Assembly: GCF_038025025.1 (NCBI RefSeq)
Contig: NW_027117347.1
Span: forward strand, 1,178,001 to 1,242,000
Source of the DNA: Phyllosticta citribraziliensis
Taxonomy: Eukaryota
Reading direction: 5' to 3'
Length of the DNA: 64,000 bases
Shown here one piece after another: positions 1-64,000 of the stretch (its first letter is position 1; each line of letters opens with the position of its first letter). Below the pieces are notes generated by a model that had not been told where the DNA came from, searched no databases, and saw only the letters and a list, made by a program, of their open reading frames with translations. The translations under genes and the position numbers were made by a program.

Positions 1-1724
1 TTGTACATGTACTTGCTGTAGCTGCTATAGCTGCGAACTGATGGAGGGCTTTGAGAATGTTGGGTGCTGGTTCCTGGACTAGCTTGTCCAACAGAACGAA
101 CAGACTGCATAGACTGCATGCTTGAGTCTGCGGAGTGACCGAATTCCGGCCTACCGTCAGGCTGAATGGGGTGGTTGTGGTGGCTATTTGGGTTGCGAGC
201 GAGGCTGTACCTACCAGTGCCCGATGTTATTGATGGAGCCTTGCGTACGGTTTTCCGCTTCTCCTTCTTGGGTCTGATCGTCTCGTTGCTGGGCTTGAGG
301 CGAAGAGTGCCGCTTGGCTCTCCTCTCCCCTGGACAGCGCCACCTTGAGGCTGACCGATGACGCCTTGTGGGACCGATCGTACCGTCTCCGTCTCGACCG
401 TCATGTTCTTGGACGGCTCTGTAACGGATCGAGACTTTCCAGGCACGAGGCCCGTGAAAGAATTCCTCGAAGGCAAGCCGGCGGGACGTGGTGTGTGCGT
501 CGTCTTCTTCTGGTCCGTTGATCTGCCTCTATCCTCGCTCTTATTGTTGCTCCCACTTTCGCTTCCGCTCTCGCGAGCCTTGGCTTCTTGTGCCTTGGCC
601 GCGTCTGTGGGGACGGCGACAACGGTCTCGTCGCTCGATATTTGCTTTGAGGGGGCGTTTGCACTATGACTCATGTTAGCCGACGAACTCGATATTTTTT
701 TCCTCGCGACCTTTCTGCGGCGTGGTCTTGGCCGAGAAAAGCGGCGCGGGAACCAGCCGAAGCAAAATTACCTCTGAACGCTGAGCAGGTCGAATCCTGG
801 TGTTGCTGGTAGACTGGCTTCTTGGACAGTCTCGAGTGACGGGGCAGAGCCGCCCTGGCCTCGCAAAGTGCCTCTTCTCGACATGGTCTCTGGATCCTCA
901 GATTCGGCGGGCTGAGTCTCATTCCTGCTGCCGTGTCTCGACTGCGGAGGAGAGTCGGTGCTTTCGACGACGATGTTGGGAGCAGACTGGGTGGCAACGG
1001 GGCCGTCGGGGCGGCGAGGAGGGAGTTGAGATGGAGCTGGCTGGCCGCGGAGGGAGTTTCGGCGCGAGTGTGTGTTGGCGGAGGGTGGCGGCGACTTGAT
1101 TCGCGGCGAGACGGGCCAGTGTGGAGTGGAGTCTCCAGAGACAGCTGCACTGTTTGACTTTGCTGGCCGCTGGACCCTCGAAGCGTCTGCGGCTGCAGGA
1201 GGTTGAAGCTGAGGAGTGCTTGCAGATGCAAGGGCCCGCTGTATGGCGGCGGCCGAAGGCGTGGTTCCTGTGCCGGTCAGGGAAGTCGAAGTCGCGCCGC
1301 GGTGGGGGCTGACGTCGTTGGTATGACTGTTTTTGCGGGACCTGGCGACTTTCCGGGCCGGGCCGGCCATGGCAGGTTGGGCGGCGTGAGGTTGCGAGGT
1401 GGAAGTGGAGAGGGGAGGTCGCGAGGACGACGACGACGACACGGACGAGGTCGAAGGCTGGCGGGCCGGCGAGGTGTCGCGAGACTGGACGGGCGAAGAC
1501 ATGGCCGAAGGAGGGGCCGACGGGGTGCGCGGGCGGTGGTGCTGATTCACATTCACCTGGGTCTGTGTTGACGAGTGCTTGTTTGGGCGGAGTGACGATG
1601 ATTGGGTCGAAGTGTTGTTCGAAGTAGCACCAGCACCGGCTGAGGGCGCATCGTCGTAGAGGGCGGGATCTGCTGTCTCAGGCAGACCGGAGACGGAGCT
1701 GAAGCGTTCGTCCGTGTCGGCCAT
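1..1724 (-). CDS. VAC7: Vac7-like vacuolar segregation / phospholipid metabolism regulator, 5' part (runs off window start, introns)
   Basis: Ser/Pro-rich N-terminal ORF 768-1724; intron ~665-770 (GTAATT..CTAAC..TAG); next exon encodes MTVETETVRSVPQ...LRLKPSNETIRPKKEKRK, recognised from filamentous-fungal Vac7 proteins. Confidence 0.7.
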
Positions 1725-1973
1725 GGCTGCGTTCTGGGAGAGTCGTCGCAGGGCTGAGTGGGATCATTGCAAGGTTTGGAATGGCGTTGAGGTGGCTCTG
1801 AGCACTCCAGGGCCTTGGCTGCCGGCGACCTTCATTGAGGCCCTCGCAGGGCAGGGCACGCGGCGAGCGGCGGTTGGCTGGCCCGACGGAGGTGGGATTT
1901 ATTGGCCGAATCGAATGGACGCGGAGGGTACGGATGACGAGCAGAAGAGCGAGCGGGCGAGCGTGTAGACGCG

Positions 1974-2068
1974 GGCTTGGGATGGGTGGGTTGGGTGTTG
2001 AGGTGCGGAGGTGCAGGCAGGTGGGTGTGGACTGGGCGTGGGCGTGGGCGTGGGCATGGGCATGGGCG
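1974..2068 (+). repeat. G-run-rich low-complexity tract incl. (GGGCRT)n, followed by (GGCAA)n to ~2117
   Basis: gggcttgggatgggtgggttggg and gggcgtgggcgtgggcgtgggcatgggcatggg read directly. Confidence 0.8.
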
Positions 2069-3575
2069 GCTGAGGAGGGGAGAGAGAGGCAGAGGGCAAG
2101 GCAAGGCAAGGCAAGGCACCGCTGTTACAGGACAGGACGCTGGCCAGGCCAGGCAAGGCAGGCATCTCCCAAAGAGTCGTCATGGGCTTATTCCAAGTCT
2201 TTTCCAGACGCTCAACGCTCGCCGCCATTCCCTCGCGTCGCCCCCGTCCTCAGCCCACCCGACGTCCAGCTCCAGCTCCAGCTCCGCTCCCTCAGGTACG
2301 GCCGCATGTCCACGTCCACACCACGCACGACAACATCTGGGCCTCTCAGCTGCACCGCTGGGCTGACATGCGCTCCCCTTCATCTCCCGAATGCCGGCCA
2401 CGTCTCTCGCCGATCTTCAGCACATCAGCCAGGGCCCGCCGCAGACAGACAGCGCACCACCTCTACCTACAACACCACCACCACTGACAGCGCCTCCATC
2501 GCCCACGCGCATTTCTACTCTACCGTGCCACAGGCCCACTCACTCAATCTTCACCACACCCCCTTCACGCACAACGGGTCTTGTTTCTTTTTCGTAAACC
2601 GTGGGTTTTTTGATCATGTCATTTGAGTCCATGTGGCAGTAGCCCCAGTTGCGGCACACCACGTCTTGTCTCTCGGCTTCGCTCCCTGGCTTGGATGCTG
2701 CACCTCATCTGCCTACAGATCCCCTCCGCCTTTCGTACAATTGGCTAGCTAGGTAGGTGGCCCCCCATCTACCCAATCCAGGTATCGTCAATTCGTCAAA
2801 GGAAACAAAAGGAGAGCGAACAAAGGAGAAGAAAAGAGACCATCGAAAAGAAAAGGAGTGACGAGAAAATAATCAGGCAATCGCCGCCACCCATCCTCTC
2901 TATCCACTCACGCTTCCCCACATGTCTTTCCCATGCGAGGCTTATGGCCATGTGCCACGATGCTGGCTCTGCTTTTGTGTTGGCATTAAGTACAGTGTGC
3001 TTGCGAAAATGCCTGCCTGTAACGACATCCATGTATGCAAGGCTGAAAGGAAAACAAAGAAAAAGAAAAAAAGCTCGCTACAAACGATGGAAAATGATGC
3101 AGGCCGGCCGTGACAACGTTGGTAATGTGACATTTTCAAAGGAAAACCCCCCTCCAGACAGGTGCGCAGGCGAAGGCAGCCTGTGGCTGGTGACGAGTAA
3201 GCAAAGTCGTCTGTGTGTGTGGTGTGTGCATGTGAATGTTTTGATCGTCGAGCCATCATCTGCTGCTACTGTTGTACAGACGCCTTCGTACCAACTAGTG
3301 AGGCGTTCCGTCGTAACCGCTGTTGTTGAACGCCGAGAATTGCAAGTCGAGAATCCATGTGCGGGATATCAAATCGGAAAGGGAAAAAGCAAAGCAGATG
3401 CTCGTACTCTTGGTCGCCGCCCTCGAGGGCCTCTTAGCCAAGAGAAATCTACGGAAGCCAATCGCGACTCGACTTCCGTTCGCCTTGAACGCCAAAACGT
3501 GCTGTATGTATCGTGGACTTCCTTTTTTGGGGCGGGCACCATCGCCGTGTGCCGCGCCTGGTGGTAATGTGTTGC

Positions 3576-7053
<3,478 letters not shown>

Positions 7054-10035
7054 GCTCGCGGTTGAACTGCGGTCGGGGGTATGGATGAGTCGGTGAGACT
7101 GGACGCGTCGCGTGGGCGCGATCGTGACTGCGATGAAGCGTGTCGAAAACCTCCTAACAGAGAGTTTTGGACTGGATTTTTTGGGCCTGGTGTCGCGTGT
7201 CAGAGGGCGGGCGACTGGCAGTGTGCGAGGCGCATAGGGATAGGGGAAAAGTCCAGAAGACGGCAAAGAGTTAAGACTTCTGCCGCGCGCTTGCGAGACT
7301 TGCAGTATAGGAATGCAGGTGGTGTTTACCGTCAACACAGGCGGACCCGAGAGTCGGATAGTCGAATTCCTTTCCCCTTGTATGTGTGTGCGCGAGAGGC
7401 AGAGCCGTGAGTACACGGCCTCAACTCAGCTCCCTCGACGTGTGGGCATGCGCGGGCCGGGCAGCGCGGGGGAAAAGCCGTATGATGAGGGCGGCTCAGG
7501 TGGACGAGGATGGTGTGGGCGGAGTAGTCGGGGACGGGAGGAGGTGGTGGTGAGTGGGCGACGCGTTGGTGGAATGCGCAGGCGTCGAGTAAACAATGGG
7601 GCGCGTGAGGGAGAGCGCGTCACTCGGATCGGTGGTGATGCGCAAGGAGCGGGCGGAGGGTCGTGGGACAAAGAATGTGGGCGGGGTCGAAGAAGAGCGT
7701 CGGGGGGAGTAGAAGAGGAGCGGAGGGGCGAGAGTTGGTGTTGGGGCGAATTGTGTTGTATGGGTGGGTGGAGTGGACTGGGCGGCCCTTGGTGGAGGGA
7801 GGGTTCCTCAGGTTAGGAGAGACGCAGAGGCGGGAGGCGGCGGGCGGTGGCGGCGCGTGCTGGTGCTGGTGCTGGCCTGGGGCTCGCGTTTGCTGCCGTG
7901 GCCGAATCCCTGACCTCCGCACCCCTGTCCTGTCCTGTCCTGTCCGTCGCTCGCTCGCATCCCTCGCTCCCGTGGGTCCACCACAGCTTAGGTTGTGAAT
8001 AGTTACATCTGCCTACATGCGACTCGTGGCCGGGCGTCTGCTGAGGTGCAGTCTGCGTCAACCGCCTCCGCTGCGTCGACCCGCCGGGTGCCATGCGCCA
8101 AATGACGGCCAAGGGAGCCACTCAAGCCAACCACCACTGTTGGGCCAGTGTTGTTGTTGATGTTTATTTACTTCCCTTGCGGTATACACATCTCCAGTCT
8201 GCGCAATCGCCAGTCGCCATCCGGGTCCCCCCCGCACCTAGTCAGCTCCTCAGCCCTGCCGTGTCCCTCGCATTGCTCAACACACTGCATTCCTGGGGCC
8301 TCATTCTCCACGCCCGGGCATCCCTACGAGCCTGTTCCGCCCTGCCCTGCATGGCCCGGCCTGCTCGCCCTGTCTGCTGTGGTCGTGTCTTGAGCCAAGC
8401 TACGAGGCTGAGTTGCACATGCGCTGGCACCACCACCACCCCACGACGCCGACGACTCACCCATCTTCGAGCACGCGTACTCGTCGTCGTTCAATCAATA
8501 GCGGCCGTATATCGTGCACAGTCATCTTCTTCTTCAGCCTTTGGCGCCGCGTCGAATCCGCCCGCCGCCGTCCACGCAAATATGTGGCATTGGCGGCTCA
8601 CAACGGCTGCGTTGCGCCTGGCAACACTCGCACCTAGATGAGGCAAACGGCCTTACGTCAATAACGGCCTCGATACGTCTGTCAGACTCGGCGCTTAACC
8701 ATCTCGATGGCTGCATCTTGCATGGCGGGCTGGCGGCATGGCAGCATCGGCAGACCACATGAGCAAACGAAACGCAGGGGAAGGAGAGAAAAACACTCCG
8801 TTCAGGGTCTCGGGCCTCTCAGCCATTCATCTCAGCGCCACTGCAGCTCCGCCTCGCCCCTAGTCAATGTTCCCCAGACATCTTCATGCTCTCTCTGCGC
8901 CAATCACCCTGTGGCGCCTCATGGCGCCCAACGGCGCCCTCGTCATCTTCTGCCTCCATTGAACATCCGATAGCTCCTCGAGTAGCAGGCTCCCGCACTG
9001 CGCCACTGCCCGCCCGCCGTCCCTCACCAGTCTTTTTAGCGCCTAACATGTGATGTTTACACTCTCCAAATAATGAAGCTCTTGAGAGTCGCCAATGGAT
9101 CCAACTCGGATTGATTTGCTCCAGCTAAGGTGCCGTTAAACTTTGGCTTGCATGTCTGAGCAATTTCGGCTCAGCTCGCGCGCACAGCCGCGTACGCTGA
9201 ATCTTGTCTGAAGCTGGAAGCCACAAGTATAGAATACTCAATGGCGTCGTCTGCGCTCAAGTCGCCAAGGCGGGAGAGGATCTGATGATCAGCCCTGGGT
9301 CCCCACGGCGAGAAGAGCCGGAGCTTTGCGGGCGTGCGGGTAGAAACGGAGACTCCGGATCAACAGTCCATCATCAATCTCGTCCCGCCCAGTCATCACC
9401 TTACGGCCGCGCCTTGATCCTGCCGCGCCATCTCATTGCGCCGTCACTCAAATACATGAAATTGGCTGCCTCCCGGTGGCCAGGCAATGGCAATGATACT
9501 AAAAGGCTCTCATGTCATTTTGCTCAAGGATGCTCTGCTTTGCTTTCCTCGTCTCGACCAAAACATTTAACCCTTTTTGGAATTGCGCAATCTTCTGCCG
9601 CGGCCGCTCCCGCCGTGTTTCTGGCCTCTCTTTGTCAACCACGGCCGTGACGGGTCCTTGGGTCCGCGCTCGCCTGGTTCAAAGCGTGTGCACTGAGACG
9701 ACGGCGCCGGTGGAGATCCCACCGCAGTGGCTCACCTCACGACCAGTCAGGTCTCACCACCCAGGTCTACGACAACAATCGGTCTCTCTTCGGCCGGAAC
9801 AAAAAATTTCAATCCAAAAATGTCTTCCTCTGGATGCAAGTCAAGAGTCGGTGTGCAAAGACAGGCCTCACTGCTGCTCGTTAATGTCTCTCTGGTGGGT
9901 AGATGCTGCATGTACGAGACAGAACTGATATCAGATATTCCATGCATGGATGCTATTCGGCTAGAACTACTCGGACCCACATCAATCCACCTCAGCACCA
10001 CCACCATTACCTTACCCCGCAATCCTCTGGACGGC

Positions 10036-11662
10036 TCAGAACTTTGGCTTGAACGGCATCGTTGCCAATTGCTGTCCTGCGTTGCCTTGGATGCCAAAGA
10101 GCTTGTAGAGCCAGTTCATGATGATGAAAAACGACTCGGGCTCCCCCATGTGCTTGATGCCAGGGACGAATCTGGGAGGGCAAAGGTCAGCATCCGCATA
10201 TCTACATCCTGGCAATCAACGTACCGAGCTTCCTTTGGAGCACCGTGCTGAAGAGCGAGGTAATAATCGTCGATGGGGAAGATTTCGTCCTCGGTACCCT
10301 GGGCAAAACACCAGTCAACGGAGCCAGGATCAAAGAGTGGGGTGCATCCATACGTTTACCAACAACAGCCGCGCACACTCTGGCTTGTCGAGCGTTCCGT
10401 CTTTGAGCAGAGAAAACTTGTCCGAGGCCTCGGCCTTGAACTTTTCCACGTCGTCGCCGTAGCCAAACTTGTAGGCCAGCGTGTTGGCCAGACTGTTTCT
10501 CACATCAGCGTCTTTCATTCTCCATGGCTCAAATCCCCGCAACCCCCCAAAAAGGAAGCTAAACTCACTCGAATGGGTACTCCAGGTGATTGACATGGTC
10601 CAACCACTCGCGATCAAACATGTGGTGGCACCCACCCCCAAGCGCCACCACCCCCGCCAGCCTGTTGGGATGCGTATGCGCCAAGCGAATCGCATAGAAG
10701 CCGCCAGTCGAAAAGGCCCAGACGGCGACGCGCTTCGAGTCGATGGCCTCCTGCGCGTCGACCCAGTCCAGCAAGCTGCTCCACTCGCGATCGGGGCTCG
10801 TGGGGTCGCTGGCGAGAGCAGGGCTGTCACCGGTGCCGGGAATCTCGACGACGACGACAGCGACGCCATTGCGGCGCCAACCCTCGGCCCACACGGCCAG
10901 CTCAGTGCGGTAGCCGTCGAGTCCCGTCATGATGATGACGAGGGGAGCCGGCGAGCTCTTGGACGCGCCGCCCGGCAGTTGGTGGTACACGGGGATGTGC
11001 TTGCCCTCGCCCTCAATGCCGTGCGTGTGCGGAATCAGCACCTCATCCACCGGGTGCTCGCGCAGTTGCAGTCCCTTGAGGCACGCCTCTTTGCCCTTGG
11101 CCCACGCTGCCCGCTGCTTCTCCGACCGCGGCGCCGGGAATCGCGATATGCGGTACACGCCCGACGCACGCAGGTAGTATTCGGACGCCTTTTCGCGCTC
11201 GCCTGCCGCTTCAGCCGCCTCGGCCGTAGCTACCAGCTTCTCAGCGTGGGGTGCGAAGACGCCGGCGTACGCGTCCCAGTCGTAAGGCTCTTTCATGCCG
11301 AGCTGCATGGTTGCCAGTCAGCTTCTGCTTTCTCTCCCGCCGCTGACGAGCATGTAATCTGCAGGTCTGATGATTCGGAGCACCTACCTTGGTCATTTCT
11401 TCGACGATGGGCTCGAAGTCCGACGCGGCGCTGAACATGAAGGGATAGACGCCCATTTGAGCCTGTGGTGAACAATAAACAGTCAGCACGAGTTCTCCTC
11501 CTCAACTGCTTCAAAATCACTCTGTAGAGTGGACAGTGCGTTCTTGTTCCAACTGACCGGCTTCTTCCACTTGGTCTCCCACAGCTGCTCAAACGATTCA
11601 TGATGCGGCGCCGGCTTCGTGAGCTTGTCCTGAATGAAGAACTTTCCGTTTGGCGCGGCCAT
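10036..11662 (-). CDS. ayg1: Ayg1-like alpha/beta hydrolase (polyketide-shortening enzyme of DHN-melanin pathway), about 6 exons
   Basis: Spliced product MAAPNGKFFIQ..HHESFEQLWETKWKKP..GVYPFMF..GLDGYRTE..WAFSTGGFYA..NGTEDEIFPIDD..KHMGEP..FKPKF*; canonical introns seen. Confidence 0.85.
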
Positions 11663-12699
11663 TTTTTTAATTTCTTCGTCCGTCCGTCTGTTGGTCTATT
11701 TTGCGTCTCAGGCGTCTCTTTTAAGAATCTCCCGTCTCTTTGCTTTTCTCCTTGTTTTTCTTTTGCCAACCCACCGTTTCCACAGTAATCGGGGCTCGTC
11801 GCGGCGCTCTGTTGGTGGAGATTGGCTGCGGTCGTGGCGGTTGCGCTACTCCGCGTGACGTACGTCACAACACGGACAAGAGCCGAATCGCAGAATTTGG
11901 ACAATCGTCCGGAGACTTGGGCCTTCCTGTCCTAGTGCGGGAGATGCGGATGGGCGAAAGTGAGGAAGAGTTGGGCTGTCAAGCAGGTAGGTCAGAGGAG
12001 TTATACTTTTGTTGCGCACTCTGCACAGCAATTGCAAAAGACGAGAGAAGCGTCGAAGCGAGGAAGATCGGGCAAGAAGTCGAAGAAACAGGTAAGAAGA
12101 AAACAAATGACCGACGCAGGATCAAACACAACATTTATACACCCACCCACCCACTCATCCATCCATCATCCATCATCCATGTCCGGTCCCTTTTCCCCCA
12201 CACGGAGTCCGTCTTCTCGGCATGTCCGTCCGTCACACGTTCGGTACCTGGGCAGGTCTTGGTAGCCGGCCGCCAACCCACCCCACCATTCGGGCAAGTC
12301 TGCCCCGTCTGTCTACCTTGCCGTTCTGCCGACCGCCACCGCCGCTCCTTGACGCAAATCAGACAGCCGTGGCTCAGAACGGCGTTTTGCTAGCCGCGTA
12401 CAGTACGTGGCTAGTCTCTTGGAGGGCTAGCTTTGGAGCCGCCGCGCGTGGGTGGCGGGCAGGGGTACGAATACGGCGCTGTGGTGCTGGTGTTTGCGCG
12501 CGCGCGTAGTGCACGGGGAAGGTGGAGGAGGCGTTGGACGCGTACTCGTAGGTCGTTGTTTTCTTTTCTTGTATTTTTGGCGCTTGTTTGGTTGCTTTCG
12601 TGCTTCCTTGCGTCCACACGTGCGTACGCTTGTTGGGCAAGTAAGTTGACGACTGACAACTGACCGATCGACCGAGCATATGGCACAGCAGCATCGTGG

Positions 12700-12728
12700 C
12701 TTGCTTGCGTGCGTGCGTGCGTGCGTGC
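12700..12728. repeat. (GCTT)/(GCGT)n microsatellite
   Basis: ttgcttgcgtgcgtgcgtgcgtgcgtgc. Confidence 0.8.
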
Positions 12729-13633
12729 AGATTGCCTCAAGCAAATATATGTACCTTGGGTAAGGACATACCGAGTGCAAGCACAAATACCGGCATGGCT
12801 ATAATCGCCGATTGGACACAGAACAAGATGGGCGGCGATTGTGAGATGTGGGGATTTGGTACCGGTACGTAGGTGCTCTGCTGCGAGGCGCTGACAGGAC
12901 AGCCCAGGGTTCAGGGAGGGCGTCGGAGAATCGAGATGGGACGGACGGGACCCTCGGACGGAGCTGCCTGGGTGCGGTGCCCGTCTGGCTGTCAGCCACG
13001 CGGGGCGGCATCGGGGCACCCTCCGCGTACGGCACCCCTCCCCCTTGCCGTACGCACCGTACCCTACCTGGTACGTACGCGTCTACCTCCTACTCCCTGG
13101 TAAGTACCGAACCGAACCAACGAAAACGAAGCCTTGGTGGTGGGTGTCATGAAACTGTTGCTTTGTCAAAAAGTTGCATTCGACGGCTCTTACTCCCGCA
13201 TTCAGGAACTTTTTCTTCGGCGTTGCGATGCCATTGAATATCAGTTTTCAGAAAAAATCAAAGATATTGTTGAGTGTCTGTCTAGGAAACGGACATGGCT
13301 CGCACGTCGCGGCGGCGGCGGTTGGTGCAGTAGCGGAGTCTGGAGGAACCTGGGTGCTTCATTCCAGGCTCGAGAAGTGCGTTTGTAGAATTCTTTTTCC
13401 CCAGGAAATGCTACCCTGGTTGCTCCTGGCACTACGGGACGCACGTGGATAAGGTAGTTATTCTCTCGTTCTTTGGCTCTCTCGATTTTGGCTTTGCATT
13501 CGATGTCCTGCTTTTACTGGATGACTACCTACTACAACACTAGTTGTCCTCCTCGGTATTGCAGGCGCTTTTTTATCCTTGGTGGACTGATCAAGATACG
13601 GTCGATGGATCCCACAGTAGGTAGAGTACAAAC

Positions 13634-14101
13634 TCACAGCCGCGAGCCCTTCACCCGCTGCGCCGCGCGCCGCTCCTCCTCCGTCTCCTGTCTCGGCAAG
13701 CACAACCGCACTCTGCCCTGTTGTTCCAACTGGACTAATTGCATTTGATAAGCCTGCAACTCGTCCGCCTGCTGCCTCGCCATGAAAAACCGCCTTTTGT
13801 TCTGCTCTTCCAACAGCGCCGGCTGCATCTGATAACCCTGCAAAGCGCCAATGCTACCAACCGGAAAGGCGACTCCCCTTCCAGCCACCTGCTGCTGTCT
13901 CCACTGCACATTTTGCCGAATCGAAGTCATCTGTTGCAGGACCGCCCTTTGCGTTTGGTCTGCCATCGGTCGGAGCGCAAGAGGCAGCTCCCCGTGCATC
14001 TTGAACGTGTGCAGCAGCCTCTGCCACTCGGCGCTTTCGTTGGCGTTGAGGCCCGTCGGCGGTTCGAGGAGCGCGGTCGGGTTGGTCCAGCCCCGATCCA
14101 T
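13634..14101 (-). CDS. Small Gln-rich protein with two Som1/Flo8-like 'YQMQ..LLE.QNK' motifs (paralog A)
   Basis: ATG 14101; ALQGYQMQPALLEEQNKRRFFMARQQ and LQAYQMQLVQLEQQ; clear similarity to 14969-15517. Confidence 0.65.
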   Translation of the reverse strand: MDRGWTNPTALLEPPTGLNANESAEWQRLLHTFKMHGELPLALRPMADQTQRAVLQQMTSIRQNVQWRQQQVAGRGVAFPVGSIGALQGYQMQPALLEEQNKRRFFMARQQADELQAYQMQLVQLEQQGRVRLCLPRQETEEERRAAQRVKGSRL

Positions 14102-14968
14102 GGCTGCGATTTGGTTTGTCGTTGAGTGATTGGGTGGTTGCTCTGGCTTCGGACACACGGGGCACACGGGCGCGAGACGGGACGGAGTGAGTGGAGCGGA
14201 ACGGGGCGCGGAGCGTCAATGTGCTGAGTTGTGGAGGGAAGATGAAGATGGTCAGGGTGGGTGGGGAGCCAGTGCGTACGGGCGGCCGGCTGTCCTCAGG
14301 GTTGCGGTCTTGGTCGGTGAGGTGGCGGAAAGGCGGGTAGTGGCGTCTTTGGGAGGTGGTGGTGTTGAGAGAGAGCAAACGAAGGTTGAGAGGACTGCGG
14401 TCGACTTTTGTACGTGCTCGTTGTAACTGTGCCACTGTGCCACCGTGTGCTGAAGGTCGCACAAGTTGGCGACGCAGCCAATTTCGCGACGAAAAGCAAA
14501 GCAAAGGAATTCTAAATTGCGATACTACCCTGAATGCTCCTGGCACCGTGGGACGCAAGTGAATATTTATTCTTTTGTCCTTTAGCCCTCTCAATTTCAT
14601 GTTGCTTTCAACGCCCTGCTTTTACCTGCGTACCTATTGGAGATGAAGGAGAGTTGATTTTTTGAAGGCCACAAGCTCCGCACACCAAAAGGACTAAGCA
14701 AATGAGCGTGAGGACAAACGCGCGAAAGCGCGAGCAGAAACCATAACCTTTACTCCGTAAATCAGTCGTCAATATTCAAAACCGTAACAATACCTGAAAG
14801 ATCCCTCGAAGCTGCAAGATTCTGAGACAGTCTGGGCAGCGCTTCGTCGAACATTTTGGTCTTCCTCGATCTGAGCATTTTGGTTGTCGTCCTCCTCCGT
14901 CTTGCACGCACTTCTCTCCCTCTTGCTACCCTCATCAATTTGGATGGATCCCCCACAGAGGTATGGAA

Positions 14969-15517
14969 TTACAGCCGCGAGCCCTTCGCCCGCTTGTTCT
15001 TGTGCCGCACCACCAGGCGCTTCCCTTTGTTCTGTTGTTCCAAGCGCATCAGCTCAACTTGATAAGCCACCAGCGGGTTATTGCCACAAGCTGCGAGCTT
15101 CCTTTCAACTTCCTTCGTGAACCCCACCGCTTGCTGGCCCTCGCTCTTGTGCTTCAGGTACTGCAGCCCCTCCATCAACACACTCTTCGGGATCGGGTGT
15201 TTAGGCATCGTCAACACCATCAACAACAACAAATGATCATCCGGATCCGACCAAGCTTGTTTGCCACCAGGTGCACGCGACATTCTAAGCTCCTTCTGAT
15301 GCCTCCTCTCTGCCATTTCCCGAATCGACTGCATCCTTTTCAGGGCCGCCGCCTGCTGCGGTGGAGTTGCCGCCGTGGGCTGGAGCGAAGCAGGCGGCGC
15401 TCCGTGCTTCTCGACCGTCTGGCGGAGCTTCTGCCACTCCTCGAGTTCGCCGAGGTTGAGGGTCAGGCCCTTCAACGGCTCAATGAGCGAGGATGGGTTG
15501 ATCTGGGGTGCGCTCAT
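14969..15517 (-). CDS. Small protein with one Som1/Flo8-like motif (paralog B)
   Basis: 182-aa ORF; NPSSLIEPLKGL..EWQKL..HG.PP.SL.P aligns with paralog A; LVAYQVELMRLEQQNK; ends KGSRL. Confidence 0.65.
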   Translation of the reverse strand: MSAPQINPSSLIEPLKGLTLNLGELEEWQKLRQTVEKHGAPPASLQPTAATPPQQAAALKRMQSIREMAERRHQKELRMSRAPGGKQAWSDPDDHLLLLMVLTMPKHPIPKSVLMEGLQYLKHKSEGQQAVGFTKEVERKLAACGNNPLVAYQVELMRLEQQNKGKRLVVRHKNKRAKGSRL

Positions 15518-16242
15518 TTTGTTCGTCGTCGAGTGCTTGGTTTAATCTAGCTTCGGACACGGACACACGGGCGCAAGACGGGACGGAGCGAAGCGGAGCG
15601 GAACGGGGCGCGGAGCTTCACTGCCGTGTGTGGAGGATGGTCGGGGTGCCGAGTGGGGAGCCGGTGCGTGCGGGTGGGTAGGTAGCCGGGGGCCGTCTTC
15701 GGGATGACGGGCTTGGTCAACGTCAGTCCGCTTAGAGCTTTGGTGGCTTACGACAACACAAACGGCTGATCGCTTGCTTACCGGTACTTCCTTACTGGCC
15801 GACTGCACAGTGCCGGTATGCCGAGCGTGCTGCGATGTGAGATATCCGGGCGGACATAGGCGTGTTTGCGAGGTGATATGGAAAGAGGATGATGAGGACA
15901 AAGGGTATTACGGGACTACCATTGACCATTTTATGTCCTCGTTGTGACCGTGACTCACAGGTTGGCAGCGCGTTGACAGCGTAACAGCAGCGAATAGTTG
16001 TCGCGAGGAAAGGAAAAGAAAGTCTAATTTGCGACAAGCATGAACTTTACGGCGTCGAAACTTCATAATGCAGCAGAATTGTGGCGCGCATATCTACCGG
16101 AGTGTCCTATTCGTCAACTCGTCCGCCACACAGTACCGCGATGTCTGTTATCTCTGACTTGAACAAGTCCTCACATAGTTCTGATGAAGTCAAGCTTTGA
16201 CCCAGTGCCGTGGTCCAGTTATCAAAACTATGAGTGAGAATG

Positions 16243-16500
16243 GTTCTGGACCAGGGTCGGTGGATGAGGAGCATTCATTCATTCACTCCTAATTGAGCAA
16301 CTTCTGAGCAATGACCTCCACCCCATTGGTCTCCTCCCCCTCCCTCCTGCAAAGCAATTGTTCCCCGTCCCCTTCCCCCACATCCCCCAAGGATCATTCA
16401 CCCGTCGTCGTCGTCGTCGGGGAGCTCCAGGTCAAACATGGGAGGCTCCATGGCGCTGACCGACGCGACAGAGCTCGGCGACGCCGGAGGACCCATGCTC
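16243..16500 (-). repeat. Diverged tandem copy of the 3' end and 3' flank of the adjacent F-box-like gene (partner copy ~16591-16890)
   Basis: Shared blocks gaccagggtc.gtgga..gagcattcattcattc..ctaatt.agcaactt.tgagcaa..acctccacccccattggt and agctccaggtcaaacatgggagg.tccatggcgctgaccgacgcgac. Confidence 0.9.
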
Positions 16501-16748
16501 CCCGTCCACTCCGAGGTCTCGCGGCCAAACACATGTTCAATCCAAGCTTTCGCAGCTGCCATCCCGTTATCAAGATCAAGGGTAAGAAAGTTCTAGACCA
16601 GGGTCAGTGGACAATGAGCATTCATTCATTCCTAATTAAGCAACTTTTGAGCAAGTAACCTCCACCCCCCATTGGTACCCTACCCCTCCCCCTCCCCCTC
16701 AAAGCAAAGGCTCCCCCAACCCCTCCCCACTCGCCCGCCAAGGAGCAC

Positions 16749-17900
16749 TCACTCTTCGTCGTTGTCGTCGTCGTCGCCGTTGTCGTTGCCGCCGTCGCCG
16801 TCGCCGTCGCCGTCGGCCAGCTCCAGGTCAAACATGGGAGGATCCATGGCGCTGACCGACGCGACGGAACTCGGCGACACCGGAAGAGGACCCACGTTCC
16901 CGTCGACGTTGAGGTCCCTGAGACGCATGGCACGGCACAGGCGGAGAACGTCAAAGTCCGCCTCCCTGGTGCCGTCGACGTTCTCCAGGTGCGCGAACGT
17001 GAGGGCGCTCCACTGGAAGGGGTGCGCGGCGTACAAGCCCTCAAAATCCGTCGACATGTCGAGGAAGAGTGGACTCGGTCCCTGGGGACCAAGCCACTCG
17101 AAGCTGAGGGCGCGGAGGGAGCGGCGGAAGCTGCCGAGGAAGTCGTGGAGCGTCTTGAGGAAGTCGACGGAGTTGGTCGGCGTAAGGTGTCCGAGTGGAT
17201 TGAAGAGCTTCACTTTGAGGTGTACCAGGTTCGACCAGAAGAGCTCTGCTTGAGCGGAGGAGGAGAGGATGCTGGCGCCGCGCCAGCGCAGGTACAGCAA
17301 AGCCCCAGCATTGATGGGGTCCAGTGAGAGGACGGTCAGACCGCGCGGAAGGCTACTTTCCATGGCGACGCGGATTGCACCAATCTGCCTCTCGATAGCC
17401 CCGTACGCCAACCAGTCCCAGGTGTTCATGCCCGGCGCACTGATTGCAAGACTTGTGAGCGTGAAGGAAAGCATCGCAAATATCTGCATCCAGAAGGAGT
17501 CTGCGGCTCCAATGAGGGAGAGGCCAGGGGTGTCAAACGTAGAGGCCGTGTCGTAAAGGTAGATTCCCAAGTGCTTGCAATAGGGCGCGATTGTGGAGAG
17601 GGCTTCCAGGCTCTTCTGTTGCTTCTCCTCGTTCTTGACGTTGCCATGGTAGACCAGTTCTTCGAAAACCCTGCTGTGGTATCTGGATTGATCGGCTTCG
17701 ACGCACGCCTTGACCGTCGTGGATGTGGCTCTCAAGGCCAGCAGATCGGCTTTGCTCAGCTGGTCAAGAATCATGTTTCCTGGCTTCGAAATAGTGTTTC
17801 CTTGCTCAACCTTGTTGCCGTCATCGTCGAAGCGGACGGGCTTCTCACTCATCATCGATGCGAGGAGGATTTCCATGGCGGAGGGCTTAGGCAAAGACAT
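16749..17900 (-). CDS. Hypothetical protein with F-box-like N-terminal motif and LRR-like body
   Basis: ~383-aa ORF with coding-like codon usage; ILDQLSKADLLALRATSTTVKACV resembles an F-box; downstream LTSLAIS / LTVLSLD / LVHLKVKL / LRALSFEW LxxLxL repeats. Confidence 0.6.
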   Translation of the reverse strand: MSLPKPSAMEILLASMMSEKPVRFDDDGNKVEQGNTISKPGNMILDQLSKADLLALRATSTTVKACVEADQSRYHSRVFEELVYHGNVKNEEKQQKSLEALSTIAPYCKHLGIYLYDTASTFDTPGLSLIGAADSFWMQIFAMLSFTLTSLAISAPGMNTWDWLAYGAIERQIGAIRVAMESSLPRGLTVLSLDPINAGALLYLRWRGASILSSSAQAELFWSNLVHLKVKLFNPLGHLTPTNSVDFLKTLHDFLGSFRRSLRALSFEWLGPQGPSPLFLDMSTDFEGLYAAHPFQWSALTFAHLENVDGTREADFDVLRLCRAMRLRDLNVDGNVGPLPVSPSSVASVSAMDPPMFDLELADGDGDGDGGNDNGDDDDNDEE

Positions 17901-17939
17901 CGTGGTCAATCAAAGAGTGCTGGTGCTGGTGTGGCCAAA

Positions 17940-18422
17940 AGCTGGAAAGCAAGGACTGATGTCGGAGGTTGTTTTCGCTGGAGGGATCTCGATGGTCCGC
18001 TGTGAGAGTCGAAGGCCGTACGCGCGTGGGGTGCCGAAGAGAATTGGGGCTGGTGTGTTGCTGGTGTGTTGCTGGTGCGATCTCGATGGTCTGCTGTGAG
18101 AATTGAAGGCCGTAAGGACGTGAGGGCTTAAAGGCGTGAGGGCGGGAGGGCGTGAGGGCGTGAGAAATCCGCGGTGGTTCGTCGAGTGAAGAGAATTGGG
18201 GCCGGTGTGGTCGCAAGGCTGGAAGGCAAGGACTGATGTCGGAAAGTGTACTTGTTGTTGGAATTCCAATGGTCCGCTGTGAGAGTCGAAGGCCACAAAT
18301 GCGTGAGGAACTTGCGGCGGTTTGTCTATCGAAGGGGATCGAGGCTGGTTTGGTCGAAAGCAAGGACGGGTGTCGGATATTCGCTGCTGGGGCTTCGATG
18401 GTCCGCTGTGCGAGTCGAAGGG
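17940..18422. repeat. Degenerate modular direct repeats upstream of the F-box-like gene
   Basis: Module gatggtccgctgtgagagtcgaaggcc at ~17991, ~18085, ~18269, ~18397; module gcaaggactgatgtcgga at ~17949, ~18226, ~18360; module gaagagaattgggg at ~18036, ~18188. Confidence 0.85.
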
Positions 18423-20667
18423 TGGAAGGGTTCGAGGAGTCTGGGATGGTGCAAGGAGCGAATTGCCAGGCTTGACGATGAAGGACTGGATCGCTGAAGT
18501 AGACAGGGTCCAGGCGAAGATGGTGAGAAGGAGGTTGTCGGTGGGGTGGTTGGAGGAGGACTGACAAAAGGCAGCTGGGTCAGCCTGTTGAGTCGCCCAC
18601 AATGAGTCGATGAGTCGTCGATGATGTCGCCATATAAGGGGGGTCCACGGGGAGAGACCCCCCTGAAAGGGCGGGTGTGCCAGGCAGCGAAGCGCAGTCG
18701 CACATTTGTGAATCTTTATTGAAGTAGGAGTGCGCTGTGCGCGCAGGTGACCTACTCCTTTCAAACGTGTATGCGAATGAGATCTTGCCCTGAACAATGC
18801 TCCCCAGCTCTTATGCAAAACAATCTCTTCAAACTCTGGTGATCCTTGTGGTTGAAAGGGTCTTCCCAGAGTCCCAGCTTCACCACACCTACACTTCGCA
18901 TTTGGCAACGACCCACGGCGACAGCATACTTCCTATAACGCAGTAGCGGCTCATAGATACCATTGCATGATTAATCGAAGACGTTTTCCAGGTGTTTCGG
19001 GAAATATAACTTTTGATGCATAGGCCTAGTGGTGTTGCGAAGACGCGGGCTTCGCCTTGGGAGAGACATCAGGGTCATGTTTCCCACCACAACCACTGGT
19101 TGAAACCACCGCATCCGCGCCGATAGTTTCTTGTCTGTCCTGCAAGCCATCAACTTTTGCTTCGCAGAAAGTCGCAAATCATGGAAAGGGGAGGGAGGCG
19201 AAGGCGAAACGACGTGTCCGGCCCTCTAATGTTGACAATGAAGCCGTGATGAATGTAGCTTCAGCTGCTGCTAGAAAGCCTATCAAGCTTGGATGACATT
19301 CAAGTCAATGGCTTCTATGTTCGCATAGAAGTGGGTGCAGGAGGCTTTGATTCCCGTCTGTCATGGAGACATTTTTAGGCAAGGTCCGTCACAGCGTCGA
19401 ATGCTCCCAGCGCGGCACCAATGCGCGGCGCCATATTTCGCTGCGAAAATCGACACGTCTACAGCGATTGCGCACGAATTTGAACTTACTTCCGGCGCGA
19501 AAATCGACACCCTGCTGTGACAAAAACTGCAAATACCCTCGCAAAGGCCCCGGAAACTGTACATGCGTAAGTCCGCGCAAGCGCAACGCCGTCCGCGCGA
19601 GCGCAATGCCTACGGAGGCCCGCGGCCTGCTGACGAGTGCGCATGCGCAGCAGCTACCGCGCTCTTCCCACAACACAACCATTGACCACAATCATTCGCA
19701 TTGGACTTCAATGTGAGCTGCAGTCAGGTCGCCACGGCGGGGTTCTCGCCGAATGTTTTCCGCAAGGACCCTGTGGGAGCTCAGCCAGGCCCTGAAGGAG
19801 CTCGAGGTGGTGCCATGGTGCCGCGGCTTCTGGCGGCATCGGCGGCTGCGGAGTCGAGGGGAGGCAGTGGTCGTTGAAGTTGCAATAAAATGTTTGTCCC
19901 GGCTGCACGAGACAGGGATGCGGGAGCCGCAGACGTAGAGCGACAGGAGGATGCAGGAACTCTGTCGCGCATCCATCACAGCGGGATGAAGAGCTTCGGG
20001 CAGTGGAATGGGAAGCTCTTGGGGCTCCACAATTGGTCGGTCGTCGGGGGCCCTGGGGGGTTTGCAGTGCCGTCATCGCGCTGCAGCTCAACAATAAATT
20101 TCCTCGTCCGCCGCCTGTCATCGAGCCGTCCCGTCGTCTTCTGACAGCTCCAGAACTCCTGCTCCCTGCTAGCCCAGTAAGTCGCCGTCCGTTTTCTTCC
20201 GTCACGACTCGACCCAACCAATTCCCCCACCCCGTCCTGCCAATGGTGGGGCTTCGAGCCAGCCAGCGGGGCAGCCGGCAGAGGAGACAGCCAGCCAGGT
20301 CGACGCTCATTGTCCGTCTCGTCATGTCAAGGCGAGGGCTGTGACATCAGGGATCACCAATTCCACCGTCTTCTGCCCTGCCTGCTGCATATCCGTCGTC
20401 TCCAGCGCCTTGCGCAGCCGCGGCTCTCAATCGGCCCCTCCTCTCATTACTCACCTGAGCTCACGTTGATACCGCAAAATCCTGACGCTATTCAACCCCT
20501 CATCGTTCGTCTGCGCTCGAGCTAACCCATCACTATCGAAAAAGGTCTCAATTCCACTTTTAACATCCTAGCCGCGCTCTCCAGTCCGAGTTGGCGTCTT
20601 TCCCCTCCTATCTTCACCTCTCACCTCAGCCTCGCTTTTCCACGACTCCTCACCACATTCGCCCACC

Positions 20668-22260
20668 ATGGTCGGTCTCGGTCCCAGGAAGCCGCCCTCG
20701 CGCAAGGGTTCCATGGCCGATGTGCCCAAGGATCTCCTCCAGACGATCCAGCACCTCGAGTCCATCTTCACCGTCGACACGAGCAAGCTCACGGAGATCA
20801 CGGACCACTTTGTCAAGGAGCTGGAGAAGGGCCTCACCAAAGAGGGTGGCAGCATTCCCATGATTCCGACGTGGTGCATGGGTTTCCCTACGGGCGACGA
20901 GACGGGCACATTCCTTGCCCTGGACATGGGTGGCACCAACCTGCGCGTTTGCGAGATCCACCTGCCAGAGGCAAAGGGAGAATTCGAGATTATACAATCC
21001 AAGTACAGAATGCCAGAGGAGCTCAAGTCTGGCACGGCTGAGGAACTTTGGGGCTACGTCGCAGACTGCCTGCAACAATTTGTGGACTACCACCACGAGG
21101 GCAAGAAGCCCGACGCTCTTCCCCTGGGTTTCACCTTCTCCTACCCGGCAACCCAGGATTACATTGACCACGGTGTGCTGCAACGGTGGACCAAGGGTTT
21201 CGACATTGACGGCGTCGAGGGCAAGGATGTCGTTCCTCCGTTCGAGGCTGCCCTCAAGGAGAGGGTACGTTGTGGTCCAGCAATCTCTCTGGCGGCTCTG
21301 CTTACATTTCGTGTGTAGGGCGTCCCCATCAAGCTCAGTGCTTTGATCAACGACACCACCGGTACTCTCATTGCTTCCGCCTACACCGACCCCCGCATGA
21401 GGATTGGCTGCATTTTCGGCACTGGATGCAACGCCGCCTACATGGAGAAGTGCGGATCCATTCCTAAGATTGACCACATGAACCTCCCCGCAGACATGCC
21501 CATGGCCATCAACTGCGAGTGGGGTGCCTTTGACAATGAGCACGTCGTTCTTCCTAGGACCAAGTACGATGTCATCATTGACAAGGAATCTCCCCGTCCC
21601 GGCCAGCAGTCGTTTGAGAAGATGATTGCCGGTCTCTACCTTGGCGAGGTCTTCCGTCTCGTCCTCGTCGACTTGCACAGTGACCCGGCCGCTCACCTGT
21701 TTGAGGGCCAGGACATTACCAAGCTGAAGAAGGCCTACACCATGGACGCTTCCTTCTTGGCTACTATCGAAGAGTGAGCATCCGTGTCATTTGTTTTGCA
21801 ACATGTTCTGACCAAGCCCAGGGACCCCTTTGAGAACCTTTCGGAGACTGCCGACCTCTTCCAAAACAAGCTTGGCTTGAGGCTCAACAAGCCTGAGCTC
21901 GAGCTGTGCCGTCGGCTGGCTGAGCTGATCGGCACCCGTGCTGCTCGCCTCTCGGCTTGCGGTGTTGCCGCTATCTGCAAGAAGCAGGGCTGGAAGGAGG
22001 CTCACGTTGGCGCCGACGGCTCCGTGTTCAACAAGTACCCACACTTCAAGGCCCGCGGCGCGCAGGCGCTGCGTGAGATCTTTGACTGGGCCAAGAGCCA
22101 GAAGGACTTGATCGAGATCCTTCCCGCCGAGGACGGTTCCGGTGTTGGCGCTGCCCTGATTGCTGCCTTGACTCTCAAGCGTGTTGAGGAGGGCAACCAC
22201 GCGGGTATTCGCGACCCGCAGGGCCTGCTCGAGGGAACGGGTCACCACGCCAAGAAATAA
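20668..22260 (+). CDS. HXK: Hexokinase (3 coding exons)
   Basis: MVGLGPRKPPSRKGSMADVP, LALDMGGTNLRV, LGFTFSYP, INDTTGT, NCEWGAFD, AEDGSGVGAA; introns ~21266-21318 and 21774-21821. Confidence 0.97.
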
Positions 22261-23193
22261 GTCTGACTTGGACTTGTTTGGATGCATGCTTGAATGACGG
22301 AATCGGACCATTGAATTTGGTGTGGTTCTGAGAAACGAATTGTCAATAGACTGTGCAGCGAATGAGCGAAGCGGAGGAGCACAGGCAGCGTTTTATTCTT
22401 AAGTTGATGGGGGGTTTTCTATTGGATACTCACCTACCCAGTATGGCGCTTTACGATACAGAGGAATGAAATAGACCTAACAATAGACCCTTGTTGCAAA
22501 AGCCAAATCAGCATATTTTATGACACGACGCACATGATGACTGCTGACACAACGAGACTTTCCGCACTCGCTCTTTGCAAGTAATCTGTGATTTTGGGCC
22601 GTGCAGCGGTATACTTCAGAAAGGACCAGTCGCAAGACCAAGAGTAATCGAGCCCAAGTGGTACAAATCTGACGGATTTGAACTTACGAGGTTCCGCAAA
22701 GCCCAAGCGCTTCGAAAACCATGGCACTGAAGGGATTTGACAGTGTTCGGATTCCGCTGCACATGAAGGCAGCATGGGTCTCTCGTAGGATATCCACCTG
22801 GTTCCAATCACTCGCTGTGAAATGCTCCATGACAGAGACCATGTTTTGGAAAACCAATCGCGGCTGACTCGAGAGGCACACAAAGGCGTGTTATTCAAAC
22901 AGTTGGGGTGTTGGAGACTCGAGAGCCGGGGAAATTCATAGCACGATATGTCCACCAACAAAGACCGAGACAAAGATCAAGAATGGATAAGATGCAAACC
23001 CAAGATCTGCATGCGTCCACAGACTTGATGAGCTGAGTGGTCGACCTAGAGGTGGTGGTTGCCGCGTCACGTGCGCGGGAGCCGGACTGCCGAACCCACA
23101 CAAACGACCGGCGAAAATGATTGCGACCTTGACAAGGACGACACCCGCCAACGACTCACCACCAACCATCCGTGACCCCCAACAACAGTCAAG

Positions 23194-24043
23194 ATGGTAA
23201 GCTTCCTGACCCTTGATCTCGATGCCGAAGATGCATTCAGGATATCTGCCCGCCGGCTCCATCCAAAACTTGTCCTGGCGCCCTGCGAACGACGACTTCG
23301 ACACCACGAGCCACGCGCCAGCTCGACTCGGAAATTCTCCACGCACAAAAGACATCGGTTCGACGATTGAAGAGCGGCGCCGTAGTCGTACTTGAAAAGA
23401 GTCTTCAAAGAGGAAGTTCACGATCTTGCCGACGACGTATCGAAAGCGCAACGAAGGGCGCTGATCCGAGACGACCTCTCCCACACCGCGGTGGCGACCG
23501 ATGACATCGACATGGCCTGCATCTTTACACACCATAAGGACTACATTTGGATGGAGCCGGCAGACTGCTCATGATTCGCATCAAGGTCGATCAGCTCGCT
23601 GACACAAGATACCTTCAGGTCAACGTTCCCAAGACGAGGCGGACCTACTGCAAGGGCAAGGGTTGCAAGAAGCACACCCAGCACAGGGTCACCCAGTACA
23701 AGGCTGGCAAGGTAGAACATCTGCGTCTCGATGGACCGGAGCACGGCTGATATACGAATCCACAGGCCTCGCTGTACGCCCAGGGAAAGCGTCGTTATGA
23801 CAGAAAGCAGAGCGGTTACGGTGGTCAGACCAAGCCCGTCTTCCACAAGAAGGCCAAGACCACCAAGAAGGTCGTCCTGAGATTGGAATGCACCGTCTGC
23901 AAGACCAAGGCCCAGCTCGCCCTCAAGCGCTGCAAGCACTTCGAGCTTGGGTACGTTGATTCGAGGATCCACTCTTTCCTGCAGCCTGCTCACAGTTTTA
24001 CAGTGGTGACAAGAAGACCAAGGGTGCCGCGCTTGTCTTCTAA
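23194..24043 (+). CDS. RPL42: 60S ribosomal protein eL42 (L44/L42/L36a), 4 exons
   Basis: ATG|GTAAGC, intron to 23618, then [67 protein letters not shown]. Confidence 0.97.
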
Positions 24044-24636
24044 GCGGTTTCTCTCCTTTTGCATGTCCTCGGCATGGGTTCGTGTGGTGCGCTCGGGGGG
24101 TTCACTTCAGCGGATGACGGATGGGTACGTTCGCCACAAAATCGGCGTGGACGGGTATTGTGGTCAAAAAGACCTGGGTTTCTATGACACAATGAAAAAC
24201 ACCAATACAACCTGGATTGAGGCATGCAATAGCGACACGGCCAACAAACGTGCGAACGGACGAAACGACCACGAACAAGAACCTCTCCATGTCCCCCGTC
24301 AAGACCTTGGCAGTGGCTACGGCGAATGCAGGCGAGGCGGGATGGTGGGATCTTCCCGAATGTATCCCAGCGTTGCGCTTGGGTGAGGTTCTTCCCGCGC
24401 CTCTCCACTTCTTAGCCCGTTCGGTATCGAGGCTTAGACGAATCCAGGCAATACCGTGCCACCAATCTTGACCTTTTTATGCTGTACCTGCATCGTTGTC
24501 GCTCATGACGTAGAGCTTTTCCCCTCAACTCGGCTTGGCTGCTAAGTCCGACTTGGTTGTCCCCTCACTTCATCCACGATTTATATGTCCCGTTTTCCTA
24601 CCCCAGTCATGGCGAGAGTGATTCACGGCATTCCAT

Positions 24637-26003
24637 ATGATGCGTTCCGCGTTGATTGGAGTTTTCATCGTGGGTTTGGGCCTCGCCCAAGACCTCACTG
24701 ACCCAGGTGTTGCCGGACCACCACTGGAACTGGTTCACCTCTACTACGACCAATTCCCCACTGGTAATTCCCGGCAGAAGAGATCAGATTATCCTTGACT
24801 AGCATCCCCCAAACTGACACCTCCAAGGCATCGCCGTGTCGTCGACCGGCCGCAAATTCTCCAACTACCCACCAGGCCTTGACGCCAGCAACACCAACAC
24901 GGGGACCAACCGCAAATACACGGTAGCGGAGCTGCTCCCAAACAACACGGAGCGGGCGTACCCATCTCTCGAAATCAACAACCCGCCCGGCGGCGCCATC
25001 AACTACAGCACGACGCCCGCGACCGGCGCCGCCCTCACAACGCACCTCATCGGCGCGCAGTCCGTCGTCATAGACGCGCTGGACCGGCTGTGGATCCTCG
25101 ACACCGGCCGCGCCATCGACCCGCGCAGCGGCGCGCAGGTCCCGGCCCCCGCGCCCGGCGGGCCCAAACTCGTCGGCGTCGACCTGTCCACCGATTCCGT
25201 CTTCCAGACCGTCGTCTTCCCGCCGGACGTCGCGCCCCCGTCGTCCTACCTCAACGACGTGCGCGTCGACGTGCGCGCTGGACTCGCGTACATCACGGAC
25301 TCCAGCGCCGACGCGCTCGTCGTCGTCGATCTAGCCTCTGGCGACAGTTGGCGCCGCCTTGACGGCCACCCGTCGACGCGCGCTGAGCCGCAATTCGTGC
25401 CCAGCGTGTGGGGGACGCCGCTGTACGCGTCGAATGGCGGAGAGCTGACATTCATATCGACGGGCGCCGATGGCATCGCGCTGAGCGCGGATGGCGCGAC
25501 GCTGTTCTACTGTCCGCTGGCGTCGCGCGCGCTGTACGGGGTGCCGACGGCGGCGCTGCAGCGGGGAAGCGAGTTGCAGGCACAGGGCGCCGTCGTCTCG
25601 CTCGGGCAAAAGGGGTTCAGCGACGGCATGGAGAGCGACGACCGCGGGCTGGTGTATTGGGGCAGCATGGAGCAGAATGCCGTGGGCTGGTACAGTGTTG
25701 AGAACGGGACGACGGGGACGTTGGTTAGGGATCCGCGGATCAATTGGGTTGACACGTGTGAGTGATCGCGGCCTCTCTCTCTCCTCCCCCCTTGTATTGC
25801 GTGAGCGGACGACTTGGAGTGGGTGTTGACTTGTTGATTGCGTGTGCGCAGTTTCCATCGCCGCCGACGGCTACCTCTACTTCACTAACAATCAGCTGAA
25901 CCTGGCGCCGGGCTTCAACAGTGGAAACGACAACAGGAAAAAGCCGTACTCGCTGTTCAGGGTGCCATTGCCAGACGGTGGGAGGAAGATCACGCGGCGT
26001 TGA
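24637..26003 (+). CDS. Secreted major royal jelly protein / yellow family protein (3 exons)
   Basis: Signal peptide MMRSALIGVFIVGLGLA; PLELVHLYYDQFPTGIAVS; IDALDRLWILDTG, YLNDVRVD, AYITDS, ADGIALS, INWVDT. Confidence 0.88.
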
Positions 26004-26402
26004 AGGATTCAGCAGCGTGCATGTAAAAAGAGCCATCGCAGGCTATCAATTCACATCATCGATATATGAATTCATGCGGTTTGGTCCCACCTCTTGAAGA
26101 TGGACCATGAAAATTTCTACAAGCCTGCGTGTCACTCTCGTCATGTCTGCATTCTCAGGCTTCACACATTGAATTTTCATTTTCACTACCTAAGCTACCT
26201 ACATACCACACTTTGCACAAGTCAGGAATTCATCAAGCGAGCACATCGCAGATCGCAAAGGTTTGTGAGCAAATCCTAGCTCACCTTCACTAGCCAAGTT
26301 CTTCGAAGAAGCGAAACATTCATTCGTCAATGCAGGCGAGCAAAGAAATGCAAGATGCGTAAAGCAACCGACCCATGTTTGATTTCTGTCCAACGGGAGC
26401 GC

Positions 26403-28746
26403 TCAGTAGATTGGCCTTCCCTCGTCCCAGTTCCTTTGCTGGCCCGTATCCTCTTTGATCAGTTGCTGGCTAGGACTGTCAACATATCCAACACCACTCA
26501 GCCTGTTACTCTCGTGAACGCTGCGTGCCAACGGCGTCGACTTGTCTTCAATGGCGGCCACGGCACCAATCCACTCCCATACGCGGCTGACGTCGCCGCT
26601 CCTGCTCTCCCGCACGCTGGGCCGAACATTGGAATTCTGCTCCACCTTGTGCTGAACCCTTTCCCACACCTTCGCTCTTCTATTGGTCGAGAATTCGTCC
26701 CTGAGGACATCATCACGAAGCTGCGCCATGGAGATGAAACTCTCTGGAAAGGCGTGAGGGTCCTGCGCATGCAGCGCTGCCTGCACAGCTAGTTTGTCCA
26801 AGGCAATTTTGGCCAGCGTCTTGGCCTTATCTTCCGTCGTGCGCCTGTAGCGTATCGAGGATGTGACGTAAACGTAGGCGCCAAAGGCCATGACGGTGCT
26901 CATAAGCTTCCAAAGATGTCTGACCAGCGCGAGTCGGACGGATCGTCGGGCGGCGCAGGCGAGTGACATTCGGGCGAGGCTTGTGGAGACGAGTATGCGT
27001 CTTCCAGTGTCTCTGTTGGATGGACGACGCCGTATCTGATTAGTCAAGGCCGTCATTCAGTAGATGATCGTAGATAACTTAGGAGACAAAGGGGAACTCC
27101 ACTTACCCGTCCACCTTGCTTTCGATCTCATCCCGGCCAGTAATTTCTCCAATCGCGCTAGCCCAGAGGTCATCGAATTCACCTTGAGACATTCCACGGC
27201 GGCGTTTCGTGGCCATCTCAAGCCTGAGCTCTGCCTCATTGATTTCGGGGCCTGGTGCATGCTTTCCAGTGTCGTCCACGAGATCTCCACACTCAAACTT
27301 GGCATTCCTTTCCCGCAGTTCCTCAACAGCACGATCGGCCACAGCCTTGACTTTGCGAGCTTTCTCGCCATCTGGCTCGCAGGTAGGAGCCAGTGGCACC
27401 AGGCCATTGAAAGAGAGTGGATGTGGTCTGAGCACAAAGTCCGGATCGCAAGTGGTGTGGAGTTTCGGGTAGCAGTAGGCGTGCTGAGGACAAGGCTCAC
27501 ATTGTGGCTGAAGAACTTCCAGCGGCTGCGCCCATTCGGGGATCTCCAAGCCGGCAATGGAGGTTGACGGTCGGCCGACTCCGCAGTAACCAACTTCAAG
27601 CTTCTCTTGTCTCCACCAAGTCGCAAACCCTCCAAGAAGTGCCACAAGAATTGCCCACGGGGCAGTCTTTAGTGCCGCTGGCGTTTGTCGGGCGACCTTG
27701 TTCCGCCGCGGAGGAAGGATGTCCACTTGCCCATTCTTTGCGCGTTCCCGAACTAACTCGAGCTGTTCTTCTGGAGTGAACTCTTCGCCAGTGTCGCCAT
27801 CCTCGACTTGGGCTCCTGCTTCGCTTTCGCTTTCCTGCTCCGGCACGGGGCTTGGCTCCTTCTTCCGCCTGAGTCTCGGAGCTTCAAACGTGCTTGAAGA
27901 AGGCACGGTAACATCCTCTTCCTGGTGGACATTGGCATAGTCCGTTTTGCGCCTGCTTGACGATTTGCGTCTCTCTTTGCCATCCGCGCCAAGCGACCTC
28001 CTTCGATCCCGATCAGATGCCCTTGGCTCTGGTGAGCCACTCTGAAATGGATTGTCCTGAGTGAAAGGGCTGCTATGGTCTTCCTCGTATTGTACTTGAG
28101 GGGTGTTGGCCGTGGATGGACGTGATCGTCTCGGAGGCGGCGGCTGTTCATCAAACTCGTACTCTTGGGCCCGAGCATGTTTGGTCGAAGTGCGCTTGGA
28201 CGTCAAACGCTGTTGTTGCTCTCGCGGGACGGGTGTGAGGTCTAAGTCCGGTTCGACAGATGCTGTCGTGCGTCGGGTGTTTCTGCGCGCGACACTCGGG
28301 GTGACGGATGGCGCCTCGCTCTCCTCAGTCTCTGCCCTGGCTGTTCGTCTTGTGGTGCGGCGAGTGGCATTGGAATAGTACGACGACGCTTCGCTTTCGG
28401 CTGTTGGTTCCCTTGTAGAGCGGCGTGTACTACGACGAACGCTCTCCGGTGGACGCAACGAAGGAACCTCACTCCCGTCACTCTCTTCCCCAGCTACGCT
28501 ACCAGCTACACTGTTTTCTCTGCTTGAGGGAACATCAACGATGCCGCGAGCGGAGCGCTTGGTCTGGGAGCGCGCTGCCAGTTGCTGTTGAGCTTGGGGC
28601 AGCACGTATTCGTTGAAGAGCGCAACCAGCTCTGGCTTCTTCGCAGAAGACGAGTATCTAACGTTGTGCTGGATGAGTATCGAGCGCAAGCGCGGCGCAG
28701 TGACGGAGTTGGGATTGAAGCCCGGGAGAAGATGTTCTTCGTCCAT
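26403..28746 (-). CDS. SRC1: Inner nuclear membrane LEM/HeH-MSC protein Src1/Heh1
   Basis: N-terminal HeH motif (PGFNPNSVTAPRLRSILIQHNVRYSSSAKKPELVALF), TM segment, CEPCPQHAYCYP, C-terminal winged-helix VWEWIG; intron ~27012-27107. Confidence 0.9.
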
Positions 28747-30923
28747 GTTGTGCCGATAGGCTGCAGTGGCAAACGACGTCAGTGACCAGGTGAGAGGTAA
28801 GGGCAGCAGGTCGGAAGTGGCGGAGAGGCTCTGCGGAGGAGGTGAGTGGAGGAGGGTCGCGATGCAGAATCCCGGTAGGCGTTGACACGTTGGTGCATCG
28901 GCTTTGTGGGAGTGACGGGACGATGGGTGCGGTCATGGCAAAAGGCACTGGTAAACATGGCCGCAGCTTCTTAGCGTCTTGGCGCCAGCCTGCCAGGCAA
29001 CGAGCACGTGAGCGCTTACTAAGCCGGGAACTTCCTGCCCGGGCCCCGTCTCTGTGCTGGTGCTTTCCAGTCTCTGCTCCTGTCTTGCGCAACATCTCTA
29101 CATCTTACAGCTTGCCTGCGATAGACATAACCTAGGCTGCGACAGCCACCGGACTGTCTTGATTCCACCAACACGGCCTCCTGCACACGGCACAGTGCGA
29201 ACGATTGCTAGCAAACCCAAGCTGCCCCATGGTTTGCTTGGGCCTTGGCTGCAGGAGCCAACTTCTTTTCACCCTGTCTTTGGCCCCGTCCGGCACCAAT
29301 CATAGATGCTTTGTACTTTTCCTGTCAAGTCTTTCGATAACAGAAAGTTTCCACATACGAGTTGTTTGACCATCTTTCGACAAGACAATTATCCGCCTGG
29401 TAATCTTCGATCAAATCCCTGCACTTTCCTCGGCAGTCGAATACATATGTCTTTTCTTGGGTCTCTGATCGATCCGTCACATCCTTTACTCCTTGTTTGG
29501 AGACATCATTTTTGCCTTTGCGAAAGCACTCCCTGAAAGAAGGCCATCTTCGACCAATTTGATTGGCCGAGCACACGGCAGGCTCCAGCGACCGGTCAAT
29601 CAGCAATGAGGCGGCTGGTAAAGGCAAACATGTCGACATGCGAATTGCACGGCGGTGGCTACAGAGCATGTGGGTGGGCTTGGCTCGCGTGAAACATGGA
29701 AAGAGCATACGGAAGACGAAGCCGACGGGCGCTAAAGCATCTGACGTGAAGCAGGAAGTATGAGGCGGGTCAGCGCCACGTTCAGGGACATGAGCTGGGG
29801 ATGACTGGGTGAGTCCCCGACCATGACGGACAAGACCCGCGTGCGTTCCCTGCTCGACGGGCCGTTGCCGACGACAAATTGCCATGGCTGAAAATAATGA
29901 AAAATCACATCTGAACCACTGTCGCAGAAGCAGACGGCTATGGCCGCTTCTCCAGGGGCCGTTGGGCAGACACGAAAAAGGCGCAGAGCCCAACACAGGC
30001 GACGTTTCAACAAGGACCAGCAACGGTAGGCAGATGGTCGAGGTGTTTGCCCAGGACAAGCATGGGATCGACGGCAGTCAGCGCCCAGCGCCAGGCGGAG
30101 GCGAGGATAGGCATGAGGGCAGACCGGTGGTGGTGGGCAAGCAGGCAGACAGACAGACAGCAAAGCCACAATGCGCTGCAGGCAGTCTGACAGCGGCGAT
30201 GGAGGGAGCGATTACCAGTGGCTGACGGACCCGCGGCCCGTTTCAAGTCATGGGTCTCTGTAAGGTTGTACTCGAGGGACCGACGATTTCAAACCATGTC
30301 GGTTGGCGGGGATTGAGGGGCGTCGACTCGAGGGGGCTGGGCTGACGACAGCTACATTACCGAGTGGATGACACAGACCGAGGAGCTGAGCAGTAGATAG
30401 ATATAGCAGACTGACCAGAGGGTTCCCTTGATGCAGGCGGACGTCATATGATCCCAAAGAGAAGCTCGCAGAACTGGGAAGCTGCCGGTGCCCAAGCAGC
30501 TCCCGCCGCCTAACTCTCTGCTCTCGCCCTCTCCCGCTCGCCACTCCCGTCGCTCCCGTCCGAACCTCTCTTCATCTCGCAGCCTGGTGCAGCCAGTTTG
30601 CAGATTTCTTTTTTCCCTTCCTCTACATTTTGTCGCGTCGAGGCACGCAACGCAACCCGACAGCGATCGGCACCACCTCAGGTTGCCTCGCATTCCTCAT
30701 CCTCCCCTCCCCCGCGAGCATCCACCCGCCTGCCCGCCGCCCCCGTCCAACCATCATCGCGCCCGCTCGGCAATCCTCTCCACGGGCCTGGCTGGACCTC
30801 TCTATCTGCTACACTACTTCCCGTTGACTGCTACCACCACCATCTGCCATCTCCATCTTCTGGACTCACCTCGACCTTTAACCTCGACCACCACTGCTGC
30901 CTTGGACTCCGCACTTGGTCGTC

Positions 30924-33745
30924 ATGTCAATCCTCTACAAGGAGCGCGAACGCGAGCGCGATTGGGACGTGGGCTCCCACAGCTCGCGCCGGCCTGGTTC
31001 CACCGTGATTCGACGGTACAAGGCACCCGACAGATCTTCTTGGCACGACGAAGTTGATGTCGAGGAGACGAGAATAGTCACCAGAGACCGCGACTCGTCA
31101 CCTGCCGTCATTCGAAGATATGTCGACGACGACCGTGACGTGGCTGAAGTGCGCGAGTACCGCTACGTTGGTGAAGAAGAACCTGGCTCTCCTCGTCACG
31201 AGTATCGCATCTCCGTCGAACGCGAGCGTTCACCTTCACCTCAGAGGGTCCGCCACTACACCATCGAGCGCGAGGTCGACGACTCAAAGGAACCCTATGC
31301 GCTTGAGAAGTATTCCAAGTCAACTGAGTTCTTCTCCCGTCCGGATCCCCCGCCGCAGCCAATCGTCATTCGTCAAGCTAATCCGCAACCCATCATAGTA
31401 CAAGAGGCTCCGAAACGGCAGCAGATTATTCTGAGGCGCGAGGAGCCTCAGTACGAAATCATCGAGCGTTCAGAGGTCGACGACCGCCTGCGCCGTGATG
31501 ATGATTATTACTACGAGCGGAGAACTCGCAGGCGCCGTGACGACGATGAAGACGATGACGATCGTGGACGCCGGCGTGGACCACGTTCCCCATCGCCTGA
31601 CCGCGACTGGTACAGCGACGATGATTACGAGTACGTCAGGAGGTCTGGTTCCTCTGATCGCAAAAAGGGCAAGCATCATCGTCGGCACATCGCCGAGGGT
31701 CTTGTGGCTGGCGTTGGCGCATCCGAGCTGCTCAGGCATCATCGTCGGAAGCAAGGCGAGAATCCCGGCCCTCACCTGAGGCAAACACTGGGCTATGGTG
31801 CCTTGGGCGCCGTTGGTGCCGAGGCCCTGAACAGAGCAAAGAGTCGCATGGGTGCATCCCGTTCCAGGTCTCGTGAAGGTCATCGCCACAAGCACAGATC
31901 TAAATCCAGGGGGAGAAAGATGGCCGGAGTCGCTGCCCTCGCAGCTCTTGGCGCAGTTGCTTATGCTGCAAGCCGTAACAACAAAAATCAAAATCCCGAG
32001 GCTGTCATGGAGCGCGCCAGCAGATCAAGGCGACGTCGGCACTCCGTCGCTGAAGGTGTTTCGGAGGAGGAGTTCAGCATGTCCGAGTCTCCGGAAAGGT
32101 CATCCAGTCGTCAAAGGGACCCTGAACATCGCAAACGCCGCGTGGCCCAAGCTGGCCTGGCCACTGCTGCAGTTGCTGGTCTCGTCGACCGCGTCCGAAG
32201 CAGATCCCGGAGTCGAAAGGGCAAGAAGTCACGGAGTCGGAGCCGAGTCCGCACAGGCGCTCCTATCGCTGCCGCCGGTTTGGGCGGGGCAGCATTGGCA
32301 GGCCTCTATGAAAAGAGCAGGGCAAAGAAGGAAGATGTCGAAATGGCAAGGGCAAGATCAAGGTCGAGGTCAAGATCTAGATCCAGGTCGGTACCCTCAG
32401 GATCTCGAAGAGCGTCCGCGAGTGACCCAGCTCTTGTAGTATACGGTGGTGATCCCATCTACCCCGAGCCCGGTGCCAGGAGCCGTCGTCGTCGCTCTGG
32501 AAGTCTTGGTTTTCAAGATGACCCTGCCGACCACCGAGGCAGACGTCCATCTTCTCCTGGTTCCGACTCGGATCGAGGCCGTCGACACGGATCCAAAAAG
32601 AATCGCAGTCGAAGTCGATCCAAAGCAGTCGCAGAGGCCGCCGCGCTCGCTGGAGTGGCTGGTGTGGCCGCGCACGAGGCCGCAAAGAGGAGAGAGCGCA
32701 AGAAAGCAGAGAAAGAGAAGAGGCGTAAGGACTCGCTCTTCTAGCATTTTTAGATGCCCAAACTAACATTGCGACAGACAAAGAGGACAGATACAGCCCG
32801 GAACGCTATGGATCTCCCTACGCCGATGGCTACCCTGCAGATCCCAACTACCCTGGCGGTGGATATCCTCAAGCCGCAGGCCCGTACTATCCAGAGACCA
32901 ACGCGTTTCCGCCTCCGCCTGGTGCCATGTACGAGGCACAGCACGCCGCACCAGCTCCTTACAATCCAGCCGACTATGGCCCCGATTATGGCGAGGGTCC
33001 TGCGCCACCGCTCGTTCCCCCAGAAGCGCAGTATCAAGCAGAAGCGCCGTACTTCCCTCCCCCTCCGCGCGAGGCCGCACCTGAACCGGAACCAGAACAG
33101 CTCTACACAGATCCGCGATACATTCGCGGAGATGACAATGTGAGTGCTCCGCCCGTTCCTGAGCACGTTTATCCCGGTGGGTCAACCGCTAGAGGGGTTG
33201 CTGGATGAGTCCACGTTCAGGAAGCTGACGAGTCCTCGCATGCAGATGGTATAAACCCGGAGTTCAGGCCTTCCTCTGCACCACCCCCGTCAAAATCACC
33301 CGGCAAAACAGTCCAATTCGACTTACCGGAACCCACCGACACTCCAGGAAGTGAGAGACCTGATCCGAATGACTTTGTCGACGACGAATTTGCGGAGCCC
33401 TATGAAGATTTGCGAAGCCGTCGCCGGCCTAGACGACCACCACGAGACTTTGACTCCTTTGATGATCCTCTACTTGACCGACCACCATCTCGTCAGGATC
33501 GGCGGCGTCAAAAACGTCGCTCTGCTTCCATGTCCTCAATCGACTCGGGTGAAACGATAGACCTACCTCCTCGCTTTGATCGCACCGGGCACCCTGTTCC
33601 TCAGCGAGGCGAGGATCCGCTGGCAGACAAGTTTGAAGACTTTTTGACCGGACGCAATACTGCGGGCAAGCTGTTCCAAAAATTCACTGGCGACTTTCTG
33701 GGCAAACAGGGAGGCGACTCACCACGAGACCGACCCAGGAGGTGA
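30924..33745 (+). CDS. DUF3824-like Arg/Ser-rich low-complexity protein (3+ exons)
   Basis: Repeated RSRSRSR plus AAAGLGGAALAGLYE helices; PIVIRQ..PIIVQE; introns 32725-32777 and 33177-33245 keep frame to DLPPRFD..EDPLADK. Confidence 0.7.
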
Positions 33746-34808
33746 ACCAAGCTTGGCATTGGACGAGATTTCCTTTTCACAACATCAAACATGGCGTTCT
33801 TTCCCTTTCTTTTCCAAATATCCTTACCGATCCAATTCTGCGGCAGGCTCATACGCGTCAAACATGGTTTATAGACGAAGGTCACGATGACGGCTCCCAT
33901 TATTTCCTTTCTTCTTGCTTGTTCACATTTCCCACATTCCAGATTAATGGCACAACGGCAGTAGTGGCGGCCAAGGCGGATCCCGTGGAGTTGGAATTGG
34001 ACAAGAGGCGGTGCTTTACAACCTACCCAAACTTGCTTCTTCCAAGACTTTCTCTTGCCCCTTCACCTAGCTTGCTTACACATTAAGACCAACCATATTC
34101 ACAATGAATGAAGACCATCAAACTACCCATTCACATGTACATATCACACGTACCCCGCGTGATTGAAAGGCGCATGAACTTGGTTGCAAGCACCCTGCTC
34201 AATGCATGCACTGCACATTTCACGAACTAGCAGCGACTTGCTTGCATGAGCCGCGTTCCTAGCGCTCTGCATGTAGACGCTTAGAGTTGCCAATGTGGTC
34301 ATCAAGTTCCCCTCAATCGATCTTAATGGCTCAATCTTTCATCCTCTCCTGCCACTGTGACTGGTGAATGTGGACATGTGCATATCTGATGGTTTGTGGC
34401 AAATAAATGGCGTGAAAGTAGTAGCATTATCCAAAGATGGGCGAATCGTGACGCCGCCTGCCCGCCTGCCTGCCTCCCTTCCTGTCTACGAATGTACGCC
34501 TCTAGGACTGACTAACTGACTGAGAGATTGATGCGGCGCGTGAAGAATGAACCCGAGACGCGGGTAAAAACCAAACAAACCAAACGCGGACGCGAGAATA
34601 TGGACAGGGGATTAATGTGAGCGGGTGATGATGCGGCCTCCCCGGGCGGAGTCCATGGCCGCCCCCTGATTCAATCCGCTTCCCCTCATTCCCCCTGACC
34701 GCGCGCCTTTCACATGCCGTGCCCGCAGTATCCAACAATCGGCCCTACAACAGCAGTTCTAACGCTCTCCAAACCAAGACCGGCTCTCTCGTACATACAC
34801 GCGCAACT

Positions 34809-35965
34809 CTATTCGGCGTCTCCAAAAAACTTACCCATGGCCTTCTGGGCGACCTCGACGCCCAGGAACGTGGCCGCGTTGGCCGGCACGGCACGACACA
34901 TGGCAGGGCCCATGCCGGGGAAGAAGGCGCGCGCGCCGCCCGTCTTCCACAGCTGCCGCACGACGCCGCCGACGGTGGGGTTGCCCTCTGCGCTCTGCAG
35001 GCGGCTCTTGACCGTGTCGACGGGGAAGACGGGGATCCACATGGCGACGCCGGCGGCGCCGCCGGCGGCCATGACGGCCGTCAGGCTCAGCTGGCCGGGC
35101 GAGCCGTCGGCGTTCTTGGGCGTGAGCCGCCGCTTGATGACCTCGTACGTTGCGAAGTAGGCGGCGGAGCCGGGCCCGTCGCGCGCCAGCGTCATGCCGC
35201 TGCCGCGGAAGACGGAGCGCACGCCGCCCTCGCGGTACAGGTGGCGCACGACGTCGAGGCCGCCGCTGTACTTGGGCTTCTCGCCCGGCGCCAGCGTCTT
35301 TTGGCCTTGGATCTGCAGCAGCACCTTGACGCGCTCAAAGGGCGCCGTGATGAGCGTCATGGGGATGGCGCTGAAGAAGCCGGCGCTGCTGATTTGCGCC
35401 ACGCTGAATTGGTTGTTTTCGACGGTGCTGAACGACGACACGAGTTGCTTGCCTACGTCGTAGCCCCAGAAGGACACGGCGACTGTGGGCAAGGGGTTGT
35501 GTTAGTGCCGTGCGTGGTGTTGGATGAATCCGCGTTGCGGTTTACTTACACATGGGTGTGACGCCGACCAGAGGCGCGGATACGCCTGCGTACAGACCCT
35601 GCAGATGGCGCGTTAGCCCCTTGATTGATATGACATTTTTCCCTCCTGTTCGCCAACGACCCTTCTCTTTTCCACGTTCAAAATTCACGTACCCTGGCCA
35701 ACCCTTCGCGCGCAATGGTCCTGCGCACCACGTCCATGGCCCCGGTGTACACGCCCTTCTCGGCCGTCTGCAACCGCACTTTTACTAGGTCAAAGGGGTG
35801 TCCGACGACGACGGCGCAGATTCCGCCGACGGCTCCTGCCGCCAGCGCGCGCAGCGACTGCAGACTCGACTTGGACGCGTCGACGACATCTTTCTTGAGC
35901 TCGTCGGCCGAGGGAATGTGCTCGGCGACACCTTTGGGGATGTGGGATTCGGGCGAGGGAGCCAT
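34809..35965 (-). CDS. CRC1: Mitochondrial carnitine/acylcarnitine carrier
   Basis: Three carrier signatures PFDLVKVRLQ, PFERVKVLLQ, PVDTVKSRLQ; RDGPGSAAYF; RAVPANAATFLG; two introns flanking a ~50-nt exon. Confidence 0.93.
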
Positions 35966-37306
35966 GGCGGCGTCTAAGATGCGAAGAGGCGGTCGTTCGG
36001 GAGGAAGGAGGGTCGCCGGGAGGAGAGAAGAGAGGCGGAGGGAGGAGAGAGAATGGGTCGGGAGAAGGGAGGAGAGCTGAGCGCGGGGTCTTGGCCGGAC
36101 TTTGCAGCTGATACGGGCTTCTGGATGCTTGTGCTATGCCTCTAGGGCGCCGTCGGTCGAGGGTAGGATGGATAAAGGTGGGAAGAGGTAAAAGAACAGT
36201 CGGTAGTAACAGACAAATGTACAAAGAACAACAAGTGGCGTTGAAAAGTGTGACAAGATGGTTTTTGGCGTGAGCAGCGGGGTGTGGAGGAGCAAGTGTG
36301 GGGAAGACTGGAGAAAGTATGAAGCTGTGCCAGTGGATGAAGGGAATGGAGCACCAAAGAATATTCGGGGTTGCGGCTCTTTTGATTGACAGAGGGAGTA
36401 GGGCTTGGCTCGGGCTGAAGGGCAATGTATTGAGGTACTCAGGTCATGCTATGGGACTGACATGTTGTTTGTGATGGCCATGCGCCCGAAGATGCCGAGG
36501 TCCAGCTGCCCCGGATTCGTCGTCGCCTCCTATTGGCTGGAGTCACCGCGGGCCCGCGGCCTCGACGGCTGCGGCCGAGGGCGGACTCCAACTCCCTCGA
36601 CGCCTTGGCCTGTCATCCTCCTCCACCGTTTGTTTCGGACTATCCATCCGCATGACAGCTGCAGCTACCCGTCGCTCCTCTGGCCCTCGTCACCTTTCGC
36701 ATTTGGACCATCCAACATGACCAGCTCCAAAGCCGTATCGCGTCCTTTGCCGCTGCAAACTCCGTCCGTTTGTCCCAGGAGCTCAGGCCAAGCTCCAAGG
36801 GACAAACCCCTCCGGTCGTATAGAGAGCACTTTCACATGCTCAGGCTTTCAATAAACTCCATCCTGCAGCGTGCAGGTGGAACCCGCTTACGGCCCTGTG
36901 ACGTCATTGAATACTCTCACGATGAACGTTCAACAACGCTCAATAAACATCCAGGCTGGAAACAACTGACGTGGCATCCGTCGAAGCAACATTGATCACC
37001 ATCATACACTCAAAATCCAGAGGAACATGGAATCAAACCACCTTCATTATCTGCCTGATGAATCTCGACTACCAAATAATTTTTAGCGACGAGAGCGAAC
37101 TAAGGATACAGCGAGCCATCTATAATACATGCTTCATTTTCACCGTTGTCTGCGAGCTTCACATCCCAAGACCTGCCTGGTTCATCATATTCCTATAATA
37201 CATTGGATTAAGAAAGACAAAAAACGATGACGAGAGCGGTGTATGAAACTGCGCTGGAAAAAACACAAGCACCTCGTTCAGGTGCTGACTTCAGTGCGCG
37301 CCAGTT

Positions 37307-38797
37307 TTAGTTATCTCGCTCCTGAGACTCGGCCAAGTCGAGGCGCTGGCGAGCCTGCTGACGATCAAGAGACAACCGGTTGCGAATGTTGTCGCGGTCC
37401 TCAGCAAGAACACTTGGAGAGTCGTCACGCTTCTCAGGCTCTGGACGGCGTCGAGACGAATCCTCGCTCTCTCTTTGCTGGCGAAACAATGCGAGACGCT
37501 CACGGGCTTGCTGACGATCAAGGTCGAGGCGCGAACGAAGGTCGTCACCCACGGTAGGTTTCTCCTCATCCTCACTACCCTCTTCCTCCTCATCCTCCTG
37601 TGGAGACGGATCACGCTTCTCGGGCCGGCGACGCTCGTCATTGAGTCTGTCCGCACCCTGTCGGTCTTGCTGCAGACGCTGCTCAAATCGCTGCCGGGCT
37701 TGCTCACGATCAAGGTCCAAACGCGAACGAGCGTCCTCAATGCCCGGGGACGGGTTTTGCGCCTCAGCCTCAGCATCGCGTTTCTCGGGACGGCGACGCT
37801 CCTCGTTGAGCCTGTCCGCGCCCTGCCGGTCTTGCTGCAGCCGCTGCTCAAACCGCTGCCGAGCTTGCTCACGATCAAGGTCCAAACGCGAACGAGCATC
37901 CTCGATACCCGGAGGCGGGCTTTGCGCCTCAGCCTCCGCCTCAGCATCACGTTTCTCAGGACGGCGGCGCTCCCCGTTCAGCCTGTCCGCGCCCTCGCGG
38001 TCTTGCTGCAGTCGCTGCTCGAATCGCTGCCGGGCCTGCTCGCGATCGAGATCCAACCTCTGGCGCGAATCTTCAATACCCGGGGGAGGCTGCGCCTCAG
38101 CATCGCGCTTCTCAGGACGACGACGCTCCTCATCGAGACGGTCCGCACGCTCGCGATCCTGCTGCAAGCGTTGTTCGAATCTCTGGCGAGCTTGCTCGCG
38201 GTCAAGATCCAATCTCTGGCGCGAATCCTCAATACCTGGTGGTGTTTGCGCCTCGGCATCCCTCTTTTCAGGGCGGCGACGCTCTTCGTTAAGCCTATCC
38301 GCACGCTCGCGGTCCTGCTGCAGACGAAGTTCGAACTGTTGTCTGGCCTGCTCGCGCTCGAGGTCGTGTCGCGCACGGGCATCCTCGATTGGAGGAGGGG
38401 GATCGCGCTTCTCGGGACGATGGTGAAGCTCATCAATACGGCGGCGATCTTCCTGCAGGCGTTCATTGAAGCGCTGATCGGCTTCAATACGTTCGCGGTC
38501 CGACCTCGCGCGGGCGTCCTCGACGGATGGAGGAGGGCCGTCGGCATCGCGCTTTTCAGGGCGGCGATTCAATTCGTCAAAGCGAGAACGATCTTGCTGC
38601 AAGCGTTGGTTGAAGCGCTGGTCAGCCTGCTGGCGGTCCAAATCCAGCCTCTGACGAGCATCAGCGAGACCGCCTTGGGGGAGAGGGTCGGCATCGCGGC
38701 CAACGATGTTGGGACCAAGTTGGTTGTTGGCTACCGGGGCAGCATGGGTGATGGCGCCAATGGCCAAGAGGGCCATGATCATCTTAATGGACAACAT
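37307..38797 (-). CDS. Secreted Kex2-processed repeat protein (KEP), 9 related units
   Basis: Intronless 496-aa ORF; signal peptide MLSIKMIMALLAIGAITHA; 8 PEKR|D sites; DA/EA/xP dipeptide spacers. Confidence 0.88.
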   Translation of the reverse strand: MLSIKMIMALLAIGAITHAAPVANNQLGPNIVGRDADPLPQGGLADARQRLDLDRQQADQRFNQRLQQDRSRFDELNRRPEKRDADGPPPSVEDARARSDRERIEADQRFNERLQEDRRRIDELHHRPEKRDPPPPIEDARARHDLEREQARQQFELRLQQDRERADRLNEERRRPEKRDAEAQTPPGIEDSRQRLDLDREQARQRFEQRLQQDRERADRLDEERRRPEKRDAEAQPPPGIEDSRQRLDLDREQARQRFEQRLQQDREGADRLNGERRRPEKRDAEAEAEAQSPPPGIEDARSRLDLDREQARQRFEQRLQQDRQGADRLNEERRRPEKRDAEAEAQNPSPGIEDARSRLDLDREQARQRFEQRLQQDRQGADRLNDERRRPEKRDPSPQEDEEEEGSEDEEKPTVGDDLRSRLDLDRQQARERLALFRQQRESEDSSRRRPEPEKRDDSPSVLAEDRDNIRNRLSLDRQQARQRLDLAESQERDN

Positions 38798-41700
38798 ATT
38801 GACAAAAGCAGCGACGATCTTCGAAGGAAAGACTTGGGCGAAATGAAGATGGCGAAGAGAATAAACTCTTCAATACACAGATTCTTATACATCAAGTATG
38901 TAGCTATAGTCACCACCCCAATCTCCTCGGCTTGCACTACTCCACTCTAAACCAAGACTAGGAGACAGACTGAATGGGCTGTAACGTTACCAGGGAGCAG
39001 GAACCTGAAGCAACAGCGGCTACATCAGCCACTCACAGCACAGACGGAGCAGGCGGATCTCTGCACTCGCGACCAAACAGGCAAGCGTCAATAGACCTGT
39101 GAAAGCGCGCATATACCTGAAATGGCCTTGGCCGGTTCCCCCATGTCGATGTGACTTGTACAGTAAGCAGGCCACATGCGGAGCTCACCAGGCACGCGAG
39201 GTCGACGATCGACATATTTTCGGCAGCAGGGAGCATCGATCAGTCGGGAATAGGTACTGCTGTACCTGAGGCAGTAGAGCCGCCAAGCCTATCAACACTA
39301 GTTCCCCAGCAAAATCCGACCAGTCAGAACCACGAAGTTCCAGCTAATTCGTCTTCTAGAAACGTCACAGCGACTGGATTACATACAGCTAGTCGAAGCA
39401 TCATCCAGGAACACCATTCAGAATGTTCAATGATTGTCGACTGTCACTGAATCTTTTCCTCTTATGCCTTGCGGGCAACGCCGCAACACGATGTGGGCAA
39501 CACAGGAAGAACAATAAATTATGCGATCCTACTGCAACGAATGATCAAAGAAGGCCAAGACGACACCAGAATGATGACTTTGAGCGCAAGTGCCTCTGTT
39601 TCTGGCACTTGCTGCGGGCGCCATCCCGTTGCGGCGCCACACCTTTGTTGACTCATCCCTGTCAGTATTATTAGCCTGAATCCCAGGCAAGCTGTGCTGG
39701 CACCAGAAGAATCTCGATATTTGAAAGGTCGACAAACCACAGTGGTGCAACGGTCTCTCAGATTGCGCGAAAATGGTGCGAATGCCACCAGTTCGTGGGA
39801 ATTATGCTGAATGGCATTTTTCTCGATCTAATCAGCTCGGCTAGCCTGTCCTGCGAATTTTCCAGACGCAACCTTTACTATGACACGCCATTCTTCTCCC
39901 GCGTCTGCAGCCGCCCATCCCTACTTCGCTCCCGTTCCGTCTCCCCTGATCCGGGCAAGTGGAAACGGTCAAGCCATCCCGCGCGCCCCTCCCATTCCAA
40001 CGAAATCGCAATACGGAGCCAACCGTTTGACTTGGGGTGTTGGAGAAGAGCAGTGAGTGCAACATCGAATCCTCTCACTGGATGGCCTTGTGTGATGCCA
40101 ATGTTCATCTGTCACTCATCACTGGTGACGGCATGCCGTCGCCCACAGTAGCGCCCAGGGCCAGCCGAAACTAGCGGGAATGAAATGGATTCGGCAGCCG
40201 CTGCTTGGCTTGTTCGGCACTTGGTGCCAGTCATAGTCTCAAGTCGCTGTTGTTCCTGTGCCGCCCGCCCGTACGGCACCTAATGGGTCCCTCCTCCTTG
40301 CGCGGCCTAATTAAGCAACACCGAGATATGGAGGAGTTGCTTAGCGTCGTGACAGCAGTGTTACGTCCTCTCTGCGCCCTGTCTACCAAGCGGCATGTAC
40401 CGCTCGAGGTCTTGCCTAACTTCTTGGCTCTCGCTCAGCTATTCGTCCGCTTACGCTCCCGAAGCGGTTTCTTGCCGTTCGGCACCGTCATTCGCGCGGA
40501 CGCCGTGCTGTCTGCTCTGCGCTACCGAGAACTTCATCTCCAAACATCGCGGCTCTTCGACATCGACAAGACAACTCAGCAGTGAGGTCGGCTCGCCGAA
40601 GCCATCGAATATCCAGGCAAAAGCTGGTGTGTTGGAGACCGGTGGGCGGGACCCCGTCAACGTCGATTTCTTGGTAGTCTTCCTTTCTCGCATATGATCG
40701 TCACAGTTGTCTTGCGCAAAGCTTAAAAAATTACTCATCCAGGAGTACTGTGTAGTAAACTGCGACACCGCGCAAAGGGGCTGAGCATCCCGGTCTCTCA
40801 GACATGCATCGTTCGGCGAAGCCGATCGTCGACGTTGGTGGTTGACTGCTCAACGCTGGTGCAGCCACGGTAGGCGTAAATGTGAAGTGGCAAACGTCAA
40901 CATCCAATACGACCTGCGAATTACGCGTCCCTATCCCCTTCGTCTTCTCTTCCTATTCGTGTCTGCCCCAAAATTTCCCAAATTCTTCTACGGAGCGAGC
41001 AAATCGGCACTTCGCCGACCGACAGACTTGCTCTCCACACCAACGCATTTCTCGCCGCGCCACCAACCGCCAACCGCCAACCGCCGCAGCAAATAAGCTT
41101 AACCCACCAAGCTCGCGCCCGTGCGCCCCCAAACTCTCTTTTTTCCATTCGCTGGCCCGCCTGCTGGCCGCCTACATACTATACCTACAGTACTCACCTC
41201 CTGTTTTTGCGGCTGCCGCCGCCACACGTTTCCGCAGGCGGAGAGGAGGGCTGTCGTGGGCGGAGGAGGCGTAGCAGGGCGGCCTCTTGGCTGCCTCAGC
41301 CAGAAAACCCCGCGAGTACTCTATGCAGGGCACGCGTAATATGCGCGGCGAAAGCTTCGAGGCTGCCTGACGTCGGCAATTGTTGGTGCAGAGTGCCGTG
41401 ATCTTGGCTGGCGCGTGGGCTGGTTGTGGGGCCGGCACATGTGGTTGATGTGATGACCTTGCAGTTGCGTTGCCTGTAATCTGTGTGCGCTTTGGAGACT
41501 TGAGGGGCATCGATTGCTGCTGCGGTTGGTCTTGTGGGTCAAGTCGTTTTGGTCTGTTCATGCGCTTGCAGTTTTCCTCTGTCCATGATCTTCGTTTGTC
41601 CTCATGTTGTCATCGTCCTACGTCGTCGGGTTTGCATCTACCACAAGTCGTTGCTTGCGATGCTGGATCGTCGACCATCACATCATTGAAATCCCTCTTT

Positions 41701-42468
41701 TGCAACACAGCCAAGGCTCTTAGGTGACGATTGGGCGATTTGGAGTGAATGAGAAGCCATGAGTTGGCGCGAACTTCTCCTGCAGGATCTGAGATGGCGA
41801 TGCTCTGGCGACCGAAGCAAACACTTCGCCAACGCCGCACCAAACGGACCACTTGGCTCTGGTCGTTCTTGCCACCTCTATGGGCTCTGGAGTAGGTTTG
41901 TCGTCGCCGATTTAGTCCCGTCCTATTGGCTCATCTTGTGAACATGGTCGTGGAGGTAGAGCTGGTAGCCGGGCACATTCGGAAGCAGCGAGGACTCACT
42001 GAGTGCCATCGAACGCCAAACGGCCAGCACTTCGCGCCAATTCTCTTTCATTGCTCTGCCCAGAAACCTTTGTTCCGCAACGGAATTTTTGGGGGCGGAC
42101 ACCGTGGTGGGAAAATTCGAGGTGGGTCGGTGCGGCCAAGGCTTGCGACACAGATGTACTTTCTGTGCAAATGCGCAAAAAAGAAAGATTGGAGGCTCGG
42201 CAGCCAGAAGTCGAGAGCTTTTCCAACCCCTCATAATGACTAGTCGACGCCAGCAGGACCGACAACGCAGGATGGAGGATTGCCGAAACTCTGGAAGAGG
42301 CGAGTGGTGGCGTACTAAGAGAGCTTTCTCCTGTATACTGAGGCTGGCAACACGCTACTTTTCACCCTCGGGCTTCACTCCACTGACACCACATTATCCA
42401 GGAGAATGCTTCAATTCTGATCGCGTTCCTCCAGTCGCAGCAACGTGTGCGGCTGGCGCTCACCCAAC

Positions 42469-42837
42469 TCACTTTTGCTCAGACTCGTCCTCGACCTCCT
42501 GATCACCACCATTCTGCATGCCCGCGCTCGTGTCCCTACCGCCACCACGACCGCCACCGTCATCACCTCCGCGTCCATCATCAAACGCACCGCGAGGCGC
42601 AGCCGCAGCAAAGTGCACGCAGCTGCTCCTCGCTGCCTGCCGGCTGCGCGACAGCAGATCGACACCGCCGCCAATGACGACCTCGCAGTTGGGGTAGTCG
42701 GCGCAGTAGGTCCAGGACAGGTCGATGACGTCGTCAACGGTGCAGTTGAGGCGGGTGAGGGCTGATTGGCAAAGCTCGATGTCTGGCGAGCGCAGGAAAC
42801 AGCCGCAGAGGAAGAGCGTTTTGTGCGTTTTGCACAT
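42469..42837 (-). CDS. Small Cys-rich protein (MC-x8-CGC type) with Gly/acidic tail
   Basis: AAAATG start at 42837; TATA-like TATATA ~42968; Cys pattern shared with 43969-44184. Confidence 0.55.
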   Translation of the reverse strand: MCKTHKTLFLCGCFLRSPDIELCQSALTRLNCTVDDVIDLSWTYCADYPNCEVVIGGGVDLLSRSRQAARSSCVHFAAAAPRGAFDDGRGGDDGGGRGGGRDTSAGMQNGGDQEVEDESEQK

Positions 42838-43968
42838 TTTGAGTTGATAGTTGGTTTTGAGGGGTTGTGGGTGCCACTGAGGCTTGGAAGTGAGGCTGTC
42901 GAACCGGGGATATGCACTTGACCGTTGTAAAGCGGATTGTAGTTGGAAGAGTGAATTCTGAAAGTGGTATATAAGAGAGAACTCACTCATCTGCGAAGCT
43001 TTTATACACTGGTCATATGCGCTATCCAGTTGGTCTGTACAACAACCTATCCTTTTGAGCATCGTCAACAAGAACAACATTTGTTCTTCAAAACAGCAGT
43101 CGCAGACGTGGTGCCAGCTGGGGCCATTCGCAAGATAGTCAAAAGTCCACACGTTCCTGATGAACCGAGCATTTGTTCAAAGGAACTCGTGAAATACTTG
43201 CAAAGAGGCTCAGTTCCCTGGCAGGCGGGCCGTTGTTTGCTGTCTTGGCCGGTGTATGCTGTTCACCACGTGGAGCCAGTAGCCGTGATGGAGCGTTGGA
43301 TGCAGTCAGTGGAGCTGGACCTTGGACCCACTGAGGTGCTGGCTCCTGGAGGATCATCATCGCTGCTGGCAAGGTAGGAAGCATTCATCAGCTTGGTAGT
43401 AGGCCCGAACATGACAGCGGCTATGAGCCAGCGGGAGTCGTTGCGGACTCTCATTTGCTAGGTTTTTGAAAGTGGCGAATTGAGGGTCAGTGAGTTAGTC
43501 ATTCAGAGAGAGCTGCATCAGTCTCTGCAAAGAAAGATACGTTTGGAGTCCTGCAGAGATGCGGCAGAAGGTTTGGTAGTCAAGATAAACGGCAGCTTAG
43601 ACCACGGACTTGTGGCTGACACGGGCGGGAGGCGTCCGCTGCACGTTGCCTAGGTGTCGCGCTGGTGGAGGACATGGTCAGCCTTGCTGAGTTTGTTTGT
43701 GCCTAAAATAGACCCAGTTTCAGAGGTCCAGCTGCAACAACTTCTTTCTCTGAAAACAGACTTTCTCTTCGGAGTCCTCGAGTGGTCATTGATGATTGTC
43801 CTGGAGATGGCATCTTGCGCCTGCTGAGGCTCTTTGTTGCTGGTCGTTTTCGCCAGACGGACTGGATTCTTCTGATTTAAACTTTGGCTTGATCAACCTC
43901 CTTTCGCTCCCGAAAAACGACGTCGTCGCGCATCTTTCCAACCTCAGGCCCATACGAAATCGTTTGCC

Positions 43969-44184
43969 ATGTGCAGTACCGAGCTCTTCAGCTTCGCCTG
44001 CGGCCACGCGTATTACGGCAAAGAGCGGCAGGTTTGCCAGCAGGCCGACGATGGGAGTCCATGCCATACGAAGGTAAAGCACATTAGGAGCGAGGAGAAA
44101 TGCCAGACTTGCAGAGTCGGCGGCAGTGGATCCAATGTCTTTTTGCGACTTTTGGACATCAGGCCAAGGTCTGCCAGCACGTAA
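43969..44184 (+). CDS. Small Cys-rich protein (MC-x8-CGH..CxxC type)
   Basis: GCCATG start; 71 aa; Cys positions 2/11/23/32/45 identical to the divergent neighbour. Confidence 0.55.
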   Translation: MCSTELFSFACGHAYYGKERQVCQQADDGSPCHTKVKHIRSEEKCQTCRVGGSGSNVFLRLLDIRPRSAST

Positions 44185-44622
44185 GAACCTGCGATCTGAG
44201 ATAAAGGAGCGAGCGGGACTCATGTCGGGTGCAGGCCTTCCAGCGTTGCGCCGAGCTTCTTTTGATTGTCCATCGAGTGGGTAAGTGAGTTCATTCTGGG
44301 CCATGTTTTGACGGTTGTGTTGACTTGGTGTTGGTAGAAAGACGCTGGTCGTCAATTCACTTCGTATTTGCTACGCCACGACACGGACAAGACGAACCAA
44401 GACAGCTTGGTATGCGGATGACCCGGTGGCGTTTGTTGGTGCTGAAGGCGAATTGTTGACAAGAAAACACAGGGCTCGTTAGGAAGACCGAAGCGTGGTT
44501 TGTTATGGTGGCTCTCCCTCAGGTCTCACCATGACGTGCCTGGGGAACATCGGGCCGAAGTCGCTCACGCAGATCCCGACTTTTGACGGCTGACTCAATT
44601 ATTTCCCTCGACCACACCTCGA

Positions 44623-46233
44623 ATGCCCAACCCTCCAGATGTCTTCCGCCACTCCACCACCACCATTTACCGCTCCCTTCGTCCTCCTCGCAGCTTGCTG
44701 CATCCGCGCGTTCCGGCCGCTCCCGCAATCCTCCATCGCAACGCCATGACATCCACTCCAACGCAGTCGCAAGACCAACCATCCGCCACCATGTCAAAAC
44801 CGCTAGAAACGACAATCTTGCCCGTTGACGCTTCCAAGCTGGGCACGATCACGCTCTCACGAGCCAAACCAGATGCTCTCCTTGACGATTGGCACGTCGA
44901 ATGGGCCGACTCGGGGTCTTCCGTCGCAAACCTCCGCCACGCCGCTTCTGAATTGCGAAAAGGAACACATCCTGTAGCATTCCCCACCGAAACTGTCTAT
45001 GGCCTCGGAGCAGACGCGACGCGCAGCTCTGCCGTTCGGGGCATCTATGCCGCCAAACAGCGCCCAGCAGACAACCCGCTCATTGTCCACGTCTCGTCGT
45101 TGGACCAGCTGCGCTCACTGCTGCGCTCTCCGAACGACTCCTCTTCTGTGGACCCCATACCAGCCATATATCATTCGCTGATCCAGCGCTTCTGGCCGGG
45201 CCCCCTCACAATGATTATGCCCCTGCCGTCGCCGTCACCGCTCGCGCCCGAAGTCACCGCGCAATTATCCACGTTTGGCGCGCGCATGCCACGCTCGCTG
45301 ATAGCTCTGCTTCTGATCCATCTAGCCGATCGCCCAATCGCCGCGCCCTCTGCGAATGCGAGCACGAAGCCCAGTCCCACTGCCGCTGAACACGTTGCAT
45401 ACGACCTCAACGGGCGCATAACGACGATCCTTGACGGAGGGCCGTGTGATGTTGGGGTTGAGAGTACCGTGGTGGACGGCATCAGTGGAGACACGCCCGT
45501 GATACTCCGACCGGGAGGCGTGAGCATCGACGAACTGCGTACGTGTCCAGGCTGGGAGCGGGTCGGCGTGGCGTACAAGGACAAGGCAGAGATGGGATCA
45601 GAGTCCGAGTCAAAATCAGGTGCGGGTGAAAAGGAAGCCCGCGTCGCGCCGCGAGCACCGGGCATGAAATACAGACACTACTCGCCGCGGGCGCGGGTCA
45701 TGCTTTTCGAGGCTGGGGGAGGCGTGCCAGGCCAAGACATTGTCCAAGGACAACGCAGAATCGGCCTCATCAGGACGAAGCACTGGCCACGCGGCTGCGG
45801 ATTCAACGTACAGCCAGCCACCGCCGGCGCTCCAAACGGCACGGAAGACGAAGGCCAGCAACAGCAGGACGCTGCTCTGCCGCAGACAACCCTGGCAAAC
45901 GGCACCACAGCGGACACGCACCGCGGCTTCTCCAACCTCCTCGACACCTTCACTGTGCGGCCTGTCCCCGTCCCGCATCTCCTCGTCCTTGCCTCCTCAC
46001 CCCCCTCTGAGCAGCCGTCGGACCTAGAGCTGTGGGAGGTCGATCTCGGCAGCGACACGCGGGCGATTGCGCGGGGCCTCTTCTCGGCGCTGCGGGAGTT
46101 GGACCGCAAGGACGTTGACGTCATTCTTGTCGAGGGGATTGACGAGCGCGAGGGCGATGTCGCGGCGGCGGTCATGAATCGCCTGCGCAAGGCGGCGGAG
46201 GTCGAGGTCAAAGGGTCGCAGCAACTGTCCTAA
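44623..46233 (+). CDS. SUA5: Threonylcarbamoyl-AMP synthase Sua5
   Basis: VAFPTETVYGLGADA, KQRPADNPLIVH, FWPGPLT, IAAPSAN.STKPSPT, GVESTVVD, APGMKYRHYSP, AVMNRLRKAA; in-frame ATGs at 44623, 44746, 44791. Confidence 0.95.
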   Translation: MPNPPDVFRHSTTTIYRSLRPPRSLLHPRVPAAPAILHRNAMTSTPTQSQDQPSATMSKPLETTILPVDASKLGTITLSRAKPDALLDDWHVEWADSGSSVANLRHAASELRKGTHPVAFPTETVYGLGADATRSSAVRGIYAAKQRPADNPLIVHVSSLDQLRSLLRSPNDSSSVDPIPAIYHSLIQRFWPGPLTMIMPLPSPSPLAPEVTAQLSTFGARMPRSLIALLLIHLADRPIAAPSANASTKPSPTAAEHVAYDLNGRITTILDGGPCDVGVESTVVDGISGDTPVILRPGGVSIDELRTCPGWERVGVAYKDKAEMGSESESKSGAGEKEARVAPRAPGMKYRHYSPRARVMLFEAGGGVPGQDIVQGQRRIGLIRTKHWPRGCGFNVQPATAGAPNGTEDEGQQQQDAALPQTTLANGTTADTHRGFSNLLDTFTVRPVPVPHLLVLASSPPSEQPSDLELWEVDLGSDTRAIARGLFSALRELDRKDVDVILVEGIDEREGDVAAAVMNRLRKAAEVEVKGSQQLS

Positions 46234-47529
46234 GCTCAAAGATATGAACGAGAACAGGGTGCGTGGGCAGGGGAAATTAGCAAGGGGAGAATAGTGAAAG
46301 CCCTTTGGAAGAGTTTTGGGATTTGGAGTTCGATAGACCTTGGTTTTCTGAAGCGAAACAGCGAAAGGCAAAAAGAGAGGGGGGCCAATCTATAGACGAT
46401 GGAGAGCATAAAACGACTCAATGAACATTATGATACTTCACTTGAAGCCTGGAGGCAAGGGAAGACTCATCACCAATGGAAAGCGTTGCATTACGTCTAA
46501 CGGCAGAGAAACCCAGCCCCTACCAGCCCCAATAGACAAAGAATAACACGCCCAGCCCTGCTTCTCTGAAACAGGTACACCTCGAGATTATCTCACGACT
46601 GGCCTCACGCATCATTTCTCCGTCACATATCTAGCCATAACCACAGCTAAGACAGTCACTTCATACCTATCTACTCAACAACACGGCAAGCAAAAGCACG
46701 ACCAGCGACAGCAAACAGACACGAGGACAGCAGACGCAAAGAGGTGGAAAAATAGAGAGTCTTTCTATCGCCCAGCCAGCCAGCCAAAAAATTTCTCAAT
46801 CTCTACCCAACGAAGCAAACAAACAAACAGACCCAGAGCGCCAACAAAGCATGCATACGCCGATGCGCCTGCCTTCGTCCGCAAAACACAACACAACACG
46901 ATACACCAAACGCAGCAAGGTCAGACCAACACGGCCGCGACAAGAGCAGGAGTGTGAGATCTGATCGCGATGATGCATGATAGCGATGATTAAGACGATG
47001 AGTGGTGTCTCTAGAGCAGATGGAGTGAACGCCCGTCAATCTGCTGAACTGAACTGAACTGAACTGGAAAAGTAGGTAGAGTAGAGTAAAGCGTGAATGG
47101 GCACGAACAGGAGAAACTTGGTAAAGAGAGTGAAACGACGAACTCCCGATGCGTGACAAGTTTGACGTGACCAAAAGCGATGAAGAAAGAACCGTTGCAA
47201 CCTCAACTCGTCCAAAACGTGCGTGCGTGCGTGCGTCACTCGTTGATTCACACTGTGTGATCATGACCGTCTGTCCGCCTTGCTGACGGATCGACCGACC
47301 ATCGACCAAGCAACCCCAACACCTAAAAAGACAGAAAGACATGGAGAGAATAAAAGGAGACAGAGGAAAGAGAGACCAGAAAGCAGCAGGATATTATGGG
47401 ACGCCTTGGCCATACCAACAACCACCAGCGACCAGGAGCCAAGCGCCGAGAGCAAAGAAGAAGAAAGAGGAGAAGGGAGTGGAGAGAATTGAAGAAAAAG
47501 GGTACCACCGCTACAAACCGCTCACTAGG

Positions 47530-50500
47530 CTAGCCCTGCTTCGTCGCGCCACGCATCTGATCCGCACTCGCTTTCTCCTTGAGCGCGCCCGAGGCACGAC
47601 CACTAGAGCCCTCACCACTGGCTACACGCCTCTCTACCTCCTGCTGCTCCACCAACTGTTCCCACTTCTTCGCCATCGCCGCATCCGTCGGGGCCTCTTT
47701 GCCGGCGCCCGATGGATCAAGCGCCAACTCGCCCGCCAGCTTGCGCAGCTCAGGGTCGCTGTCGTCCTCGACAAACGTCCACTCCTCTTCAGCTTCATCG
47801 GCCGAGTCGTTATGGTGGTCGTTGTTTTGGTCCGACGACGCTGCGCCGCTCTTATCGCGGGGCGCGCGGCGCTTGATGAGCGACTTTGCGTACTCGAGGT
47901 CGCGGTAGATGGTCTTGATGGCCGTGCCGACGCCGTCTTCTTTGCGGATCTGCTCGCCCAGCACGCGCGCCTTGTTGATCATGCGCTCGTCGCGCGTCGC
48001 CCGCCAGAGCGCTCGCGAAAGCACCGACGTGTTGAGCTTCTTAATGTACATGCCCACGCGTAGGTCCTCGACACGCGATGCGAAGAAGAACTGGTCGCCG
48101 AAAAAGGGCTTGATGATGGTTGGGATGCCCGCGCGCAGCGACGCTCCCGTGGTTCCCGCTCCACCATGGTGCGCGGCAGCATCTATTTGGCGGAAGAGCC
48201 AGTCATGCGGTGCTGCTGAGATTTGGTGGATTTCCGGCGGAAGGGGGACTTCGGGTTGGGTCGTGGCCGTCTTGTTGTCGAGTCGGTCTGACCAGCCCTT
48301 GGAAAGAATGCAGCGCACGTCCGCTTTCATGACGGCATCGATGACAGATTTGGTCATGGCCTTGGGATCTTCAACAACGATGGAACCGAAGCCGATGTAG
48401 ACGAGCTTTTTGCCGTCTTCACGCGCCTTGTCGATGAAGTCGGTAAGCGGCTTTGGTGGAATCCAGCCTGACGACTCGTCAAGAAACCAATAGCCTGTGA
48501 CGCGGATCCAATCGCTGTAGTCGAGAGGTGGTACTACGACCGAGGGAGAAAAGTTGTACATGAATGGAATCTTGTTGAGCTGCAGGCGTTTCAGCGTGGT
48601 CGCCGGAAGCCCAAGTTTCTTCTTCCTCCATCCGTTGATCTGCCAAGACGTCGCCTTCCAAAAGACTTCTTCGAAAAGCACGTAGGTCAAAAAGTTGTAC
48701 GTGCCTCCCATCTTATGGTCACGAACGGCAAAGGCGTGTGGGTAGGCGCGGGTGCGTGTCCAGGGCATCGTGAAGGCGCGGAAGTAGGGTATCTCGAGTG
48801 CCTCGGCAATGTGGACTCCAGCCATTGTGCTTGGACTCTCGATAAGGACATCTGTGCCTTGGCAGCCTTCCCATGCAGTCTCCAAGAGTGAGCTTAGCCA
48901 TCCTCGGAACATGAAGTGTGCTTTTGTTAGAAAAGTTGGCGTGAACATGCCCGTCTCGACGCACAACCTCATCAACTCCGCGGGGTTTCCGGCAACAGGC
49001 GCAAAGTCGATGCCATGAGAGCGAACCCAGCCCTCAAACTCGCCGTGCGTTACGATCCTTGGCTTATGTCCCTCGGCGAGCAAGCCCTTGCAGAGAGCAA
49101 TGTACGGCTGCACATCACCCCGAGATCCAATCGTGAGGCAGGTAATTCGGAGTGGCTCCGGAGGCTTGAAGTCGAGAATCGATGCATGCGGATCGTCGAA
49201 AATTACTGGTGCTTGAACGCTCGTGTCAGTAGCAGCGTTCAGGGTACGTTCTGTAACTATATATGTAGTACCTAGCTCATCAATGTGCTGTGGGACGGTC
49301 GGTTGCTTGTCCGTGGGTATGTCCTTGCGAGCTTGCTGGAGAAGTTCATGTTCGGCCTTGGCTGCCTCGGCTTGCAACAGGTTGTCTTCGCTGAGAGTTC
49401 CTGACGTTTGTAGATATTTGGCTTGCTCGAGCATTCGGTGTAAAGTGACAGCGCAATCGTCGCGCACATCTCCTTGAGAAAAGTCGAAGAAAACTTCTTC
49501 GTGTCCACGGACGACTATCACCAAGCCGCGGTAGGTAAGGCGAAAGCTCTTTTCCTTGTTGACGTTTTCAATGTCTTTGATGGGGAGGACGAGCTGCAAA
49601 AATTGTTAGCTGAAACGAAACTGAGTGGACGAGCGGTGCTTACTTTAGTGCGAGTCCCAACCAACAGGCTGCGGAAGCAAAAGTACTTGTCGCTGAGGTA
49701 AATCTTGCCGTATTGAGGGAGGACTCTCCAGAGATGGCAGAAGAAGACGGCCCGCAACTTTTCCGTGTCCGGCAGAGCAAAGTGCTTCCTGAAGCGCTCG
49801 TTGTCCAAAATGGCGTCCTCGTCGTCAACAATCTCTCTCAAATTGTCGTCGGCAGATAAGCCTTCGTCTATGTAATGCTTCTTTCCGCCAGTCCACATTC
49901 CAGAAACCTTTTCGTAATATCCCATGGATTCGCTGGCCAGGATGTTCCCCATGTGCCTTGATCTCTTCTTGATGTAGCCAGCGAACCCAGAGGCTTTTTG
50001 AAAAGGATAAGTTCCGGCATTGACGATCCCTGACAATCCATAGCCCGAGGCAGACACTTGGAGCTTTTCGTCGTGTATCTGACTGTCGGTGGCCAGCTCT
50101 CTTGATTCCTGGACAGGGGTCCGGGTTCTCGCAGTGCTGGCGGTATGATCTGTGTGTGGCCGCAGCCGAGCTTCTTTGTCCGTGTTTGTAGATCGAGCAG
50201 TGTCTTGGGAGTTCTTGCCGTATTCCATGGATGCGTCGGAGAGTCTGCGCTGAGAGTAGTTGTGCTCGTTTTGATGGAATACGTCGCTTCGATTCAGGAT
50301 TTGACTTGCGGAAGTGTCGGTATCATTGAGAGACTGCACTGCCAGCGAAGATTCGGTCTCATTCTCGAGCGCATAAGATGCTGCGGAATCCCGGGGATTG
50401 GATGAAATGGGGGAGAGAGCCGGCTTATCAGCAGAACAACCCGCAGGTTTGTCCTGAGTTTTGGTGAATGCACGTCTTCCCCGTTCCAAGCTCGTGCGAA

Positions 50501-52120
50501 TTTGCTCAGAGCTCTTGCGTCTCTTTGTGTCAAAACTGGATCTTGAAGAGTCGCCGCTCGCGCGAGAATCAGGTGTTCGCTGCGGTTGGAAGAGCGTTGT
50601 CCGGACCGGGCTGCGAGATTTGCGAGATCGGGGTGTACCAGGCACCGAGGCGATCTTGTTATCCATCGAGGCAGAAGAGCGGTCCAGTTTTTGATCCGCC
50701 TCTTGCTTGCTGCCGCCCACCATGATTCTCATCACATTCATGGCCTCCTGGCCAAAGCCAAAAAATGAAAAGTAGTACTCGTCGATGGCGTACTCGTCAC
50801 AAACAGCCCTTATCTTGATTGTCTCGGCATCTTCCAGCACTCGATTCTCCTCAATGTCCATGACGCTAGCCAGAGGTATTGCAATCTTGACGCTGTCTCC
50901 GTCGTTGTGCGACTTGAAGATGACCTTTTGGAGGAGCTTCACCCATTCTTTGGCGCTAGTAGCACTGTCGGCACGGAATTCATAGGTCCTCTGGTTTGTT
51001 GTGACGGAAAACTCCACGGGTTCTTTGCCCTTGTCCTTGTGTTCGATGAGGCTGGCAGATATTGCATAACGCAAGTTGATGCGACCGCGCGGGAAATAGA
51101 GGTCAGACGCGTTGTTGTAGTATGCCAGAACATCGCCTTTGAGGATGAACCAGGAGCGGTTCCACATGGTACGGCCACGCTTTGCCAGATGCCCCGACTT
51201 TGTGACTTCGCTCTGTTGCTGTTAGCACTGACCACTTGGGGCATTGTGGTAGACATACAGTCTTTTTGGGGAGGTAGGCATAGAAGCATATGTGTTTCTG
51301 GGTAATGTACAGGTAGCCCTGCAGCAGCACCGTCTGCAGCAGCCAGCAGGGGAATTCTGAATTTGTTAGCACTCATTCACAGAACGAGGGGACTCGCTGT
51401 ACCTGAGATGACCTCTTCCCGCTCACTAAGCTGGAAAATCTCCATGAGCCTTTGGGCAAGCTCCTCCAGGCCCTTCTCGGGAGAAGAATCATCGTCGAAG
51501 CTGCTGTGGACTTTGCGCAAATCCGACCCGAGCGCAGAGGCCTCCAAGCCTGCTTTGGCCCTCATCTGCCGGCTCATGCTCTGTTCATCCTCCTCCTTAT
51601 TGGTCATCGGCAGATCACCCTTTGGTGGGCGCTCTGGGAGTATCTGCGAGGACGACATGGCATCGTCGGGTGCGGTGCTGCTGCGGTCTTTGGACGGTCT
51701 GAGGCGGAGCTTGGTAATGGGACGTAATATCTTGCTGTGGGAAAGGGCGGAACGGTGCTTGCGATGGGTGCTGTCGAGGGTCTGCGCCTTGGGGTCGCTG
51801 GCGCCATCGGTGACCAAGTCTCGCGGACGTTCACCGCTGCGCTTCATCCAGGGAATGTCTTCGTCCTCACTCTCGGAAACTTCGTCGTGGGTGAATCGCG
51901 ACTTGAGGTTTGCTATGGAGCCGGCCTTGGTGATAAGATCAAAGACAGAGCGGTGGGTGTAGCGCGGGTCGTTGCTCTTTGGGGCAGAGACATCTTCGTC
52001 CTCGTCGTCGCCATGTCGTAGTCGTTCGGGTATCTCGAAGGAAATACGGCGCGGCTCCTTTGGTTTACGGTTCGGCTTTCGACTGGAACCCTCCCCAACC
52101 ATGTATTCGGATGACGCCAT
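47530..52120 (-). CDS. ATG26: Sterol 3-beta-glucosyltransferase (GRAM-PH-GRAM-GT28), multi-exon
   Basis: [16 protein letters not shown] (GRAM), PH domain, [52 protein letters not shown]. Confidence 0.95.
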
Positions 52121-54965
52121 GATGAGGGATGCACTGGTTGAGGAGCGCAAGGCAGTCGAGGGTCGCAGCCGGGGGTTGAGGTCAAGGGCGGCGGTGCCGG
52201 CGTGACGAGGTCAGTTCCGGGGTAGCTCTTGAGGCTCAGCCGTCAGGTGCAGGTATCAGATCGCAGCCGTCACATGGTGGAAGACGAAGAACATGGTATT
52301 CTCAGAGGAAAAGGTTTCTTGGACAGGAAGATGGAAGAGAGTCAAAAGCCAGGGCGAGAGACATGCATGGGTGGACTGGGGAGAAAGAGCACGGTCTGGG
52401 GAAGGTGGATGAGTGTGGATGGCTGATGACGGGTGTGGGCCTTTGAGACCTGAGTCAGTTGGTTGAGCAAGGATTAGACCGCGGAGCCCAGCAGCCCATA
52501 CACTGGCGCCACGTACAGGACAGGACAGGACGAAATGCCTATGCATCTCCCTCCTGGCCCTACCGCGAAGCCACGACCACGACTTTCTTCCCAGCTGGAA
52601 TTCGACAGCCTGTCATGATGGATCATGGATGATGGTGAACTAGCCAGAGCGGACCAAACCCCAGGGGCGGAGGGAGCACGGGCTCCATCACATGCAATCA
52701 ACTGAAGTGAAGTCAGGTCGGTGCAGGTCAACCACAGCACAAAGGTCGCGTGGACCCAAAGTCTCTCTCTTAACCAGGAAGCCCTCATTCTTCCACATTC
52801 TCCCTCGATGCCAAGGTGCCAGTCTGCATTGTTGGAGTCGTTGCCTGCTCTGACTCTCTGCTCCATCCATGGATGTGGCTACATGTACCCGCTGCACTGC
52901 ACGCCCGTCGACTCTTCCAGCGCCCTGCAGACACCCGTTGACCTGCCTGCTTGGCTGGAACCATGGATGTCTGCCACCGTTTTCGCAAGAGCCATCTGTT
53001 CTCTTTGACGTCTCCGATAAAGCACAAGACAAGATCCCAGACACGCCAATCACATTGTTTGGATTGCGCTAACCCCCATGACCTACCCTGGCTTCTTGTG
53101 GACGCTTGGTATACACATTCGCAAAGCCACCGTATTCCTCGTGCTCGTCGAGGCGCAGTCAGATTTCTGCCTAGCTGAACATCTTTTTCAATAATCGTGC
53201 CCATGCACAAAGGTTCCTGAGAAACTTGTCCACGGACTAGGTCCTGACATGGCGCGAAAAGAACTTGAGCCCTCCCTGTCGGTCCCTGATGAATGACGCA
53301 ACTAACATGTACTGTATGCCACGACACCTTGGCTTTTTTGTTTATGCTTGTCCAATTTGGCATGTCGCATTTGCCGGCTGTTCAGTCATCCACAAATCAA
53401 AATAACAAGTCTGCTTGCCAGCGCTCATACATGCTTATTCACCATCATCGCTCGAGAGGCAGACACCGAGCTCCGGACAGCCCACTTTTTCAGCATGGGC
53501 GAACGAGCTCCCGTGAGCATTGACTTCTTTGAGCACGACATCTTCTGAGCCCATCAAGCGACATACAGAATCTACACCTTCCGCAAAAACATCGAAATGA
53601 ATTAGCAAAGATTTATGAAAGCAAGACTGGGGATCAAAAATCCCTGATATCCCAGTCCAAAATCTTCAACATGATTGACTTGCGTGACCGCAAATTTAGC
53701 AGGACCATAAGCGTGCTGCGAATCTGTTCCAGCGCAAGGTACTTGTCTAGGATAGTTGTTTTCGTAGGCATATACCAAAGTACACTAGGAAGAAAGGAAA
53801 AGAGCAAAGAAAAGAGCGACATTCGCTTCATACGAGCAACTAACATGATGGTTCCTTACCGACGGTGAGCATCTCTCTCCCGCTCTGTGATCGACAACAT
53901 CCGAAAGCTTAACATCCGAAAGCTTAGCGAGCGGCTTGTGTAGCGACACCACGGTACACCATCTTTCTGCGTCCGATTGCTAGCGTCTCCACGCCTGCAG
54001 GACAGCGGAGCGATTGAATTAACCTGTTAGTCAATAGATTAATTACCGTATGAGACTAGGTTACTGCCAAATGAGTGTTTTTAGGGGAGAAAAGCTAAGT
54101 ATACGTGGCACTCCTACCCTCTCATCCCTAAAGCGAGCTCGTTTGATTGGTGAATTAATCCTAGAATGCCTCTTGCAGCAGGTGGAGTGCGCGGATACAC
54201 TTGCAATCGGACGTGGAAAGATGGTGTACATCATCGTCAACGCACACCTCCGTGACCCCGCCCCACAGCAAACTACTGCACCATCTAAGTGCCAAGACAC
54301 CTCCTGGAGCATTCGAGTAGATCTATGACAGATCTTTGCAGATGCCACGGATAGCACTGCTAACTCCGTCCGAGAGATTGCAACCCCAGCCACGCGAGGT
54401 GTTGGGTCGATCTTGGCGAAAGACAACAAACTCCAAGTAGTTTGCTTCAAGCGACCAGCAGGTGGTACTAGACACAGCACAATGACAGTACTTACACAAA
54501 GCATCCAAGAGGACACGCGAAATCAGCAGACGGAAGGAAGGTGCCACCAACAAGGACGAGGGAGAAGGGGAGGACAACAGGGCTCGGGCCGCCATGCCTT
54601 CGGCATCGGCACTCAAAAAGATTCCGCTGCTGTGTCTCGCTCACCCGCTGGCAGAGTGGCAGTCCAAGGGGGTAACGGTACCCACAATATTCTGGGGGGT
54701 GTGGGTGCTTTCGCGTGATGTGGGAATCGCATGGGCCCGCGGGCCTCCACATGATTGGACGGCGAAGGAGCGTCGATGTCAAAGCCCAGACGACGCGAGT
54801 GGAGATGCTGCATTAACGGCTGGCAACGACGTGCAGCACGCGACGAAGATCCCGATGCGTGTCGGCGTCTACTTATAAGGTCGAAACCGCTGCTTGTTGC
54901 TTGGTTGCATACAGCACCAACGACCAACCACCACTGTCTCCTTTGACTGCGAGATAGCTTCGACC

Positions 54966-56375
54966 ATGGCGACCACCACGAAATACCAACAGATCTACTC
55001 GAATGGCATCTATCACGGCCTGCCCGTCCACGGCGACGAGCACAAGGGCCTGACGGCCATCGTGACGGGCGCCAACGGCATCAGCGGCCAACACATGCTG
55101 CGCGTACTGGGACAATCGTCGACACGATGGAGCAAAATCTACAGCATGTCGCGGCGGCCACCAGCAGGCGCGCTGCCGGCCAACGTGACGCACATCTCGG
55201 TCGACTTCCTGGGCACGCCCGACAGCATCGCGGACGAGCTGCGCTCCGCCGGCGTCGACCGCGTCGACCACGTCTTCTTCTTCTCGTACATCCAGGTGGC
55301 GCCGGAGCCCGGGCAGCTGCTGTGGTCGAGCGCCGAGGCCATGTGCGTCAAGAACACGGAGCTGCTGGCCAACTTCCTGTCGGCCCTGTCGCTGGCCAGC
55401 TTGGTCCCGCGCCGTGTGATGCTGCAGACGGGTGCAAAGAACTATGGCGTCCATCTGGGCCCGAACAAGGTGCCTCAGGAGGAGACGGACCCGCGCGTCC
55501 TCATCGAGCCCAACTTCTACTATCCCCAGGAGGACTACCTGTTCGAGTGGTGCGCGCGCACCGGCGCCGGCTGGAACGTCGCCAGGCCTGGCCCCATCCT
55601 CGGCGCTGTCCAGGACGCCGCCATCAACTTGGTCTTCCCACTGGCAGTGTACGCCGCCGTGTCGAAGCGTCTGGGACAGCCGCTCGAGTTCCCCAGCGAC
55701 CTGGCGTCATGGGAGACGCTGCAGGACCAGAGCAGCGCCATGATTAACGGGTACCTGGAGGAGTGGGCCGTCTTGACCGACGCCGCAAAGAACCAGGCCT
55801 TCAACGCGGCCGATGGAAGCCACTTTACCTGGGGCCAGTTTTGGCCCATGTTGGCTGACGCGTTTGGCGTCGAATGGAAGGGTCCTTCGTTGGACCCGAC
55901 GCAGTACCAGGTTTCCAAACTGCCCGGCGAAAAGACCCCGAGAGGGTAAGCAGGCTTCACTAACCTACTCGAGGAGTTTGCGCTGACTGTGACATAGCTA
56001 CGGCCCACAAACCGAGTTCCGCCAGCGCTTTTCTCTTGTCGAGTGGGCCAAGCGTCCAGAGGTCCAACAGGCATGGAAGGAGATTGCCAATGAGCACGGC
56101 CTCGTTACCAAGGAGCTCACAAAGGTGGACGAGGTCTTTGCCGTCTTGGAAATAACTCTGTCGAGCGCAGTCTACCCTAACATGAGGTGAGACATCCCAG
56201 CCAGTGCATGATGAAAGGGCGCAATACTGACTGGTTGCCAATTAGCATGGACAAGGCCCGCAGTCTTGGATTCTTTGGCACTGTCAAGTCTACTGACAGC
56301 ATGCTCAAAGTCATTGAGGAGTTTGTCGGTCTGAAGATGATTCCTCCTGTCGGAGTTTTCGCCAAGTCCGCGTAG
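54966..56375 (+). CDS. PRISE / progesterone-5beta-reductase-like atypical SDR (SirQ-like), 3 exons
   Basis: AIVTGANGISG, HVFFFSY, LQTGAKNYG, EPNFYYPQED, NQAFN; introns ~55947-55997 and ~56187-56245. Confidence 0.85.
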
Positions 56376-56720
56376 GTATGGTTGTAGGGTTGATTCTTTC
56401 GCAACCTGTGCTACCGTACGCATTTTGGACGCTTCGTCAAAATCCTATTGCACACGCGGATGTTGGATGTGCATCACTAGATCGAGACCTGGATCATTCA
56501 AGAAATATAAGCAAAAGTGTTCTGATTAGCTTTTGCATGGCCCCCCGTCCTTGTGCTCATACTATACCGACTAACACGACACTCATTCGAAGCGGATCTC
56601 GACAAACTAAAGCCCGTGGGGGTATAGAGCTAAAAGGTAGCAACTTTTGGAAACAGAACATCCTCCAGCAAACAAACAGGCGCTAAGAAGTAATTCGAGA
56701 TGGGCATACTCGTTCGGCGT

Positions 56721-57850
56721 TCAGCGCTTGCTGAAGAAATTGGTGAGAGCTGGCTTCTTTCCCTTCCAAGTACTTGGCTGGGACTGGGACTGGGGCTCTG
56801 CTTTCCTCTTCTTCGCCTTCAGGTCCCAGATGTTCTTGCTCGAGCACAGGCTTGCTTGCAACTTGAACTCGTTGTCGGAGTATATCTCCAGATGCGTGTA
56901 CGCATCGGTCTTGTAGTAGATTGCATGGTCTTTGGATGCCAGACCCATCTCAGTTAGCGCTCGCAACACACGCTTCATGTCCTCAATGTCGAAGCAATCC
57001 TTGGTATAGACGCAGATCAGACGGATATCCTCGGGCTTTGTTATGGATGTGGTAGCAATCTTGGCAGTGTGGCCAAGTCTTCCGTCAAGTACACCCAGGC
57101 AGATCTGTTTCCAGAACCTTGAGGCATCGGTGATTGACGGTCTCAGCAACCACTTCTCGAGGTTAGCATTCTGCCGAAGACTTGATGTATAAGGCCCGGT
57201 CTTCACCTTGCCGCAAACCATGTTTGTCTGTACCATCAGGCTCTCGATATTATCTTTCAACTTGATTCGATCCTTGAATAGCTTTGACGTCACAGAGCCT
57301 TTTGAAGCAGATGGATTATCACGCTCGATGTTTGCCTTCTTTTGCCGATAAGATTCGAGAAGTTCCTCGCCTTGTGCACCAAATGCTTGTCCATCAGGGC
57401 GATTCTTGTTGTACGCTGTAGAATTGGGGCTCTGTACCCAAATCCAAGGAAAACCGGTGTATTCTGCAACGGTGTCAAGTGGTGACATGCGCTTCACGAA
57501 CTCGTCGACAGTCTCTGTTGGCTGATAGCAGTTCGGGACATCAGGCGGTTCTACTTGCTCATTCGGAAGCTCTTTCTGCGATGTAGTTTGCGAGTCCTCA
57601 GTTTCGGGCTCTGGTGTAATGGGTTTGGGGCGAGTCTTTTCGACTACGATGGGCAGCAATTGGTCGTGGGAGGACCAGTAAGGGCGCGCAGAAAAGGCAG
57701 CGCTCTCTTGCTCCAGCTCTGCTTTGGTCTCGTCGTCCCCTGGTAGCGCATTAGCAATGGCTTCTCCACGCGTATTCAGAATATACCGTAGAAGCTTGAA
57801 TCGGCTGAGATGTAACCATCGCCTGCTCGCTCGGCCTCCTCTGCCGCCAT
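56721..57850 (-). CDS. DUF1917 / UPF0696 (C11orf68-like, eIF4E-like fold) protein
   Basis: MAAEE..GYISADSSFYG exon, intron ~57742-57787; GKW (after splicing), GRLGHTAKIAT, RLICVYTKD, IYYKTDAYTHLEIYSDN. Confidence 0.82.
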
Positions 57851-58019
57851 GGTGGTCAGTTTCGCAGTTGTCCTTGCAACGCAACGAACATGCTGAGAGA
57901 CGAGCAACTTGACGGCGAAGGACAAAAGTGTCGGGAAGGGCAGTGACGTCCGGGTTGGCACCGCCTGCCGCCAACGCCTGGCGGGCCGGGGTCCTTTAGT
58001 GGAGCACGGACTCTGGCCC

Positions 58020-58052
58020 CGACGCGCAACGCGAGAGCGCGTCTTCCGCGTT
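58020..58052. promoter_or_regulatory. Cluster of MCB-like CGCG elements in the ~260-bp divergent promoter
   Basis: gACGCGcaACGCGagagCGCGTcttcCGCGTt lies upstream of DNA primase; ACGCG is the MBF core site. Confidence 0.6.
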
Positions 58053-58112
58053 GTCTTGCAACCGCTCGACCTCAACAACAACCGCACGACAACCCCTCAG
58101 AAATCACCCATA

Positions 58113-59759
58113 ATGCCGCACTCTGTTTCTCCCGAAAAAGACGACATCGACTTACCAGATGCGCCATCTGGAGATGCCTCCGCAGACAATTCCCAAGCCC
58201 CGCCTCCGTCCAGTCCCCCAATCAACACCTCGGCCGACGATGAGGCTCTGGAAGAAATGCTAGACGCAGAGGATTCTGATGACGAGTTCACCTCAAGTGC
58301 TCAAACACAGCAACCACAGGCGAATGAAGTGTTCGTCATTTTGTTCGGCAGTCGGCCGGCGCGTTGCTAACGTGCAGCAGACACAGCACGCCTGAGGAAA
58401 GATTCACAGACCCAGAAGTTATGAGAGCATTCTACCAGCGCCTGTTCCCTTTCCGATATCTTTTCCAGTGGCTCAACCACTCGCCGTCTCCAACGAACGA
58501 CTTTGGTCACCGAGAGTTCGCTTTCACTCTGCAGAATGACGTCTATCTCCGATACCAATCCTTTCCAACAGCGGATCTGTATGCCACGGTCCATTTGTTT
58601 GCAAGAATGACTTGCTGATGTTTGAACTCAGATTCCGCAAGCAGTGCATCCAAATGACGCCCTCGCGTTTCGAAATCGGTCCAGTCTACTCGACGAATCC
58701 GCGCGACCGCAAGACCCTCAGCAAAGTCAGCGCATTCCGTCCTATTTCCAAAGAGCTGGTCTTCGACATTGATATGACGGACTACGACGAGATAAGAACA
58801 TGCTGCTCAGGGGCGAACATCTGCAAGCGGTGTTGGACGTTTATAACCATGGCCATCAAGGTGGTGGACGTGGCTCTGAAGGAGGACTTTGGGTTCAAGC
58901 ATGTGTTGTGGGTATACTCAGGTCGTCGTGGTGCTCACGCTTGGGTTTGCGACAAGAGGGCGAGGGACTTGGATGATCAGAAGAGAAGATCGATTGCAGG
59001 GTACTTGGAGCTGCTCAAGGGAGGGAGTCAAGGTGGTAAAAGGGTCAACGTGAGAAGACCGCTGCATCCGCATCTCGAGTAAGTCGCCAGGTTCGAGCAA
59101 ATGTCGTGTTTTTCTCTGCTAACGATCCTTCCAGGAGAAGCTTGAACATGTTACGGGAGCACTTTCAGAACGACGTTCTCTATGAACAAGATCCTTGGGC
59201 AACACCCGAAAAGTTCAACCATCTCCTTGGCCTACTGCCCGACAAGAAGCTTGCCGAAGCACTCAAGAGAAAATGGGAGTCTGCTCCTTCCCGTCCCTCG
59301 TCACAAAAATGGGCCGATATTGATAGCCTTGCTTCCTCGGGTGCATCAAGCACACTCGACACAAAGGCGTTGAAGGAAGCTAAGCAAGACATCCTTCTCG
59401 AATACACTTACCCGCGTCTTGATGCCGAGGTCTCGAAGAAACTGAACCATTTGCTCAAATCGCCATTCTGTGTGCATCCCGGAACCGGTCGAATTTGCGT
59501 GCCTATCGACACGAGGAGTGTAGACGAGTTTGACCCTTTGGAAGTGCCGAAAGTGAGCGAGTTGCTCGACGAAATCGATAAGTGGGATAAGGAAAACGCA
59601 GGCAAGATGGATGAAGACGCGGCGAAGAAGATTCCTGATTGGGAAAAGACAAGACTGAGGGGCTACGTGGACTTCTTCCGCGGCTTCGTCACATCTGTTC
59701 TCAAAGAGGAGCAGACGGCAAAGAGAACAAGGGAGGATAGCGAGGGCATGGAGTTTTAG
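58113..59759 (+). CDS. PRI1: DNA primase small subunit (4 exons)
   Basis: FYQRLFPF, REFAFTL, KELVFDIDMTDYD, WVYSGRRGAHAWVCD, YPRLD, HLLKSPFCVHPGTG. Confidence 0.97.
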
Positions 59760-60801
59760 AATTCGGGCTTTCCATATCTTGACTAGGTGCTGTTCACTGT
59801 TGGTTGGCGGGTGTGTGGAGAGGCTTCCCTATGAAGCTCTAATAGAGAAAGCGAAAGCGAAAGCGGATACGTTAGCGCTTCGAGAACCTTGACACGACGC
59901 CAACGTCGTTTTCTGAGCGGTCAGGTCTGTTTCGTCGTGTCAGAGCAACCCGGGAATAAGCAAAGATCAGGGCAAGCAGAGGAGATGCAGCCGTTTCTCA
60001 GCGAGGGTTGATAGCCCGGCGGTGCTCGCTTTCGCTTTCATGGCACCAGCAGGCCAATCAAACCCGATCCCCACTGCTCCTAGCCGCAGCAGGGTCTCCC
60101 GAGGAACGCATCGCGGGGTGGTTACAACGCCGAGCTCCAGCCTGGAGTTATAAAAAAGACCCATCGTGTCGCTGGCTTGTTTGGCGCAGTGTCTGCAATT
60201 TTCAAATCCGGTTGTTGCAGTCAGTGATGCCCCTCTCCCACGGCGTGCCCTCTCCGCCTCTCAAACCATCCACGTCGGCTGGGATGTTGCAAACAATCTC
60301 TGGCCAAGTTCCCGCAGACTTGCCCCAGCTCTGCTTGTATGTCGACGTCTTCTAACATTCTCGTTTCTGCCGTGTCAAGCACGCTCGCGGACGTGGTTGG
60401 CGCCGAAGCGTTCCCGGCTTTCTCGGCGGGGCTGGATTGAGTAAAAGGCAAAAATCATCCGGCGACGACAACAGGAACACTGGTCGCAAAGTGCATCACG
60501 GTGCGGGAGGCAGAGATCAACTCAGAGGCTTGACGCGGGCAGTATGGCGGAGGTGCACGCGGCAGCGCAGTCGCATCGGGAACTGGCGATTGCCAGCACA
60601 TCTAGCCGAATTGAGATGTGGCTCTCCTTTGATTCTCGACGGCTTCCCAGCAGCCAACACCACCGTCATCCCACGACAACCAATCTAACCATCCGGCCTG
60701 AAAGCCTTTCGTGGCCTCCGACCTCTTGCCCGGCGTGGCACTCGGCACCAAGCCTATCCCAACGGCTTCCAGACAAGCCGCTCCGCCCGTGAGACGACGA
60801 A

Positions 60802-62942
60802 ATGCCTCGCTTAGGTACGGAACGACCGCTGGAACCAAAAAGTGGGAGCGGCATCACGCCGAAACCCGCCGACGAACCCCTTGAAGACGTCAGGATGTTA
60901 ACCACTGTCGACGGCAGGCCACAAGAAGAGTCGGAATGGATGTGTCCAATGCAAGCGGCGGCGCGTCAAGGTCGGTGTAGTTCGACTGTTTCGAAAGGTG
61001 CCTATGGTTTACGTCTGCAAGCGGTGCAAGGAGCGCATTGAAGAAAGCTGACCCCTTTTGCCGTCTTCTTACAGTGCGACGAACAGCGGCCCTGTAGTCA
61101 TTGCGCCAGGCACGGCGTCGAGTGCAGTCTGACGCAAGATGGAGTTCCGCCCCCTCCTCCACCTCCGCAGAGAGCATCATACTCTGCTGCCTCTCAGGCT
61201 TCCGGAGACAGCCCGCAGGCTGCATCAACGCAGCACAGCGGCTCCTCTCCCCATGTGAGTCGCTCTGCTTCGTACAAGCTACTTGAAGCCTGTATCAAAG
61301 ACCTTCTGAAATGATTGTACTACTCACTTCATGTATAATACGGCATTAATGTTTAAAAGAGCTGGGGTTATCGGATGGGAAAAACTGCATCGACTTTTAC
61401 ATCGGGTCTTCTGCATTTACTACGAGCATCGTCATTACGAGCCCCTGGAACTCTTGATATCATTCTCCGCAATTTCGCTTTCCCGGTCCCAACGGTGCTC
61501 CATTGGTTTTCCTGGCCGGCTCTCGAGGATGCGGGGATGCGGTATCTTGAGGCCGGAGGACAGGAGGATCTTTGGCGCATGTGCCGTTGGGTCAGAGGTC
61601 TAATGAGGTGCACCGAGGCGATCGATCTGGTCCGAGTACTTTTCTAGCTTGTTCCTGGCCTACGTTACTGTATCATGCTTTGTCGAGAATCATGAAGCGT
61701 TCATTTATTTTGACAAGATGATCGATTGGAAGAGTTTCCTTGGGTCATTCACTGATGTCATTTTAGGATGAAGGCTCAGATTTGGCACAAGCATTCTCAA
61801 CAAGGTCAAGCATCTCACCACACGCAGTAAAGTCTCCGAACAACGCAGACTTGGCCGTGAGGCTAGCGGCGTCAAGCGAAGATAACATGGGCCATTTTCT
61901 TCCAGCAGACCAAAACCCATTTGGCATGTTATCAAAAACCATAAGGGAAAGAGATGTCATGAGCTGTTTTACGCAACAACTCCCCGTCCAGGACTGGCAT
62001 CGAGACCTCCAACTCCTCCACCACTACTCCACAAATACCAGCGTCGCCTTGACCGAGGTGGAGAGCATTCGCCACTGCTATCAAGTCGTCTACCCCAGCA
62101 TAGGCTACTACAGCAAAGCCGTGATGCACGGAATCCTCGGCGTGGCGGCCCTGCACCTCGCACATCTTCAACCGGGCCCGCGCAACAAGTGGCTTTTGAT
62201 CTCCACCAACCACCAAAACCGGGCCATCAGCCAGTTCCGGCTCCAATTGCCCTCCATTACCCCGGACAACTGCGACGAGCTCTACGCTCTATCTAGCTTG
62301 ACGACCATGTTCCGCTGCGCCTCCTTGCCTATACCGACAGACCCCCACCAGCCCGACGCCATCGACGACACGCTCGAATGCTTCATGCTGACGCGCGGCG
62401 TCAACGAAGTCCTCAAGACGTCGTACGTATGGGTCGGCAACGGGCCGCTACTCCCCATGCTCATCCCGGATCGACTGGCACCGCACATACCCTTCGGCTC
62501 GGCCGTGCAAACACCGCTCGACGAGTACGGGCTGCAGCCGCAGTTCGACGAGCTGCGCGGGCTCGTGACGCACGAGGCGTTCGACCCGCCGCTGCGCGCG
62601 ACGCTGCTCGTGGCGCTGGCCGACCTGTCGCTCTGCTACCACCGCATCCTGGCGCAGCCCGCAGACCGCGAGCCCGGCATCGTCGTCATGTTCCCCATCC
62701 GCGTCTCGCCCGAGTACATGTTCATGGTGCGCCAGCGCCACCCGGCCGCCCTCGTCCTGCTGGCCTACTGGTGCTGCTTGGTGCACAACCACTCGAATTA
62801 CTGGTGGTGGGGCGATCGTGGCAGGAGGGTTGTGCTCGCCGTCCACGATTCGCTGGAGGAGCGTTGGCGGAGCTACCTTGAGTGGCCCATGCGGTATGTT
62901 GCTGATGATGGTAATGTGGGCAAGCCGAAGATTATACAATGA
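60802..62942 (+). CDS. Zn(II)2Cys6 transcription factor, Upc2/Ecm22-like (4 exons)
   Basis: Spliced N-terminus MPRLGHKKSRNGCVQCKRRRVK|CDEQRPCSHCARHGVEC (introns 60815-60917, 60971-61073, 61255-61766); C-terminal DLQLLHHY..ILGVAALHLA..HPAALVLLAYW..YLEWP. Confidence 0.88.
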
Positions 62943-63438
62943 TAGGATCCAAGTCCGCGCGCCCTCCGTGGCCGTGGCTGCCAGGATTCGGCCCGTAGTC
63001 GTACTCGGCATGGGTGTCGATGATTGCGGTGAAAGTCCGTCGTGACGAATGACAAAAGTTCTTGGGCGGCAGTAGCGCAAGCGGATGTAGTATTGATTAA
63101 GTGTGTACTAGTCCCAAAAGCTATCTACATGTCCTCAATACGGCTAGCCTTTCACGCATGCATTCGTTCCTGAAGTCGTGACCTTGTGCTCATTATCGTC
63201 GCGTCCGTGAGTGGGGAATCATAAACGTACTTGCCCCTCAAGAAATTTGACTGCTTCCCATCTGATGCATGTCTCCGTGTCTCTATTGAAAGGGAAGGGC
63301 AAAGGCTTGCATGCTTATGGGAATTGAAGCCGACAGTTCTCATCAGACGTCTCAGTCTCCTTGTCTCTCTTTGAAGGGAATGGGAAAGATTTTGTCCTCT
63401 TCAACGAGGTGAAGTTGACCTTTTGCATCAGAACCTCG

Positions 63439-64000
63439 TCATATTTTGACGTCCACCGCGACAGCTCGATGGTCGCTTATGAAGACACCGTCGTCAAAGA
63501 GATTGGACAAGACGCCATACCCCTGAACTGTATCCGACGGCAGGACCGCGTCATCCAATGGGCCGGCAAAGACAAAGTCGATGCGAGCCGGGGGCGCGTC
63601 GTTGTCTGGATCTCTGAAACCCGTATATGTAAAGTTGTTTCCGTACCTCTTTTCGGGGCTCACCTTGTCCCTCGCATCGTACAAGACAGACTGGGGACTT
63701 GTAAAGTACTTGTAGGCCTCCTCGTTGGTCTCGCTGTTGAAGTCGCCGGTGAGGAAGACTGGAATCTCGCCCTTTGGCCCGAGCTTGGCGAGGTATTTTT
63801 TGACGAAGCTGGTGATGAGCTCGGCGGACTTGAGCCGCGCCGTGCTGCCTGCGTTGTCCAGGTGCGTGTTCAAGACCAGAACGTGCTTCTTGGTGGTTTG
63901 GTGGCAGAAGCGGCCGACTGTCAGGATTCGAATGGAGCCCGCGTCCCAGCCCTTTGACGGCCTATCGGGCGTCTCGGAGAGCCAGATGGTTTTGGAGTCG
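63439..64000 (-). CDS. Endonuclease/exonuclease/phosphatase-family protein, 3' part
   Basis: IWLSETPD..GWDAG..RI, NTHLD, LTGDFNS, RIDFVF, ISDHRAV motifs; runs off window end. Confidence 0.88.
   Translation of the reverse strand, partial: DSKTIWLSETPDRPSKGWDAGSIRILTVGRFCHQTTKKHVLVLNTHLDNAGSTARLKSAELITSFVKKYLAKLGPKGEIPVFLTGDFNSETNEEAYKYFTSPQSVLYDARDKVSPEKRYGNNFTYTGFRDPDNDAPPARIDFVFAGPLDDAVLPSDTVQGYGVLSNLFDDGVFISDHRAVAVDVKI

Follow-up and report, generated by a model that had tools for sequence, protein, structure and literature searches.

The DNA analysed here is a 64-kb window (64,000 nucleotides) from Phyllosticta citribraziliensis, and it contains, on the minus strand, an intact and intronless open reading frame that runs from an ATG to a TAA stop and encodes 496 amino acids (Table 1; mass of the uncut protein, ~55 kDa). 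The neighbours are a mitochondrial-carrier gene and SUA5, one on each side, and the gene is adjoined by ~5.7 kb that lack Pfam matches; to this extent the setting is as the earlier note had described it. Inspection of the N-terminus reveals Lys5, a run of 12 apolar residues within the first 28, and then Thr-His-Ala followed by Ala, a small-residue -3/-1 site. Eight Lys-Arg pairs follow along the protein, a number found in only one of the 109 ATG-initiated reading frames of at least 100 amino acids in the window; the remaining top frames, ranked by Lys-Arg density, have two to four each, and no other reading frame in the 64 kb resembles a Kex2-processed repeat protein (KEP).

Table 1. Features of the precursor locus (positions in the 64-kb window; aa, residues of the precursor)
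Feature	Position	Strand	Basis or remark
Complete CDS, repeat-protein precursor	37307..38797	-	ORF read; 17 of 22 listed CDS differences synonymous versus related organism B
Signal-peptide-like N-terminus, aa 1-19, predicted cut after Thr-His-Ala	38741..38797	-	inspection; 12-residue apolar run; pLDDT <50
Short pro-piece, aa 20-34, ends Gly-Arg; cut there hypothetical	38696..38740	-	site monobasic
Unit 1, aa 35-83; Gln after DA-DP-LP spacer; ends Pro-Glu-Lys-Arg	38549..38695	-	alignment; predicted helix 43-77
Unit 2, aa 84-131; single spacer dipeptide, DA; Gln not exposed	38405..38548	-	alignment; predicted helix 92-125
Unit 3, aa 132-179; DP-PP spacer; Gln not exposed	38261..38404	-	alignment; predicted helix 137-174
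Unit 4, aa 180-231; Gln after DA-EA spacer	38105..38260	-	alignment; predicted helix 189-229
Unit 5, aa 232-283; Gln-Pro after DA-EA spacer	37949..38104	-	alignment; predicted helix 241-277
Unit 6, aa 284-340; Gln after DA-EA-EA-EA spacer	37778..37948	-	alignment; predicted helix 298-344
Unit 7, aa 341-395; Gln after DA-EA-EA spacer	37613..37777	-	alignment; predicted helix 351-389
Unit 8, aa 396-457; Gln after DP-SP spacer; additional acidic insert, net charge -9	37427..37612	-	alignment; predicted helix 416-448
Unit 9, aa 458-496, C-terminal; no spacer, no closing Lys-Arg	37310..37426	-	alignment; predicted helix 462-495
GC..AG stretch, 166 nt, spliced out as 'intron' in public model of identical locus	37670..37835	-	likely annotation error

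This is a real gene under selective constraint. Evidence to that effect was derived from comparison with one related organism (B), in which 22 of the 40 listed differences (out of 301 in all) fall within the CDS: 17 of these 22 are synonymous, 17 are at codon position 3, and none touches a Lys-Arg codon. We also considered whether the frame might be open by chance, within a tandem repeat that is GC-rich, or be the antisense of a plus-strand gene. Several long frames on both strands do extend through the repeat, the wobble-aligned plus frame also reaches 14 synonymous differences out of 22, and just upstream one contig of run X2 has a GT..AG skip in plus orientation. Yet only the minus frame runs uninterrupted through the entire array, from an ATG and a signal-like beginning to a stop; its 17 synonymous differences compare with just two or three in the four non-aligned frames; pN/pS between its units is low (see below); the plus-frame translations are Ser/Arg/Cys-rich strings with no repeat logic; and the public annotation, too, uses the minus frame. 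The idea that there is no gene here is already largely contradicted, and we assign it a minute probability.

Another key observation concerns the gene model that public annotation gives for the identical locus. If the 166-nt GC..AG stretch is deleted exactly from the window DNA, the public protein is reproduced letter for letter; this removal shifts the frame, and units 7-9 are lost. Downstream of the stretch, all five of the listed organism-B differences are synonymous in the uninterrupted frame and none is synonymous in the annotated tail frame. Furthermore, contigs of runs X1 and X2 are continuous across both ends of the stretch, and no joint of the kind that splicing would create is found among those listed. 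The public model is most likely wrong in its last 116 residues, an error through which secretome or KEP screens would miss three of the nine units.

Cutting in silico after every Lys-Arg gives nine pieces, the first of which (aa 1-83) comprises signal, pro-piece and unit 1. The units are 39-62 residues long (unit 1 is 49 without the pro-piece), and their alignment identifies all nine as homologous repeats: identity to unit 6 is 67, 56, 81, 87, 90, 93, 49 and 41% for units 1-5 and 7-9, in that order. At the DNA level, Tandem Repeats Finder describes the array with periods of 165 and 156, copy numbers of 2.7 and 4.4, and matches of 86% and 78%, respectively. Among units 3-7 (10 pairs), pS is 0.40-0.88, which is near saturation, pN is 0.01-0.13, and pN/pS is 0.03-0.15; for units 1 and 2, pN/pS is 0.25. 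A 43-residue core is thus nearly constant across old unit copies, and the junction motif has been kept through saturated synonymous change, its codons varying among the eight sites (CCT/CCC, GAA/GAG, AAG/AAA, CGC/CGT/AGG, GAT/GAC). The saturated synonymous change and the differing junction codons together indicate that the array is more than chance or recent duplication.

At all eight junctions, Lys-Arg is preceded by Pro-Glu and followed by Asp, so that Lys-Arg splitting and unit alignment confirm the nine homologous units and eight Pro-Glu-Lys-Arg/Asp sites of the earlier note. Pro at P4 and Glu at P3 are not known to be among the subsites that kexin prefers. Eight of the ten Lys residues in the whole protein sit at these junctions, at position P2, and Arg accounts for 101 residues (20%). 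Directly after the Lys-Arg, one or more X-Ala/X-Pro dipeptides open seven of the eight junctions; unit 9 opens with Asp-Asp. These spacers are zero to four dipeptides long, and the count differs (1-4) even between units with cores that are 87-93% identical, as is expected of a spacer that is thrown away. Trimming of X-Ala/X-Pro in silico gives an N-terminal Gln in six of the nine units (1, 4, 5, 6, 7 and 8), an exact match to the spacers and the Gln register previously listed; Gln is not exposed in the other three, and what had been called convergence on Gln holds for most units but not for all. Unit 1 could be released only by cutting after Gly-Arg34, a monobasic site that is not of Kex2 type. 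In unit 5, bearing in mind that Pro follows the exposed Gln, trimming could run past it unless the Gln cyclises.

In a single-sequence AlphaFold2 model, each unit forms one helix of 33-47 residues, with block-mean pLDDT of ~90 in helices, 48-58 in most linker blocks and 65-67 in two. The low pTM of the whole model (0.21) suggests that units do not pack on each other, in which case the cut sites would be exposed in floppy linkers. The trimmed peptides are predicted to be 39-56 residues long (about 45), with GRAVY of about -2, and to be rich in Arg, Glu, Asp and Gln. Their maximum hydrophobic moment is low (0.29-0.48) and the apolar stripe is narrow; the whole protein has no Cys, Trp or Tyr, and His-His occurs once, in unit 2. 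The predicted helices by themselves point to ER/K-type single alpha-helix character, and homodimer prediction for trimmed unit 6, at a score of 0.01, speaks neither for nor against self-association. The description of these peptides as highly charged is right as regards the many charged residues, but net charge is near neutral (+1 to -3) in eight of the nine, unit 8 being the exception. Hydrophilic, near-neutral and devoid of Cys, Trp and Tyr, they would be soluble helical polyampholytes rather than membrane-lytic, hydrophobin-like or cross-linked RiPP products; with such charge and so low a hydrophobic moment, the membrane and antimicrobial assays that had been proposed are poorly motivated.

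In the available text of the two KEP surveys, a KEP is defined by at least three tandem repeats, each of at least 8 residues, between KR/RR/KK sites, with none longer than 100 residues (PMC7329392), and the search pipeline requires at least 15% of the protein to consist of repeats (PMC6339444). Here, nine pieces of 39-62 residues lie between eight Lys-Arg sites, the units occupy 462 of 496 residues (aa 35-496), the N-terminus is signal-like by inspection, and the Ste13 signature, X-Ala/X-Pro, follows seven of the eight Kex2 sites. By its sequence, this precursor is a KEP of a Phyllosticta species (Dothideomycetes, Botryosphaeriales). It is not an undescribed system, for which the earlier note had thought it the best candidate, and non-pheromone KEPs with Ste13 signatures are already on record in the part of PMC6339444 available. 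What is new is an orphan peptide family with a character of its own (~45 residues, near-neutral, extremely hydrophilic), together with the wrong public model.

That the nine peptides form an orphan family with no known relatives is the outcome of several sequence searches. An exhaustive phmmer search of 1.84 billion representative proteins returned a sole match, the same locus of Phyllosticta citribraziliensis; a word-index search near the precursor's own length likewise found one match, the same locus, among 8000 scored candidates. The unit-profile search for a known family that had been suggested as a check recovered the same locus only, among longer proteins, and nothing among shorter ones. 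None of 600 and none of 468 pattern matches in JGI metagenome contigs was confirmed, PDB sequences gave no match, Pfam gave two sub-threshold chance matches and no pheromone family, and in the ESM Atlas the best score was 0.77, with nothing for aa 180-395. No orthologous protein from another species was found in the databases searched. The supplements of PMC6339444, of which the PDF files were perhaps read incompletely, contained no match to the motif; Phyllosticta and Guignardia are absent from the portions available of the supplements to both KEP surveys (PMC6339444, PMC7329392), and our literature search found no paper that combines Phyllosticta with Kex2. Orphan status is common in this class: approximately one-third of catalogued KEPs stand alone without a homologue (2560, beside 838 types, out of 7878), according to the sections of PMC7329392 available.

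We hypothesize that the protein is a precursor of secreted peptides that are cut by Kex2 and trimmed by Ste13, as in alpha-factor; the motif architecture supports this reading, which the earlier note had advanced, and we consider it probable. The order of events is read entirely from motifs and from the pathway as it is known in yeast and fungi. The precursor would enter the ER; a Golgi kexin (Kex2/KexB) would cut after each of the eight Lys-Arg; a Kex1-type carboxypeptidase would take off the C-terminal Arg, or Lys-Arg; and a Ste13/DapB-type dipeptidyl aminopeptidase would strip the X-Ala/X-Pro spacers. Nine linear peptides of ~39-56 residues would then be secreted, six of them with an N-terminal Gln that can cyclise to pyroglutamate, which would stop further trimming. 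Kex2 acts first and Kex1 next in the maturation of Ece1p, as far as the available text of PMC5784256 describes it.

Against this reading, the secreted protein might work in one piece (in wall, matrix or mucilage, for example), its nine charged helices strung flexibly together and its Lys-Arg sites cut little or never. The beads-on-a-string AlphaFold2 model would suit such a product, as would extreme hydrophilicity and near-neutral charge, which befit a hydrated matrix polymer; moreover, in the sources as available, only two Ece1p sites are required for candidalysin, so not every Kex2 site matters (PMC5784256), and intact precursor is also present in extracts of Coprinopsis KEPs (PMC9769878). 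Nevertheless, Lys is almost confined to the eight junctions in a protein so rich in Arg, it is hard to see what spacers of varying number would do in a protein left uncut, and the junction motif has outlasted saturated synonymous change, and we consider an uncut product unlikely. A RiPP precursor, with cores tailored by enzymes whose genes lie at other loci, is far less probable still. Ustiloxin-type precursors do share a signal peptide and Kex2-separated repeats (PMC7329392, available text), and our search for tailoring genes covered the 64-kb window. Yet DUF3328/UstYa genes, which lie on average 3.09 genes away (same text), had no match among the 234 translated reading frames of the window, nor had tyrosinase, at length cut-offs of 110, 50 and 130 residues that could miss shorter exons; and the ~45-residue, predicted helical cores offer no Tyr, Trp or Cys to cross-link. 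Of the residues that a short dikaritin core supplies for its ether cross-link (Tyr, or else His-His or Trp), the protein has only the single His-His of unit 2. A dikaritin (ust-RiPS) precursor was accordingly rejected, and the earlier preference for linear peptides stands. An alpha-type mating pheromone of Phyllosticta would have the Kex2/Kex1/Ste13 grammar in common with this precursor (PMC6339444), but ascomycete alpha pheromones are given as 9-24 residues in the available text of that survey, versus 39-56 here, and Trp, Cys and any Pfam pheromone match are missing; length and composition contradict it, and we rejected it as having practically no chance of being correct.

The closest known systems are the Ste13-signature KEPs, such as Coprinopsis cinerea KEP 490115 (PMC9769878, as far as available), which likewise have a signal peptide, tandem near-identical cores, dibasic Kex2 sites and X-Ala/X-Pro spacers; Kex2 and Ste13 trimming exposes a Gln that was seen as pyroglutamate by mass spectrometry in Coprinopsis and is predicted here. 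The surveyed KEPs also tend to lack a DUF3328 neighbour (78% of them, PMC7329392) and are often lineage-restricted (PMC6339444, PMC7329392), in the text available. On the other hand, the KEP examples given there yield peptides of 6-20 residues, unlike the ~45-residue helical polyampholytes predicted for Phyllosticta, and neither the supplement motif search nor phmmer detected sequence similarity to catalogued KEPs. Precedent for peptides far longer than pheromones comes from Ustilago maydis Rep1 and Hum3 (PMC4617103, PMC3133707, available parts), in which one secreted precursor with Kex2 sites yields about ten long peptides (35-53 residues for Rep1). The peptides of Rep1, amphipathic and assembled on hyphae into amyloid-like fibrils, differ from the strongly hydrophilic Phyllosticta peptides with their low hydrophobic moment; GRAVY, moment and the lack of a phmmer match all separate the latter from Rep1-type repellents. 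Rep1, from a basidiomycete, is also listed without a Ste13 signature in the available part of PMC6339444, and it has no sequence similarity to this precursor. Candida albicans Ece1p (PMC5784256, as available) is an ascomycete secreted polyprotein with seven Lys-Arg, from which Kex2 and then Kex1 liberate ~30-residue peptides, the active one helical; unlike here, its peptides are not homologous repeats and have no Ste13 spacers, and candidalysin is hydrophobic and cytolytic. The alpha-factor precursors (MFalpha1, Ppg1, Ccg-4) have the identical grammar of Lys-Arg, variable Glu/Asp-Ala repeats and core, but their short cores typically contain Trp/Cys/Pro-Gly motifs (PMC6339444, available text).

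To our knowledge, KEPs are a large fungal class with functions that are mostly unknown. Phyllosticta includes citrus pathogens and endophytes. Our first guess at function, a tentative one, is that the peptides may be a sequence-specific extracellular ligand (a self-signal, or host-directed), many copies of which come from one transcript; it is prompted by the 43-residue core, whose persistence through saturated synonymous divergence is easier to reconcile with a specific binding partner than with a physical function in bulk. Our second guess, a doubtful one, is that the peptides serve in bulk, as matrix or for hydration. More speculatively, and with little confidence, we propose a new functional type of KEP product: pyroGlu-capped single-helix polyampholytes of ~45 residues that would act as ligands on the fungus itself or on the citrus host, and not as pheromones, toxins, repellents or RiPPs. 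The long-peptide KEPs studied so far are few (Rep1, Ece1) and both are biologically important; this precursor joins the pheromone-type Ste13/Gln grammar with peptides that are unusually long, soluble, predicted to be helical, and strongly conserved. It provides a predicted mass set for peptidomics and a candidate family of signals or effectors.

The KEP (Kex2-processed repeat protein) gene is a single uninterrupted open reading frame of 496 codons followed by a stop, with a putative TATA-like hexamer about 87 nt 5' of its ATG. The N-terminus of the product, judged by eye, resembles a signal peptide: Lys5, a 12-residue apolar run and a Thr-His-Ala/Ala site. Splitting the protein at every Lys-Arg yields nine pieces; C-terminal to a short pro-piece lie nine homologous units of 39–62 aa each (units 1 to 9, from N- to C-terminus), with Pro-Glu-Lys-Arg/Asp at all eight internal junctions. 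The other units are 41–93% identical to unit 6 in the unit alignment, and the repeat periods at the DNA level are 165 and 156 nt. Of the 496 residues, 279 are Arg, Glu, Asp or Gln; Cys, Trp and Tyr are absent. An ORF comparison across the window found no other KEP-like ORF.

In-silico stripping of basic residues from the C-termini and of X-Ala/X-Pro dipeptides from the N-termini exposed N-terminal Gln in units 1, 4, 5, 6, 7 and 8 (six of nine), behind spacers of two to four dipeptides; this trimming does not expose Gln in units 2, 3 and 9. The list of spacers and Gln residues in the earlier note was thereby regenerated, and its observations on the ORF, units, junctions and spacers were right in all counts. 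Release of unit 1 would occur only if the chain were cut after Gly-Arg34, and in unit 5 a Pro follows the Gln, so trimming could go further. By analogy with candidalysin, in which the Lys is left by Kex1 (PMC5784256), Kex1 may also spare Lys at the C-termini of the KEP peptides.

The same locus carries a public annotation, P0002 (446 aa), an uncharacterised Phyllosticta citribraziliensis protein (Botryosphaeriales) that is identical to the KEP protein over residues 1–320 and divergent beyond. Deleting 166 nt (window 37670–37835, minus strand, GC..AG ends) from the window DNA yields all 446 P0002 residues; the window sequence is therefore that of the annotated locus. The P0002 tail, 116 residues, is out of frame and stands in place of units 7–9: the public model holds a frame-shifting 'intron' within the repeat, probably an annotation error. 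Contigs from sequencing runs X1 and X2 are unbroken across both ends of the 166-nt stretch, with no such joint among those listed, and the five listed differences 3' of it in organism B, the relative behind run X5, are all synonymous in the uninterrupted frame and none in the annotated tail frame. We conclude that the true product is the 496-aa form; the public model needs correction.

Within the 43-codon core of units 3–7, synonymous sites are near saturation in all 10 pairwise comparisons (pS 0.40–0.88) while non-synonymous differences are few (pN 0.01–0.13; pN/pS 0.03–0.15): the units are ancient copies with protein sequence kept constant, rather than a young array; for units 1 versus 2, pN/pS is 0.25. 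The codon spelling differs among the eight junction motifs. Lys is nearly restricted to junctions (8 of 10, against 101 Arg in total), as would be expected of selection for kexin-preferred Lys-Arg. Organism B (80–95% alike) has contigs covering the locus, and we compared the best supported 40 of 301 differences, a sample and no census, of which 22 fall inside the CDS. Among these 22, 17 are synonymous in the KEP frame, 17 occupy codon position 3, and none alters a Lys-Arg codon; the four non-aligned frames score 2–3 synonymous and the wobble-aligned antisense frame 14. That the ORF is no gene is thus very improbable: three independent lines stand against it, namely old constrained copies, junctions kept in amino acids, and synonymous divergence. 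Over window 37100–38950, run X5 has several contigs per place, with skips and back-steps of 80–484 nt relative to the window, a pattern suggestive of units that differ in number or order in organism B, or of multiple copies or strains in the run.

AlphaFold2 without an alignment placed one long helix in each unit, a single-sequence result to be read as propensity. Block means of pLDDT are about 90 in the helices, 48–58 in most linker blocks and 65–67 in two; the pTM of 0.21 indicates no packing of helices on one another. The predicted mature peptides (39–56 aa) have net charges of +1 to -3 in eight of nine cases (unit 8, -9), GRAVY of -1.6 to -2.3 and maximum 18-residue hydrophobic moments of 0.29–0.48. 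As predicted from sequence, this profile does not fit a pore-forming, antimicrobial-cationic or hydrophobin-like peptide.

Features of the KEP gene, its predicted product and the surrounding window (nt, window coordinates; aa, KEP protein)
Feature	Position	Strand	Basis or remark
KEP gene	37307–38797 nt	-	
Pro-piece	15 residues, preceding unit 1		ends Gly-Arg
Helix, unit 1	43–77 aa		AlphaFold2 single-sequence
Helix, unit 2	92–125 aa		AlphaFold2 single-sequence
Helix, unit 3	137–174 aa		AlphaFold2 single-sequence
Helix, unit 4	189–229 aa		AlphaFold2 single-sequence
Helix, unit 5	241–277 aa		AlphaFold2 single-sequence
Short extra helix	279–284 aa		AlphaFold2 single-sequence
Helix, unit 6	298–344 aa		AlphaFold2 single-sequence
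Helix, unit 7	351–389 aa		AlphaFold2 single-sequence
Helix, unit 8	416–448 aa		AlphaFold2 single-sequence
Helix, unit 9	462–495 aa		AlphaFold2 single-sequence
Mitochondrial-carrier gene	~34.8–36.1 kb	-	Pfam
SUA5	44.6–46.2 kb	+	Pfam
Major-royal-jelly-protein (MRJP) domain ORF	24818–25762 nt	+	
ORF with DUF3824 domain	30882–33205 nt	+	domain at end of 620-aa ORF

We hypothesize that kexin would cut the precursor, a Kex1-type carboxypeptidase would trim the resulting pieces, and a Ste13-type aminopeptidase would trim them further; that these steps give nine soluble helical peptides, six of them potentially pyro-Glu-capped, we consider likely. The Glu-Ala number varies among units with 87–93% identical cores, which is what a discarded spacer would show; secretion of the intact protein, as a string of charged helices, seems to us unlikely. 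A RiPP precursor would have to be tailored by unlinked genes: as the earlier note had said of DUF3328/UstYa, neither such a gene nor a tyrosinase was found in the window (Pfam, 234 ORF translations). We judge that reading quite improbable, and an alpha pheromone scarcely credible; non-pheromone Ste13 signatures have been described and proposed as marks of hormone-like peptides (PMC6339444). For the processed peptides, since the full core is strongly conserved, our guess is a sequence-specific ligand in preference to a bulk matrix role.

The architecture proposed by the earlier note stands; its claim of an undescribed system does not, every element being already published (PMC6339444, PMC7329392, PMC9769878, PMC4617103, PMC5784256). 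KEPs are defined operationally by a signal peptide and at least three repeats of 8–100 aa between dibasic sites that cover at least 15% of the protein, all of which the Phyllosticta protein has (PMC6339444, PMC7329392), and 7878 of them come from 1461 fungal genomes, grouped into 838 types apart from 2560 that stand alone and lack homologues; 78% have no neighbouring DUF3328 gene (PMC7329392). Mass spectrometry in Coprinopsis detected dibasic-site cleavage, X-Ala/X-Pro removal and N-terminal pyro-Gln, the pyro-Glu shielding the N-terminus (PMC9769878). Long peptides also come from Candida Ece1p (PMC5784256) and Ustilago Rep1 (35–53 aa; PMC4617103); Rep1 lacks a Ste13 signature (PMC6339444), whereas the Phyllosticta KEP has X-Ala/X-Pro spacers. 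Literature searches found no KEP from Phyllosticta, nor Phyllosticta together with Kex2; in the parts of the survey supplements covered, neither Phyllosticta nor Guignardia (PMC6339444, PMC7329392) nor three unit motifs (PMC6339444) were found. An exhaustive phmmer search of 1.84 billion representative proteins returned P0002 alone, as did word-indexed searches near the KEP length (8000 scored candidates) and, with a unit profile, among longer proteins; shorter proteins gave none. Pfam gave two sub-threshold chance matches and nothing else, and no relatives were found in JGI metagenome contigs, PDB sequences or the ESM Atlas. As far as these searches reach, the peptide family, and any Phyllosticta KEP, are unpublished: the protein is a new orphan of a known class, unusually long and hydrophilic.

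The neighbourhood was scanned with Pfam as 234 stop-to-stop ORF translations, from which short exons could escape: 90 of at least 110 aa (23.5–52.2 kb), 62 of 50–109 aa (38.8–44.8 kb) and, in the remainder of the window, 82 of at least 130 aa. None matched a glutaminyl cyclase, a kexin or an S9 dipeptidyl peptidase. The interval of about 5.7 kb that separates the KEP gene from SUA5 (38900–44500) lacks Pfam matches among its ORFs of 50 aa or more, in keeping with the gene-poor stretch noted earlier; the longest ORF there is 235 aa (42469–43176, minus strand). Either the interval is intergenic, or the genes in it are lineage-specific. One X2 contig skips 66 nt (38896–38961) with GT..AG ends in plus orientation, about 100–165 nt 5' of the KEP ATG; no X2 sequence covers the skipped nucleotides, X1 reads through, and no long plus-strand ORF spans the skip. 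This may be a spliced plus-strand transcript, divergent or antisense, which would suggest that X2 is RNA. At the 3' side of the gene, an X2 contig ends at window 37009 with 8 loose letters resembling the end of a sequencing adapter. This position, beyond which X1 continues, is 298 nt past the KEP stop codon and could be an mRNA 3' end.
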